From the NCBI GenBank assembly GCA_018302125.1, contig JAGWAC010000031.1:1-58240 (forward strand): a stretch of DNA of 58,240 nt, in the 5' to 3' direction. This document shows positions 1-58,240 of this stretch, piece after piece. Below the pieces are notes generated by a model. The model did no database searches and was not told the DNA's origin. It saw nothing but the letters and a program-made list of their open reading frames with translations. Within the stretch, counting starts at the first letter, position 1. Every line of letters begins with the position of its first letter. The translations under genes were made by a program, and so were the position numbers. Source of the stretch: Candidatus Woesearchaeota archaeon (GTDB taxonomy: Archaea; Nanobdellota; Nanobdellia; SCGC-AAA011-G17; JACPIM01).

Positions 1-8551: not shown

Positions 8552-9877
8552 ATGATAGAAATAGCTCCAGTAGGTGGTTATAGTGAAGTAGGCAAAAATA
8601 TGACAGCTATAAAAGTAGATGATGAAGTTGTTATTCTAGATGTTGGTTTATATCTTCCTGCTATTGTAGGTTTTGAAGAAGAACAAGGTCTTTTATCAAG
8701 TGATGAATTAATAAAAATAGGAGCAATTCCAGATGATAATAAAATAAAAGAATGGTGGCCAAAAATAAAAGCTATACTAATTAGCCATTGCCACCTAGAT
8801 CATTTAGGAGCAGTACCATACTTATGTAATAAATACAAATCACCTATAATAGGCACACAATATACAATAGAAGTCTTAAAAAAAATAATAAATGATAATA
8901 ACACAAAAATAAAAAACAAACTTAAACCAATTGAATTTAATAAAAGATTTAAAATTTCTGAAAATATAAGTTGCGAATTAATTAATGTCACTCATTCAAC
9001 TCTGCAAACAGCAATAATAGTTCTTCATACAAAATATGGCACAATAGTTTATGCAAATGATTTTAAAATAGATGAAAATCCAGTATTAGGAGAAAAAACA
9101 AATATTAAAGCACTTAAAAATTTGAAAAATGTTAAAATGTTAATTCTAGACTCGCTTTATTCAAAATTTAGACAAAAAACTCCTTCTGAAAATGTTGCAA
9201 GGCAGATGTTAAAAGAAGCTTTGTTAAATGAAGAACATAAAGGAAGAGCAATTATTGTTACAACCTTCTCTTCTCATATTGCAAGACTGCATAGTATATC
9301 TGAATTTGGAAAAAGATTAAATCGAAAAGTAGTATTCCTAGGAAGGAGCCTTGGTAAATACATAAGTTCAGCTCAAAATCTAGATTTAATTAATTTTGGA
9401 AAAAATGTTGAAATTGTTACTTGGCCAAAACAAATAGAAAAAAAATTAAAGGAAATAGAAAAAAATGACAGGGGCAAATACCTTATTATTTGCACTGGCA
9501 ACCAAGGAGAACCAAAATCAGTATTGTCAAAACTAATAAACAAGACATTCCATTTTGAATTCCTTCCAAATGACCTGGTTGTCTTCTCCTGCAATGTAAT
9601 TCCAACTAAAATAAACATTCATAACAGGGAGGTAATGGAACAAAAATTAAAAAATTACAAAGTCACAATTCTAAAAGGGATTCATCAGTCAGGCCATGCT
9701 TGTGGTGAAGATATGAAAAATTTAATAAAATTATTAAAACCAGAGCATATTATACCAACTCATGGTGATCATGATAAATTAATTCACTTAAGCAAAATAG
9801 CTGTAGATGAACTTAACTATGAATTCGGGAAAACAGTACATTTATTAAATAATGGGGATAAATTACAAATAAAATAA
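8552..9877 (+). CDS. rnj: ribonuclease J (beta-CASP)
   Basis: GGYSEVGKNMT, SHCHLDH, TGNQGEP, HQSGHA, IPTHG. Confidence 0.9.
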   Translation: MIEIAPVGGYSEVGKNMTAIKVDDEVVILDVGLYLPAIVGFEEEQGLLSSDELIKIGAIPDDNKIKEWWPKIKAILISHCHLDHLGAVPYLCNKYKSPIIGTQYTIEVLKKIINDNNTKIKNKLKPIEFNKRFKISENISCELINVTHSTLQTAIIVLHTKYGTIVYANDFKIDENPVLGEKTNIKALKNLKNVKMLILDSLYSKFRQKTPSENVARQMLKEALLNEEHKGRAIIVTTFSSHIARLHSISEFGKRLNRKVVFLGRSLGKYISSAQNLDLINFGKNVEIVTWPKQIEKKLKEIEKNDRGKYLIICTGNQGEPKSVLSKLINKTFHFEFLPNDLVVFSCNVIPTKINIHNREVMEQKLKNYKVTILKGIHQSGHACGEDMKNLIKLLKPEHIIPTHGDHDKLIHLSKIAVDELNYEFGKTVHLLNNGDKLQIK

Positions 9878-10173
9878 TGGAAAAGAAAGAAGAAATTATT
9901 GAAGTTTTGAAAAAAGTAAATGATCCAGAGATTCACATAGATGTCTGGACATTAAAATTAATTTATAATATTGATATAAAAGAAGAGATTGTAGAAATAA
10001 GAATGACATTTACAAGCCCGATGTGTCCTTATGGTCCTTTTTTAGTTGATAATATTAAAAATAAAATAAAAGAAGAATTAAAGTGGGTGAAAGAAGTAAA
10101 AGTAGAAGTTGTTTTCCAGCCAGTTTGGCAGCCTTCTGATGAATTAAAAGAAATATTGGGTATCCCATTATAA
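9877..10173 (+). CDS. DUF59/SufT-like Fe-S assembly protein
   Basis: DPEIHIDV, MTFTSPMCP, VVFQPVW. Confidence 0.85.
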   Translation: MEKKEEIIEVLKKVNDPEIHIDVWTLKLIYNIDIKEEIVEIRMTFTSPMCPYGPFLVDNIKNKIKEELKWVKEVKVEVVFQPVWQPSDELKEILGIPL

Positions 10174-10274
10174 AATATACAAAAAAACACAATCATTCTT
10201 AAAAATCTAGAAGTATTTCTGTAAAAAAAGGAGGTTAAAGTTTTTTAGTTAAACTTTTTTTATAAAAAGGTTAT

Positions 10275-11483
10275 ATGAAATTTGCTCATCTTTCTGACAG
10301 CCATATAGGCGGCTGGCGTGAACCTAAATTAAGAGATTTAGGAATTCAGACATTTAGAAAAATAATAGAAAAATGCATCGAAGAAAATGTAGGTTTTGTT
10401 TTAATCTCAGGTGACTTATTTGATACAGCTCTTCCTCAAACAGAATTAATTAAAGAAACAGCCTCAATTCTAAAGCTATTGCATGAATATGATATCCCAG
10501 TATACGCAATTCCAGGTTCTCATGACTTTTCTCCGTCAGGAAAAACAATGATTGATGTTCTGGAAAAAACTGGATTGCTTCATAATGTAGTAAAATTTGA
10601 TGAAAATAATAAATTACAATTCACAATAGATAAAACTAATGTTAAAATAACAGGATTATATGGAAAAAGGTTGGGGTTAGAAAAATTTGATTATGAAAAA
10701 TTAGAAAAAGAACATTTAGAAAAAGAACCTGGTTTCAAAATATTCATGTTCCATACAGCATTAGAGGAATTCAAGCCAGCTGAAATGGAAAAAATGAAAG
10801 CTTATAGTTATAGAGATCTCCCTAAAAATTTTAATTATTATGCAGGAGGTCATGTGCATTATATTTTTGATATTAAAAAAGAAAATTATGGCTCGATTAC
10901 ATTCCCAGGTCCGGTATTTCCAAATAATTTCAAAGAATTAGAAGAATTAGAATGTGGTGGTTTCTATTTAGTTGAAGTTTTAAATCAAAATTTAAATTTA
11001 AAGCATATAAAAATAAAATTAAAAGAAGTATTAACACTAAAGATAAATATAAATAATATGTCTTCTTTTGAAGCAGAGGAATTTATTATAAATCAAATTA
11101 AAATCAACAATATCAAGGATAAAATTTTATTATTAAGAATATTTGGAGCTCTAAAATCAGGCAAAGTTACGGATATTAATTTTAAAAAAATTATGAATTC
11201 AGCTCAGGAAGCTTATATAGTTTTAAAAAATACTTATAAATTGACAAGCAAAGAAGCAGAAAATATAGAATACGAGAAATATAATTCAATAGATGAAATC
11301 GAGCACGACATTATTTTCCAGAATTTGGGTAAATTCAAATTTTCTATAAATGAAAAGAAAAAAGAGGTTCAGTATATAAAAGAAATAATGAGTTTATTAG
11401 ATAAAGAAAAAAATGAAGGAGAAAAAAACGTTGATTTTGAAGGAAGAATTTTAAAAGATACAGAAAAAATTATAGAATGTTAA
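10275..11483 (+). CDS. mre11: Mre11 nuclease
   Basis: AHLSDSHIG, ISGDLFD, PGSHD, GGHVH; adjacent to Rad50. Confidence 0.9.
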   Translation: MKFAHLSDSHIGGWREPKLRDLGIQTFRKIIEKCIEENVGFVLISGDLFDTALPQTELIKETASILKLLHEYDIPVYAIPGSHDFSPSGKTMIDVLEKTGLLHNVVKFDENNKLQFTIDKTNVKITGLYGKRLGLEKFDYEKLEKEHLEKEPGFKIFMFHTALEEFKPAEMEKMKAYSYRDLPKNFNYYAGGHVHYIFDIKKENYGSITFPGPVFPNNFKELEELECGGFYLVEVLNQNLNLKHIKIKLKEVLTLKININNMSSFEAEEFIINQIKINNIKDKILLLRIFGALKSGKVTDINFKKIMNSAQEAYIVLKNTYKLTSKEAENIEYEKYNSIDEIEHDIIFQNLGKFKFSINEKKKEVQYIKEIMSLLDKEKNEGEKNVDFEGRILKDTEKIIEC

Positions 11484-13525
11484 TAAAGAAAATAAAACTA
11501 AAGAATATTAGAAGCTATATTGGTGAAGAAATAGAATTTGATAAAGGCATTACTTTATTGTCAGGAGATATAGGTTCAGGAAAATCAACAATTCTATTAG
11601 CTATAGATTTTGCTTTGTTTGGACTAAGAAAAGGTTATTTATCAGGAAATGCCTTGTTAAGAAATGGTGAAAAAGAAGGCTCAGTAGAATTAACATTTGA
11701 AATAGACGAAAAAGAAATAACAATAACAAGAAATCTGAAAAGAACTTCGACATCAATAGCCCAAGATTATGGTACTTTAAAGCAGTCAGAAAAAAGAGAA
11801 TATTCCGCGATAGAATTAAAAGATTTTATTTTGTCAAAATTAAATTATCCTAAAGAATATCTTACAAAATCAAAATATTTCATTTACAATTATACAATTT
11901 ATACCCCACAGGAAGAAATGAAACAAATTCTTTTAGGGGATAAAGAATATAGATTAGATACAATAAGAAAAGTATTTGGAATTGATAAATATAAAAGAAT
12001 AAAAGAAAACTCTAAAATCCTAATTGATAACATTAGATTAAAAAAGAAAGAATTATCATTAATAACAGATAAGCAAGAAGAAAAAAAATTTGAAAAAGAA
12101 GATAAACATTATAAAATTGTAAATAATATAAATTTAATAGAAAATCTAAAACTAGATTTAGAAAAATTAAAGGCAAAATTACTGGAGAAACAAAATGCAA
12201 TCCTCAGTTTAGATAAAGAAATAAAAGAATTTAATGATTTTAAAAAGCATTTAGAATTAAAAAATCTTGAATTAAGTTATAAAACTAGGCAAATAACTAA
12301 AAATGAAGATGATACTATAAATTTAGAAAAAGAAATTTTAAAATTAAAAGAAGAAACAAAGGAAAATATTGAATTTAATAAAGAAATTAAAATAGAAAAA
12401 GAAAACTCTTTGAAAAAATTAAATGAAGAATTACAGGAATTAAAATTAAAAGAAAGAGAATTTCTAATTAAAAAATCAAATTCCCTAGAAATAATCAAAA
12501 GCATAGAAAAACTGGATATTTGCCCTACTTGCAAACAAAATGTTACGATAGAATATAAATCTAATATAAATTCTAAGGAAAATGAAATTATAATAAAATT
12601 AGATTCAGAATCTGCCCAAATAAAAGATAAAATAAACTCAATTACAAAAGAAATATCTGATCTAACAATAATTCTAAATAATCTAGCAAGAAAGGAAAAT
12701 TTAATTGAAATCATAAATCTAAAAAGAAAATCTTTGCAGGAAAAATTAGTTAAAATTGAAGAAATAAAAACTCAAAATTTGAAATTAAAAGAAGAAATTC
12801 AGAAATTAAAAGAAGAAACTGAAAATCTAAACAAAATTATACATTCGTATTCTGATTTAGATAAAAAATATGAGACTCAAAAAAGAGAATTAGAACTATT
12901 AAATAAAGAAAATAATGATATGGAAGTAAAAAAAGCTGTGTTGGAAAATGATATTCAGAATTTAAATAGAGAAATAGAAAAAATAAACCAAGAAATAGAA
13001 AAAATAAATGAAGCAAAGAGAAAATTAAATTACTTAACACAATTGCAGAGTTTTATTGAAGGTAATTTCATCAACATATTAGAGACAATAGAGAAAAAAG
13101 TTATGTTAAAAATAAAAAATGATTTTGATAGTTTCTTCCAAAAGTGGTTTTATATGTTGATTGATTCTGAAATAATTAAAGTTAAGCTAGATGAGGAATT
13201 TTCTCCAATTATTGAACAGGCAGGACATGAATTAGAATATGTAAATCTATCAGGTGGGGAAAAAACAGCGGCAGCCTTAGCATACAGATTGGCCTTAAAT
13301 CAAATTATCAACACTTTTGTAAGTGAAATTAAAACAAAGGATCTTTTAATTTTAGACGAGCCAACAGATGGCTTTTCTTCAGAACAATTAGATAGATTAA
13401 GACAAGTTTTTGAAGAATTAAACACTAACCAGATAATTATAGTAAGTCATGAAAATAAAATAGAAAGCTTTGCAGATAAAATAATAAGATTGCAAAAAAC
13501 AGATCACATAACAAAAATAATCTAA
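11477..13525 (+). CDS. rad50: Rad50 SMC-like ATPase
   Basis: GDIGSGKS, coiled coil with CPTC hook, LSGGE, LDEPT. Confidence 0.92.
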   Translation: MLIKKIKLKNIRSYIGEEIEFDKGITLLSGDIGSGKSTILLAIDFALFGLRKGYLSGNALLRNGEKEGSVELTFEIDEKEITITRNLKRTSTSIAQDYGTLKQSEKREYSAIELKDFILSKLNYPKEYLTKSKYFIYNYTIYTPQEEMKQILLGDKEYRLDTIRKVFGIDKYKRIKENSKILIDNIRLKKKELSLITDKQEEKKFEKEDKHYKIVNNINLIENLKLDLEKLKAKLLEKQNAILSLDKEIKEFNDFKKHLELKNLELSYKTRQITKNEDDTINLEKEILKLKEETKENIEFNKEIKIEKENSLKKLNEELQELKLKEREFLIKKSNSLEIIKSIEKLDICPTCKQNVTIEYKSNINSKENEIIIKLDSESAQIKDKINSITKEISDLTIILNNLARKENLIEIINLKRKSLQEKLVKIEEIKTQNLKLKEEIQKLKEETENLNKIIHSYSDLDKKYETQKRELELLNKENNDMEVKKAVLENDIQNLNREIEKINQEIEKINEAKRKLNYLTQLQSFIEGNFINILETIEKKVMLKIKNDFDSFFQKWFYMLIDSEIIKVKLDEEFSPIIEQAGHELEYVNLSGGEKTAAALAYRLALNQIINTFVSEIKTKDLLILDEPTDGFSSEQLDRLRQVFEELNTNQIIIVSHENKIESFADKIIRLQKTDHITKII

Positions 13526-13560
13526 TTTTCTTTAATAAACTTTTTCTCAAAAAGTTTAAA

Positions 13561-13870
13561 GTATAGATAAATTGTAAGCCAGCTTCTGTTGAATTTCCTT
13601 AAAAGGAATAATTCATACTAACATTTTACTAAGCGTCTGTAAAAGACTTGCACTAGCCAGGACTTGCCGTTTCAATCTATCCTATAGGAACGTCTTTGGG
13701 TTAGCTCATTTCCTTCTCAGGAAATTTCGCCAATATCATCCTACCCATAGGAGATATCGTTTCTGAGCAGTTGCCAACTTTTTCAAGTTCTTTCTTGCAA
13801 AAGTGACTTTTTTTGCAGTGGCTGGACTTTCCTCAGAACTTAAGTTCCGAAAGTTAGTTTTTACCTATAC
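13561..13870 (-). ncRNA. rnpB: RNase P RNA
   Basis: On minus strand: GAGGAAAGTCC, GAAACGGCAAGTCC, AACAGAAGCTGGCTTAC; terminal P1 pairing GTATAGGTAAA/TTTATCTATAC. Confidence 0.92.
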
Positions 13871-14299
13871 TTTAAGTAAAAACTTGTTAAATCTATTTTT
13901 AAATTTTTCTAATTACTAAAAAAAGGAGTTTGTGTCGTGTCTGGAAATTATTAATGCGAATAACTCATTATTTTAACCTGATTTATTAAACAAAAAAAGG
14001 GCTCTGGTGCATTCCTAAATTTTAAATAGAAAAGAGGCATAGCCTCCTTTATTGCAAAAAAGGAGAGGTGATGCCTCATTGATAAATGAGTATGAAGATT
14101 ATTTAAAATTTGTTGATTCTGCACTAGAGTTAGCCAAAAAAAGAAAACTTTATATATAAGTTATTTTAATAGAAAATTTCTATGGTGGAATAAAAATATA
14201 AGATATAAAAATTCTAGTCATAAATTCACGCCATGTGTTTTGATTCATGATAAACATCTTGGCTTATATGAGTACTTGATGCTCACATTAAGTATGATG

Positions 14300-14333
14300 C
14301 AAGCATGTAATTGTGTGTAGAGCTTAGTAAAAG
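14300..14333 (+). other. 5' arm of pre-16S processing stem (BHB-like)
   Basis: CAAGCATGTAATT...TGTA-GAG-CTTAGTAAAAG is complementary to 15952-15985. Confidence 0.8.
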
Positions 14334-14601
14334 TTAGATTTTTACAAGATCTTGCGTGAATTCCTGTTTATCCTGCAGGAGGTCACTGCTATTGGGATGC
14401 GATTTAGACATGCAAGTCAAGGATTCTTCGGAGTCCTGGCGTACGGCTCAGTAACACGTCGATAATCTGCCTTATGGTCTGGGATAACCTTGAGAAATTG
14501 AGGATAAGCCCAGATAAGAAAAAACTACTGGAATGTGTTTTTTCTGAAAAGCAATGCCATAAGATGAGTCGGCGGCTGATTAGGTAGTTGGTGAGGTAAA
14601 G

Positions 14602-14631
14602 ATTAGAATCAACCTTGATTCTAAATTACAA
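14602..14631 (+). other. 16S BHB intron, 30 nt (~E. coli 265/266)
   Basis: GTAA/TTAC helix, bulges AG^A and AA^G, 10-bp intron stem; splicing restores GGTGAGGTAAAGGCTCACC. Confidence 0.85.
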
Positions 14632-15117
14632 GCTCACCAAGCCTGTGATCAGTAAGGGGAATGAAAGTTCTGGCCTTGAGAAGGACACTGAGACAAGGGT
14701 CCTAGCCCTAAGGGGTGCAGCAGTCGCGAAACCTTTACAATGCGCGTAAGCGTGATAGGGGTATCCCAAGTGCCTACCTTCTGGGTAGGCTTTTGCTGAG
14801 TATAAATAGCTCAGAGAATAAGTGGTGGGCAAGACTGGTGCCAGCAGCCGCGGTAACCCCAGCGCCACAAGTGGTGACCACAATTATTGGGCCTAAAGCG
14901 TCCGTAGCTGGCTCAAAAAATCCTTTGTGAAATTGTTGGACTCAATCTAACAACGTGCAGAGGAGACTTTTGGGCTTGAGACCGGGAAGAGATAGAAGTA
15001 TTCCTTGGGGAGCGGTTAAATGTTATAATCCTTGGAGGACTACCAATAGCGAAGGCATCTATCTAGAACGGGTCTGACAGTGAGGGACGAAAGCTAGGGG
15101 AGCAACGCGGATTAGAT

Positions 15118-15201
15118 ATGGACAAGAAACTTATAAAATTTAAAATAATGTTGCAAAAAAATTAATTTATTTTAAATAAATGTCTCTTATGTTCACTAAA
15201 T
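15118..15201 (+). other. 16S BHB intron, 84 nt (~793/794)
   Basis: TTAG/CTAA helix, bulges AT^A and AT^A; splicing restores GGATTAGATACCCG. Confidence 0.9.
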
Positions 15202-15308
15202 ACCCGATTAGTCCTAGCTGTAAACGCTGCGAACTAGGTGTTGCATATTCTTTGGGAGTATGCAGTGCCGGAGCGAAGGTGTTAAGTTCGCCGCCTGGGA
15301 AGTACGGC

Positions 15309-15341
<33 letters not shown>

Positions 15342-16015
15342 CGCACTACAAGGGGTGAAGTGTGCGGTTTAATCTAACTCTACTCAGAAAATCTTACCAT
15401 GGGCGATGGCATGATGAAGGTCAGATTAAAGGTCTTACCTAAAGGGCCCAGAGATGCTGCATGGCCGTCGTCAGCTCGTGCCGTGAGGTGTCACGTTAAG
15501 TCGTGCAACGAGCAAGACCTACATTTATAGTTGCTAACGAGTCTTTTCGATGTTCGAGCACACTATGAAGACTGCCTTGGTAACAAGGAGGAAGGTGTAG
15601 GCAACGATAGGTCTGTATGGCTCGAATCTCATGGGATACACACGCACTGCAATGATAAGGACAATAGGATACAACTCCGTAAGGAGAAGTTAATCCCTCA
15701 AACCTTATCTTAGTTCAGATTGAGGGTTGTAACTCACCCTCATGAAGCCGGAATCCCTAGTAATCGGATATCATCAGTGTCCGGTGAATACGTCAATGTG
15801 CCTTGCACACACTGCCCATCAAGTCAACCGAGCAGAGTTTTGGTGAGGTTTAGTTTTTAGCTAAATCAAATCAGAGCTCAGTAAGGTGGGTTAAGTTGTC
15901 ACAAGGTATCTGTAGGGGAACCTGCAGATGGATCACCTCCTTTTATTTTATCTTTTACTAAGTACACAAACTAATTACATGCTTGAAAAAATTATGGGCC
16001 CGTAGCTCAGTCTGG

Positions 16016-16061
16016 TTAATCATTTTTGATTAAACTTTTTGCGAAAAAGTTTTTAGGACAA
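16016..16061 (+). other. tRNA-Ala D-loop intron, 46 nt (relaxed BHB)
   Basis: GTCT/GGAC helix, bulges GG^T and AA^T; contains a copy of the dispersed hairpin repeat. Confidence 0.75.
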
Positions 16062-16101
16062 TAGAGCACTGCCCTTGCAAGGCAGGGGCCTCGGGTTCAA
16101 A

Positions 16102-16134
16102 ATAATTTTTGTTAGACTCAAAAATTAATGAACA
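16102..16134 (+). other. tRNA-Ala T-loop intron, 33 nt (position 59/60)
   Basis: TTCA/TGAA helix, bulges AA^A and CA^T, stem TAATTTTTG/CAAAAATTA. Confidence 0.85.
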
Positions 16135-17549
16135 TCCCGACGGGTCCACTCTAATCTTTTTTAGAAAAAGAGATTAATCAAAAAAAAATGGAAATATTTT
16201 TCCATAATTTTTTTGGTAAAGCTTTTTTCTTAAAAAAGGTTTAATGCAGCTCAGAAATTTGAAATAATTTTTGGGTGAAGAGAATCATCTAAAACTTTAC
16301 AAAAAGTTTTTTCACGCTCATTAGGAGATGATAAGAATTTTCTGTTAACGCTTTTTTGCGAGAAAAGATTAGTTCTTATTTTTGATGAAACTTTTTTTGA
16401 AAAAAGTTTCTAATGATTCTGTGCATAGGCAATTCGAGGTCTGATGTTCCTACTCCATTAGGTGAATGACTTGGCTCAAGTGCTGATGAAGGGCGTGGCA
16501 AGCTGCGATAAGTTCCAGTGAAGTGCACGCAACTTTTGAGCTGGAAATCCCTGAATGAGACTTCTCATTAGATCTGAAAAGATAGGGAACCCAGGGAATT
16601 GAAACATCTTAGTACCTGGAGGAAAAGAAATTAATAAAGATGTCGTGAGTATCAGCGAGAAAAAACGACATAGAGCAAACTGAATCTTTTTTAGAAATAA
16701 AAAAGAAATGTAGTGTAATAGGACCTTACTTATGATCTGAGTTAGATTTAGTCAAAGTTCTTTGGAAAAAGATACCTAAGAGGGTGATAGTCCCGTAGAT
16801 TAAACTAACAGACTTATAAGGTATCCTGAGTAGCGCTCATTGGATATTGGGCGTGAATTTGGGAGATATTAACTTCCAACTCTAAATACTACTTGAGACC
16901 GATAGCAAAAAGTACTGCGAAGGAAAGTTGAAAAGAACCTTTAACATGGAGTGAAAAGAACCTGAAACCTAATGGATACAGAATGATACTATTCTTCGGA
17001 ATTGTATCGTGCGTTTCGAATAACGAGCCAGGGAGTGCATTTAAGTGGCGAGAGTAAAAATTTTACAATTTGTACTCGCAAGGAAACTAAAAATCTGCAT
17101 TTCACGAAAGAGATTAGGTATGAAAGTGCCTAGAGTCACTTGAATGCGACCTGAATCCAGTCGATCTATCCCAGAGTAAGGTGAAGCAGGGGTAAAACCT
17201 TGTGGAGGCCTGAAGCAGTTCTAGTGTAAATCTGTTTGTATAACTTTGGATTAGGGGTGAAAAGCCAATCGAGACTGGTTATAGCTGGTTCCTGTCGAAA
17301 TAGGCCTTAGTCTAGTCTTGAATGAGGTAGTTGGAATTGTAGAGCTACGGATTTAGGAGCAAGGGGAAGAAATTCCTCCCTTCTTTGTCCAACTCCGAAT
17401 GTTCTAACATCATAGAATTCAGGAAAAAGCGGCGTGGGATAAGCTCATGTTGCAAGAGGGGAACAACCCAGACTATAGTTAAGGTCCCTAAATACTGGTT
17501 AAGTGTCAAAGGGTAAAAGGTGTATATAACCAGAGACATGAGGGAGGTA

Positions 17550-17592
<43 letters not shown>

Positions 17593-18384
17593 CTTTCAAG
17601 GTTATACGCCCTGAAGATGGACGGGGCTAAATCAGTTACCGATACTATAGACTAGTTTAAAAAACTAAGTGGTAGGCAGGCGCTTTATTAGGGTAGAAGC
17701 TTTTTCAAAAGAAAAAGTGGACCTAATAAAATTGAGAATCCTGGTAGTAGTAGGAGCAATATAGGGTAAGACTCCCTAATATCTGAAGAGTAAGGGTTTC
17801 TTAGCAATGCAAATCAGCTAAGAGTAAGTTAATCCTAACCAAAGGCCTAACAGGTCTTCGGGAATGGGAAAAAGGTTAATATTCCTTTACTGTTTAAGTA
17901 CATGTGGCAACACAAATTTAATTTCAGACGCTTTGGGCTAAATCAATATCTATTGTCGTAGATATTAATTAGAGCAAATCAAGGAAGTACTGTAATGGTG
18001 AGAACTTGATTAATTCTAAGAATAGTAGGCCTTATGGTTTATTTGATTGATGCCTTGAGCCCGTGAAAATGAAATTAATTGAATCTTGAACAATTATACC
18101 CAGAACCAACACAGGTACTCTAGGTGAGAAGCCTAAGATAAGATGGTCTAAACTAACTAAGGGAAATCGGCAATTTAGTTCCGTATCTTTGGTAGAAGGA
18201 ATCCCTGCGGTTGTGGTCTTATGATTGCAATTACAGGGCTCAGTAACAAGGCGGGTCCGACTGTTTAACAAAAACGCAACGTCTCGCAAGACAGCAATGT
18301 TGTGTATGAGACGTGACGTCTGCCCAGTGCAAGTATCTCAAACCTCTTTTCAAGGAGGCTAAGGACTTGTAAACGGCGGGAATA

Positions 18385-18516
18385 TTTGTTGTAAGGCGGT
18401 AAAGGGAGTACTTAGTTCAATATATATTGAGTATTGAGGCTGAAAGTAAAAGGAAATTTTTGGAAAATATTCCTGTTGAACATCCAGTACTCCTGAAAAA
18501 CCTTTAACAATTCTAG
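18385..18516 (+). other. 23S BHB intron, 132 nt (H69, ~1912/1913)
   Basis: GGAA/TTCT helix, bulges TA^T and AG^A; restores GGGAATAACTATAATTCTC. Confidence 0.85.
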
Positions 18517-18542
18517 ACTATAATTCTCTTAAGGTAGCGAAA

Positions 18543-18662
18543 TTATCATTAATCTCGCTTTAGATTTAAGATGAAAAAAAGCCATTCATCTAAGAGAATA
18601 GCCTTTGGGTTTGTTAAACAAATGAGAGAAAAATTTTAGCAATGGGATTAATGATATCGTTG
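18543..18662 (+). other. 23S BHB intron, 120 nt (~1938/1939)
   Basis: GCGA/TCGT helix, bulges AA^T and TG^T; restores AAGGTAGCGAAATACCTTGTCG. Confidence 0.85.
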
Positions 18663-19164
18663 TACCTTGTCGTTTGAATGACGACGCGCATGAATGGCGT
18701 AACGAGATCCGCACTGTCCCTAGTTAGTGTCCACTGAAAATACCCTTCTGGTGTGCAGGCCAGAGACCTCCAGCGGGAAGAAAAGACCCCGTAGAACTTT
18801 ACTGTAGTTTGTTGTTGTGATATAGATTCTACTGTGTAGCATAGGTGGTAGTTGCTATGCCTTGGCTGCTAGGTCAAGGATAGACAAAACTGAAATACCA
18901 CTCTGCAGAATTTATGTTGCTTACTAACCTGTTAGGACAGCAGCAGATAGACAGTTTGGCTGGGGCGGCACCCTGTTGAAAAGATATCAACAGGGCCCAA
19001 AGGTCAACTCAAGATGTTTGGAAATCATCTGAAGAGTGCAAGAGCAAAAGTTGGCTTGACTGGATTTTGACCATTAAAAAATCCAGAGACAAAAGTCTGG
19101 TCTAGCGAACCCCTATGTCCTTATTAATAGGGGCTAGGTATGACAGAAAAGCTATCTCGGGGAT

Positions 19165-19770
19165 AATCTAGGAGAAACATCAAAAGATTATATACAACTA
19201 TCACCGAGTATTAAATATGAATAAAAAATTTGCATATTTAATCGGTGTGTTGCATGATGCACATATTATCAACAAGAAATCAAATTCCCAATATGGTTTT
19301 GAAATTGAGCAAAAAAATAAAAAATACGCTGAATTTTTGTCAACTTTCTTTTCACAGTTATTCAAAATTGAAAAACCAAAGTTAGAATTACGTGAAAGAA
19401 GTTGGGGAAATTATTGGCGTATTAGAATTTATTCAAAGAAAATATTTGAAGAAATTGTTCAATATGACTTTACAAAAATAATTAAGTCGCAATCAAAACA
19501 AATTAAAAAGGAAATGATTCGAGGATTTTATGATGCTGAAGGATCAGTAAGCAGTGATGAAGTAAGAATGTTTAATAAAAATACAAAACTCTTAGAAACT
19601 TTGCATGATATTTTATCTACTGAGTTTAATTTAAGACTTGGAAAGATAGTTGTATCAAAGGATGATGTTTATCAGCTTCCAATTTATGCGAAAAATGATA
19701 AAAACAAGTTTATGAAAATTTTCAAACCAATTCATCCTGATAAGTTTAAGATTTTCTCTTAGATCCCTAG
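19165..19770 (+). mobile_element. 23S BHB intron, 606 nt (~2449/2450), homing-endonuclease-encoding
   Basis: GGGG/CCCT helix, bulges AT^A and AG^A, 12-bp intron stem; restores GGGGATAACTGAG. Confidence 0.9.
19217..19762 (+). CDS. two-motif LAGLIDADG homing endonuclease
   Basis: FAYLIGVLHDAH and MIRGFYDAEGSV motifs; lies wholly inside the intron. Confidence 0.9.
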   Translation: MNKKFAYLIGVLHDAHIINKKSNSQYGFEIEQKNKKYAEFLSTFFSQLFKIEKPKLELRERSWGNYWRIRIYSKKIFEEIVQYDFTKIIKSQSKQIKKEMIRGFYDAEGSVSSDEVRMFNKNTKLLETLHDILSTEFNLRLGKIVVSKDDVYQLPIYAKNDKNKFMKIFKPIHPDKFKIFS

Positions 19771-19855
19771 AACTGAGTCGTAGCGCCTAAGAGCTCATAT
19801 CGATGGCGCTGTTTGCTACTTCGACGTCGGCTCACCATATCCTGGCTGTGCAGAA

Positions 19856-20033
19856 TGTCGCAGGCAAAATTAACTCAATAGTTTTTCTAACCAAAAAATT
19901 CTAAGTCTTTTCTTCAAATTCTGTTAGTCAGAAGAATTAAAAATCTTCAAAAAGAAAAGACTAGTTAGAACTATAATAATTTCATATTCATTTTTAGAAA
20001 TTATTGAGAAAAATTTTGTCCTTCGAACTGTAG
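19856..20033 (+). other. 23S BHB intron, 178 nt (~2534/2535)
   Basis: GCAG/CTGT helix, bulges AA^T and AG^G; restores GGCTGTGCAGAAGCAGCC. Confidence 0.85.
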
Positions 20034-20087
20034 GCAGCCAAGGGTGGGGGTGTTCACCCATTAAAATGGTTCGTGAGCTGGGTTAAG

Positions 20088-20171
20088 GAACGGTTGTAAG
20101 CAAATGTATAAGCAAACTAAAACATCTCTGTATATTTGCTGAAGTGAGGTTTAAGTCCTCCCGTTTAATAT
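20088..20171 (+). other. 23S BHB intron, 84 nt (~2588/2589)
   Basis: GTTA/TAAT helix, bulges AG^G and AT^A, stem AACGG/CCGTT; restores GGGTTAAGAACGTTGTGAGACAG. Confidence 0.85.
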
Positions 20172-20572
20172 AACGTTGTGAGACAGTTTGGATTATATCT
20201 ACTGGAGGTGCATAATATCTGAGGGTAAGGATCATTTAGTACGAGAGGAACGGTGATTCGGAGCCTCTGGTCTATCGGTTGTCTGACAAGGCAGGCCGAG
20301 CAGCTACGCTCTAATGGATAACTCCTGAAAGCATCTAAGGAGGAAGCCAAACTCAAAACGAGATATAGGACGCTCAAAGAACATGAGCTTGATAGGACTG
20401 AAGTGTAAGTATGAAGCTTCGGCGACATATTCAGCTTGCAGTTACTAATCGTCCAAAACCATCAAACTTCAAATAATTGCCTATGTACATTTTTTATTTT
20501 TTAATTCTATAATTTTTATCAGAGAAATCTTAATATAATCAAATTTCCGGAGATTTTATTAAAGTGATTTAA

Positions 20573-21187
20573 ATGACAAAGCAAAGAAGATATGGAATTG
20601 ATGTTATTAATATCTACCTAACTCAATTAACAAATCCAAAATTCTCTTTAGAAGAAGAAAAAGGTCTAGCTGAAAGAGCAAGAATAGATGAAAAAGCGAG
20701 AGAAGAACTTTTGTTGGGTACATTGTGGGTGGTTCCAGCTATTGCCAATAGATTCATGGGAAGTGGCTTAGATTATATTGATTTAATTGGTGAGGGAAAT
20801 TACGGCCTTATAAAATCAATAAATTCATTGGATAAGTTTAGGGGGAGTAGCAGATTCAGCACTTATGCAGGAGAAATAATTCTTAACACAATATATGACT
20901 TGCTTAGAAAAGAAAAAAGGCAGGCTAAATTTAAAATAGAAGATTTTACAAAATTAGTTGATCAAAATCCAGGCCCATTAGAAATTTTAGAAAGAAAAGA
21001 ATTATTGGGGAATCTTGAAAAAGCAGTTGAAAATTTATCGCAAGCTGAAAAAAGTTTTTTAAGAAGTCTATTTGTAAAAGATAAGAAAATAAATGCAATA
21101 GCGCAGTCAGTTAATAGAAAAAAACTTTTTTTATATAGAAAAAGAAATAAAATATTTGAAAAAATAAAAGAAAAAATGAAAATTTAA
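20573..21187 (+). CDS. bacterial sigma70-family sigma-factor-like protein
   Basis: Region 1.2 DVINIYL..SLEEEKGLA; region 2 VVPAIANRFMGSGLDYIDLIGEGNYGLIKSI..RFSTYA; C-terminal region-4-like HTH. Confidence 0.85.
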   Translation: MTKQRRYGIDVINIYLTQLTNPKFSLEEEKGLAERARIDEKAREELLLGTLWVVPAIANRFMGSGLDYIDLIGEGNYGLIKSINSLDKFRGSSRFSTYAGEIILNTIYDLLRKEKRQAKFKIEDFTKLVDQNPGPLEILERKELLGNLEKAVENLSQAEKSFLRSLFVKDKKINAIAQSVNRKKLFLYRKRNKIFEKIKEKMKI

Positions 21188-22161
21188 AAATGTTCTAAAT
21201 ATTTCCAAGTTACTTCAATTTCTTCAACTCTCTCATAAGGACTTACATCAGTCTTTATTTTACTGCCAGAATTATATTCCAATATTCCTTGATAAGCAAT
21301 CATTGCACCATGATCACCACTATATTCTAAAGGTACAGAATAAAATTTTGCTTTTCTTTCATTACACATTATTGTAAGCATTTCTCTTAATCTTCTGTTT
21401 GCAGCCACCCCACCAATTAAAACCAATTCCTTTTTTCCGCAATTAGCCATTGCTCTTTCACTTACTTCAGTTAACATTGAAAAACAAGTTTCTTGCAAAC
21501 TAAAGCATAAATCTTCTTTCTTATTGCCTTTCATAAGTAAATCAGCAGCTTTGGTTATTATTCCTGAAAAGCTTAAATCCATCCCCTTAACAATATAGGG
21601 CAGTTCAGAATAGCTTCCTTTTTTAGCCAGTTCTTCAATTTTCGGGCCGCCTGGAAATCCCAAGCCTATTTCTCTTGCAAATTTATCCAAAGCATTTCCT
21701 ATAGCTAAATCCAAAGATTCCCCAACTTGGTGAAATCTTTTATTTTCCAAAATTAAAATTTGCGTGTTTGCTCCAGATACAAATAAGTAAATTGGATCTT
21801 TAACTTTCGTGTGAAAATGAGCAGAACTTAAGTGGCTTGCAACATGATTAACACCAATAATGGGCAAATTCATTTCTTTTCCAAATTCCAATGCAATTTT
21901 CCTTCCTTCATGTAAACTAGGTGGCAATCCTGGGCTTCTTGAAAAACTTATCAAATCTATTTTGGGGTATTTTGCTTTCAAAATAGCTTCTTCAATAATC
22001 CTTTTTCCAACTTTTCTATGATGCTTAGCAGCGTCAATTGGTATTATCCCGCCTTTTTCAGTTTTCAACATGTCTCTTGTATCAGAAAGAATTTTCTTTT
22101 TACTGGAAACTATTCCACATCCAAATGTATGGGAAGTTGATTCAATACCTAAGCATATCAT
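21184..22161 (-). CDS. kae1: Kae1/TsaD t6A synthase (KEOPS)
   Basis: LGIESTSHT, GVNHVASH, VSGANTQ, GNALDKFAR, GGVAAN, DHGAMIA. Confidence 0.95.
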   Translation of the reverse strand: MICLGIESTSHTFGCGIVSSKKKILSDTRDMLKTEKGGIIPIDAAKHHRKVGKRIIEEAILKAKYPKIDLISFSRSPGLPPSLHEGRKIALEFGKEMNLPIIGVNHVASHLSSAHFHTKVKDPIYLFVSGANTQILILENKRFHQVGESLDLAIGNALDKFAREIGLGFPGGPKIEELAKKGSYSELPYIVKGMDLSFSGIITKAADLLMKGNKKEDLCFSLQETCFSMLTEVSERAMANCGKKELVLIGGVAANRRLREMLTIMCNERKAKFYSVPLEYSGDHGAMIAYQGILEYNSGSKIKTDVSPYERVEEIEVTWKYLEHF

Positions 22162-22209
22162 AAATAAAAGAAAAAAATAAAGATTAAAAATCTTTTTATC
22201 TAAAACTAT

Positions 22210-22617
22210 TTAGAGTATATAGTCATCAGCCGAATATTTTCCAGCACCTATTAAAGCCAATGTCAAAAGTCCAGCAAACAAGGTTAACACAAATTCTATT
22301 CCCCCTGGAACTAAAAATCCATTTGGCAAGTGTACCAGCAATAAAGCAACCAACATATTAACAGCTAATAATACACTAGTATATCTTGTCATTAATCCCA
22401 ATAATAAAGCAATTCCACCAAAAAATTCAAGCAAAGAAACTATAATTGCAAAAAATGTAGGTAAAGGAATCCCTAAACTTGCAAAAAATCCAGCTGTTCC
22501 TCCTGGAAAGTTCCCAGTAAATAATTTTAAGTATCCATGATAGATAAATACTGCTCCCAAGGCAATTCTTAAAGGCAACAACCCATAATCCGAATATTTT
22601 TTTAAATGATGTGTCAT
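22210..22617 (-). CDS. DoxX family membrane protein
   Basis: LRIALGAVFIYHG..K, LEFFGG, GGIEF, GAGKYSAD. Confidence 0.9.
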   Translation of the reverse strand: MTHHLKKYSDYGLLPLRIALGAVFIYHGYLKLFTGNFPGGTAGFFASLGIPLPTFFAIIVSLLEFFGGIALLLGLMTRYTSVLLAVNMLVALLLVHLPNGFLVPGGIEFVLTLFAGLLTLALIGAGKYSADDYIL

Positions 22618-22627
22618 TTTTCCTCCT

Positions 22628-23014
22628 TTATAATATAAATTTTGTTGTTTTTATTTCGTCATATAATTTCATGTAGTCTGGTGCTTTTGTTAAACTCTTT
22701 ATTTTAGCAAACTTTGAGCAAAGACCTTGAAAAAAATACAACAATTTTTCTTCTATTTCCTCTTCATTCTCAATTCTTGTTATATAGATATTTTGTAAAA
22801 TATCATTACTATCTTCCACTATCATCCTGTCTTTTTTCTTAATTTCCAATAAAATGCTGTTCACAATTTCCACTGGGTTCTTTAGATAAAATTGTTTCAC
22901 TATTTGCTCTACCTGATCATTTCTTGTAAATGTAATTCTTATAGATGAAATAGATTCTTTTGGTTTAAAGTCTAAAATCTCTAATTTTTTTACTCTGTAA
23001 ATTGTTTTCTGCAT
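22628..23014 (-). CDS. hypothetical protein
   Basis: ORF track; co-oriented in operon. Confidence 0.6.
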   Translation of the reverse strand: MQKTIYRVKKLEILDFKPKESISSIRITFTRNDQVEQIVKQFYLKNPVEIVNSILLEIKKKDRMIVEDSNDILQNIYITRIENEEEIEEKLLYFFQGLCSKFAKIKSLTKAPDYMKLYDEIKTTKFIL

Positions 23015-23090
23015 AGTCTAGGTAATATTGTCAAATTTAAAAACTTTATTACATTCCATTTTTCTTTTCGTAAATTTTCCTAAAGTTTTT

Positions 23091-23699
23091 TTAACTTCTA
23101 AGAAACTTATCAATATTAAAATTCTTTGCAAATTCTAAACATTTCATCATTTTTTCTTTACTTCCATAAATTACTCCTTTTAAATCTTCAAGGCTTTCTT
23201 CTAAAGAAATAGAAGTGTTGATAAAATATTTAAATAAAGATAGATAAGTTAATTCTTTTCTTATGCTTTCAATTCTTTGCCCAGAATTAGAATCTTCCTT
23301 AAGCCTTATTCTTTGAATTAAAGTAGTAAATTTCTCTGGTGTAATAAAAATAGTAACCATGTCTTTATCCAAATCTTTATGATTTTTTAAAATATTAGCT
23401 ACTCCCTGAACATCCATTACCCAAACTACTTTTTTGCCTTCTTGTTTTAATTTATTTTTAACTTCATCTTTCAAAGTGCCATAATAATTTCCATGTACTA
23501 ATGCAGTTTCTATAAATTTGCTCAGGTCTTTAAAATCCTCTTCTTTTAAAAAATAGTAGTCATTTTTGTCAACTTCTCCCTCTCTTGGCTTTCTGCTTGT
23601 GGACGTGACAATCCTGGCTATTTTCGGGTCTTTTAGCAATAAATTTACTAATGTAGTTTTTCCTGATTGTGCAAAGCCAGAAATAATATATAAAACCAT
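23091..23699 (-). CDS. gmk: guanylate kinase
   Basis: GFAQSGKTT, TSRKPREGEVDKNDYYF, HGNYYGT. Confidence 0.88.
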   Translation of the reverse strand: MVLYIISGFAQSGKTTLVNLLLKDPKIARIVTSTSRKPREGEVDKNDYYFLKEEDFKDLSKFIETALVHGNYYGTLKDEVKNKLKQEGKKVVWVMDVQGVANILKNHKDLDKDMVTIFITPEKFTTLIQRIRLKEDSNSGQRIESIRKELTYLSLFKYFINTSISLEESLEDLKGVIYGSKEKMMKCLEFAKNFNIDKFLRS

Positions 23700-23761
23700 A
23701 GTCTAAAAACTCATTAATTTAATATAAATATTTTTATATTCTCTATTTATTCTTTTTAGAT

Positions 23762-24217
23762 ATGTTGACAGAAAAATCAGTTGGGGGTATTATATTTTTT
23801 GAAGAAAATAATAAAAGAAAATATCTTTTATTAGAGTATGAAAGAATAAACGACCAAAAAGGACAACATAAATATTGGGATTTTCCAAAAGGTCATGTAG
23901 AAAAAGATGAAAAAGAAACAGACACCTTATTTCGAGAAATAAAAGAAGAAACTGGGCTAGAAGACGTAAATCTAATTCTGGGGTTTAAAGAAAAATTAAA
24001 ATATTTCTTCAAAAAAGATAGTAAATTAATTAGTAAAGAAGTTATCTATTACTTATTAAAGTCAAATACAAAAGAAGTTAAAATATCTTTTGAGCATAAA
24101 GGGTTTAAATGGATTGATTATGAAGAAGCTTTAAAGCAGATAGAGTTCAAGTCCTCAAGAGATATGTTAAAAAAAGCTGAAAACTTTATTAAGAGCTCAT
24201 TAATGAATTATGAATAA
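23762..24217 (+). CDS. NUDIX hydrolase (Ap4A hydrolase-like)
   Basis: WDFPKGHVEKDE...FREIKEETG. Confidence 0.88.
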   Translation: MLTEKSVGGIIFFEENNKRKYLLLEYERINDQKGQHKYWDFPKGHVEKDEKETDTLFREIKEETGLEDVNLILGFKEKLKYFFKKDSKLISKEVIYYLLKSNTKEVKISFEHKGFKWIDYEEALKQIEFKSSRDMLKKAENFIKSSLMNYE

Positions 24218-24284
24218 ATTTAAAAACAAGCATTTTAGTTTTTTAGTTAACCTAGAGAATGAAAAGAAACTAGGTTCTTATAAA

Positions 24285-24431
24285 ATGGCAGATATAAAAG
24301 CACTTTGTTCAATATGCGGTAAAAACTGGGCTGATTTGGTTTGTGATAATTGTTTGTCCTATGTTTGTCAGGAATGTTTTGATAAAGATAAAAAAATGTG
24401 TAAGCCTTGCACTAAAGGCCCACAGTTTTAG
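24285..24431 (+). CDS. small 8-Cys zinc-finger protein
   Basis: MADIKALCSIC..CDNC..CQEC..CKPC; likelier start at 24285 than 24210. Confidence 0.65.
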   Translation: MADIKALCSICGKNWADLVCDNCLSYVCQECFDKDKKMCKPCTKGPQF

Positions 24432-24512
24432 CATTATTAAATCTCTTAATTTCTAAAAATTTATAAGCTTATCTGGCTTAAATAAGAAATCCCAAAAATA
24501 AACCAAAACAAA

Positions 24513-25445
24513 ATGAAATTAGAAAATTTATTTAAATATTTAACAGGAGCTTTTATAGTTCTAATGTTGACTGATGCTATTACGACAACTAAAGAAGAGA
24601 TAGCTACGCGAGAGAAAGCCAGACAAGAAACTAAAATGCATAGAAATCTGCAAAAATATGGCTCTGTTTTATACATAAAAAACCCAGAAGCAGAAAACCA
24701 GATTTATATTGTCTTGCTAGAAAACCCAACAGATTATAAATTGCTTTATGGAAGCAGAAGAAGAGCAAGAGTTAAACTAGAAACATACAGAATAGCTGAA
24801 TCAATAATAAAAGCCAGAAAATTAGAACTAATTCTTATGCCAGGAGATTATGAAAATCACAATTATGATTTCTTAACCTATGAATTTTTTAAAGGAAAAT
24901 TATCAGATGAAGATTTATCTGAATTAAAAGAAATTGACGATGATGCTCTGGAAAAAAGGATGTTAGATCTACCCATAAAAAAAACGCCAGAACATTCTCA
25001 AAAAATAATGGATGTCCCGAGACTGTTAAAACTTAATTTCCCGGATTTAAAAATGTTGGGAGTTGACAATGATCAATTGTATGTCTTAAGCTTAATAATC
25101 TCTGATTTACTAGAAACAGAAAAAAAACCATCAAAAAGAAAGCAGTTCTTATCAGATTTAGACTACTTAAATTCACTAAGATCAGCACAGGCTTTAATAA
25201 ATGCACCGTTAAAAACTGAAGCAGAATTTGACGAAGGCAGAATTCAAAAAAGAGAAGCAATAATTCTTATTGAAATCTCAAATGAGATAATACCTTCAAT
25301 AAGAGTAAATAAAGTAAAGATTTTACAAAGACAAATAAAATTAGAAGACAGAATAATTGAGTCTTTTGGTTTAGAAGAAAATCTTTCTTTTGGTAAAAGA
25401 GGCTATGGGGTTAAAGTAATAGCTCCTAATTGTCTTTTAAACTAA
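24513..25445 (+). CDS. hypothetical protein with N-terminal signal/TM segment
   Basis: 310-aa ORF, hydrophobic N-terminus; no family recognised. Confidence 0.6.
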   Translation: MKLENLFKYLTGAFIVLMLTDAITTTKEEIATREKARQETKMHRNLQKYGSVLYIKNPEAENQIYIVLLENPTDYKLLYGSRRRARVKLETYRIAESIIKARKLELILMPGDYENHNYDFLTYEFFKGKLSDEDLSELKEIDDDALEKRMLDLPIKKTPEHSQKIMDVPRLLKLNFPDLKMLGVDNDQLYVLSLIISDLLETEKKPSKRKQFLSDLDYLNSLRSAQALINAPLKTEAEFDEGRIQKREAIILIEISNEIIPSIRVNKVKILQRQIKLEDRIIESFGLEENLSFGKRGYGVKVIAPNCLLN

Positions 25446-25477
25446 AAAATAATTTTGACTGGGCTTCTTGCAAAAGT

Positions 25478-26671
25478 TTATCTCTTAACTACAATCTCAA
25501 TAATATCCCTGTTCTTCAGCAAATATTCTTTTCCAATTACTCTTTTTGCCCTAACGTCATAAGCCTTAATGAAGTTGTTTCCTAAATCAGTATGTAGTCT
25601 AAATGCAAAATCTAAAGCACTAGAACCATCAGGCATCAAGTAACAATCTGGAATAGTTCTCCCTTCAGAATCTTTTAAATTATTTAAACCACCAGGAAAT
25701 ATAGCTAAATATTTTAATAAATCGAAAACAGCAAAATCCAAAATATCCTGTACTCCAGTGCTTCCATAAATATCAAGAACATTCTTTTGGATATATTCCA
25801 GCGCATTTTTCTGTTCTTTAGTTAATTTATCTGAAATAATTTTAAAGCTATTTTCACCAGGAATATACTCAATTAATTCATGTTTTGCAGCCTCCCGTAA
25901 AGCTAATTCAGAATCAGCTGAACTAGGAATAATAGTATATTCAGGAAAACTTTCCTTTAATCTGTCTAAATTTAATTTACTTCCATTAATATCTATTTTA
26001 TTAGCAGCAATAATAATTGGTTTTGTCACTCTTCGTAATTCACTTGCTAAACTCTTTAAATCATCATTACTCCACTCAGTCGGATGGTGGATTAATTTTA
26101 ATTTTTTTATTGATTCTTCAACATTTTCTTCTGCAACTTTTAAACTAGAAAGTTGTTTTGCAAGAGCTTTTTTTATATTTTGATTTTCTTGTTGCACAGT
26201 CCTTGCAAATTTCTCCCAACCTTTTTTCATTATTCCAAAATACCACATATCTAATTCATGCTCTAAAAATCTAACATCTTTCAAAGGATCGTGGCTTAAA
26301 GGCTTCACACTTTCTCCTTTTTCATTTGTACTCCCAGAAATATCAATAATGTGGATTAATGCATCTGCTGAAGCAATACTGGTAAGAAATTCATTTCCTC
26401 TGCCAGCACCAATATGACTGCCTTCTATAAGTCCAGGAATATCAGTTAGTTTTATAGGTACAAACCTATTTTCATTAATGCAGTACCCAAATCTTGGAGT
26501 GCATTTAACCTTAAATTCTCCTTCAATACATTTTACCTTTACATATGCAATTCCTTCCTGGCTTTTTAAGGTTGTGAAGGGATAATTAGCTATTTCTGCT
26601 TCAGCTAAAGTAGCAGCCTTAAAAAAACTGCTTTTTCCTACAGATGGTTTTCCAAATAAAGCTATAAACAT
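25478..26671 (-). CDS. YchF/Obg-family GTPase with TGS domain
   Basis: GKPSVGKSS, NYPFTT, DIPG, NKID, C-terminal TGS. Confidence 0.92.
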   Translation of the reverse strand: MFIALFGKPSVGKSSFFKAATLAEAEIANYPFTTLKSQEGIAYVKVKCIEGEFKVKCTPRFGYCINENRFVPIKLTDIPGLIEGSHIGAGRGNEFLTSIASADALIHIIDISGSTNEKGESVKPLSHDPLKDVRFLEHELDMWYFGIMKKGWEKFARTVQQENQNIKKALAKQLSSLKVAEENVEESIKKLKLIHHPTEWSNDDLKSLASELRRVTKPIIIAANKIDINGSKLNLDRLKESFPEYTIIPSSADSELALREAAKHELIEYIPGENSFKIISDKLTKEQKNALEYIQKNVLDIYGSTGVQDILDFAVFDLLKYLAIFPGGLNNLKDSEGRTIPDCYLMPDGSSALDFAFRLHTDLGNNFIKAYDVRAKRVIGKEYLLKNRDIIEIVVKR

Positions 26672-26905
26672 ATTTCTTTTTTATAAAAAACTCCTTTAAA
26701 AAATTATTGTAAATCTAAATTATGGGTATATTTGCTCTATTGTTATTAAAAATCTCTTTTTAACAAAAATGTTTAGTCGAGCCATAATCAAGTGCCTTTA
26801 TAAATTAATTTTTTTGCAGCATCTTTAGCTGTAAAAAATCCTTTTATAACTATTGATATTTTTCCAAAAAGTCATTTTATAAGAATAAATTAAAAAATAG
26901 CAAAA

Positions 26906-27754
26906 CTATTTTAAAACAGAATAAACTTTTCTAAATACAGCATTAAAAAATTCTTTATTAAAGTTTTTCTTCTTAAAATCCCTAAAATATAAAATTATTA
27001 ATTCATGGCATTTTTTGGAAACCTTATTAATATTTGATTCATAGCATTTTGAAAGATATCTTACTAATTCATGAGCGCGTTTAGTTTTATACAAAGGCAA
27101 AATTACAGAAATTAAGCTTAATTCAAATTCAAAAACCAATCTTATTAAATCCAAATCATATTGGGCGCTTTTCTTTAAATCGCCGTAAAAAACAGGTCTT
27201 GGACATATCTTTCTGTCAAATTCTAATTTATAATAAGTTATTAAATATTTTGTTAATTTATTCTTGACTAGTTCATTATTTGCATAAATATCTTTTAAAG
27301 TAAGAATAGAAATTGTAGAAATGTCATTAAATAACCACTCTAAATCCCTTTTTTCATATTTTAATTTCATAAATAATTGGTGGTTTCTTCCCATTATATT
27401 CTCAAAATCTTCCAAAACTTTTTTATATACTCCCTTGTTTATTTGGTTAATATGGCTGATCTCATGCAATAATAATCCAATTAAACTGTCTTCCTTCTTA
27501 GCCAGAACTTTATCCATATAAATTATGATCACCCCCCTATTTTTATACTTGAAAGAAAAAGAGATTTTATGCGAGCAAGCAATTTTAAGTCTTTTTTGAA
27601 TATTTCGAGGTAATTTAATAGAATAACATAAATTGATATTTTCTAGAAAATAAATATGTAAATTTCTAGGTATTTTAATAAGCCTCTTTGTTTTATTAAA
27701 TGTATTTTCAATATAATTCTTGTCTAAATGCCCAATAACCTTTATATTCATCAA
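26906..27754 (-). CDS. putative zinc metalloprotease-like protein
   Basis: GLLLHEISH (HExxH). Confidence 0.5.
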   Translation of the reverse strand: MMNIKVIGHLDKNYIENTFNKTKRLIKIPRNLHIYFLENINLCYSIKLPRNIQKRLKIACSHKISFSFKYKNRGVIIIYMDKVLAKKEDSLIGLLLHEISHINQINKGVYKKVLEDFENIMGRNHQLFMKLKYEKRDLEWLFNDISTISILTLKDIYANNELVKNKLTKYLITYYKLEFDRKICPRPVFYGDLKKSAQYDLDLIRLVFEFELSLISVILPLYKTKRAHELVRYLSKCYESNINKVSKKCHELIILYFRDFKKKNFNKEFFNAVFRKVYSVLK

Positions 27755-27809
27755 TAAAATATAGTAAATTTTAAATATATATAATTTTGCAAGTATTTTT
27801 AGTTTTCAA

Positions 27810-28532
27810 ATGTTAAAATTTACCTCTAAAGTAATAGAAGTTTTTGATGAAACACCTGACACAAGAACAATTAGGTTTGAAGTAGATCCATCTTTTTCAT
27901 TTAAACCAGGTCAGTTTGTAATGATAAACGCAGATGTAAAAGTAAATGGAGAGAAAAAAATTATAAAAAGAGCTTATTCAATATCATCTTCTCCATTAAA
28001 AAAAGAGCATATAGATCTAACAGTTAAGACCTATGAAACAGGTTTAGTTTCTAAAAGACTTTATTTCATAAAAAAAGATGAAAAAATGGAAATTTCAGGT
28101 CCTTTTGGACATTTTATATTTGATGAAAATATTCATAAGCATATTGCTTTAATTGGAGCTGGTTCAGGTATTACACCATTAATGTGCATGATGCGTTATA
28201 TCCAAGACAAAAATCTAGATAATATTGAGGTAGATATAATTTATTCTTCAAAAACTCCAGATGATATAATCTTTAGAGAAGAGTTCTTGAAAAATAGTAA
28301 AAGAAATATAAAAATTAACCTTACAATAACAAGACCAGCTCAAAACAATTCATGGAAATTAACAGGAAGAATTGACGAACAAATGTTAAGGCATTGTATA
28401 AAAGAAATAAATTCACCTTATTATTATATAGCTGGTCCAACACCAATGGTAGAAGAAACAAATAAATTATTAAAACAAATTGGTGTTTCAGAAGAAAAAA
28501 TAAAATTAGAGAGATTTGGAGCTAATGCATAA
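27810..28532 (+). CDS. ferredoxin-NADP reductase-like FAD oxidoreductase
   Basis: RAYSISS, GAGSGITP, GRID, YIAGP. Confidence 0.9.
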   Translation: MLKFTSKVIEVFDETPDTRTIRFEVDPSFSFKPGQFVMINADVKVNGEKKIIKRAYSISSSPLKKEHIDLTVKTYETGLVSKRLYFIKKDEKMEISGPFGHFIFDENIHKHIALIGAGSGITPLMCMMRYIQDKNLDNIEVDIIYSSKTPDDIIFREEFLKNSKRNIKINLTITRPAQNNSWKLTGRIDEQMLRHCIKEINSPYYYIAGPTPMVEETNKLLKQIGVSEEKIKLERFGANA

Positions 28533-28573
28533 AAATTCTAAAACTTTAAATATTCAAAAACCAGAACAATTCT

Positions 28574-29698
28574 ATGGAAAAAAAAGAGTTTACAGTTACT
28601 CCATGGGAAGTTAAAGGCGAAGTAGACTATGATAAATTAGTAGAACAATTTGGTGTTCAAAAAATTGATAATCTTATTCTAAATAGAATACAAAAACATA
28701 CTAAAGAATTGCATTTCATGCTAAGAAGAAAAATATTTTTTGCTCATAGAGATATAAATTGGTTATTAGATGAATATGAAAAAGGGAATAAATTTTATAT
28801 TTATACAGGAAGAGCGCCTTCTGGCCCAGTACATTTAGGCCACTTAATGATTTGGGTATTTACAAAATGGTTGCAGGATAAATTCAAAACTGAATTATTA
28901 TTTCAATTTCCAGATGAAGAAAAATTCCTGTTTAAAGAAAATTTATCCTTAGAAAAGTCAGAAGAATATTTGCATGAGAATATGCTTGATGTAATTGCAT
29001 TAGGTTTTGATCCTAAAAAAACTAAATTCTTAATAGATACAAAAAATGCAGACTTAATGTATAAAGAAGCTTGTAAAGTTGCAAAAAAAATAACTTTTTC
29101 AACAGTTAAAGCAGCTTTTGGATTAAATGAACAATCAAATATTGGAGCAATATTTTATACTTCAATGCAAGCAGTTCCAGCATTTTTGCCATCAGTTTTA
29201 AAAAATAAAAAAATTCCTTGTTTAATTCTCCATGCAATAGACCAAGATGTCCATTTCAGAATTACAAGAGATATTTTGCCAAAATTAGGATATTATAAAC
29301 CAGCTTCAATTCAGGGAATTTTCTTGCCGCCTTTAACAGGACCATTAGGAAAAATGTCAGCATCAGAAGAATCATCTGCAATTTACACTACAGATTCTTC
29401 AAAAGAAAGCGAAAATAAAATTAAAAAATACGCTTTTTCAGGTGGACAAGCAACAATAGAAGAACATAGAAAAAAAGGAGGAAATCCAGACATAGACGTA
29501 TCTTACCAATGGTTAAGAATGTTCTTTGAGCCAGATGATAAAAAATTAATGAAGATTCATGACGATTATAAATCAGGAAGATTACTAACTGGAGAATTAA
29601 AAGAAATCTTAATAGAAAAAGTTATAAAATTCTTAAAAGAACATCAAAAGAAAAGAGAACAAGCAAAAAAACAAATTAATAAATTCCTAATTAAATAA
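28574..29698 (+). CDS. trpS: tryptophanyl-tRNA synthetase (archaeal/eukaryotic type)
   Basis: VTPW, YTGRAPS, HLGH, DQD, KMSAS. Confidence 0.95.
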   Translation: MEKKEFTVTPWEVKGEVDYDKLVEQFGVQKIDNLILNRIQKHTKELHFMLRRKIFFAHRDINWLLDEYEKGNKFYIYTGRAPSGPVHLGHLMIWVFTKWLQDKFKTELLFQFPDEEKFLFKENLSLEKSEEYLHENMLDVIALGFDPKKTKFLIDTKNADLMYKEACKVAKKITFSTVKAAFGLNEQSNIGAIFYTSMQAVPAFLPSVLKNKKIPCLILHAIDQDVHFRITRDILPKLGYYKPASIQGIFLPPLTGPLGKMSASEESSAIYTTDSSKESENKIKKYAFSGGQATIEEHRKKGGNPDIDVSYQWLRMFFEPDDKKLMKIHDDYKSGRLLTGELKEILIEKVIKFLKEHQKKREQAKKQINKFLIK

Positions 29699-29799
29699 TT
29701 ATTTTTTATTCTATTTAAGAAAATAGATTATTAAACCTACCACTAAAAAGATTTATATATAACCTAAGTTAAATAATATATAACTCATATATAATAAAA

Positions 29800-30006
29800 A
29801 TGAAAACATACTCAAAAACTAGAGCAATCGGAGGATCCTTGGTAGTTACAATACCGGCAAATATAGTCAAAGCCGAAAGAATAAAAGAAAATGAACTAGT
29901 AGAAATAGAAATAAAAAAAACCAAAAAAGACTATTTTGGTACTCTAAAAGGAATTGGACGTTTTACAGAAGAAGATGAATTAAAAGGTCAATTAGAAGAA
30001 GAATGA
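29800..30006 (+). CDS. AbrB/MazE-type antitoxin
   Basis: RAIGGSLVVTIP; overlaps the PIN gene. Confidence 0.85.
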   Translation: MKTYSKTRAIGGSLVVTIPANIVKAERIKENELVEIEIKKTKKDYFGTLKGIGRFTEEDELKGQLEEE

Positions 30007-30386
30007 AATACCTTATTGATGCATATGCCTGGGTTGAATATTTAACAGGAGGCAAGTTAGGAGAAAAAGTTAGAGAACTAATCCTAAGTGATAATGAAAT
30101 AATTTCTTTAAATATTACAATTGCTGAAGTGGTAAGCAAAATTAAAAGAAAAAAAGAAAATGCAGAAATAGCTTATAACGCAATAAATTCAAATTCACAA
30201 ATTATAAGCATAACTCCAGAAATAGCAAAAGAAGCTGGTATAATTCATGCAGAGACAAGAGAAAAAATTAAAAATTTTGGTTTAGTTGATGCTTTATTAT
30301 TAGTAATTGCAAGAGAAATAAAAGCAAAAATCATTACTGGAGATCATCACTTAAAAGATTTTAAAGAAGCCATTTTTATAGAATAA
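30003..30386 (+). CDS. vapC: VapC-like PIN toxin
   Basis: LIDAYAW, TIAEV, GLVDALL, ITGDHH. Confidence 0.85.
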   Translation: MKYLIDAYAWVEYLTGGKLGEKVRELILSDNEIISLNITIAEVVSKIKRKKENAEIAYNAINSNSQIISITPEIAKEAGIIHAETREKIKNFGLVDALLLVIAREIKAKIITGDHHLKDFKEAIFIE

Positions 30387-30395
30387 TGAAAATAC

Positions 30396-30881
30396 TTATT
30401 TCTTATTCCATTCCCTCAAAAAATTAGTCTTTAAATAATTATCCAGCATCTCTAATTCTTCATAAATACCACCAATTAATGAATATTTTTTAGCTTCTTT
30501 TAAATCAATCCAAGCATAATCAATTAAATCTTTACTCAAAGTAACTTCACCAGAATCATAATCAGCAAAAAAACTTACAACAATTGTTGGAATATTGTCA
30601 GGCCTTATAAAACTCAAGCTTGTTAAATATTTTATGTTTTTAACATTTAATCCTGTTTCTTCAATAACTTCTCTTCTAATTAAATATTCAAAAACATTAT
30701 ACCAGCAATCTTCTGTATCCTTAGGTCTTTTAGAATAATCATTTAATTCTAATTTTCCGCCAGGCACTGTCCATAAACCTGGAAAAGCCTTTTCTCTCTT
30801 AGATCTTCTTGCAATTAAGTATTTTCCATCTTTTACAATAATTGCAGTAGCAACAACATAATGTGCTTTATTAGGGTCCAT
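30396..30881 (-). CDS. NUDIX hydrolase
   Basis: WTVPGGKLE, REVIEETG. Confidence 0.88.
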   Translation of the reverse strand: MDPNKAHYVVATAIIVKDGKYLIARRSKREKAFPGLWTVPGGKLELNDYSKRPKDTEDCWYNVFEYLIRREVIEETGLNVKNIKYLTSLSFIRPDNIPTIVVSFFADYDSGEVTLSKDLIDYAWIDLKEAKKYSLIGGIYEELEMLDNYLKTNFLREWNKK

Positions 30882-30946
30882 AAAGCATTAAAAAAATAAA
30901 AATAAATATAAACATTTTTATATATAAAAGATAATGGGGGAACAAA

Positions 30947-32248
30947 TTGTTAAATTATGATATCTTAAAATTCTACAGTAGAAAGGATATTCAAAAAGAG
31001 ATAATTAAATTATCCAAAAACAGAGAAGTAGCTGTTAATTTTGGGGAAAAAGGCTATGGAAAAAGGCCTGACACATTAGAATATGAGAATGATATTTTAG
31101 AATTGGCTAAACAAGGCGCAACCTCTTTTCATGTCTCATTAGAGCGCTTTAAAGACCCTTTAAAATTAAAAACAGGAATGTCTCAAAAAGAATTAGAAGG
31201 ATTAAGAACTGGTTTTGATATTATAATAGATTTAGATACAAAAATTTTCGAGATCTCCAAAATTTGTGCTTATTTAATTATCGAAGCATTAAAATTCCAT
31301 AACGTAAAAAATATTTCAGTGAAATTTTCAGGTAATAACGGAATGCATATTGGAATTCCTTTTGAAAGTTTTCCTTCCCGAGTAAATAATAAAGAAACTA
31401 AAACATTATTCCCAGACGGCATTAAAGTAGTAAATTATTATTTAAAAAATTTCATAAAAGATCATTTAAAAGAAAAAATCATTGATAATTTCTCACTAGA
31501 GGACATAAGTAATAAGTTAAAAAAATCCACAAATGAATTAAAAGAAAACAACCAGTTTAATCCCTTCAAAGTTATTGATATAGATTCTGTTTTAATTTCG
31601 CCAAGGCATTTATTCAGGTCTGTTTATAGCATAAACGAAAAAAGCGGTTTAGTAAGCATGCCTATTAACCTTAATAATATTTTAAAATTTAACAGGGAAG
31701 ACGCAAAAATAGAAAAAATAAAAATTGAAGAGCCTTTTTTAGAATTTAAAGGAAACAAAGCAGATGCTTCGGATTTAATTATTCAAGCATTTGATTTTTA
31801 TTCAAAAATCTCTGCAAGAAAAGATATTCAAATAAAAACAAGAAAAGAATTGTTCCAAGCAAAGAAAGAATATGAAATTCCAAAAATAGCAATTAAGGAA
31901 GAATTTTTCCCCCCATGCATCAAATTAATACTACAAGGAATTCAGCAAGATGGAAGAAAAAGAGCAATTTTCATTTTAATTAATTTTTTAAAAAAGATGG
32001 GCTGGTCTTTAGACCAAATACAAACAAGATTATTAGAATGGAACAAGGTAAACTATGAACCTTTAAGAGAAGGATATATTATTTCACAGATAAATTGGCA
32101 TAAAAGACAAAAACAGGAGATTCCTCCCCCAAACTGCGATAATCCTAGCTATTATACTGGGATGTTGGTCTGTAAACCTGATTTCTATTGTAAAAAAATT
32201 AAAAATCCAATTCAGCATACAATGAAAAAAATAAATAAAGAAAATTAA
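30947..32248 (+). CDS. fused DNA primase PriS-PriL (TTG start)
   Basis: DLD and KFSGNNGMH (PriS); PPCI..GRKR..PNC..C..C (PriL Fe-S domain). Confidence 0.88.
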   Translation: MLNYDILKFYSRKDIQKEIIKLSKNREVAVNFGEKGYGKRPDTLEYENDILELAKQGATSFHVSLERFKDPLKLKTGMSQKELEGLRTGFDIIIDLDTKIFEISKICAYLIIEALKFHNVKNISVKFSGNNGMHIGIPFESFPSRVNNKETKTLFPDGIKVVNYYLKNFIKDHLKEKIIDNFSLEDISNKLKKSTNELKENNQFNPFKVIDIDSVLISPRHLFRSVYSINEKSGLVSMPINLNNILKFNREDAKIEKIKIEEPFLEFKGNKADASDLIIQAFDFYSKISARKDIQIKTRKELFQAKKEYEIPKIAIKEEFFPPCIKLILQGIQQDGRKRAIFILINFLKKMGWSLDQIQTRLLEWNKVNYEPLREGYIISQINWHKRQKQEIPPPNCDNPSYYTGMLVCKPDFYCKKIKNPIQHTMKKINKEN

Positions 32249-32526
32249 TTTTCTTCTTTCTTAAAGTCCTCTTTCGCACTTGCAAGAACTAAAGGCTTGA
32301 ATTGTTCTCTCTGAATTAAAATATCCAACTTAGAATCTAATTCAGTTGCAGTTCTTGATTCACCAGCAACAGATTTAGCTCTGTCAATAGCACCTTTTTG
32401 ATATAAATCACGAAGATGCTCAAACCATATATCTAAAGCCTTTGTTGGATCATCATAGTTCACAAATAATTTGCTATAATATACTTTAGCAAAACCAAAT
32501 AACTTTTCCCTATCAGTTGTAACCAT
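32245..32526 (-). CDS. hypothetical protein
   Basis: ORF track. Confidence 0.55.
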   Translation of the reverse strand: MVTTDREKLFGFAKVYYSKLFVNYDDPTKALDIWFEHLRDLYQKGAIDRAKSVAGESRTATELDSKLDILIQREQFKPLVLASAKEDFKKEEN

Positions 32527-32872
32527 CTAAAAACTGGCTAAAAATATATTTAAAAAGCTTTCTTTTAAAATTTTAAAACCAAAGAGTTTTTTTGGTTAAG
32601 CCTTTTTTCTAAAAAAGGTTAAAATCGAATTAGTAAATAAAAAATATAAAAGACCTATTTTTGTCTGTATTAATGATAAAGAATAGGGAGAACGATGCGC
32701 TAAAAAAACTCTAAAAATATTAAGAGAGTACGTAAATCAAAATGGTTTAATGTCTATTTATAATATAACTAAAACAAGTGCTTAGGCCATTGTTAGAAGA
32801 TCCTACAATAGCATTTTACCCAAAAGAGTACATCTTTAAAAAAAAGTCACAATTGAAGATACAAAAAAATAA

Positions 32873-33457
32873 TTAATGAATTTTTATCTTTTTAATTAAA
32901 TTATTAAAATCCTTTTCAGAATAATTAGTTTTGTAATTTCTTAATAAATCAATTACTTTATCCTTATTAATAAAGATTCCTTTCTTTTCTAAAATAGAAT
33001 AAACCTTTTTAGAAGTTAAAAATTGAAAAAAAGCAGTAACATTAGAAGGTTTTAAACTAAACTTTGCTCTCTCAAAATCAATCATAATTGCTTTATTTTT
33101 ATTAATAATTATATGTTTGTAAGGATTGGACATTTCTTTTTTGTCTATTTTTAATTTATCCATAGTTCTGCATTGTTTTAAAACATCTAAAATAATTTTT
33201 TTGGGATTTTCAGATTCTTTAAAATAATCTATAATTCTTTTTCCATCTATATATCCACAAATAAAATAATTCTGCCCGGAAGAATATAATTTTGGGCCTA
33301 TTTTATATTTATTTAATTTATTCAGCCAAAAAATCTCATTCTGTATCCTGTTAATAGCACAAATATTTATTTTTTCAACTTTTTTTACAGCTTTTTTTCC
33401 ATTGAATTCAATTAAATAAACTACACTCCTATGTCCTTTTGCAAGTATATCTTCCAT
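32873..33457 (-). CDS. RIO/Bud32-like atypical kinase domain protein
   Basis: AKGHRSVVY, AVKK, NEIFWL, HIII, IDFERA. Confidence 0.7.
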   Translation of the reverse strand: MEDILAKGHRSVVYLIEFNGKKAVKKVEKINICAINRIQNEIFWLNKLNKYKIGPKLYSSGQNYFICGYIDGKRIIDYFKESENPKKIILDVLKQCRTMDKLKIDKKEMSNPYKHIIINKNKAIMIDFERAKFSLKPSNVTAFFQFLTSKKVYSILEKKGIFINKDKVIDLLRNYKTNYSEKDFNNLIKKIKIH

Positions 33458-33525
33458 AAAGCCTTTTAATCAGAAAAGTATATAAATTATCAACCTTTTA
33501 GAAGTAATAAAAGAAGGTATATTTT

Positions 33526-34833
33526 ATGTTTTCAAAAAAAGTAGGTGTATTAGTCTTAGTACTTGTTTTATTTTCATTAAATACATTTGCAGCTAATTTA
33601 ACGCCAGCATACGAGTGGTTAAATTCTCAGAAACCAACAGATATTTATTCATCAGCATGGGCTGCTTTAGCTTTATCAGAAGTTAATGGGGGTAATTCTT
33701 TAATTCAATATTTGGAAAATCAAAAAGATCCTGCAGATTGTTGGCCTAAAGGTTCTTGTAAACCAAAGGAAACTGCTTTGGTGGCATTGGCTTTAAGTAA
33801 ATCTGGAAAAAATATCGATAAGCCTTTGGACTGGTTAAAATCTCATCAAGATATTACTTTAACAGGAGAATGGTTGCTCCAAATAAAAACAGACAGCAAT
33901 GGACAATGTGATATAACTTATACAACAACCCAGGCAGCAACTAAAAAAATAAATGTAGACAAAGGATTCATAACTTCAGATAAATGCACAACTCCAAGTA
34001 CTTTCTTTAATTTAGGAAGTTGTTTAGAACAAAATTTATTATTAACAAAAGCAGCATTAGAATTTGATTTAAAATGCACTTTTTCAGGAGAAATATCATC
34101 AGTTTATAGGGATGCAGGAATTTATTTTTTAAATGATGATGTAATAACTGGTAATCAGGCAAAAATAAAAATAAATAACGGAAATTTCGGTTCTTATGAA
34201 GATACTTTAATAACAAATTGGATTTTGGAAGAGTTAAATCCGGATGTAAATTCATTAATATATTTAAGGAAAAATTTTAGGGAAAATGATGTAAAAAGCA
34301 ATGCATTTTTGTATATAATAACACAAAAACAAAACTACATAAATGAGTTAAGCAATTTGCAGAAAACAGATAAAAGCTTTGGAAATGTTTTTGATACAGC
34401 AATAGCTGCATTAGCCCTGGATGATAGTCAGCATCAGGCTCAAATAGACCAATTAAGAGAATGGTTAGATTTACAGCAAGACAACAAGGATTTTTCTTGG
34501 AATAAAAATATTCTAGATACTTCAGTTGTTTTATATTCAGCTTATCCAAATGACGGAATTGATTTAGGGGAAAGTTCATTAACGCCCCAGACAACTACAA
34601 CATTAGAAACCTCTTGTGATGAAGACAATATTTGTGACATAAATTCTGGTGAAGATTATTTATCATGCCCATTAGATTGTTTTTGTGGTGATAGTGTTTG
34701 TGACTCTTCTGAATCGCCATCTTCTTGCCCTTCTGACTGTGAATCAATATCAACAGAAGAAGAAACAAAAGAAGAACTAGAAGAAGAACCAGAAGAAGAA
34801 AAGGCCCACTTTTGTATTGCCAAAATTAGTTGA
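33526..34833 (+). CDS. secreted protein with alpha-barrel (prenyltransferase-like) and Cys-rich repeats; C-terminus apparently disrupted
   Basis: Signal peptide; WL..Q..D.SW repeats; CGDSVCD repeat; a second frame 34802-34966 ends at an ATGA overlap with the next gene. Confidence 0.65.
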   Translation: MFSKKVGVLVLVLVLFSLNTFAANLTPAYEWLNSQKPTDIYSSAWAALALSEVNGGNSLIQYLENQKDPADCWPKGSCKPKETALVALALSKSGKNIDKPLDWLKSHQDITLTGEWLLQIKTDSNGQCDITYTTTQAATKKINVDKGFITSDKCTTPSTFFNLGSCLEQNLLLTKAALEFDLKCTFSGEISSVYRDAGIYFLNDDVITGNQAKIKINNGNFGSYEDTLITNWILEELNPDVNSLIYLRKNFRENDVKSNAFLYIITQKQNYINELSNLQKTDKSFGNVFDTAIAALALDDSQHQAQIDQLREWLDLQQDNKDFSWNKNILDTSVVLYSAYPNDGIDLGESSLTPQTTTTLETSCDEDNICDINSGEDYLSCPLDCFCGDSVCDSSESPSSCPSDCESISTEEETKEELEEEPEEEKAHFCIAKIS

Positions 34834-34962
34834 ATCAAAAAAAACAGAATTTAAAGGGCCTATTGATTTATTAAAGCCAATAGTAAAAGTCAAATCAATA
34901 AAATCAAAAGTTGAGGAAGATCTGGAGAAATCTTTAAGAGAAGCAAGAAAATTATTAGAGAA

Positions 34963-36171
34963 ATGAAATTTTTTTATATTTTTTTAATTCTAATTCTAAA
35001 TATTTATATAGCTAATGCTGAAATATCAATATTCAAGGAAACTTACTCCCCTAAAGAAACATTTCAGGCAGAATTAAATTTTAAGAATTTAGTTGAAGAA
35101 ATTGCTCCAAGCAATATAAAAATATTAAATTCAGAGATCCAGCAGACAAATATTGGTTTTTTATTAGCAAAAATAACAGATGAAAAATATTTTGTTTATT
35201 TTGATGTTCCGGAAGTTGGAGAAGGGGAGTATTTCTTGGTTGTTAGTATAAAATATATAGATAACGAGATATTGAGAACAGATACTTTTGATAAAAAATT
35301 CCTAGTTAAGAAAGAAGAAAACAATTTATTGTCTGCTAAACCTTATTTAATATTTAATCAAAGAGAAAAGAATTTTTTCAAAGTAGATTTAAAAGATAGT
35401 GGAAATAACATATTAAATGTGAAAATATCAGAAGATTCAAATTCAACAAACATCTTTAATAATAACCTGACAATTGCAAAAAATTCAGAAGATTCATTTT
35501 ATTTCAATATAATAGAAAGTCTGGTAAAAGATAAAGATAGATTAAATATAAAAATAGATTACAACAATAATCTCTTCATAATTCCAGTTTTTTTGTTATT
35601 AAACGAACAAAGAGACAAATTGTCTTTTTATAAAAATGAGGAAATAAAAAACTATATTTATTCATTTGATTTAGAATTTCCTTTTGGTAATTATGCAGAA
35701 TCAAGCATATTTCTGGAAAATAATCTAGATAAAAATTTGTCAAATTTAGCATTGTCAATCTCAGAAAATTTAAAACAAATAATCAAGATAGGTTTTAATA
35801 ATATAGAATTTTTAGAAACTAAAAAATCATTAGGATTGACTTTTTTCATCAATGTAAACAGGGATATTGAAGTAGGTGAATATAATGGATATTTATTAAT
35901 ATCAAATAAAGAAACAAAAACAAATCTTCCAATTAGCATAAAAATTACAGAAAGCCAGATTTATCAAGAAGAAATACCAAATATAGAAACTCAGGAAACT
36001 ATAGAAACAGAAACATCAGAAACAAAGCAAGACATAAAACCAGCTGGGCAAAAAAAGAGATTAAGCAAAAAAACTATAGTTTACATATCAATTTTTGCAG
36101 TAATTCTGGTATTCTTATTAATCTTCCTGACATTATATTTGAGAGTAGGTAAAAAAAGAAAAAAATATTAA
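34963..36171 (+). CDS. surface protein with signal peptide and C-terminal TM anchor
   Basis: Hydrophobic N- and C-termini with basic tail. Confidence 0.7.
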   Translation: MKFFYIFLILILNIYIANAEISIFKETYSPKETFQAELNFKNLVEEIAPSNIKILNSEIQQTNIGFLLAKITDEKYFVYFDVPEVGEGEYFLVVSIKYIDNEILRTDTFDKKFLVKKEENNLLSAKPYLIFNQREKNFFKVDLKDSGNNILNVKISEDSNSTNIFNNNLTIAKNSEDSFYFNIIESLVKDKDRLNIKIDYNNNLFIIPVFLLLNEQRDKLSFYKNEEIKNYIYSFDLEFPFGNYAESSIFLENNLDKNLSNLALSISENLKQIIKIGFNNIEFLETKKSLGLTFFINVNRDIEVGEYNGYLLISNKETKTNLPISIKITESQIYQEEIPNIETQETIETETSETKQDIKPAGQKKRLSKKTIVYISIFAVILVFLLIFLTLYLRVGKKRKKY

Positions 36172-36605
36172 TTAATTGGCTGTTGTTTTTCATTATCAAC
36201 TTCTTTTTTTAACAAAGCATATTCAGCGTCTAAGTTTCTTATTAGCATTGTGTATCTGTGTAATTTAGTAATAAAGTCATTTAACATAGAATTTAGAAAT
36301 TTAGCATCAAAAATAAAGCTCATTGGTTCTAAAATTTCAACAGAACTTGGTGTAAAATCAAAACAAAAGCCTACTAATTTGTCTATTCCAGGAAATTTTA
36401 TATCAGCTTCAACAAAACTGCTGAATAATTTCATATCCTGTAATTCTACAGGCTCAAAAATCTCCTGTTTTTCTAAAATAAGCACATTATCATCTCTAAT
36501 TTTTTCAATTAATTTATTTAAAGTCTCAGAAACATGTTCCTTTGGCAGGCCAACTACTTCAATAATTAATCTCGCTCTTATTTCTTTTTCTTCCATTTTC
36601 AACAA
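36168..36605 (-). CDS. conserved hypothetical protein
   Basis: ORF track; ARLIIEVVGLPKEHV, FSSFVEADI, PSSVEILEP. Confidence 0.65.
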   Translation of the reverse strand: MLKMEEKEIRARLIIEVVGLPKEHVSETLNKLIEKIRDDNVLILEKQEIFEPVELQDMKLFSSFVEADIKFPGIDKLVGFCFDFTPSSVEILEPMSFIFDAKFLNSMLNDFITKLHRYTMLIRNLDAEYALLKKEVDNEKQQPIN

Positions 36606-37197
36606 GTAAAATAATAATAAAAACCATGGTTATTAAAAATAAATATAAACCAAGCTTTTTTTGTTTTAAGTTTTTTGCAATATAAATAATTTTATTTTGT
36701 TTTATGTCACTCTTTAATAAGGTTTCGGATTTAATAACGCTTTTGTTTATGTACTCTATTTTATATTCAATCAGAGTAAAATTCTTAAAATTCTGTATTC
36801 CTTCAGAGCTCTTTCCAACATACCATTCATTATTAATTTTAATCCATGACATGCCTTCAATACTTGAGTTGTAGTTAAATTCATCTATAACATCATATCC
36901 AAAAATTAATTTTATTTTTTCATTTTGGTTTCTTAAATTAAATCCCGGATAAAATACAAGATAACTATAGGCAGGTATTTCATCATGAAAATTAGAAAGC
37001 TCAAAAGATTTATTATTTTGATTTTTTAACCAGATTCCTTTCAGGCTTATGCTTAGGTTTCCGTAATTATGTATTTCTATAAACTCTTTGTCATTATCCT
37101 TGCCCACAGGATTTGGAAATATCTCGCTTATTTCTAAATCCAATCCATAAACTAAATCAATGCAAATTGCAAAAATAAAAAAATAAATTAGTTTCAT
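36559..37197 (-). CDS. lamin-tail-domain membrane protein
   Basis: ISEIFPNP.G.D...EFIEIHN; C-terminal TM. Confidence 0.8.
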   Translation of the reverse strand: MKLIYFFIFAICIDLVYGLDLEISEIFPNPVGKDNDKEFIEIHNYGNLSISLKGIWLKNQNNKSFELSNFHDEIPAYSYLVFYPGFNLRNQNEKIKLIFGYDVIDEFNYNSSIEGMSWIKINNEWYVGKSSEGIQNFKNFTLIEYKIEYINKSVIKSETLLKSDIKQNKIIYIAKNLKQKKLGLYLFLITMVFIIILLVENGRKRNKSEINY

Positions 37198-37284
37198 AAA
37201 GAAGAAAAGATAAAATTCTTTATTTTAGCTTCTATACGAATTTCGGAGTTTTTTCAATTTAAGAATTAAAAATCCGAAAGAAAA

Positions 37285-37863
37285 TTATTCTAAATTTAAA
37301 GGCTCTGAAAGATTTTCAAGAGGACATTCAGATTTCTCGCTTAAATCTTCAAGAGAAATCAATCCAGAAAGCCTGGATCCGTCTTTAAACTCCCATGTGG
37401 GATATCCCCTTATTTTAGCCCCGATGCAAATAGGCGTTTGCCCTCCCTTGTCAGGTGTTGAGCATTCAATGTAATTTACATACTGTATGGACTTTCCAAA
37501 TAATTTCTTTTGGTCAGCGCAATGGGGGCACCAGAAAGCGCCGTAAAATATAGCCCCGTGCTCAGTAAGGCATTTTGCAAAATTATCATGTTCTCCAGGA
37601 GCAGTTGCAGATTTAAATGTAAAAAATCCAGCAACTAATATCAAAATCACTAAAGAAAAATAAATTAAATGGCTTTTCTTAACAAAGTTGCTTTTTTTAA
37701 TTATGCCATGCTTATCATTTTTATGGTTCTTTAAAGATTCTTCTGAATTTAATTCTTTTCCACAAATTTCGCATTTATGCATTTTCATAAAAGAGTTTAA
37801 TTTGGGTTTATATTTTTTTGTTTTTAAAATTATTGCTTTTCTTCCAAAATACCTGTTAGCCAT
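37285..37863 (-). CDS. C2H2 finger, TM segment and thioredoxin-like domain protein
   Basis: CEIC...H....H; YGAFWCPHC; GYPTW; true start may be the internal MHKC. Confidence 0.75.
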   Translation of the reverse strand: MANRYFGRKAIILKTKKYKPKLNSFMKMHKCEICGKELNSEESLKNHKNDKHGIIKKSNFVKKSHLIYFSLVILILVAGFFTFKSATAPGEHDNFAKCLTEHGAIFYGAFWCPHCADQKKLFGKSIQYVNYIECSTPDKGGQTPICIGAKIRGYPTWEFKDGSRLSGLISLEDLSEKSECPLENLSEPLNLE

Positions 37864-38213
37864 CTGGTAAAATTAACAGTAGAAACATCAACCTTCCTTC
37901 TCCAGTGATCCTAAGTATCAGCATTCAATTCTGCTTCTGTATGCTCATAATCATCATGAATAAATACTTTTGCTAAATCACTCCAATGATAATATTTTGT
38001 TTCTCCTTTTGGTTCTTCAACTATTCTTCCCTTAATTTTGAAGAAAACATAATTGGTTCTGTAAGTTTTCCATTCCAATAAACAAGACAAAGCCTGATTT
38101 CACAATCCTTAGGTTTTCCTTTCTCAAGAACTTCTTCGGCTACGGAGTTAAATGGTAATGAACAACTCTCTTAACATAATCAACTTCTCCATGATTCTTG
38201 GTTGCAAAAAATA

Positions 38214-38612
38214 TTAATTTAATTTTATTAATTCTTGAAAACTAATACCTTTTTTCTTTGCTAAATCTATAGAAATAAAATAATTTTCTCCTTTACTAAT
38301 TCCTAAATCATCAGGCTTTAAAAACAACCAGTCAACATTGTTAAATCTTGCACCAATCCAAGCTTCAGCACCAAACTTATCAGCAAATAATTTTAATTCG
38401 TCAACTTCTTTTTTAGTCAAATACCTCTTGTCTTTTCCAGATTTACATTCAATTGCTAATTTTCTATTTTTATTTCCCACTAATAAATCAGGAGCAGGAA
38501 CTGTTGTCGATCCAGATCCTGCTACTCTCAAACTAGCCCATAAATTTGTATCCCAGAACATATGATGGAGTTCTCTTTCAGTTCTGCATCCTTTTTTTTT
38601 CACACCCACCAT
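38214..38612 (-). CDS. hjc: Holliday junction resolvase Hjc
   Basis: KGCRTEREL, RVAGSG, PDLLVG, IECK. Confidence 0.92.
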   Translation of the reverse strand: MVGVKKKGCRTERELHHMFWDTNLWASLRVAGSGSTTVPAPDLLVGNKNRKLAIECKSGKDKRYLTKKEVDELKLFADKFGAEAWIGARFNNVDWLFLKPDDLGISKGENYFISIDLAKKKGISFQELIKLN

Positions 38613-38693
38613 AAACTAACCCTTTTTAAAATAAAATTATTTCAGAAATATATAAAATTTATGCTAAAAAGAAATAAAAAATAAAAAAGTGAA

Positions 38694-38864
38694 TTATAAA
38701 TCTCTAGATTGGACAGTTTTTCTTCCATTTTCAGAAGCTCTCTTGCATGCTTCTTTTATTAAAGACTCAACTTTTGCACTTAAAGCTTCAGCAAAATCAC
38801 CAGCAACATTCATGTTTTTAGCTGCATCCTTTACTTTTGATCTTACCACTAATATTTCTGCCAT
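38694..38864 (-). CDS. short histone-fold protein, 56 aa (not in ORF track)
   Basis: MAEILVVRSKVKDAAKNMNVAGDFAEALSAKVESLIKEACKRASENGRKTVQSRDL; GGAGGG SD; RKTV..RD L2/alpha3 signature. Confidence 0.85.
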   Translation of the reverse strand: MAEILVVRSKVKDAAKNMNVAGDFAEALSAKVESLIKEACKRASENGRKTVQSRDL

Positions 38865-38985
38865 AAAAAACCCTCCTTACTTTTTTGTATTTTAATATTA
38901 TAAGGCTTATAACCTTATTTTATGTCTAATATTAAAATCACTAATATATAAAGCTTTTGTTTATTAAGGCTTAAAAACCCAAATT

Positions 38986-40455
38986 TTAAGGTTTCTCAGG
39001 TTTCATAAGTGGAAATATTACACATTCTCTTACTGGCTTATCCATTAAATAAGCAAAAAATCTTTCGCTAACTCCAAATCCGCAAGCAGGCGGCATGCCG
39101 TATTTCAAAGCTTCAACAAAAGTTTCATCAAATTCATGTGCTTCCTTATCACCAGTTTCTTTCAATTTTTTTTGTTCTTGAAATCTTTTTTCTTGGTCTA
39201 AAGGATCATTTAATTCACTATATCCATTTCCTAATTCAGTTCCAGCGATTATCACTTGAAATTGTTCAACTTTTTTATTATTTTTCTCTTGTCTTTTTGC
39301 AAGAGGACTTATTTCAACTGGTTGGTTTATTAAAAACCCAGGTCCTGCTAGAGACTTTCTGCAATATTTCCATAATAAATCAATTAATCTCCATTTGTCT
39401 GCTTTTTTTTCATATTCCATCTTTAAAAAATCTAATTTTTTTCTTATATCAGCAGCATTAGTTTTATAAATATTAATGCTAGTTTTCTCTTTGATCAGTT
39501 TTTCATAATCATATAGTTCCCATTTTTTACCTAAATCAACATCAAAACATCTTGTTTTAAATTTCAAACTTCCTAAAACTTCTTTTGCAATTAATTTGTA
39601 CATTTCCTGAACTAATTCCATTCCATCTTTGAAATCAGCATAAGCCCAGTAAAATTCCATTTGACTATAATCTTGTAAATGTTCAGAATCCATTCCTTCA
39701 TTTCTGAAAATTCTTCCAATTTCAAATATTTTCTCAAAACCAGAAACTAGTAATTTTTTTTGCCACAATTCGCCACATGAAATTCTTAAAAATACATCAA
39801 TGTCTAACGTATTATGATGTGTTTTGAATGGAGTTGCTGCAGCGCCACCAGTAGAATTTTCTAAAATAGGAGTTTCAACCTCTAAAAATCCTTTGTTCAT
39901 TAAAAAACTCCTAATTGTATTCCAAAATTTTGCTTTTTTAATAAACATTTCCTTTACTTCGGGATTTGTTAAAATGTCTAAATATCTTTTTCTTAATCTT
40001 TCTTCAGTATCTTTTAATCCATGCCACTTGTCAGGTAATGGTTTTAATGATTTTGTTAAAATAAGCAAGTCTTTAATTAAAATAGAAAGTTCTCCCCTCT
40101 TTGTTCTGAAAGGACTCCCTTCTACGCCAATTATATCTCCGATATCCAATAACTTATACAAATTATATTTTTCCTTAATTTCATCTTCTCTAAAAAAACA
40201 TTGGATTTTAGCATCTTGATCTTGAATATCAACAAAAGAAGCTTTTCCCATTTCTCTAATAGCTAATATTTTTCCAGCTGTTTTTATTTTAGCCTTTGAA
40301 TATTCTTCATTTTTTAATTTTGAAAAATTTTTAATTATTCCAGAAATATTGTCTTTCTTTTTAAATTGAGAAGGATAAGGATTAACACCTAATTTCTTTA
40401 TTTGGTTTAATTTCTCTATTCTTTCTTTTACAAGCAAATCCTCTGGTTTCATCAA
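38986..40455 (-). CDS. lysS: lysyl-tRNA synthetase, class II
   Basis: OB fold (MGKASF), RYLD, FLEVETPIL, FRNEG, ELGNGYSELNDP, YGMPP. Confidence 0.95.
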   Translation of the reverse strand: MMKPEDLLVKERIEKLNQIKKLGVNPYPSQFKKKDNISGIIKNFSKLKNEEYSKAKIKTAGKILAIREMGKASFVDIQDQDAKIQCFFREDEIKEKYNLYKLLDIGDIIGVEGSPFRTKRGELSILIKDLLILTKSLKPLPDKWHGLKDTEERLRKRYLDILTNPEVKEMFIKKAKFWNTIRSFLMNKGFLEVETPILENSTGGAAATPFKTHHNTLDIDVFLRISCGELWQKKLLVSGFEKIFEIGRIFRNEGMDSEHLQDYSQMEFYWAYADFKDGMELVQEMYKLIAKEVLGSLKFKTRCFDVDLGKKWELYDYEKLIKEKTSINIYKTNAADIRKKLDFLKMEYEKKADKWRLIDLLWKYCRKSLAGPGFLINQPVEISPLAKRQEKNNKKVEQFQVIIAGTELGNGYSELNDPLDQEKRFQEQKKLKETGDKEAHEFDETFVEALKYGMPPACGFGVSERFFAYLMDKPVRECVIFPLMKPEKP

Positions 40456-40476
40456 CTATCAATCCATTAACTTTCT

Positions 40477-41430
40477 TTAAATACTTTTCTTTAAGATTAA
40501 AATATTATAGCTATCATCTCCAATTTTAATAGTAATCTCTTTAAGTAATTTAAAATCATTAAAATATTCTTTAATTAATTCAGTCTTTTTAACAATTAAG
40601 CACATTTTATTTTTTACAATATATTTTGCTTGATGAAAAAATTCTGAATAAATTTTCCTTATATCAGGTTCTAAATTTCTTTTAGAAATAGATGGTAAAT
40701 ATGAAACAATTTTAACAGAATTTTTCTTAAATTTAGTATCCAACCAGTCTATTTCATTCTGGCTTAAATCAATTTTAACTTTAGCAACCTTAGAATTTAT
40801 TCTTGCATTCCTGATATTTTTATCAAAACCAAATACTTTTCCTTTTTTCATTAAACCAGCCTCAATAATTATAATTCCGTCCCTGCAAAAAGGATCAACT
40901 AAAACATCATTTTTTTTATAATCACTTAAAATTAAAGCAGCATAAGCAATTGTTGGATTTAAAGTTTCAGGATTTAATTTTACTCTATATTCTCTTTTAT
41001 GCAATTCATTTTTTTCCAATAAACCAATTAAGCAAAGATCATCAATAATATCAATGAAAATAATAGTTTCAGGCTCTTTAAAATCTAATTTAAATCCTTT
41101 TTTTTGTAAATAAATTCCAATTAACTTCTCAATATCTACAGATTTGAATTTATGCTGCCCATTCCGATTGCATTCAATTTTAAATTTCTTTTTTACTTTA
41201 ATCCTTAATTTTTTAAATTCATTTAGAATATCTTCTTCTTTTTTAAAATTGAATTTTTTATAAAGTTTATAAACTATTAGTAAACTTTTAAAATCTTTTT
41301 TTTCTGAAAATTTCTTAAATTCTATTCTTCCAGAATAAATTTTCTTTCCTTGAACTTCTTTTTCAGCAATTTCTTCCAATCCATTTAAGCAAATACCCAA
41401 ATAATTCATAAAAAAATAAGATAAACTCAT
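40477..41430 (-). CDS. THUMP-domain RNA methyltransferase
   Basis: THUMP N-terminus; LVDPFCRDG (degenerate DPFCGxG). Confidence 0.75.
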   Translation of the reverse strand: MSLSYFFMNYLGICLNGLEEIAEKEVQGKKIYSGRIEFKKFSEKKDFKSLLIVYKLYKKFNFKKEEDILNEFKKLRIKVKKKFKIECNRNGQHKFKSVDIEKLIGIYLQKKGFKLDFKEPETIIFIDIIDDLCLIGLLEKNELHKREYRVKLNPETLNPTIAYAALILSDYKKNDVLVDPFCRDGIIIIEAGLMKKGKVFGFDKNIRNARINSKVAKVKIDLSQNEIDWLDTKFKKNSVKIVSYLPSISKRNLEPDIRKIYSEFFHQAKYIVKNKMCLIVKKTELIKEYFNDFKLLKEITIKIGDDSYNILILKKSI

Positions 41431-41447
41431 TTTATATAATTTCTTAT

Positions 41448-41720
41448 TTAATAGACTATTATGAAATCTTTGAATTCAGCAGTAAATTCTTCCTCTTTAA
41501 TATCAATGCTTTTTATGTCGGACCCATCAGAACCTTTATTGCAAATACTAATAATTTGATTTATTTTGTCATCTTCACCCTCAAAAACGCATTCTACCCT
41601 CCCATCAGGTAAATTTTTAACAAATCCTTTTAAATCCAATAAAATCGCATTTCTTTTAACAAAACTCCTAAAAGAAATTCCTTGAACTAAACCAGAAACA
41701 AATAATCTAACTCTCCTCAT
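41448..41720 (-). CDS. acyP: acylphosphatase
   Basis: VSGLVQGISFR, GFVKNLPDGRVE. Confidence 0.92.
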   Translation of the reverse strand: MRRVRLFVSGLVQGISFRSFVKRNAILLDLKGFVKNLPDGRVECVFEGEDDKINQIISICNKGSDGSDIKSIDIKEEEFTAEFKDFIIVY

Positions 41721-42052
41721 TATTTCTCTGAAGCTAAAATAAAAACTTCTCTGATAGCGACAACTAAAGCAGCCGGGGCAACAAATAAAACAATATTGCT
41801 TAAAGAAACTTGCAATTCCAAACCTATAAAAGGCAGACTATTAACTTTTGCTAAAGCCCCAACCAACATTAAAGCAATTGCAGCAACTAAAAAACCTTGA
41901 ACTTCTTTTTCAGTAATATTCATTAAACCAACAACTAAACCTAAAACAACTAAAACAGTTAAAGCAACTCCCGAAGCCTCTCCAGATATAAACCCTAATA
42001 CCAAAGCCAACACTAATCCAGCAACAAAAACCCAAGTTCCCAATTCTTCCAT
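41720..42052 (-). CDS. small multi-pass membrane protein
   Basis: Four hydrophobic segments, GLMNIT.KE. Confidence 0.7.
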   Translation of the reverse strand: MEELGTWVFVAGLVLALVLGFISGEASGVALTVLVVLGLVVGLMNITEKEVQGFLVAAIALMLVGALAKVNSLPFIGLELQVSLSNIVLFVAPAALVVAIREVFILASEK

Positions 42053-42053
42053 A

Positions 42054-43085
42054 CTATTTTCTAATTAAATCAGCTATATAAATATTATTACTATTCTCTA
42101 CAATCTTCAAATTTATTTTATCACCTATTTTAGAATTGCATTTATTCACATTAATGCATCTATCCTTTGCTTTAGCAATTACTTGATCTTCAAACCATCC
42201 CTTACAAACTACTATTCCTTGTATTTTTTCATTAATATCAAAAACCAAAGGTAAAGATTTTCTTCTTATAATTGTAGGGTCTTCTTCAGTAAATTTTAAT
42301 TTTATCCCAAATTCTTTTTCCCAATCTTGTAATTGTTTATAAAATTTCCAGTAATTTATTTTTTTTGCTTTTTTCATTTTCCTGCTGTACTGGTAAGTCT
42401 CATATTTTTGTATTGCAATATTAAAAGAATTTTCTTTTGCAAATTTAATTAATTCCTTAATATCATTATCATTTATATTAGGAATCCATACAGGAGTTAG
42501 CCATAAATCTATTTTTGTATCTTTTATATAATTCAACATTTCCTTTACTTTTTCAATATTATAATTCTGGCTCCCAAAAAGCATTTTGGCTTTTAAAGAT
42601 TCTAAAGAGTGGACTGAAACATTTAATCTGTTTAATCCAGCTATTTCCAAACTGTCAACCAATTTTTTATTTAATAAAGAACCATTAGTTATAACATCAA
42701 TTTTACTAATATTACTAATTTTTCTTAATTTACTAACTAAATCAGAAAATTTTGGGTGTGTAAGTGGATCTCCCACAGAATCTAAAAAAATATGTATATC
42801 ATTTCCTTTAAAAGCAATAATCTTTTTTATCTCCTGAATTAAATAATCTATATCAACAATATAATTAACAGGGTGGATATCAAAACTATTTGCTGCTGTT
42901 GAACAAAACCCACATAACATATTACAAACAGAAGTACATCTAACTTGCAAAAGATTAGTTCCTCTATCAATAATACCAAAAGCTATTGCTCCAATTAAGG
43001 GAATTTCACTTTCCTTCGTAACATTAATTAATGAAGGTTTTAGCTGTTCCCGTCCCTTATGAATTAATTGTAGATTCATGTTCAA
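42054..43085 (-). CDS. radical SAM protein with C-terminal TRAM-like domain
   Basis: CNMLCGFC, GDPLTH, TNGSLL. Confidence 0.88.
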   Translation of the reverse strand: MNMNLQLIHKGREQLKPSLINVTKESEIPLIGAIAFGIIDRGTNLLQVRCTSVCNMLCGFCSTAANSFDIHPVNYIVDIDYLIQEIKKIIAFKGNDIHIFLDSVGDPLTHPKFSDLVSKLRKISNISKIDVITNGSLLNKKLVDSLEIAGLNRLNVSVHSLESLKAKMLFGSQNYNIEKVKEMLNYIKDTKIDLWLTPVWIPNINDNDIKELIKFAKENSFNIAIQKYETYQYSRKMKKAKKINYWKFYKQLQDWEKEFGIKLKFTEEDPTIIRRKSLPLVFDINEKIQGIVVCKGWFEDQVIAKAKDRCINVNKCNSKIGDKINLKIVENSNNIYIADLIRK

Positions 43086-43233
43086 GTTTTAATTTTTCGA
43101 ATTTTTTAGTTTTATAAATCTTCTGAGCAAGAAAACTTCAGGCTTTTACAGGCTGAGTAGTTTACATACTTTTTCAATCCACATACTTATTAAGAAAACT
43201 TTTATAAACAATGCTTTTTATTTTGAGAATTCT

Positions 43234-45243
43234 ATGATCTTAGGCAGAATAATTGGTAAAGTAACAACAAAAGAATTCACGTTTAAGGTAGAAAATAAGG
43301 CAGAAAAATTTGAATATGTGCAGATTCTTCATGATAATAAGTATATTTTAGCACAGATAGTGGAGATAGAAAAAGATATAGAAAAAGAAATAGCAATATG
43401 TAATGTTATTGGTTTTCGAGATGAAGATAATATACTAAAAACCTTAAAAACACCCTTCGCGCCAGGATATGAAGTTCTGAAAGCAGATGAAAAATTCATA
43501 AAACAAATTCTAAATTTGACAAAAACAGAAAATTCAGCTTTTATTGGAAAATTAAGCTACTATAATATTGACGTTTTCCTGGATCTAAATAAATTATTAA
43601 ACAAGCATATATCAGTTCTCGCAAAATCAGGTTCAGGAAAAAGCTTTTGTGCTTCTGTAATAATAGAAGAATTAATAGAAAAAAACATCCCCGTTCTGAT
43701 TATAGACCCTCACGGAGAATATAATGCATTAAAATATCCAAGTTCAAGCAAGGATAAATTAGAAAAATTTGGTTTAAAACCAAAGGGTTATTTAAAAAAT
43801 ATTCAAGAATATTCTCCAGATATATCTATTAATTCTGAGTGCAAGCCGTTAAAATTATCTGCTGTAAACATTTCAACAAGTGAATTAATGCATTTATTGC
43901 CGGCTAAATTAAATAATCAGCAAAAAGGAGTCTTGTATGCAGCACTAAAAAATATGGACAGCATTGACTTTAATTCTTTGATTTATTTTTTAGAATCCCA
44001 GGAATCTAATGTAAAATATACTTTAATAAGTATTATAGAATACTTAAAAAAATTAAATTTGTTTTCAGAAGAATTTACTTCGCTAAATGAATTAATTGTA
44101 CCTGGGAAATGTACAATTATAAATTTAAAAGGAATAGATCAGGAAATTCAGGAAGTTGTTGTATATAAATTAGCAAAAGACCTTTTTACAGAGAGAAAAA
44201 AAGGCAATATCCCCCCATTTTTTTTGGTTCTTGAAGAATCTCATAATTTTATTCCAGAAAGAAGTTTTTCAGAAGCAAAATCTTCTCCAATTTTAAGGCA
44301 GATTTTTGCAGAAGGAAGAAAATTTGGTCTTGGATGCTGTCTTATTAGCCAGAGACCATCTCGTGTCGATAAAAGCGCATTATCACAAATTACAACACAA
44401 ATTATTTTAAAAATTACTAACCCTAATGATATCAGAGCAGTATCAAATTCAGTAGAAGGAATAACATTAGAAACAGAAAAAGAAATTAAGAATATCCCAA
44501 TAGGAACAGCCCTGGTTGCAGGAGTTGTTGACCTCCCTTTATTTGTAAATATTCGGCCAAAAAAAACAAGGCATGGTGGAGAAAGCATAAGTCTTTTGGA
44601 TTCTGTAAGGCACATCCCGATTGAAAAAGATTCTGAAAATTTTGATGAAGATGTTAAAGATTCTGAAATTCTCCCAGTAATTAAGCAGAAAAACTCAGTT
44701 CAGGATTTAAAATTAATGGATGAATCAATAAAAACCATAAAAAGTGTCTTAATTCCTTGTGCTTATTTAACGTGCATAATAGATAAGGAAGAAACTCATT
44801 TGTTGGTAAACCTGAATACTGGTGAAATGATCAATGATTTTGAAAAAGGAAAAGGCAAAAAGGTGGATTTTTCCTTGCCTCAATTAAGCCCGACACAAAA
44901 TAAAATATTCAAGACAGCTCTCGATTTAAAGGAATTTTCAGCAGCAGAATTATTTTCCAGGTCTGGAGTCCAGTTTTCAGAAATATATGATATCATTAAT
45001 ATTTTAATTAATAAAGGATTGTTTATAAAAGAAAATTCTGCTTTTAAGCTAAGCCAGAAATTCAACTTAAACTTCAAGGATTTTTCTTGTTATGAAAAAG
45101 TGGATTATAACAAAGTAAATTCAGATCTAAAGCTTGAAAAAAAATTAAATCAAAATGATGTAAGGAATTTCTTCTCTTCCTTTGTTATAGTTAAAAACTT
45201 CAGGGAATGTTATTTGCAGACTTATGAAATTAAAAATAAGTAA
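43234..45243 (+). CDS. HerA-like ATPase (HAS barrel, DUF87) with C-terminal extension
   Basis: AKSGSGKS, IIDPHGEY, LEESHNF, EGRKFG, SQRPS. Confidence 0.88.
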   Translation: MILGRIIGKVTTKEFTFKVENKAEKFEYVQILHDNKYILAQIVEIEKDIEKEIAICNVIGFRDEDNILKTLKTPFAPGYEVLKADEKFIKQILNLTKTENSAFIGKLSYYNIDVFLDLNKLLNKHISVLAKSGSGKSFCASVIIEELIEKNIPVLIIDPHGEYNALKYPSSSKDKLEKFGLKPKGYLKNIQEYSPDISINSECKPLKLSAVNISTSELMHLLPAKLNNQQKGVLYAALKNMDSIDFNSLIYFLESQESNVKYTLISIIEYLKKLNLFSEEFTSLNELIVPGKCTIINLKGIDQEIQEVVVYKLAKDLFTERKKGNIPPFFLVLEESHNFIPERSFSEAKSSPILRQIFAEGRKFGLGCCLISQRPSRVDKSALSQITTQIILKITNPNDIRAVSNSVEGITLETEKEIKNIPIGTALVAGVVDLPLFVNIRPKKTRHGGESISLLDSVRHIPIEKDSENFDEDVKDSEILPVIKQKNSVQDLKLMDESIKTIKSVLIPCAYLTCIIDKEETHLLVNLNTGEMINDFEKGKGKKVDFSLPQLSPTQNKIFKTALDLKEFSAAELFSRSGVQFSEIYDIINILINKGLFIKENSAFKLSQKFNLNFKDFSCYEKVDYNKVNSDLKLEKKLNQNDVRNFFSSFVIVKNFRECYLQTYEIKNK

Positions 45244-45248
45244 TATGA

Positions 45249-46248
45249 TTAATTATATAAATTCCTATTCATAAATACCTTTTTAGTTTTGACAACTAAT
45301 CCCTTGTCTTTTTCCAGAATTTTGTCAAAATCTATCTCTGTAATCCCTAAACAAATTAGTTCATCTTTCAAAGTCATAACAGCAACTAATTCATTAGCCT
45401 GAATGTTTTTATGTAATTTAACAACACCAGGAGAATAAAGATCAGAGCCATGGCATAGATTATTCACAGCACCGTCAAAAACCCATATTTTATTTAAGTG
45501 TTCAACGCCTTTTTCAACAGGCAGGATTATTTTTCTTATTTCTTTTTCATTTTTTTCTTTTTCATACAAAGTAAATGCATCTTTTATATCATGTAAAGTG
45601 CAAGAATGTTCAATAGAAAAAGGGCCAGCTTTAGTTCTAATCAATTCAGCCATATGTGCCCCAGTTCCTATTTTCTTCCCGAAATCATCAACTAATTTTC
45701 TTATATAAGTTCCTGCTTCGCATCCAACCTTAAATAATAAATCTTTATCTTCTAACTCCAAAATCTTAAAATAATAAATCTCTCTTTGTCTAATCTGTCT
45801 TTTTACAGCACTTTTTCTCGGGGGCAATTGTTTAATGCTACCAGTAAATTCCTTTACAGTTTTTTCAATATCTTCCAAAGAAACTTCTTTATGTAAATGC
45901 ATTATTCCCACATATTCTTTTCCAGCAACTAATAAAGTTTGAACTATTCTTGTAGCTTTATCTAAAGCAATTGGTAAACAGCCCGTAACACCAGGATATC
46001 CTTGGTTATTTTTTAACCGCTAAGGTCCCAGAGTGGCCTGCTTTATTTATTTCAAATATTCTTTGCACATAATCCGAAATTTGATGAGAAGTTGGACCGC
46101 TTGGTTTGTTGATATTTACAATCCCATAATGAATTAATTCCTCAATTTTTCTTTTATTTGGATCACAACCAAATTCAGGATTTGTCTTTCCTTCTTTCCT
46201 AACTATTATTTCTCTATCCGTTTTTTCAAATGGTAATAAATCTTTCAT
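45249..46248 (-). CDS. cbf5: Cbf5 H/ACA pseudouridine synthase, two exons (46248-46020 and 45997-45249), 325 aa spliced
   Basis: NKPSGPTSHQ, GHSGTL|DPGVTG, GTYIRKL, PUA domain; exons sum to 978 nt in frame. Confidence 0.93.
45998..46019 (-). other. 22-nt BHB mRNA intron within the cbf5 catalytic Asp codon
   Basis: CTGGGA-CCTT-AG^C-GGTTA-AAAAA-TAACC-AAGG-AT^A-TCCTGG. Confidence 0.92.
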
Positions 46249-46667
46249 TAAAATTTAGCTGTATCCTCTATTTTAATATCTAACTCTTTTGCTTTTCCAG
46301 CATTCATTTCTAATACATATAGGGCTTTTTGATTATTTTTATAAATCTCACATTTTTCTTTACAGGGTTGTGCATTCTCCTGTATAAATACAACTTCTTT
46401 ATTTGAATTAATCCAAATTATATCTAAAGGAATTAGAGTATCTTTCATCCAAACTCCATAAATACCTTCAAAATCAAAAACAAATAACATTCCTTTATAT
46501 TCCAGTAAATTAGTTCTATTCATTAATCCTTTTGCTCTTTCAGATTCAGAATCAGCAACTTCAACATCAAAACAATTCTCCTCAAAACAAATTTTTTGAA
46601 TTTCTAAAGAACACCCATTAATTAATATTAAAGTTATTAAAAATAAAAGACAAATATAAAGTTTCAT
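46248..46667 (-). CDS. DUF192 family protein
   Basis: ERAKGLM, GMLFVF, WMKDTLIPLDIIWI, VLEMNAG. Confidence 0.9.
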   Translation of the reverse strand: MKLYICLLFLITLILINGCSLEIQKICFEENCFDVEVADSESERAKGLMNRTNLLEYKGMLFVFDFEGIYGVWMKDTLIPLDIIWINSNKEVVFIQENAQPCKEKCEIYKNNQKALYVLEMNAGKAKELDIKIEDTAKF

Positions 46668-46727
46668 AATAAAAAGTTGGAGTTTTATATTTATATATAT
46701 TTTTGATTAAACTTTTTCATAAAAAGT

Positions 46728-47252
46728 TTACTTGGCAATCATTTCTTTTTTGTCTTTTCTTTTCGGTCTGTCTTTTCCCCTGATTTTTTCTTCCTGTTCC
46801 TTAGTTAATTCTTTTATTTCTATGCCTATTTTTTTCTTTTCTGTTGTAGGTTGTTCTAAAACCTTTTTCTTTTCTTCCTCTTGTTGTTCTTTCTTAACAG
46901 CTTCTGAATCAACTTTATCCATTAAAGCTCTTACTTCTTCTTTCTTAGCAACTTCTTTAACAGGTTTTTCAGGAATTTTTTCTTCTGGCGCTCCTACTAA
47001 TTCAGCTTTTACTATGCCTGTTTTATCTTTAATAGTTTTGACAAGAACATGATGTGGAACATTTTTCCTTCCATTTTTCAAAATAGCCTGGTTCAAATAT
47101 CTACCAATTTTAACATTTTCAGATTTCATATGCTTGACTAAAAATTCCCTAAGAGCTCTTGAAGCTTTAGCAGCCCTAACATATTTTGGTACTTTCATTG
47201 CTTCTTTTCTCAATGGTACATTATATATTCTTTCTATTTCTTGTTCTGTCAT
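46728..47252 (-). CDS. rpl31e: ribosomal protein eL31 with charged C-terminal tail
   Basis: ERIYNVPLR, RAAKA, VKIGRYLN. Confidence 0.92.
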   Translation of the reverse strand: MTEQEIERIYNVPLRKEAMKVPKYVRAAKASRALREFLVKHMKSENVKIGRYLNQAILKNGRKNVPHHVLVKTIKDKTGIVKAELVGAPEEKIPEKPVKEVAKKEEVRALMDKVDSEAVKKEQQEEEKKKVLEQPTTEKKKIGIEIKELTKEQEEKIRGKDRPKRKDKKEMIAK

Positions 47253-47314
47253 TTTTTATTTTCACTGAGCACTTTTCTTAAAAAGGTTTTTTTGATTAAA
47301 CTTTTTTTAAAAGT

Positions 47315-47488
47315 TTATGCCCGAGTCTTTACTCTTCTCCAGTGTCTTTTTACTTGAGTATGTCTTCCAGGATGAACTCTTCTTTTAGGCCCATATATTT
47401 TTAAAACTGTCCAAAAAGGAGCCCACTTAGTTTGACTCATTCTCTTCATTAATCTTTTCTTTTTTGCTGCTGGTTTGACTCTTGCCAT
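47315..47488 (-). CDS. rpl39e: ribosomal protein eL39 (not in ORF track)
   Basis: MARVKPAAKKKRLMK...WAPFW...KRHWRRVKTRA; lies between PDCD5 and eL31 as in the archaeal operon. Confidence 0.9.
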   Translation of the reverse strand: MARVKPAAKKKRLMKRMSQTKWAPFWTVLKIYGPKRRVHPGRHTQVKRHWRRVKTRA

Positions 47489-47527
47489 TTTTTCGTATGT
47501 TTTTTGCTAGAGCATTTTTAAAAAAGC

Positions 47528-47788
47528 TTATTTAATTATTCTAAATTGTTTTTTATTTTCTTGAAGTTTTTTTAAAATCTCCTTAAACTCAGCATCAGTT
47601 AATTTTTGATTTAAATACTTTTGGTTTATAGATTGTACAATAAATATTCCCACCTGTAAAGCAAATTCAGGGTTAGCTGTTTTAATAGCAAAATATCTTG
47701 ATAAAGCTCCTTTATCTAAACATGTTCTTAAATTGTTTTCAAGAAGAATTATTTGTTTCTGAATATCTTCTGATGGATCATTTTGCAT
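47528..47788 (-). CDS. PDCD5-like DNA-binding protein
   Basis: ALSRYFAIK..NPE, LTDAEFKEIL; conserved gene order. Confidence 0.8.
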   Translation of the reverse strand: MQNDPSEDIQKQIILLENNLRTCLDKGALSRYFAIKTANPEFALQVGIFIVQSINQKYLNQKLTDAEFKEILKKLQENKKQFRIIK

Positions 47789-48200
47789 TTTGTGATATTT
47801 TGTCTAAAAAACTTTTTCCTTTAGGAGTCAAAGTTCTTCCCTTCTTATTCTTAATTTCAGCTTTTTTAACCAATTCTGCTTTCTCAAGCTGCTGTAAAAT
47901 AGTTCTTATAATCTTTCCACCAGAGTTATATGTGTGCTCTGGTTTATGTCCATTGTTTTTTCTAGAACTATATTTTACTCTTAATCTATTAACTCCTATT
48001 AAATTATTAATATAAACCTTTCTTAAAATTGAAGCAGCTCTCTTATACCACCAGTCTTGCTCTAAAGGTGGTCTTTCTTTTGCTACCCCAGTTTTTACAA
48101 AGCTTGCCCAATCAGGCATTTTCAAAATATCAATTTTCTTTAATTCTTCAGCTGCTTTTTCAACTAACTTTGATTGGTCTGCATTATATATTCTTGTCAT
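47778..48200 (-). CDS. rps19e: ribosomal protein eS19
   Basis: PDWASFVKTG, WWYKRAASILRK, LQQLE. Confidence 0.95.
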   Translation of the reverse strand: MTRIYNADQSKLVEKAAEELKKIDILKMPDWASFVKTGVAKERPPLEQDWWYKRAASILRKVYINNLIGVNRLRVKYSSRKNNGHKPEHTYNSGGKIIRTILQQLEKAELVKKAEIKNKKGRTLTPKGKSFLDKISQNAK

Positions 48201-48442
48201 ATCTTTCTTCCCTAGAAAAAAACCCTATATAAAATTTACTATTTTTTGATTCTGTAAAGTTAATTAATACTGGTTCAATTAAGCCTATAAATATATTATA
48301 AATCACTTATAACATATTGTTTTTTTGAATAATTTTTACAATGTAAAAATAGGTTTTTAGAAGTTATAAGTTGATTTTTATTAAAAATCTGGCTTGAAAA
48401 TTTTAATAAATTAGAAAATTATACAGAGTCTCCTTTTAGAAT

Positions 48443-49315
48443 TTAAAATATAAATAAGCCTTTTACAAATTTAAAAAATCCACCTAAAAAGCTTTTTCTC
48501 TGTTCCTCTTCTTGTTCTTTAAATTCCTCTCTTAAAATTATCCTGTTGCAAGTTCCATCAACATCACATTCTTGTCTATCAGGACATCCACACAAACTGC
48601 AAACTTCTTTTAATTCCCCATTCTGGCAAAAATTAGGTTTTTTAGAACTGCAAAACCCATATCTTGTGCCGTCAAAACAAGTTCTAGGGACACATACTCC
48701 GCTGGCAGTACATTCGCTATTCAATGGACATCCACAAGACTGGCAATCATTCATCAATGCGCCAGCATCACAATATTTAAAACTCGAAGGCGAACATTGA
48801 AAATAAGGCGTTCCATCTTCACAAATTTTTCTGCTTAAATCTAAATAAAAGTCTTCAAAATGAGAAAATTCTCCCCAGCCAAAAGAATCTTTAGATTTCA
48901 TTCTCCAATAATAAATCTTATCGCCTTCTAAAAGATAAATTTTTCTTTTTGTTTCACTTAATCCATAATAAGAAGATGGACTAATAAATCTTGGTTCATC
49001 GTCTATTTCTAGATTATATCCTAAAATTTCATCATTTTCAAAATCAGAATAACTCCAGCTAAATTCTACTAAATTTCCAGAAACCACCCATAAATTTGAA
49101 GGATAATTTAGAGTCACAACTGGCAATTTATTTTTAACATATCCTTGATCTCCAATTCTAAAAAAAATTCTTGATCCGGGTTGATTTTCATCTGGCCTTG
49201 AAACATCAAGAGCCCCAGTGCCCCCACCATAGCCATAAGTATTAACAGCTGCATATGCAAAGGGATTAATTAATAGAATTACAAATACAAATAAAAAAAT
49301 TCTTTTTACCACCAT
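48443..49315 (-). CDS. secreted/membrane protein with FnIII-like and Cys-rich repeats
   Basis: Signal peptide; FSWSYSD, YYWRMKS; repeated C.DGT.Y..CS..K..C..G.L...C..CGCP. Confidence 0.7.
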   Translation of the reverse strand: MVVKRIFLFVFVILLINPFAYAAVNTYGYGGGTGALDVSRPDENQPGSRIFFRIGDQGYVKNKLPVVTLNYPSNLWVVSGNLVEFSWSYSDFENDEILGYNLEIDDEPRFISPSSYYGLSETKRKIYLLEGDKIYYWRMKSKDSFGWGEFSHFEDFYLDLSRKICEDGTPYFQCSPSSFKYCDAGALMNDCQSCGCPLNSECTASGVCVPRTCFDGTRYGFCSSKKPNFCQNGELKEVCSLCGCPDRQECDVDGTCNRIILREEFKEQEEEQRKSFLGGFFKFVKGLFIF

Positions 49316-49405
49316 CTTTTTATTATTAATACAATAAAAATATTATATAAATCTTTCTTTCGCATCTCGCAAAAGCTTTTCATTTGGTTTTCCCCAAAGG
49401 CTTTT

Positions 49406-52261
49406 TCAAAAGGCTTTTTCAAAGCTTAACTCAAAATCCCTGTCTTTAATTTTTCCATTAATACTTTCTTTGAGTTTTTTGCCGTTAAAACTCAGAAATT
49501 TAACACCTGCTCTTCCTTTAATCTCTTTCTCAAAATTATTTAAATTTACACCAAAAGAGATATCAAGATTAATCCTGTCTTCTCTCTTCAAATTGTATTT
49601 TTTTCTTAAATCCTGGATTCTCCTCATTATTTCTCTGTAATATCCTTCTTCTTCTAATTCCTTGGTCATTTCAGTATCTAAAATTATGTGACCGAATTTA
49701 AAAAGAACGCCATTTACTTCTTCTTCCAATATTTTTTCAACAATATTAAATTTAATTCCTTTTAAATTACTCTGCTTCAATATTAGTTCTATCAAGGGCT
49801 TTACTTTTTTGACTATTTTCTCATTATCTTTTTGTAAATTTACAATAGCTTGTTTTAATGGCCATCTAACTCCAATCTTAACTTTATCTCTAGCAGCCAT
49901 TATTCCTTGAATTATTTCATTGCTATAAGTCATAGCAGTTTCTAACTCTTCATTAATTAATTTTTTATTTGAATTAGGCCAAGATTGTAAATGTATAGAT
50001 TCTTTTTCATAAACATCTAAATTTATTTTTTCTGTTAAGAAAGGCAAGAACGGAGCTAGTAAAGTTATAGCTTCTAAATAAACATCAAATAAAACTTTTT
50101 GCACTCTTCCATTATCTAAATCATCCCTGATAAAATGGATATAAGTTTTTGAAAAATCAAACAATAAGAAATTCTTAATTTCTTCCAAAGCCTTATGATA
50201 TTCAAGAGAGTCTAAATAATTAGTAACTTTTAATTTTAGATTTTCAACCCTTGACAAAATCCATAAACTGGCTGGATCTTTGCTATGCTCCTTAGATAAA
50301 TTTTTAGAATTTTGTTTTACATAATTTGCTAAATTCAAGATTACTAATAAATATCTTTGGATCTCTTTACCAGGACCATATCCAAAATTTAAATTAAATT
50401 GTGGATTTTGACTGCAATATTGCCATCTCATTACATCAGCACCCATTTTTTCTACAGCCTCATTAAACCAAATTGCATTTCCCTTGCTTTTATGCATGGG
50501 TTCTCCTTTTTCATCTCTTACTTCCTCATAAGTAAGAATTCTTTTATATGGTGCCTTACCTTCTAAAACAACAGACATAAATAATTGGGCATAAAACCAT
50601 AATCTTACTTGTGCTCTCATTTCAATTTCTAGTTCAACTGGGAACCATTTATTCCAATATTTTTTATCTTCAAAATACTTAATTGTTGAAAACGGAACTA
50701 TTCCAGCATCTAGCCAGCAATCTCCAACATCTTTTATTCTTTCTATTGTTTGTCCGCATTTACATTTAATTTTTGTTTTGTCTATCCAAGGTCTATGCAA
50801 TTCTGGTAATTTATCAACTTCCTTCTTGTCAATAGCCTTTTCTTTTAATTCTTTTAAAGAACCTATAACTTCAATGTTATTACATTTTGAACATTCAAAA
50901 AACATTAAAGGTAATCCCCAATATCTTCTTCTGGAAATATTCCAATCTTCCATATTATCCAACCAGTCCTGCATTAATTTTTCAGTATGTTCTGGATACC
51001 ATTCTACTTTTGCAGCTTCCTTTTTCATAATTGGTCTTATTTCATCACATCTTATGAACCAGGAAGAATCTAGTCTGAAAACAAGCTCCTCTTTACATCT
51101 CCAGCAAATAGGATATCTGTGTTTATAATTTTCAATTTTAAATAATAATTTTCTTTTTTCTAAATCAGCGACAATTTCTTTTTTAACACTCTTTACATTT
51201 TTTCCAGAAACCCACCCAAATCCTTTGTTATAATTTCCAAATTCATCTAAAGCAACATCTAATATTTTTAAACCTAATTTATTTCCAATTTCATAATCAA
51301 CATCTCCGCAGTTTGGAGCTAAGTGAACTATCCCAGTACCATCTGTTTCTCCTACTTCATCCCAGGGAATTACTTTGGGTTTAACTCCTTTTTGTACTTC
51401 AATATCTGGGAAAAAAGATTCATATCCTAAACCAACTAAGTCAGCCCCTTTTAAGTTACTAATGATAGAATATTCTTTACCTAATTTTTTTGAAGTGCCT
51501 TCAGAAATATAATAAATTTCATCTCCTTTTTTTGCTTTTACATAAGTGATATTTGGATTAACAGCAGCAGCAACATTAGACAAAAGAGTCCACTCAGTAG
51601 TTGTCCAAATTAGCAAAAATTCATTACTTCTTCCTTTTATCTTTGCCTTTACATAAACAGAAGGATGAACTAAATCAGCATACCCCTCATCGCTCATTTC
51701 ATGTTTTGAAGAACTTGTTCCACATCTTATACACCAAGGCAATATTCTTTTGCCTTTATACAACCAATTTTTTTCATGACATTTTTTTAAAAAATACCAT
51801 ATAGATTGAATATTATCATCATTCATTGTAAAATAATCATTACCCCAATCCATCCATTGTCCTAAAAGTATAGACTGCTCTGTTTGTACTTTAGAAAACT
51901 TTTCAACTCTCTGTCTGCATGCTTTTGAAAATTTCTCCAATCCAAAATTTTCAATATCTTTTTTGGAATTAAATCCTAAATCCTTCTCAGTTTCTACTTC
52001 TAACCATAAACCCTGGCAGTCAAATCCATTTTGATATCTCTCATCATACCCTTGCATAGATTTATATCTTTGAAATAAATCTTTCAGAGTTCTACCCCAG
52101 GCATGATGCACGCCCATGGGATTATTAGCAGTTATAGGACCGTCTAAAAATGAAAAAGCTTTTTTATCTTTATTTCTCATCCTTAATTTATCAAATATCT
52201 TTTTATTTTTCCAATACTCTAAAATTTCCTTCTCAGTTTCAAAATATTTATAATCAACCAT
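49406..52261 (-). CDS. ileS: isoleucyl-tRNA synthetase (archaeal/eukaryotic type)
   Basis: DGPITAN..MGVHH, GTGIVH, CWRC, WNISRRRYWG, PMHKS. Confidence 0.93.
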   Translation of the reverse strand: MVDYKYFETEKEILEYWKNKKIFDKLRMRNKDKKAFSFLDGPITANNPMGVHHAWGRTLKDLFQRYKSMQGYDERYQNGFDCQGLWLEVETEKDLGFNSKKDIENFGLEKFSKACRQRVEKFSKVQTEQSILLGQWMDWGNDYFTMNDDNIQSIWYFLKKCHEKNWLYKGKRILPWCIRCGTSSSKHEMSDEGYADLVHPSVYVKAKIKGRSNEFLLIWTTTEWTLLSNVAAAVNPNITYVKAKKGDEIYYISEGTSKKLGKEYSIISNLKGADLVGLGYESFFPDIEVQKGVKPKVIPWDEVGETDGTGIVHLAPNCGDVDYEIGNKLGLKILDVALDEFGNYNKGFGWVSGKNVKSVKKEIVADLEKRKLLFKIENYKHRYPICWRCKEELVFRLDSSWFIRCDEIRPIMKKEAAKVEWYPEHTEKLMQDWLDNMEDWNISRRRYWGLPLMFFECSKCNNIEVIGSLKELKEKAIDKKEVDKLPELHRPWIDKTKIKCKCGQTIERIKDVGDCWLDAGIVPFSTIKYFEDKKYWNKWFPVELEIEMRAQVRLWFYAQLFMSVVLEGKAPYKRILTYEEVRDEKGEPMHKSKGNAIWFNEAVEKMGADVMRWQYCSQNPQFNLNFGYGPGKEIQRYLLVILNLANYVKQNSKNLSKEHSKDPASLWILSRVENLKLKVTNYLDSLEYHKALEEIKNFLLFDFSKTYIHFIRDDLDNGRVQKVLFDVYLEAITLLAPFLPFLTEKINLDVYEKESIHLQSWPNSNKKLINEELETAMTYSNEIIQGIMAARDKVKIGVRWPLKQAIVNLQKDNEKIVKKVKPLIELILKQSNLKGIKFNIVEKILEEEVNGVLFKFGHIILDTEMTKELEEEGYYREIMRRIQDLRKKYNLKREDRINLDISFGVNLNNFEKEIKGRAGVKFLSFNGKKLKESINGKIKDRDFELSFEKAF

Positions 52262-52273
52262 TTTTATCCAATT

Positions 52274-52609
52274 TTAATAATTCCTTACATACTTCTTTCT
52301 CCCAGCCTTTTTTAAAATTTGTGGTAATATATTTAAAATTAAAGTTTTCTTTATAAAAATCAAGGTATTTATTTGTAGTAAATGACCAATTTTTTCAGTT
52401 TCACTTGGATAAGTAATTATAACTGGTGTAACCTCTTTTTTATAAATAAAAACCATTAATTTAGATATATCATTCAAAATTTTTGTAATAATCTTTTCCT
52501 TCTTCCTTAAATTTGTCTTACCTCCAGATTTGGATATTGATATAAAAAAATTCGTGTTATTTGGACTTAATACTTGTAAATCATACCACTTGCCATTCAT
52601 TATTTCCAA
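52274..52609 (-). CDS. hypothetical protein (uncertain)
   Basis: ORF track only. Confidence 0.35.
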   Translation of the reverse strand: MEIMNGKWYDLQVLSPNNTNFFISISKSGGKTNLRKKEKIITKILNDISKLMVFIYKKEVTPVIITYPSETEKIGHLLQINTLIFIKKTLILNILPQILKKAGRKKYVRNY

Positions 52610-52654
52610 AGTAAAATAAGAAAGTTTATATGATTATTTACATAAAAAGCAGTT

Positions 52655-54139
52655 ATGTATGAAATAAAGGGTTTTATTCCTAGAAATTACCAAAATAGCA
52701 TTCTTGAAACAGCTAAAAACTCAAACACTTTAGTTATACTTCCGACAGGGCTTGGCAAAACAAAAATTTCAATTTTACTTGCAATTCATGAATTAAATAA
52801 AAACCCAAATTCAAAAATTCTAATTACTTCTCCGACAAAACCACTGTCTTCCCAGTTGTGTAATGAATTCAAAAACCATACAAATATAGAAAACATTTCT
52901 TTGCTAACAGGTTCTATAAAGCCAGAAAAAAGAAAAGAAATCTGGGAAAATTCAACAGTTATAGCAGCAACCCCGCAAACTATCCGCTCTGATATTGATA
53001 ATAATAGAATTAATTTAGATAATGTTAGCTTATTGATTATAGATGAATGCCATAGGTCAAAAATGCGTTATGCTACAACAATTTTGGCAAAGAATTACAA
53101 AAATAAAATTCTGGCATTAACAGCTTCTCCAGGAAATACAAAAGAAAAAATCGAAGAAATTTGTACTAACCTAAATATAGAAAATATTGAAATAAGAACA
53201 GAAGAAGATGAAGATATTCAGGAGCATATTCAAAAAAAATATACCTCAAATGTTTTGGTAGAATTGCCGGAAGAATTGCTAAAATTAAGTAAATTATTAA
53301 AAGAAGCTAAAAATGAAAAATTATTAAATCTAAAAAAAGTTGGATTTACTAAGCCTGTATACTTAGTAAATAAAAAAGATTTGATCTTATTGCAAAATAG
53401 ATTTAGAGCAGAAATAAGTAAAAAAAGTTTTATGGCTTTTTATGGAATCTCTTTGGTTTCTCAGATCCTAAAGATTGATCATGCTCTAGATTTATTAGAA
53501 ACCCAGGGTCTTAATCAATTAAAAGAGTATTTTGAAAAATTAAAAACAGAAACAGCAAAGGCTTCTAAAACAATCTTGAATAATGAAAAAATAAAAAAAG
53601 TAATTGAAAAAACAGAAGAATTATCTGAAAAAACCAAACATCCTAAAATCAATAAATTAAAAGAAATAATAGCTAATGAATTAAACCTTGATCCCAATAT
53701 AAAAATAATAGTGTTTGCAAATTTTAGGAATACGGTGCATGAAATAGTAAATGAATTAAAAGCAGTAGTTAATGTGAGGCCAGGATTCCTTTTGGGACAA
53801 AAAGAAGGGATTACCCAAAAACATCAGATTGAAACAATAAAGAAATTTGAAGATAATACATTTAATGTATTGATAGCAACCTCAATTGCAGAGGAGGGTA
53901 TAGATATCAAAGGCGGAGCTAAATTAGCTATTTTCTATGATTCTGTTCCTAGCGAAATAAGGAATATACAAAGAAAAGGCCGTGTCGGAAGATTAGACAC
54001 AGGAAAAATAATATTTCTAATGACAAAAGATTCAAGAGATATAGCCTATTTCTGGACATCGAAAAGAAAGGAAAAGAAAATGAAAAACATAATATCCCAA
54101 ATTCAAAAAAAGAAGGAAAAACAACTAAAGCTTTCCTAA
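52655..54139 (+). CDS. Hef/FANCM-family SF2 helicase
   Basis: LPTGLGKT, DECH, LTASPG, IQRKGRVGR. Confidence 0.9.
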   Translation: MYEIKGFIPRNYQNSILETAKNSNTLVILPTGLGKTKISILLAIHELNKNPNSKILITSPTKPLSSQLCNEFKNHTNIENISLLTGSIKPEKRKEIWENSTVIAATPQTIRSDIDNNRINLDNVSLLIIDECHRSKMRYATTILAKNYKNKILALTASPGNTKEKIEEICTNLNIENIEIRTEEDEDIQEHIQKKYTSNVLVELPEELLKLSKLLKEAKNEKLLNLKKVGFTKPVYLVNKKDLILLQNRFRAEISKKSFMAFYGISLVSQILKIDHALDLLETQGLNQLKEYFEKLKTETAKASKTILNNEKIKKVIEKTEELSEKTKHPKINKLKEIIANELNLDPNIKIIVFANFRNTVHEIVNELKAVVNVRPGFLLGQKEGITQKHQIETIKKFEDNTFNVLIATSIAEEGIDIKGGAKLAIFYDSVPSEIRNIQRKGRVGRLDTGKIIFLMTKDSRDIAYFWTSKRKEKKMKNIISQIQKKKEKQLKLS

Positions 54140-54171
54140 TTTTTGGTGAAGCTTTTTCGTAAAAAGATTCA

Positions 54172-54837
54172 ATGATAAAAATATTAATAGATCATAGAGA
54201 AAAAAACTCAGGTATAATTGAAGAATTAGCCAAAGATAATGAAATAGAAATAAAGCAATTAGCAGTAGCTGATTTTATTATTGAAGGAAATAATGCAGAT
54301 GGAGAAAAACAAATAATTGGCATAGAAAGAAAAACAAAAGAAGATTTCTTAAATTCAATTATAGATAAAAGATTGATTTCCCAATTGAATTTATTAAGAG
54401 AAAACTTTAAGCATCCGATTTTAATAATAGAAGGTACAGAAAATTTATACAGAATGAGAGAATTCCACCCAAATGCAGTAAGGGGTATGATGGCTAGCAT
54501 AGCAATTGATTTCCAAGTGCCAATCCTGCATACAAGAAATTATAGAGACACTTCAAAATTAATTTCAGTAATAGCAAAAAGATTGGAAAAACCGAAGAAG
54601 CTTTCCTCTTTATTATTGCAAAGAAAGCCCCTAACAATAAAAGAACAGCAAGAAATGATAGTTGGTTCATTTCCTGGTATTGGTTCAGAGATTTCGAAAA
54701 ATTTACTAAAAAATTTCAAGACAATAAAGAATTTTATTAATGCAGACATAAAAAAATTAAAAGAAGTAGAAAGAGTAGGGAAAAAGAAAGCGGAAAAAAT
54801 TTTAGAATTATTAGAAAAAGAATACCAGGAAAACTAG
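54172..54837 (+). CDS. ERCC4/XPF nuclease with HhH2
   Basis: IDHRE, ADF, ERKT..DF..S, FPGIG. Confidence 0.92.
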   Translation: MIKILIDHREKNSGIIEELAKDNEIEIKQLAVADFIIEGNNADGEKQIIGIERKTKEDFLNSIIDKRLISQLNLLRENFKHPILIIEGTENLYRMREFHPNAVRGMMASIAIDFQVPILHTRNYRDTSKLISVIAKRLEKPKKLSSLLLQRKPLTIKEQQEMIVGSFPGIGSEISKNLLKNFKTIKNFINADIKKLKEVERVGKKKAEKILELLEKEYQEN

Positions 54838-54841
54838 TCTT

Positions 54842-55642
54842 TCAAAACCTTCTCTTTTTTCCATCTTTAAAAAAGCCCTTCAGTTCTTTGAATAATTTCT
54901 GTTTTCTTAAGCCAATTTTTTTTCCTTTTCTATTTTTGCTTAATTTATAAATTGTAAAAATTAATAAAAACAATATAGAAATCATTAAGATTAAGTTTGG
55001 CAGGTAAGCAAAAGACAATTTCTTTTTTTCATAAACATCTTTTACTTTAAAAGGATATCCAGCTATTGCTGTATCTTTCTGGTCTTGTAATTTTACAATC
55101 AGCATATAATATCCTGGTTTTATTTCTAGAGGAAGCTTAATTTCCTTTAAAAAACTTGCAGTTGAATCAAAAGTCTTTGCCTCGTATTCTTTAAAAAGTA
55201 TCTCTTTATTTGTGTCTTCTATATTATATTCTAAATTAATATTTGTAAGTCCTGTTCTTTTTATGTTAAGGATTTTAATTTTAGCAATAATTTTTTCTCC
55301 TGGAAATAATTCTGCATATTTTTTAGGAATAAACAGGTTTAGCTCAAATAAATTTCCAACTACTTTTACTGGTTCTGGTTTTTTCTCCGGTTCTTTAATT
55401 ACTTCTGATGAAATAGATGGATTTCCGCCTCCGCCGCCAGAGCTTCCTGTCACCAAACCTACACTAGAACTTTCTGGTTCAGTTGGTGAAACTATAGTAA
55501 TAGTTACGCTCAATGCACCAGAAGTTGCTTTTGTATTTATTGATGGCTTGCTTAAAAAATCAACAATCTGGCTGTTAAAAACAACAAATGAAATTAATAA
55601 GATAGCCAATGCTAGTAATATTGTTTTAATCTCTTTTTTCAT
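54842..55642 (-). CDS. membrane-anchored surface protein
   Basis: N-terminal TM, Gly/Ser linker, Ig-like region, C-terminal TM. Confidence 0.65.
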   Translation of the reverse strand: MKKEIKTILLALAILLISFVVFNSQIVDFLSKPSINTKATSGALSVTITIVSPTEPESSSVGLVTGSSGGGGGNPSISSEVIKEPEKKPEPVKVVGNLFELNLFIPKKYAELFPGEKIIAKIKILNIKRTGLTNINLEYNIEDTNKEILFKEYEAKTFDSTASFLKEIKLPLEIKPGYYMLIVKLQDQKDTAIAGYPFKVKDVYEKKKLSFAYLPNLILMISILFLLIFTIYKLSKNRKGKKIGLRKQKLFKELKGFFKDGKKRRF

Positions 55643-55652
55643 CTAAGATAAT

Positions 55653-56219
55653 TTATCTTCTTTTCTTTTTATTATTTGCTAATTTATGTTTTTTTATAAA
55701 GAAGACTATTGCTATTAATACCAGCACAATTAATAATCCTGTTGCTGTCCTGAAATTTGTTTTCCTTTCTTGTATTTGCTCTGGTGTTGGTTGGACTATC
55801 GTTACATAAAATCTTTGCTCTATTCCAGTTCCCAATGAAGTTCCTGATGCTTTTGGGACCATTGTCTGAATATAAAGAATTACCAAATATCTTTCTCCAA
55901 TTTTTGCTTCTTTCGGAACTTTTATATTGACAGGCAAGGGTATATCCTTGGTTTTTGCAGGAATAAGAATTTCATCTTTGCCAGAAATTCTAGCTATATT
56001 AGTTCCTTCTTTAATAGAGACTTTTACTGTTACATCATTTTCTGCTCCGTTTTGCAGTAAAAACATTAATTCTGTTTGAACTCCAGGCAATCCGGCAGCT
56101 TCACCATAACCATTTACTGGATTATAAGGTAATGTAAGTCCTAATGCATTTACAATAAAAGAATTCAATACTATAAAAACCATAAATGCTATTAAATTAA
56201 ATTTTATTTTATACAACAT
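55653..56219 (-). CDS. membrane-anchored surface protein
   Basis: Signal peptide and C-terminal TM with basic tail. Confidence 0.65.
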   Translation of the reverse strand: MLYKIKFNLIAFMVFIVLNSFIVNALGLTLPYNPVNGYGEAAGLPGVQTELMFLLQNGAENDVTVKVSIKEGTNIARISGKDEILIPAKTKDIPLPVNIKVPKEAKIGERYLVILYIQTMVPKASGTSLGTGIEQRFYVTIVQPTPEQIQERKTNFRTATGLLIVLVLIAIVFFIKKHKLANNKKKRR

Positions 56220-57231
56220 CTAATGTCCACGCTCCTAATTCTAAAGTTGAATATGATTGTGCATTTAAGCCCATTGGTACATCAATTAAGCAAACAAATA
56301 TATGTTCTTGTCCAGATGTTCTATTTTGTATTGAATGATTTCCTATTGCAAGCACTGAGTTTGTTATTCCAGTTGCAGTATTATTTACAAATGCAGTTGC
56401 ATTTGAGCCACTTTCAGCATTCTTGCAACCAGCATTAGTATTTGCTGTTGTGCTGTTTACGACCTCCATTGTGAAATTAACAGCTGGTATATATTGTGTC
56501 TTTGTAATTTCACCTACTAAATTTCTACCAGTAATCCTTACATTTCCAGAGGTTATTCCAACATTCCCAGTGTTATTTACAACAACAGGATCATTGGTGC
56601 TTGTAGCATTGTCTTCTCCAGCAACAGGCGATCCAAAAGTAATATTTGCCGGACCAACAAAAATAGCTATTGTTGAAGATAAAGTAAAGTTATGAGTGTT
56701 GTTTTGTGCTGCAAAACTTCCGTTGTACTCAATATATGCAATAGTGATATTCCATTCTCCTGCTGACGAGAAATACCATACAGGTACACTACAGCTTATA
56801 TTGGCAGTAGTGCTGTTAATGTCTCCTGAATCAAAGCACCCTCCTGATGTTGGACTTGAATAATTATAAACTGGTGATCCCGCGCTTCCGCCTGTCTTTG
56901 TTAAATTAATTCTTGCTCTGTCAGCAGAAATAGTATCTACGCCGTCTGGGTCATTTATCTCAAAAGAAATAGTTACATTTGTAAAAGAATTATCAGTTAT
57001 TGACTGTATTGATGTATTATATACCAAAGATATTACAGGATTTCTTCCAAGAAGAGTTAAATTAACACTTGAGACTCCGGTCGAACCCATTCCAGTAATG
57101 CTGACTATTCCATAGCTTGATTTCTCTAAAAGTTCTTTAACAGAAAACCCAGAAACATTTAAGACTGTTATGCAAAATAATATCAATAGAAAACTTATTT
57201 TAAAAATGTGTACCCCTCTTTTGGTTTCCAT
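56209..57231 (-). CDS. secreted Asn/Thr/Ser-rich protein
   Basis: Signal peptide; many N-x-S/T sequons. Confidence 0.65.
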   Translation of the reverse strand: METKRGVHIFKISFLLILFCITVLNVSGFSVKELLEKSSYGIVSITGMGSTGVSSVNLTLLGRNPVISLVYNTSIQSITDNSFTNVTISFEINDPDGVDTISADRARINLTKTGGSAGSPVYNYSSPTSGGCFDSGDINSTTANISCSVPVWYFSSAGEWNITIAYIEYNGSFAAQNNTHNFTLSSTIAIFVGPANITFGSPVAGEDNATSTNDPVVVNNTGNVGITSGNVRITGRNLVGEITKTQYIPAVNFTMEVVNSTTANTNAGCKNAESGSNATAFVNNTATGITNSVLAIGNHSIQNRTSGQEHIFVCLIDVPMGLNAQSYSTLELGAWTLDVV

Positions 57232-57363
57232 AATTTCACTTTGTATAAGATATAATAAATTTATAATTTTTTTGTAATTTATAATCTTTTTGGAATAAGG
57301 GGGGTTGGTGCGAAATTAGCTGTTAAGCTAATTTGCTAAAAGAATTAGAGTTAAAAAGTTAAT

Positions 57364-57459
57364 TTAATGACAAACTTTTACTCCTTTCTTTTGCTTATCT
57401 AAATCGTTAATGAAGTTCTTGTACTTTTTCTTGTTATTGTAAATATCATTGTCTGCCAT
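57364..57459 (-). pseudogene. 31-codon stub homologous to 4290-4388 (probable integrase N-terminus)
   Basis: MADNDIYNNKKKYKNF...; preceded by the same GTCACACCTTGATAT motif (57487-57501). Confidence 0.45.
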
Positions 57460-57530
57460 TAACCTTACATTCCTTTTTCTCCTTAAATATCAAGGTGTGA
57501 CAGCACAACGGAATAAAGAATATATATTAT

Positions 57531-57546
57531 GTAAGATATATCTTAC
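57531..57546. promoter_or_regulatory. palindromic operator of the TA pair
   Basis: Perfect 16-bp palindrome GTAAGATATATCTTAC ending 11 bp before the AbrB start. Confidence 0.6.
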
Positions 57547-57557
57547 TTGGTGATAAA

Positions 57558-57824
57558 ATGGAAATTGCACTTACAAAAATGAGTTCAAAAGGACAAGTAG
57601 TTATACCATCTGAACTAAGAAGGAATATCAGTGAAGGAGAAACTTTAATGATTATTAAAAATGATAATCAGTTAATTATAAAGAAAGCGACTGAATTAGA
57701 TAAAAAATTAAAAGAAGATTTGGAATTTGCTAAAAGAACAGAAGAAGCTTGGAAGAGTTATGAGAAAGGGGAATTTAAAAAGAAAAATGTTAGTGATTTT
57801 TTAGAAGGTTTAAAGAGTTGGTAA
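57558..57824 (+). CDS. AbrB/MazE-type antitoxin
   Basis: KMSSKGQVVIPSELR. Confidence 0.88.
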   Translation: MEIALTKMSSKGQVVIPSELRRNISEGETLMIIKNDNQLIIKKATELDKKLKEDLEFAKRTEEAWKSYEKGEFKKKNVSDFLEGLKSW

Positions 57825-57827
57825 TAA

Positions 57828-58073
57828 TTGATTATAGAATATACTGATAGTTTTCAGAAAATTGTTTCTAAGATTAGAGATTCTGCTCAAAAAGAAAAAG
57901 TACTCAAACAAATTGCTAAAATTGTTGAAAATCCTGAAATTGGAAAGCCAATGATGTATGCAAGAAAAGGAACTAGGGAATTATATGTTAAACCATTTCG
58001 CCTATCTTATGCTTATTTGAAAGAAGAAAACAAAATTATATTTTTAGATTTATATCATAAAGATGAGCAATAA
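57828..58073 (+). CDS. RelE/ParE-family toxin
   Basis: IEYTDSF..., ENPEIGKP, RELYVKPFRL.Y, YHKD. Confidence 0.85.
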   Translation: MIIEYTDSFQKIVSKIRDSAQKEKVLKQIAKIVENPEIGKPMMYARKGTRELYVKPFRLSYAYLKEENKIIFLDLYHKDEQ

Positions 58074-58240
58074 AATTTATGATGCAAATAATGAAAATAT
58101 TGTGTGTCGGTGACCTCGGATAAAGAAAGTTATCCCCGCCAGCAGGACAGAACAAAAGTGTTCGACTTTCTATCTATTCTGCTTACAAAAATTTATATAG
58201 AAACTTCAAATATAGAATTAAAAATGGAAGAAGAAACTAA

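Follow-up and report, generated by a model that had tools for sequence, protein, structure and literature searches.

The DNA analysed here, called the window, is a stretch of 58,240 nucleotides from a Candidatus Woesearchaeota archaeon. It carries a gene of the sigma-70 family between the 23S rRNA gene and kae1/tsaD. The genes that define this locus are the following:

14360-15941: archaeal 16S rRNA (Rfam)
16438-20468, plus strand: insertion-bearing archaeal 23S rRNA (match to the whole of model Rfam RF02540 at 2119.7 bits)
19217-19762: LAGLIDADG ORF inside the 23S span
20573-21187, plus strand: sigma-70-family ORF of 204 aa, pI 9.7 (open frame, profile matches, and structure matches)
21184-22161, minus strand: kae1/tsaD, in convergent orientation to the sigma ORF, with a 4-nt overlap (Pfam TsaD identifies this neighbor at every related locus)

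At 4031 nt, the 23S rRNA gene far exceeds the model length of 2987 and therefore carries insertions. From its end at 20468 to the ATG of the sigma gene there are 104 nt on the same strand, in agreement with a preliminary description that had placed the sigma gene directly behind the 23S rRNA. The window is archaeal throughout. It contains archaeal 16S, 23S, and RNase P RNAs and encodes S19e, L31e, an ERCC4/XPF nuclease with a Hef-type helicase, and a fused PriS-PriL primase, together with Mre11/Rad50-like proteins and archaeal-type aminoacyl-tRNA synthetases. The GC content is evenly low except in the rRNA genes.

The continuity of the contig was confirmed at the junction itself. An 822-nt contig, from a separate assembly of a different public groundwater run, covers positions 20300-21101 with 0 differences. 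Since this independent contig holds the 23S end and most of the sigma gene, the junction is spanned. Chimeric assembly is ruled out by this identical contig together with the same junction in four other lineages, and the gene is not a chimeric insert. A tblastn search with three archaeal sigma types found no second sigma-like gene in the window. No anti-sigma gene adjoins the sigma gene here or at related loci, where its neighbors are the 23S rRNA upstream and the convergent kae1 downstream.

The 104-nt spacer between the 23S rRNA and the sigma gene is better conserved than the sigma gene, with a mean column identity of 77% over seven loci from five lineages. It displays an ordered series of candidate expression signals:

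20475-20488, plus strand: 3' strand of the 23S processing stem, pairing with 16421-16434 just before the 23S rRNA
20490-20502, plus strand: T6-A-T6 run, likely the terminator of the rRNA transcript, conserved in relatives
20521-20529, plus strand: A-rich, BRE-like stretch directly upstream of the TATA-like element
20530-20538, plus strand: TATA-box-like element TTAATATAA, conserved in the intergenic alignment of relatives
20564-20568, plus strand: GTGAT, a putative Shine-Dalgarno element 4 nt before the ATG

In a co-fold, GTGCATAGGCAATT (16421-16434) pairs with its complement AATTGCCTATGTAC (20475-20488) to form the stem, which is conserved in relatives. Archaeal RNA polymerases terminate at oligo-T, the kind of signal that the T6-A-T6 run likely provides. 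The TATA-like element starts 43 nt before the ATG. Elsewhere in the window, TATA-like motifs cluster at 29-47 nt, and that of the NUDIX gene also starts at -43. The GTGAT motif is complementary to the 3' end of the 16S rRNA, GATCACCTCC (15931-15940). Because the processing stem, the T-run, and the conserved BRE/TATA-like element precede the gene, it probably has an archaeal BRE/TATA promoter of its own after the rRNA terminator, with possible read-through from the rRNA operon. Sigma-type promoters near the gene numbered 3, compared with 4.5 expected by chance. TATAAT at 20509-20514 was rejected as a sigma-type promoter, as it is not conserved in relatives. In the metatranscriptome runs of the same studies, which are tiny, words of the gene were absent.

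The encoded protein is confirmed as a genuine member of the sigma-70 family. It begins with region 1.2 and a sigma2 domain, from which a short disordered linker leads to a basic sigma4 helix-turn-helix. These parts are distributed over the ORF as follows:

20597-20692, plus strand: region 1.2-like N-terminal helices, about aa 9-40 (RpoS, RpoD, and SigA alignments from aa 5-12)
20693-20926, plus strand: sigma2 domain, about aa 41-118 (Sigma70_r2 match; pLDDT 84-95)
20927-20974, plus strand: low-confidence variable linker, about aa 119-134, where region 3 would be (pLDDT; 32% identity)
20975-21184, plus strand: sigma4-like four-helix domain with helix-turn-helix, about aa 135-204 (TIGR02937, PHROG, and structural model)

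Profile searches place the protein firmly within the family. Pfam Sigma70_r2 (PF04542) matches aa 56-116 (E 2.4e-11; 43.7 bits against a cutoff of 24), and NCBIfam TIGR02937, the model of the sigma70-ECF superfamily, matches end to end on aa 42-202 (E 5.5e-23; 81.4 bits against a cutoff of 42.9). NCBIfam models for RpoS, RpoD, SigF/G, SigK, SigB, and RpoH align to aa 5-118, corresponding to regions 1.2 to 2.4. The best sequence matches in the PDB are RpoS and SigA, with E 2e-11 and about 36-40% identity. Pfam Sigma70_r1_2 gives faint matches in relatives.

Structural prediction leads to the same assignment. An AlphaFold2 model, built on the family alignment of 15 sequences, reached a mean pLDDT of 79.7. 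It contains two confident helical domains, one at about aa 20-115 and the other at about aa 140-200, and between them aa 119-131 are of low confidence, with pLDDT below 50. The N-terminal helices span aa 11-17 and 26-35. The sigma4 helices cover aa 135-153, 157-168, 173-180, and 184-202 with pLDDT of 81-89, and the turn is two residues shorter than usual. The best 50 Foldseek matches listed against the PDB were all sigma factors, among them sigma32, sigmaS, SigA, sigmaE, AlgU, WhiG, and sigma28, and their alignments cover both domains. PHROG sigma families and TIGR02937 both align through aa 202 and include sigma4. Pfam Sigma70_r4 gave no score for the window copy and faint or weak scores in relatives. 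Pfam Sigma70_r3 gave no match in the ORF, and the gap between sigma2 and sigma4 is only about 16 residues; with no room for it, region 3 is absent. The preliminary description had read the ORF as an intact sigma70-like gene with regions 1.2 and 2, no region 3, and a diverged region-4 helix-turn-helix, and each element of that reading holds.

The protein is basic. Its sigma4 domain bears a net charge of +10 in the window copy, and the pI lies between 9.0 and 9.7 in all six syntenic copies examined (the window, L001, L003, L010, L015, and L018). These two properties make DNA binding by the sigma protein plausible.

Assignment to an established sigma group is less direct. The protein possesses region 1.2, as do group 1 and group 2 sigmas, and lacks the region 3 that they also contain. 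ECF factors have neither region, and here region 1.2 is present though region 3 is absent. By membership criteria, the short protein fits the sigma-70 superfamily and belongs neither to group 1/2 nor to the ECF factors. RpoD/SigA and RpoS provide the best matches over regions 1.2 to 2.3 and have the region 2.2 motif and FSTY in common with it. In contrast to them, the short protein lacks regions 1.1 and 3, has its recognition residues replaced, is basic rather than acidic, and occurs with an archaeal host polymerase. ECF factors (group 4; E. coli sigmaE, 1or7 and 6jbq) resemble it in their sigma2-linker-sigma4 layout, their length of about 200 aa, and a 2.3-2.4 helix devoid of Trp, and sigmaE and AlgU are among the Foldseek matches listed. 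Unlike ECF factors, the short protein has region 1.2, and its gene lacks both an anti-sigma neighbor and a recognisable sigma-type promoter for autoregulation.

Phage sigmas (PHROG 351 and 1740) and MzaA have sigma2 and sigma4 domains in common with the protein. The phage sigmas align with part of the protein at about 31-42% identity and are no closer than cellular ones, on which ground phage origin is rejected, and the locus is a conserved chromosomal housekeeping one rather than a virus or defence island. The defence sigma MzaA was set aside as a candidate, since only the common sigma2 domain matches.

The gene is far from solitary. The sigma protein was found on 30 contigs. Metagenomes and two NCBI assemblies yielded both close and distant relatives. 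Close relatives are 57-64% identical and 206-220 aa long. Distant relatives share 26-38% identity (P0012, P0013, P0123, P0125, P0126, P0128, P0140, P0142, and P0243). Nine close sequences and about a dozen distant clusters rule out a singleton. Among 1.84 billion representative proteins, six proteins only matched at E below 1e-30. Close-group patterns run against GTDB species genomes and JGI metagenomes returned no members of the close group, only distant sigmas of 25-45% identity. These six strong matches and the distant-only scan results mark the short clade as rare. The GTDB-genome matches in the close-group scan were from Butyrivibrio.

Gene order is conserved around the sigma gene. The arrangement 16S/23S-sigma-kae1-gmk-NUDIX-OLA1 recurs in L001, L003, and L010. 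A short contig (L015) holds the 23S end, sigma, and kae1; L018 starts at sigma and retains kae1-gmk-NUDIX-OLA1; and L002 and L004 are short copies of the same locus. Four further lineages have the order 23S-sigma-kae1, and a fifth has the kae1 adjacency, with sigma identity down to 26%. Wherever the flank suffices, the sigma gene lies on the strand of the rRNA operon, about 100-150 nt after the 23S rRNA, and is followed by a convergent kae1/tsaD. Past kae1, the series continues with a conserved hypothetical gene of 128 aa and the genes for guanylate kinase, a NUDIX protein, and a GTPase of the OLA1/YchF type.

Phylogeny and synteny are in agreement. In a maximum-likelihood tree computed by a quick method from 89 sigma sequences, all 15 short proteins fall on one side of a branch with an SH-aLRT of 99; the stem and tips are long, and the tree resolves no sister among group-1-like sigmas. 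The short proteins form a rare monophyletic clade composed of region 1.2, sigma2, a linker of 16-40 aa, and sigma4. Their gene is vertically inherited, chromosomal, and archaeal, and a group of DPANN archaea has it at a fixed place between 23S and kae1.

Residues were compared across 15 family sequences aligned to an E. coli-like sigma70 recovered in the search; the numbering, which we take to be that of E. coli sigma70, is anchored on this sequence. The motifs DLIGEGNYGL, RFSTYA, and STYAGEII lie at aa 70-79, 94-99, and 96-103, exactly as first described. DLIGEGNYGL represents the core-binding motif of region 2.2 (DLIQEGNxGL type). In region 2.2, the equivalents of D403, L404, I405, E407, G408, N409, G411, and L412 are kept in 11-15 of the 15 sequences; D70, E74, and N76 of the window copy correspond to D403, E407, and N409. 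The short family also retains the F427 equivalent and an aromatic residue at the Y430 position, and region 2.3 retains FSTY.

Most of the aromatic and -10/-12 recognition residues of regions 2.3-2.4 are replaced. Among Y425, Y430, W433, W434, Q437, T440, and R441, the window copy retains only Y430 (as Y98). The Trp dyad (W433/W434) is replaced by E101/I102, as the preliminary description had noted. S93, N105, Y108, and D109 stand at the positions of Y425, Q437, T440, and R441, and the replaced positions are variable within the family. Throughout the family, R385 is changed to W in 10/15 sequences, Y425 to S in 13/15, and R441 to D in 10/15. Variable small or charged residues occupy the W433/W434 positions, Q437 becomes N or H, and R436 and T440 are replaced or variable. 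The 2.3-2.4 helix of the short clade (FSTYAGEIILNTIYDLLRKEKR) contains no Trp and shows the pattern N105...D109..R112-K113, which resembles that of ECF sigmas. The end-to-end TIGR02937 match is consistent with this ECF-like reading.

Conservation within the close group is also structured by region. Pairwise identity is highest in regions 2.1-2.2 (74%), followed by the N-terminus with region 1.2 (68%), region 2.3 (67%), region 4.1 (66%), and region 4.2 (59%), and it is lowest in region 2.4 (40%) and the linker (32%). Regions 2.1-2.2 form the core-binding surface in bacteria and are the best conserved part here.

These data qualify the earlier proposal that core binding was kept and promoter melting lost. 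ECF sigmas are without the Trp dyad, yet they open promoters, so the missing dyad alone does not prove that the protein cannot open promoters. A better argument for such a loss is that region 2.4 is hypervariable. The proposal gains indirect support from the contrast between regions 2.1-2.2 and region 2.4 and from the replacement of Y425, W433, W434, Q437, T440, and R441, and its appeal to the dyad does not stand by itself.

Sigma factors define initiation in bacteria, and archaea use TBP, TFB, and TFE. A true alternative initiation factor would direct the archaeal polymerase to sigma-type promoters and open them in an ECF-like manner. The sigma2-sigma4 layout, which fits TIGR02937 over its full length, and the ECF-like N105...D109..R112-K113 pattern could be explained in this way. 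We nevertheless consider such a role very improbable. Region 2.4 varies even among close orthologues, unlike real sigma specificity regions, sigma-type promoters near the gene do not exceed chance, and use of a sigma factor is not known for any archaeal polymerase (PMC7289017).

The sigma gene evolves much faster than its neighbors. Amino acid identity to the window copies is given below for each syntenic locus:

L001: sigma 61%, Kae1 90%, OLA1 80%, Gmk 83%
L003: sigma 61%, Kae1 87%, OLA1 82%, Gmk 74%
L010: sigma 34%, Kae1 81%, OLA1 75%, Gmk 59%
L015: sigma 35%, Kae1 77%, OLA1 and Gmk not available
L018: sigma 26%, Kae1 79%, OLA1 76%, Gmk 58%

The Kae1 proteins beside two sigma copies that are 57-62% identical to that of the window fall into the same 90% cluster as the window Kae1. 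By the Nei-Gojobori method, the sigma dN is 3-5 times that of the neighbors. The sigma dN/dS ranges from 0.23 to 0.58 and that of the neighbors from about 0.01 to 0.22, mostly about 0.05-0.15 (NG86); because dS has reached saturation (about 1 or more), these ratios can be compared with one another but are unreliable as absolute values. The frame is intact in every lineage found. With dN/dS below 1 and an open frame throughout, neutral drift does not describe this gene, which is intact and under purifying selection in a relaxed or fast mode of evolution.

Variation is also visible among near-identical strains. They differ by three SNPs in the sigma gene, all nonsynonymous (G134D, L136S, and K142R), and one variant carries an 18-nt in-frame deletion at 21025-21042, so that the total amounts to only 3 SNPs and one indel. 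G134D and L136S fall at the linker region.

Such variation raises the question of whether the gene is a decaying relic, that is, an old bacterial acquisition with little or no function left that drifts under weak constraint. It is the fastest-evolving gene of its neighborhood, its family is rare, 3/3 strain SNPs are nonsynonymous, and one strain has lost 18 nt in frame. In addition, the L010 contig has a second, longer paralogue, P0039 (293 aa), between a radical-SAM gene and a HerA-like ATPase, and the syntenic site in the window (43086-43233, 148 nt) is empty, with flanking genes that are 64% and 78% identical. However, a relic would hardly keep its frame open at the same locus in every lineage found, down to 26% identity, with dN/dS below 1. 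Conservation follows the domain structure, both domains fold confidently in the AlphaFold2 model, and the promoter elements are conserved. On balance, decay is a distinctly unlikely explanation.

A functional protein without promoter opening could act as a stand-alone DNA-binding regulator. In that case, all contact with RNA polymerase would be lost, sigma4 would bind operators, and sigma2 would serve only as a scaffold or dimerisation domain. The protein would then resemble the numerous archaeal regulators whose helix-turn-helix is of bacterial type. The basic character of the protein, the sigma4 net charge of +10, the loss of -10 recognition residues, and the hypervariable region 2.4 all agree with this idea. 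Yet the best conserved feature is the outward-facing D/E/N motif of region 2.2 and not the sigma4 recognition helix. Free sigma factors are, in addition, generally poor DNA binders without core polymerase. A regulator of this kind is possible, and we lean towards doubting it.

The reading that we prefer, with a probability of roughly 0.4 and hence tentatively, is an accessory transcription regulator in which sigma4 binds DNA and sigma2 docks on a clamp-type coiled-coil, most likely that of its own RNA polymerase. The sigma gene is predicted to be transcribed alone from the archaeal BRE/TATA promoter just past the rRNA terminator, with a start near 20559-20561. The short sigma would no longer recognise -10 elements or melt promoters. 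Its basic sigma4 helix-turn-helix would bind DNA, and the conserved 2.1-2.2 surface with D70, E74, and N76 would dock on a clamp-type coiled-coil. The archaeal clamp coiled-coil is homologous to the beta-prime clamp helices and docks TFE and Spt5. The most likely partner would be the clamp of the organism's own RNA polymerase (Rpo1N), the site of the archaeal factors TFE and Spt5 (PMC7289017). By this route, the protein may recruit or block polymerase at particular sites.

Two considerations weigh against the accessory regulator. The conserved region 2.2 residues could serve folding rather than a partner. A gene on its way to loss could likewise evolve fast and show the nonsynonymous strain variants and the in-frame deletion. 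A more elaborate version of the same proposal has the sigma2 face dock on the Rpo1N clamp coiled-coil and steer or gate the TBP/TFB-dependent polymerase. Region 2.4 and the linker would then be under diversifying pressure, and the conserved C-terminal Ala-Ala of most family members would act as a proteolytic off-switch that replaces an anti-sigma factor. Taken as a whole, this extended scheme is unlikely.

The preliminary description had also offered a cross-domain effector or decoy. The protein would be delivered to a bacterial host or neighbor and occupy the beta-prime clamp helices without opening promoters, comparable to an anti-sigma70 factor. Bacterial core-binding residues are indeed kept, the melting residues of groups 1-3 are lost, and rapid evolution could reflect conflict. 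The locus provides no support for delivery, though. The N-terminus (MTKQRRYGIDV...) is unlike a signal peptide as judged by eye, the probable promoter is of archaeal type, and the surroundings consist of housekeeping genes, with none for secretion or delivery. Moreover, variation falls on region 2.4 and the linker rather than on the putative polymerase-binding face. Passages in PMC8204110 name archaea as the DPANN hosts demonstrated so far. We attach the lowest probability to this explanation and regard it as scarcely credible.

Sigma-70 genes in these archaea are already known. Castelle et al. (2021, Front Microbiol, PMC8204110) reported that they are particularly prevalent in Woesearchaeota (fam00359). 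The authors could rule out mis-binning, saw no anti-sigma factors, and did not arrive at a clear mechanism of control. The claim that the system was undescribed fails because the presence of such genes was published in 2021, and the value that remains lies in the mechanism. A full-text literature search found no later work on the function of DPANN sigma-70 genes. The locus described here resembles fam00359 in that a sigma-70 gene lies on a verified archaeal contig of DPANN type without an anti-sigma partner. It differs in what can be said of it. The fam00359 paper gives no anatomy, whereas here a short clade without region 3 and the Trp dyad sits at a 23S-kae1 locus and evolves very fast, though this clade may itself belong to fam00359. 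The anatomy of the short clade, its fixed 23S-kae1 locus, its high rate, and the hypervariable region 2.4 were not found described.

A sigma-derived protein kept for so long in archaea suggests one of two things. Either the clamp surface of the polymerase is so far interchangeable that a bacterial factor can function on the archaeal enzyme, or sigma domains can be reused as ordinary regulators. The short clade provides a handy test case for this choice, being small, composed of two domains, fixed in its locus, and divided into conserved and hypervariable surfaces. Other archaeal sigmas offer a contrast within the same domain of life. P0039 (293 aa) and P0114 (356 aa; in NCBI under the name RpoD/SigA, from a Nanoarchaeota archaeon) occupy other loci and have a near-complete group 1 signature, retaining N383, R385, Y430, W433, W434, and R441.

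The short sigma clade is represented by 15 proteins in family alignment A2. Eight of the 15 representatives end in Ala-Ala and five further ones in AS, SA, GA or VA; the window sigma, which ends in KMKI (last position 21184), and one other representative lack an end of this type. Among the other long ORFs in the loci of the clade, only 2 of 110 terminate in AA. By analogy with ssrA-type tags, such an end may serve as a C-terminal degron.

The near-identical strains L028 and L029 reveal variation in the window sigma gene and its neighbor. Three clustered SNPs in the sigma gene (20973-20997) are all nonsynonymous (G134D, L136S and K142R), and an alternative variant among these strains carries an in-frame 18-nt deletion at 21025-21042. 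Both of the SNPs found in kae1 are likewise nonsynonymous. Further features of the window are listed below.

Additional features of the window (strand where assigned)
4997-5548, 6177-6749 and 30003-30386: two nucleotidyltransferase ORFs (MNT/Pol-beta type) and one PIN-domain ORF
6869-6938, minus strand: weak Rfam match to tRNA (30.6 bits)
19217-19762: LAGLIDADG homing-endonuclease ORF inside the 23S rRNA
22628-23014, minus strand: 128-aa protein without a Pfam match
30947-32248: single 433-aa ORF matching the small and large subunits of archaeal/eukaryotic DNA primase
43234-45243: HerA/DUF87 ATPase that, close to the C-terminus, weakly matches a TrmB-type helix-turn-helix

The 128-aa protein is a well-conserved unknown, with 72-88% identity across related loci. 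Its gene is always enclosed by kae1 and guanylate kinase, and a DoxX gene adjoins in some loci.

A relative encodes an additional sigma paralogue (L012, 8001-8882), which is longer, at 293 aa, and retains the Trp dyad. It is flanked by a radical-SAM gene on one side and, on the other, by a HerA-like ATPase, which immediately follows it and is the orthologue of the window HerA/DUF87 ATPase. The corresponding site in the window is a 148-nt spacer (43086-43233), empty of the paralogue.

The 433-aa ORF suggests, from its sequence matches, a fused PriS-PriL primase. ARAGORN detected no tRNA genes across the entire 58-kb window; together with the weak Rfam match, this result fits unusual or intron-bearing tRNA genes. 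The nucleotidyltransferase and PIN-domain ORFs are probably toxin-antitoxin components.

The window 23S rRNA spans 4031 nt, compared with a model length of 2987. On either side of it lie mutually complementary 14-mers (16421-16434 and 20475-20488), which look like a 23S rRNA processing stem. Relatives keep the 3' strand of this putative stem, and a T6-A-T6 run comes directly after it. In the rRNA operon of a related locus (L001, 406-7183), four ORFs display faint or weak LAGLIDADG matches.

Follow-up and report, generated by a model that had tools for sequence, protein, structure and literature searches.

The cbf5 locus of this Candidatus Woesearchaeota archaeon raises the question of whether a gene that appears broken on the DNA yields an intact enzyme once its transcript has been spliced. 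Within the window (the whole stretch of DNA that was analyzed, 58 240 nucleotides), two ORFs are seen on the minus strand, one of 80 aa (46248..46006) and one of 220 aa (45911..45249), the latter being the remainder of a TruB/PUA protein. The gene is split by the 22 nt CGGTTAAAAAATAACCAAGGAT. The 80-aa ORF ends in ...AGHSGTLAVKK, i.e. ...KAGHSGTLAVKK followed by a stop codon, and without splicing the cbf5 frame stops four codons past the Leu. Deletion of the 22 nt gives a 978-nt frame of 325 aa that reads ...AGHSGTL-D-PGVTGCLP. The preliminary description of the locus had proposed two broken ORFs, an unspliced message that stops four codons on and a 325-aa frame with GTL-D-PGVTG restored by removal of the insert; the ORFs, the reading frame, the in silico deletion and the matches of the product to Cbf5 profiles bear this out.

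The predicted spliced product is Cbf5. It scores 430 bits against the NCBIfam equivalog NF003280 (cut-off 242) and contains the Pfam domains DKCLD, TruB_N, TruB_C_2 and PUA. It also matches PDB 2aus (Pyrococcus abyssi Cbf5; E = 1e-105), with an alignment that runs through the GTLDP active-site motif. The junction in the spliced message is predicted to be GGGACCUUAG^AUCCUGGUG (the caret marks the joint or cut here and below), and a spliced cbf5 product across the exon joint would be expected to read GGGACCTTAG^ATCCTGGTG, 22 nt shorter than the genomic sequence. The start ATG of cbf5 shares one base with the stop of the DUF192 gene that lies upstream, an overlap which suggests that cbf5 is co-transcribed with ribosomal-protein genes. 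The gene string at window positions 46248–48200 (minus strand) is S19e, PF01984 (dsDNA_bind), a 57-aa ORF, L31e, (DUF192) and cbf5; the same S19e...cbf5 string is conserved in the intron-bearing relatives for which flanks were fetched (L014, L016, L103, L105 and L106). The coordinates of the features are collected in Table 1.

Table 1. Features of the cbf5 gene and of the 23S rRNA introns in the window
Feature	Coordinates	Strand	Remarks
cbf5 whole gene	46248..45249	minus	
cbf5 exon 1	46020..46248	minus	76 codons (M...AGHSGTL) plus G, the first letter of the catalytic Asp codon; Pfam DKCLD
22-nt BHB intron CGGUUAAAAAAUAACCAAGGAU	45998..46019	minus	Predicted from fold and frame restoration; identical in 10 independent-assembly loci and 4 DNA runs
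cbf5 exon 2	45249..45997	minus	AT of the Asp codon plus 248 codons (PGVTG...NLYN) and stop; TruB_N, TruB_C_2, PUA
Full hBHBh' splicing motif	45991..46031	minus	Predicted minimum-free-energy structure; same architecture, with covariation, in 19 alleles
23S rRNA intron, 132 nt	18385..18516	plus	Helix 69 loop, mature GGGAAUA^ACUAUAAUUCUC; absent from metatranscriptome rRNA
23S rRNA BHB intron, 120 nt	18543..18662	plus	26 nt downstream of the first; absent from metatranscriptome rRNA
23S rRNA intron, 606 nt	19165..19770	plus	LAGLIDADG ORF 19217..19762; RNA depth zero within, contigs skip it

The 71-nt region around the insert was folded with RNAfold, and a helix–bulge–helix–bulge–helix motif is both the minimum-free-energy and the centroid structure, with a z-score of −2.6 (one of 200 shuffled sequences folds equally well). 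The outer helix, CUGGGA/UCCUGG, has both of its strands in the exons, and the central 4-bp helix pairs CCUU of exon 1 with AAGG of the intron. The bulges, AG^C and AU^A, are each of 3 nt, and the inner stem GGUUA/UAACC is closed by the loop AAAAA. The intron displays the defining features of a bulge–helix–bulge (BHB), i.e. two 3-nt bulges on opposite strands, separated by 4 bp and flanked by helices. Cuts past the second base of the bulge on both sides would release exactly 22 nt and rebuild G^AU (Asp). The near-perfect BHB originally proposed (CCTT/AAGG, AG^C and AT^A, GGTTA/TAACC) is upheld by this fold, by the restoration of the catalytic codon and by conservation and covariation in relatives.

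The insert is present in the DNA of many samples. The assembly index has the exact exon-1 ORF in 41 of its blocks, and at least 24 contigs of independent assemblies (JGI and several ENA groundwater and soil assemblies) carry it. The identical 22 nt were found in ten of the ten loci fetched, with adjacent exon bases that vary synonymously between strains, and Logan contigs of four separate DNA runs span the site without insertion or deletion. Close strains differ in cbf5 by seven synonymous and three non-synonymous codons, with the intron unchanged. The possibility of an artefact, to be revealed by reads lacking the 22 nt, had been raised from the start; with the insert present in at least 24 contigs and in four DNA runs, it is not an assembly artefact.

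A query with the exon-1 ORF retrieves short proteins only, owing to the length rule of the search. It gave 161 matches among short proteins, and about 100 distinct clusters (at 90% identity; 55–81% identical) stop 1–8 residues past GHSGTL, many of them well within long contigs. The residue past the Leu always has a G-initial codon (58 Glu, 20 Val, 15 Ala, 5 Asp and 2 Gly), as expected if only the G of the Asp codon remains in exon 1. From loci fetched by identity and from a metagenome scan, 19 distinct intron alleles of 12–22 nt were gathered, all of them at G^AT. Removal of the intron gave whole ORFs in all 20 intron-bearing loci that are complete at both ends, most of 322–329 aa.

The central helix is paired in each of the 19 alleles (100% of cells) and occurs in five variants (CCUU/AAGG, CCUU/GAGG, CUCU/AGAG, CACU/AGUG and CAUU/AAUG), with CG, UA or AU pairs at one position and UA or CG at another, so that where the Thr and Leu codons change synonymously, the intron changes with them. 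Both partners have changed in all five pairs of the inner helix and in nine of the 15 pairs overall. Over the whole motif 89.7% of cells are paired, compared with 76.3% after shuffling, and none of 500 shuffles attains the observed value; sliding the 3' partner by 1–3 columns lowers pairing to 32–53%. Compensatory substitutions, as required of a BHB intron, are present among the relatives. In alleles of 12–16 nt the inner helix is reduced to a loop, which makes them relaxed bulge–helix–loop forms; the window intron is strictly canonical.

As the outer and central helices are built of codons, their bases must serve both the protein sequence and the RNA structure. We compared 18 intron-bearing alleles with 66 intronless relatives, using raw tests that ignore shared ancestry. 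The Gly codon is GGG in 14 of 18 intron-bearing alleles versus nine of 66 intronless ones (Fisher p = 5e-7, kinship ignored), the Asp codon is GAT in 18/18 versus 47/66, the Leu codon ends in A (the first bulge base) in 18/18 versus 32/66 and the Pro codon is CCC in 10/18 versus 8/66. The mean number of contiguous outer-helix pairs is 4.06 with an intron and 0.94 without (Mann–Whitney p = 8e-9, kinship ignored). A phylogenetically independent contrast of intron presence with helix codons has only three well-supported pairs, all in the same direction but too few to reach significance (p ≥ 0.25). Judged from these codon counts, synonymous sites of the exons favor pairing in the outer helix and appear to be constrained only where an intron is present. 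An intrinsic hotspot, in which the GTLDP exon context alone forms the outer helix, was also considered and, for the nucleotide sequence, rejected, the intronless mean being only 0.94 contiguous pairs; the idea that the GTLDP coding sequence acts as a proto-BHB that attracts introns is disfavored because intronless genes have low pairing potential.

Two pairs of diverged alleles have identical introns. Between the window allele (L004) and L020, residue identity is 76% and 53% of fourfold-degenerate sites are different; their introns nevertheless match at 22 of 22 positions, and the flanking exon bases differ at five of 29. For L075 and L099, the latter a marine contig, the corresponding figures are 79% of residues shared and 49% of fourfold sites different, with introns identical at 16 of 16. 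In these two pairs the intron, including its loop and bulge bases, seems more conserved than saturated synonymous sites or than structure alone would require. Candidate reasons are that the endonuclease prefers certain sequences, that the excised RNA has a role or that the intron has spread laterally. A separate relative, L102 (positions 1792–3228; ENA ERZ27254763), has a cbf5 with a 15-nt BHB intron in the Asp codon and an intein in exon 2 (746-aa product; Intein_splicing and LAGLIDADG_3 matches), so that its cbf5 has one interruption at the level of RNA and another at that of protein.

These observations bear on other ways of explaining the locus. If cbf5 were a pseudogene, or the 22 nt a frameshifting insertion or assembly error, there would be no functional Cbf5. 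Gene callers do report two broken ORFs, and the enzyme is dispensable in some archaea: passages of PMC5029457 that concern Cbf5 describe a cbf5-deleted strain of Haloferax volcanii. As Cbf5 is dispensable there, essentiality alone is no proof of splicing. We nevertheless consider a defective gene or sequence very improbable, given an identical insert in many independent assemblies and DNA runs, conservation of both exons over about 100 lineages, intact ORFs (mostly 322–329 aa) on removal of the insert, the constant nucleotide position of the insert and its invariable folding into a BHB with compensatory changes, and differences between close strains that are mostly synonymous. The ribosome might instead bypass the 22 nt by programmed hopping or frameshifting, with no RNA splicing. 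Nothing specific favors this, the insert being merely short and stop-containing. The Asp codon is split G^AT and the letters past the insert are AUCCUGG; no pair of take-off and landing sites rebuilds GAU. The length of the insert varies from 12 to 22 nt, the constant feature being an RNA structure with bulges of the EndA type, and at the same site in Crenarchaeota the RNA is spliced, as seen from sequenced cDNA (PMC2738675). Bypass is extremely improbable on these grounds.

Split genes are a known trait of DPANN archaea, and cbf5 could in principle be a genuine split gene, as in Nanoarchaeum equitans, with two polypeptides that assemble into an active enzyme. The catalytic Asp would then be in neither polypeptide. 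The first in-frame start of exon 2 is a GTG at 45911, 29 codons past the junction, and its use would lose the DPGVTG active-site loop. A split gene also leaves the covariation of the BHB and the constraint on exon codons unexplained, and we find it highly improbable. The cbf5 BHB intron, as read from its fold and its relatives, is real and very probably spliced.

With high confidence, we infer that cbf5 is transcribed with its 22-nt BHB intron, that the transcript is cut by the tRNA-splicing endonuclease EndA and that the exons are joined by an RtcB-type ligase to give Cbf5. In the pre-mRNA, exon bases for Gly-Thr (GGG-A) would pair with those for the third letter of Asp and for Pro (U-CCU...) to form the outer helix. 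The central helix would consist of the Thr/Leu codon bases CCUU and of AAGG close to the intron's 3' end, and the inner helix of the intron's own stem, GGUUA with UAACC. In both 3-nt bulges (AG^C and AU^A) EndA would cut past the second base, and ligation would give GAU and the full 325-aa frame. The rebuilt Asp77 would be the equivalent of the catalytic Asp of Pyrococcus Cbf5. Since the unspliced mRNA gives only an 80-aa fragment without the catalytic residue, active Cbf5 would depend on splicing. Because the window motif is a strictly canonical BHB, in vitro cleavage by any archaeal EndA is to be expected. No Pfam match to EndA or RtcB was found among the 49 ORFs of the 58-kb window.

Neither spliced nor unspliced cbf5 mRNA was found in the public RNA runs searched, and splicing of the cbf5 mRNA is for that reason inferred rather than observed. 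None of the RNA runs in the index has cbf5 or its upstream ribosomal-protein operon, four metatranscriptomes with rRNA of the organism gave no cbf5 contigs (T-run matches only) and the cbf5 of the relative L088 has no coverage in RNA runs either.

The metatranscriptomes hold 23S rRNA of the organism in mismatch-free pieces of up to 298 nt, and these bear on the introns of the rRNA gene. RNA contigs that reach position 18384 run on as ACTATAATTCTCTT, which is the sequence from 18517, and in contigs that start from 18663 the preceding sequence is CTTAAGGTAGCGAAA, whose last position is 18542. Between 18384 and 18663 the RNA depth is zero except for the 26-nt micro-exon. The joins of 18384 to 18517 and of 18542 to 18663, with zero depth between, indicate that the 132- and 120-nt introns are removed; this is the case in RNA contigs of three metatranscriptomes. 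The BHB of the 120-nt intron is canonical (central helix GCGA/UCGU, bulges AA^U and UG^U). RNA contigs in three to four runs also skip the 606-nt intron. The organism is capable of removing 23S rRNA introns, which is good indirect evidence that it can splice. The 606-nt intron adjoins the conserved GGGGAUAA, which we take to be part of 23S rRNA domain V, and its ORF encodes a LAGLIDADG_3 homing-endonuclease-like protein.

Helix 69 (H69) had been described as intron-interrupted, and this holds: the 132-nt insert lies in the H69 loop and is missing from metatranscriptome rRNA. By our own E. coli numbering of the loop, the intron lies three nucleotides to the 5' side of the U equivalent to Ψ1915, and positions 1940 and 1942 of Haloferax are presumably the homologous H69-loop positions. 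Passages of PMC5029457 that treat these two Haloferax positions describe them as Cbf5-dependent. As the intron lies inside the loop, a guide RNA could presumably recognize the loop only after rRNA splicing. The Cbf5 mRNA and the likely rRNA target loop of Cbf5 both bear introns in this organism. A coupling of pseudouridylation to splicing capacity through the cbf5 intron, as suggested in the preliminary description, is speculation, with the co-occurrence of the H69 intron as its one basis. A wider proposal would be that the Asp-codon intron is selectively maintained and not a passive relic, that it is ancient (predating the DPANN/TACK split) or spreads between lineages, and that EndA and RtcB gate both the enzyme and its substrate in a checkpoint which places rRNA splicing before pseudouridylation; we judge this proposal to be unlikely.

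The host belongs to the phylum Woesearchaeota of the kingdom Nanobdellati. The intron is absent from 69 of the 77 scorable loci of the metagenome scan (closest relatives), and two 'Candidatus Woesearchaeota archaeon' genomes have an intronless cbf5 at 57% identity. These two intronless Woesearchaeota loci and one bacterial TruB were the matches in a scan of genome contigs with the spliced protein. In a Cbf5 tree the window sequence groups with six others (100% SH-aLRT support), and all seven members of this clade bear the intron (19–22 nt); the remaining carriers are interspersed among intronless sequences. The distribution needs seven changes on the tree, compared with 13.8 with shuffled labels, and well-supported branches force only one. 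A single origin with many precise losses and several gains both appear compatible with this tree.

In Crenarchaeota a cbf5 pre-mRNA intron is known from Desulfurococcales and Sulfolobales (Watanabe 2002; Yoshinari 2006; Yokobori 2009, PMC2738675). It lies directly after the first letter of the catalytic Asp codon, and its BHB is cleaved between the second and third bulge residues, with splicing confirmed by cDNA in several species (PMC2738675). The crenarchaeal introns are of 16–44 nt (22 nt in Sulfolobus solfataricus and S. acidocaldarius), and most of their motifs are unconventional BHBs that need a hetero-oligomeric endonuclease (PMC2738675). The DPANN intron shares the gene, the nucleotide position and the BHB type with these introns, and the size ranges overlap (22 nt here and 12–22 nt in DPANN relatives). 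Presence is patchy, with apparent losses, in both groups, as described for Desulfurococcales (PMC2738675). There are also differences. The host here, a DPANN archaeon of groundwater, is mesophilic and has a G+C content of about 29%, whereas the crenarchaeal hosts are hyperthermophilic; the window motif is strictly canonical (hBHBh'), unlike most of those in Crenarchaeota, which are unconventional; and DPANN alleles can be as short as 12–13 nt, with the inner helix only a loop, compared with a crenarchaeal minimum of 16 nt.

The preliminary description had cited splicing of cbf5 in Crenarchaeota as documented, which the cDNA precedent in PMC2738675 substantiates, and had called for a comparison with the crenarchaeal site; the outcome is the same gene and the same nucleotide. 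Its placement of the host in DPANN agrees with the intronless Woesearchaeota homologues at 57% identity, and its view that the intron extends beyond Crenarchaeota is strengthened by the many DPANN relatives with same-site alleles, the published reports found placing the intron, at this nucleotide, only in some Crenarchaeota. We found no report of a cbf5 intron in DPANN, or anywhere outside Crenarchaeota, in the literature searched. Crenarchaeal cbf5 is given as the only example of a coding-region BHB intron by Schwarz et al. (2020; PMC7714728), and the crenarchaeal case alone is still cited in papers up to 2025.

The geometry of two 3-nt bulges 4 bp apart is also that of the BHB introns of archaeal tRNA and rRNA, which are processed by EndA and RtcB, and the 23S rRNA of this same organism carries BHB-type introns that are removed in RNA. 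Unlike these, the cbf5 substrate is the coding region of an mRNA, with helices made of codons. The HVO_1309 mRNA of H. volcanii has a BHB intron in its 5' UTR that is processed by the splicing endonuclease (PMC7714728). That intron lies in an untranslated leader and not within a codon, and its gene and phylum are unrelated to the cbf5 case. In eukaryotic HAC1/XBP1 mRNA splicing, cleavage by Ire1 and joining by tRNA ligase or RtcB constitute a demonstrated stress-regulated switch. The cbf5 model resembles it in having a short coding-region intron, a protein endonuclease with a tRNA-type ligase and a frame change that gates the active protein. The endonuclease (Ire1) and the stem-loops of HAC1/XBP1 are different, and the likeness is one of analogy, not of membership.

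Coding-region introns removed by the tRNA-splicing machinery have been described for one archaeal gene in two crenarchaeal orders, and the DPANN cbf5 intron is a new-phylum addition to this one known family of archaeal coding-region introns. That many DPANN lineages have an intron at this very nucleotide would mean that the intron is much older than thought, that the site has been colonized repeatedly or that the intron is mobile between lineages. For annotation, about 100 public protein clusters that appear as truncated 'hypothetical' or DKCLD-only proteins would be parts of one intact gene. With the G+C content of the genome at about 29%, the BHB-forming exon codons point to selection on RNA structure that overrides codon preference.

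Other observations concern the RNA genes of the window. The sole tRNA-like match in the 58 kb, at 6869–6938 (minus strand), is weak (Rfam, 30.6 bits) and is not called by ARAGORN; perhaps it represents a tRNA gene that is disrupted or atypical. Directly 3' of the 23S rRNA, a 204-aa ORF (20573–21187, plus strand) matches Pfam Sigma70_r2 with E = 2.4e-11, which is unexpected in an archaeon. The 16S rRNA gene (14360–15941, plus strand) is 1582 nt long, compared with a model of 1478 positions, and may hold an insertion of ∼100 nt.
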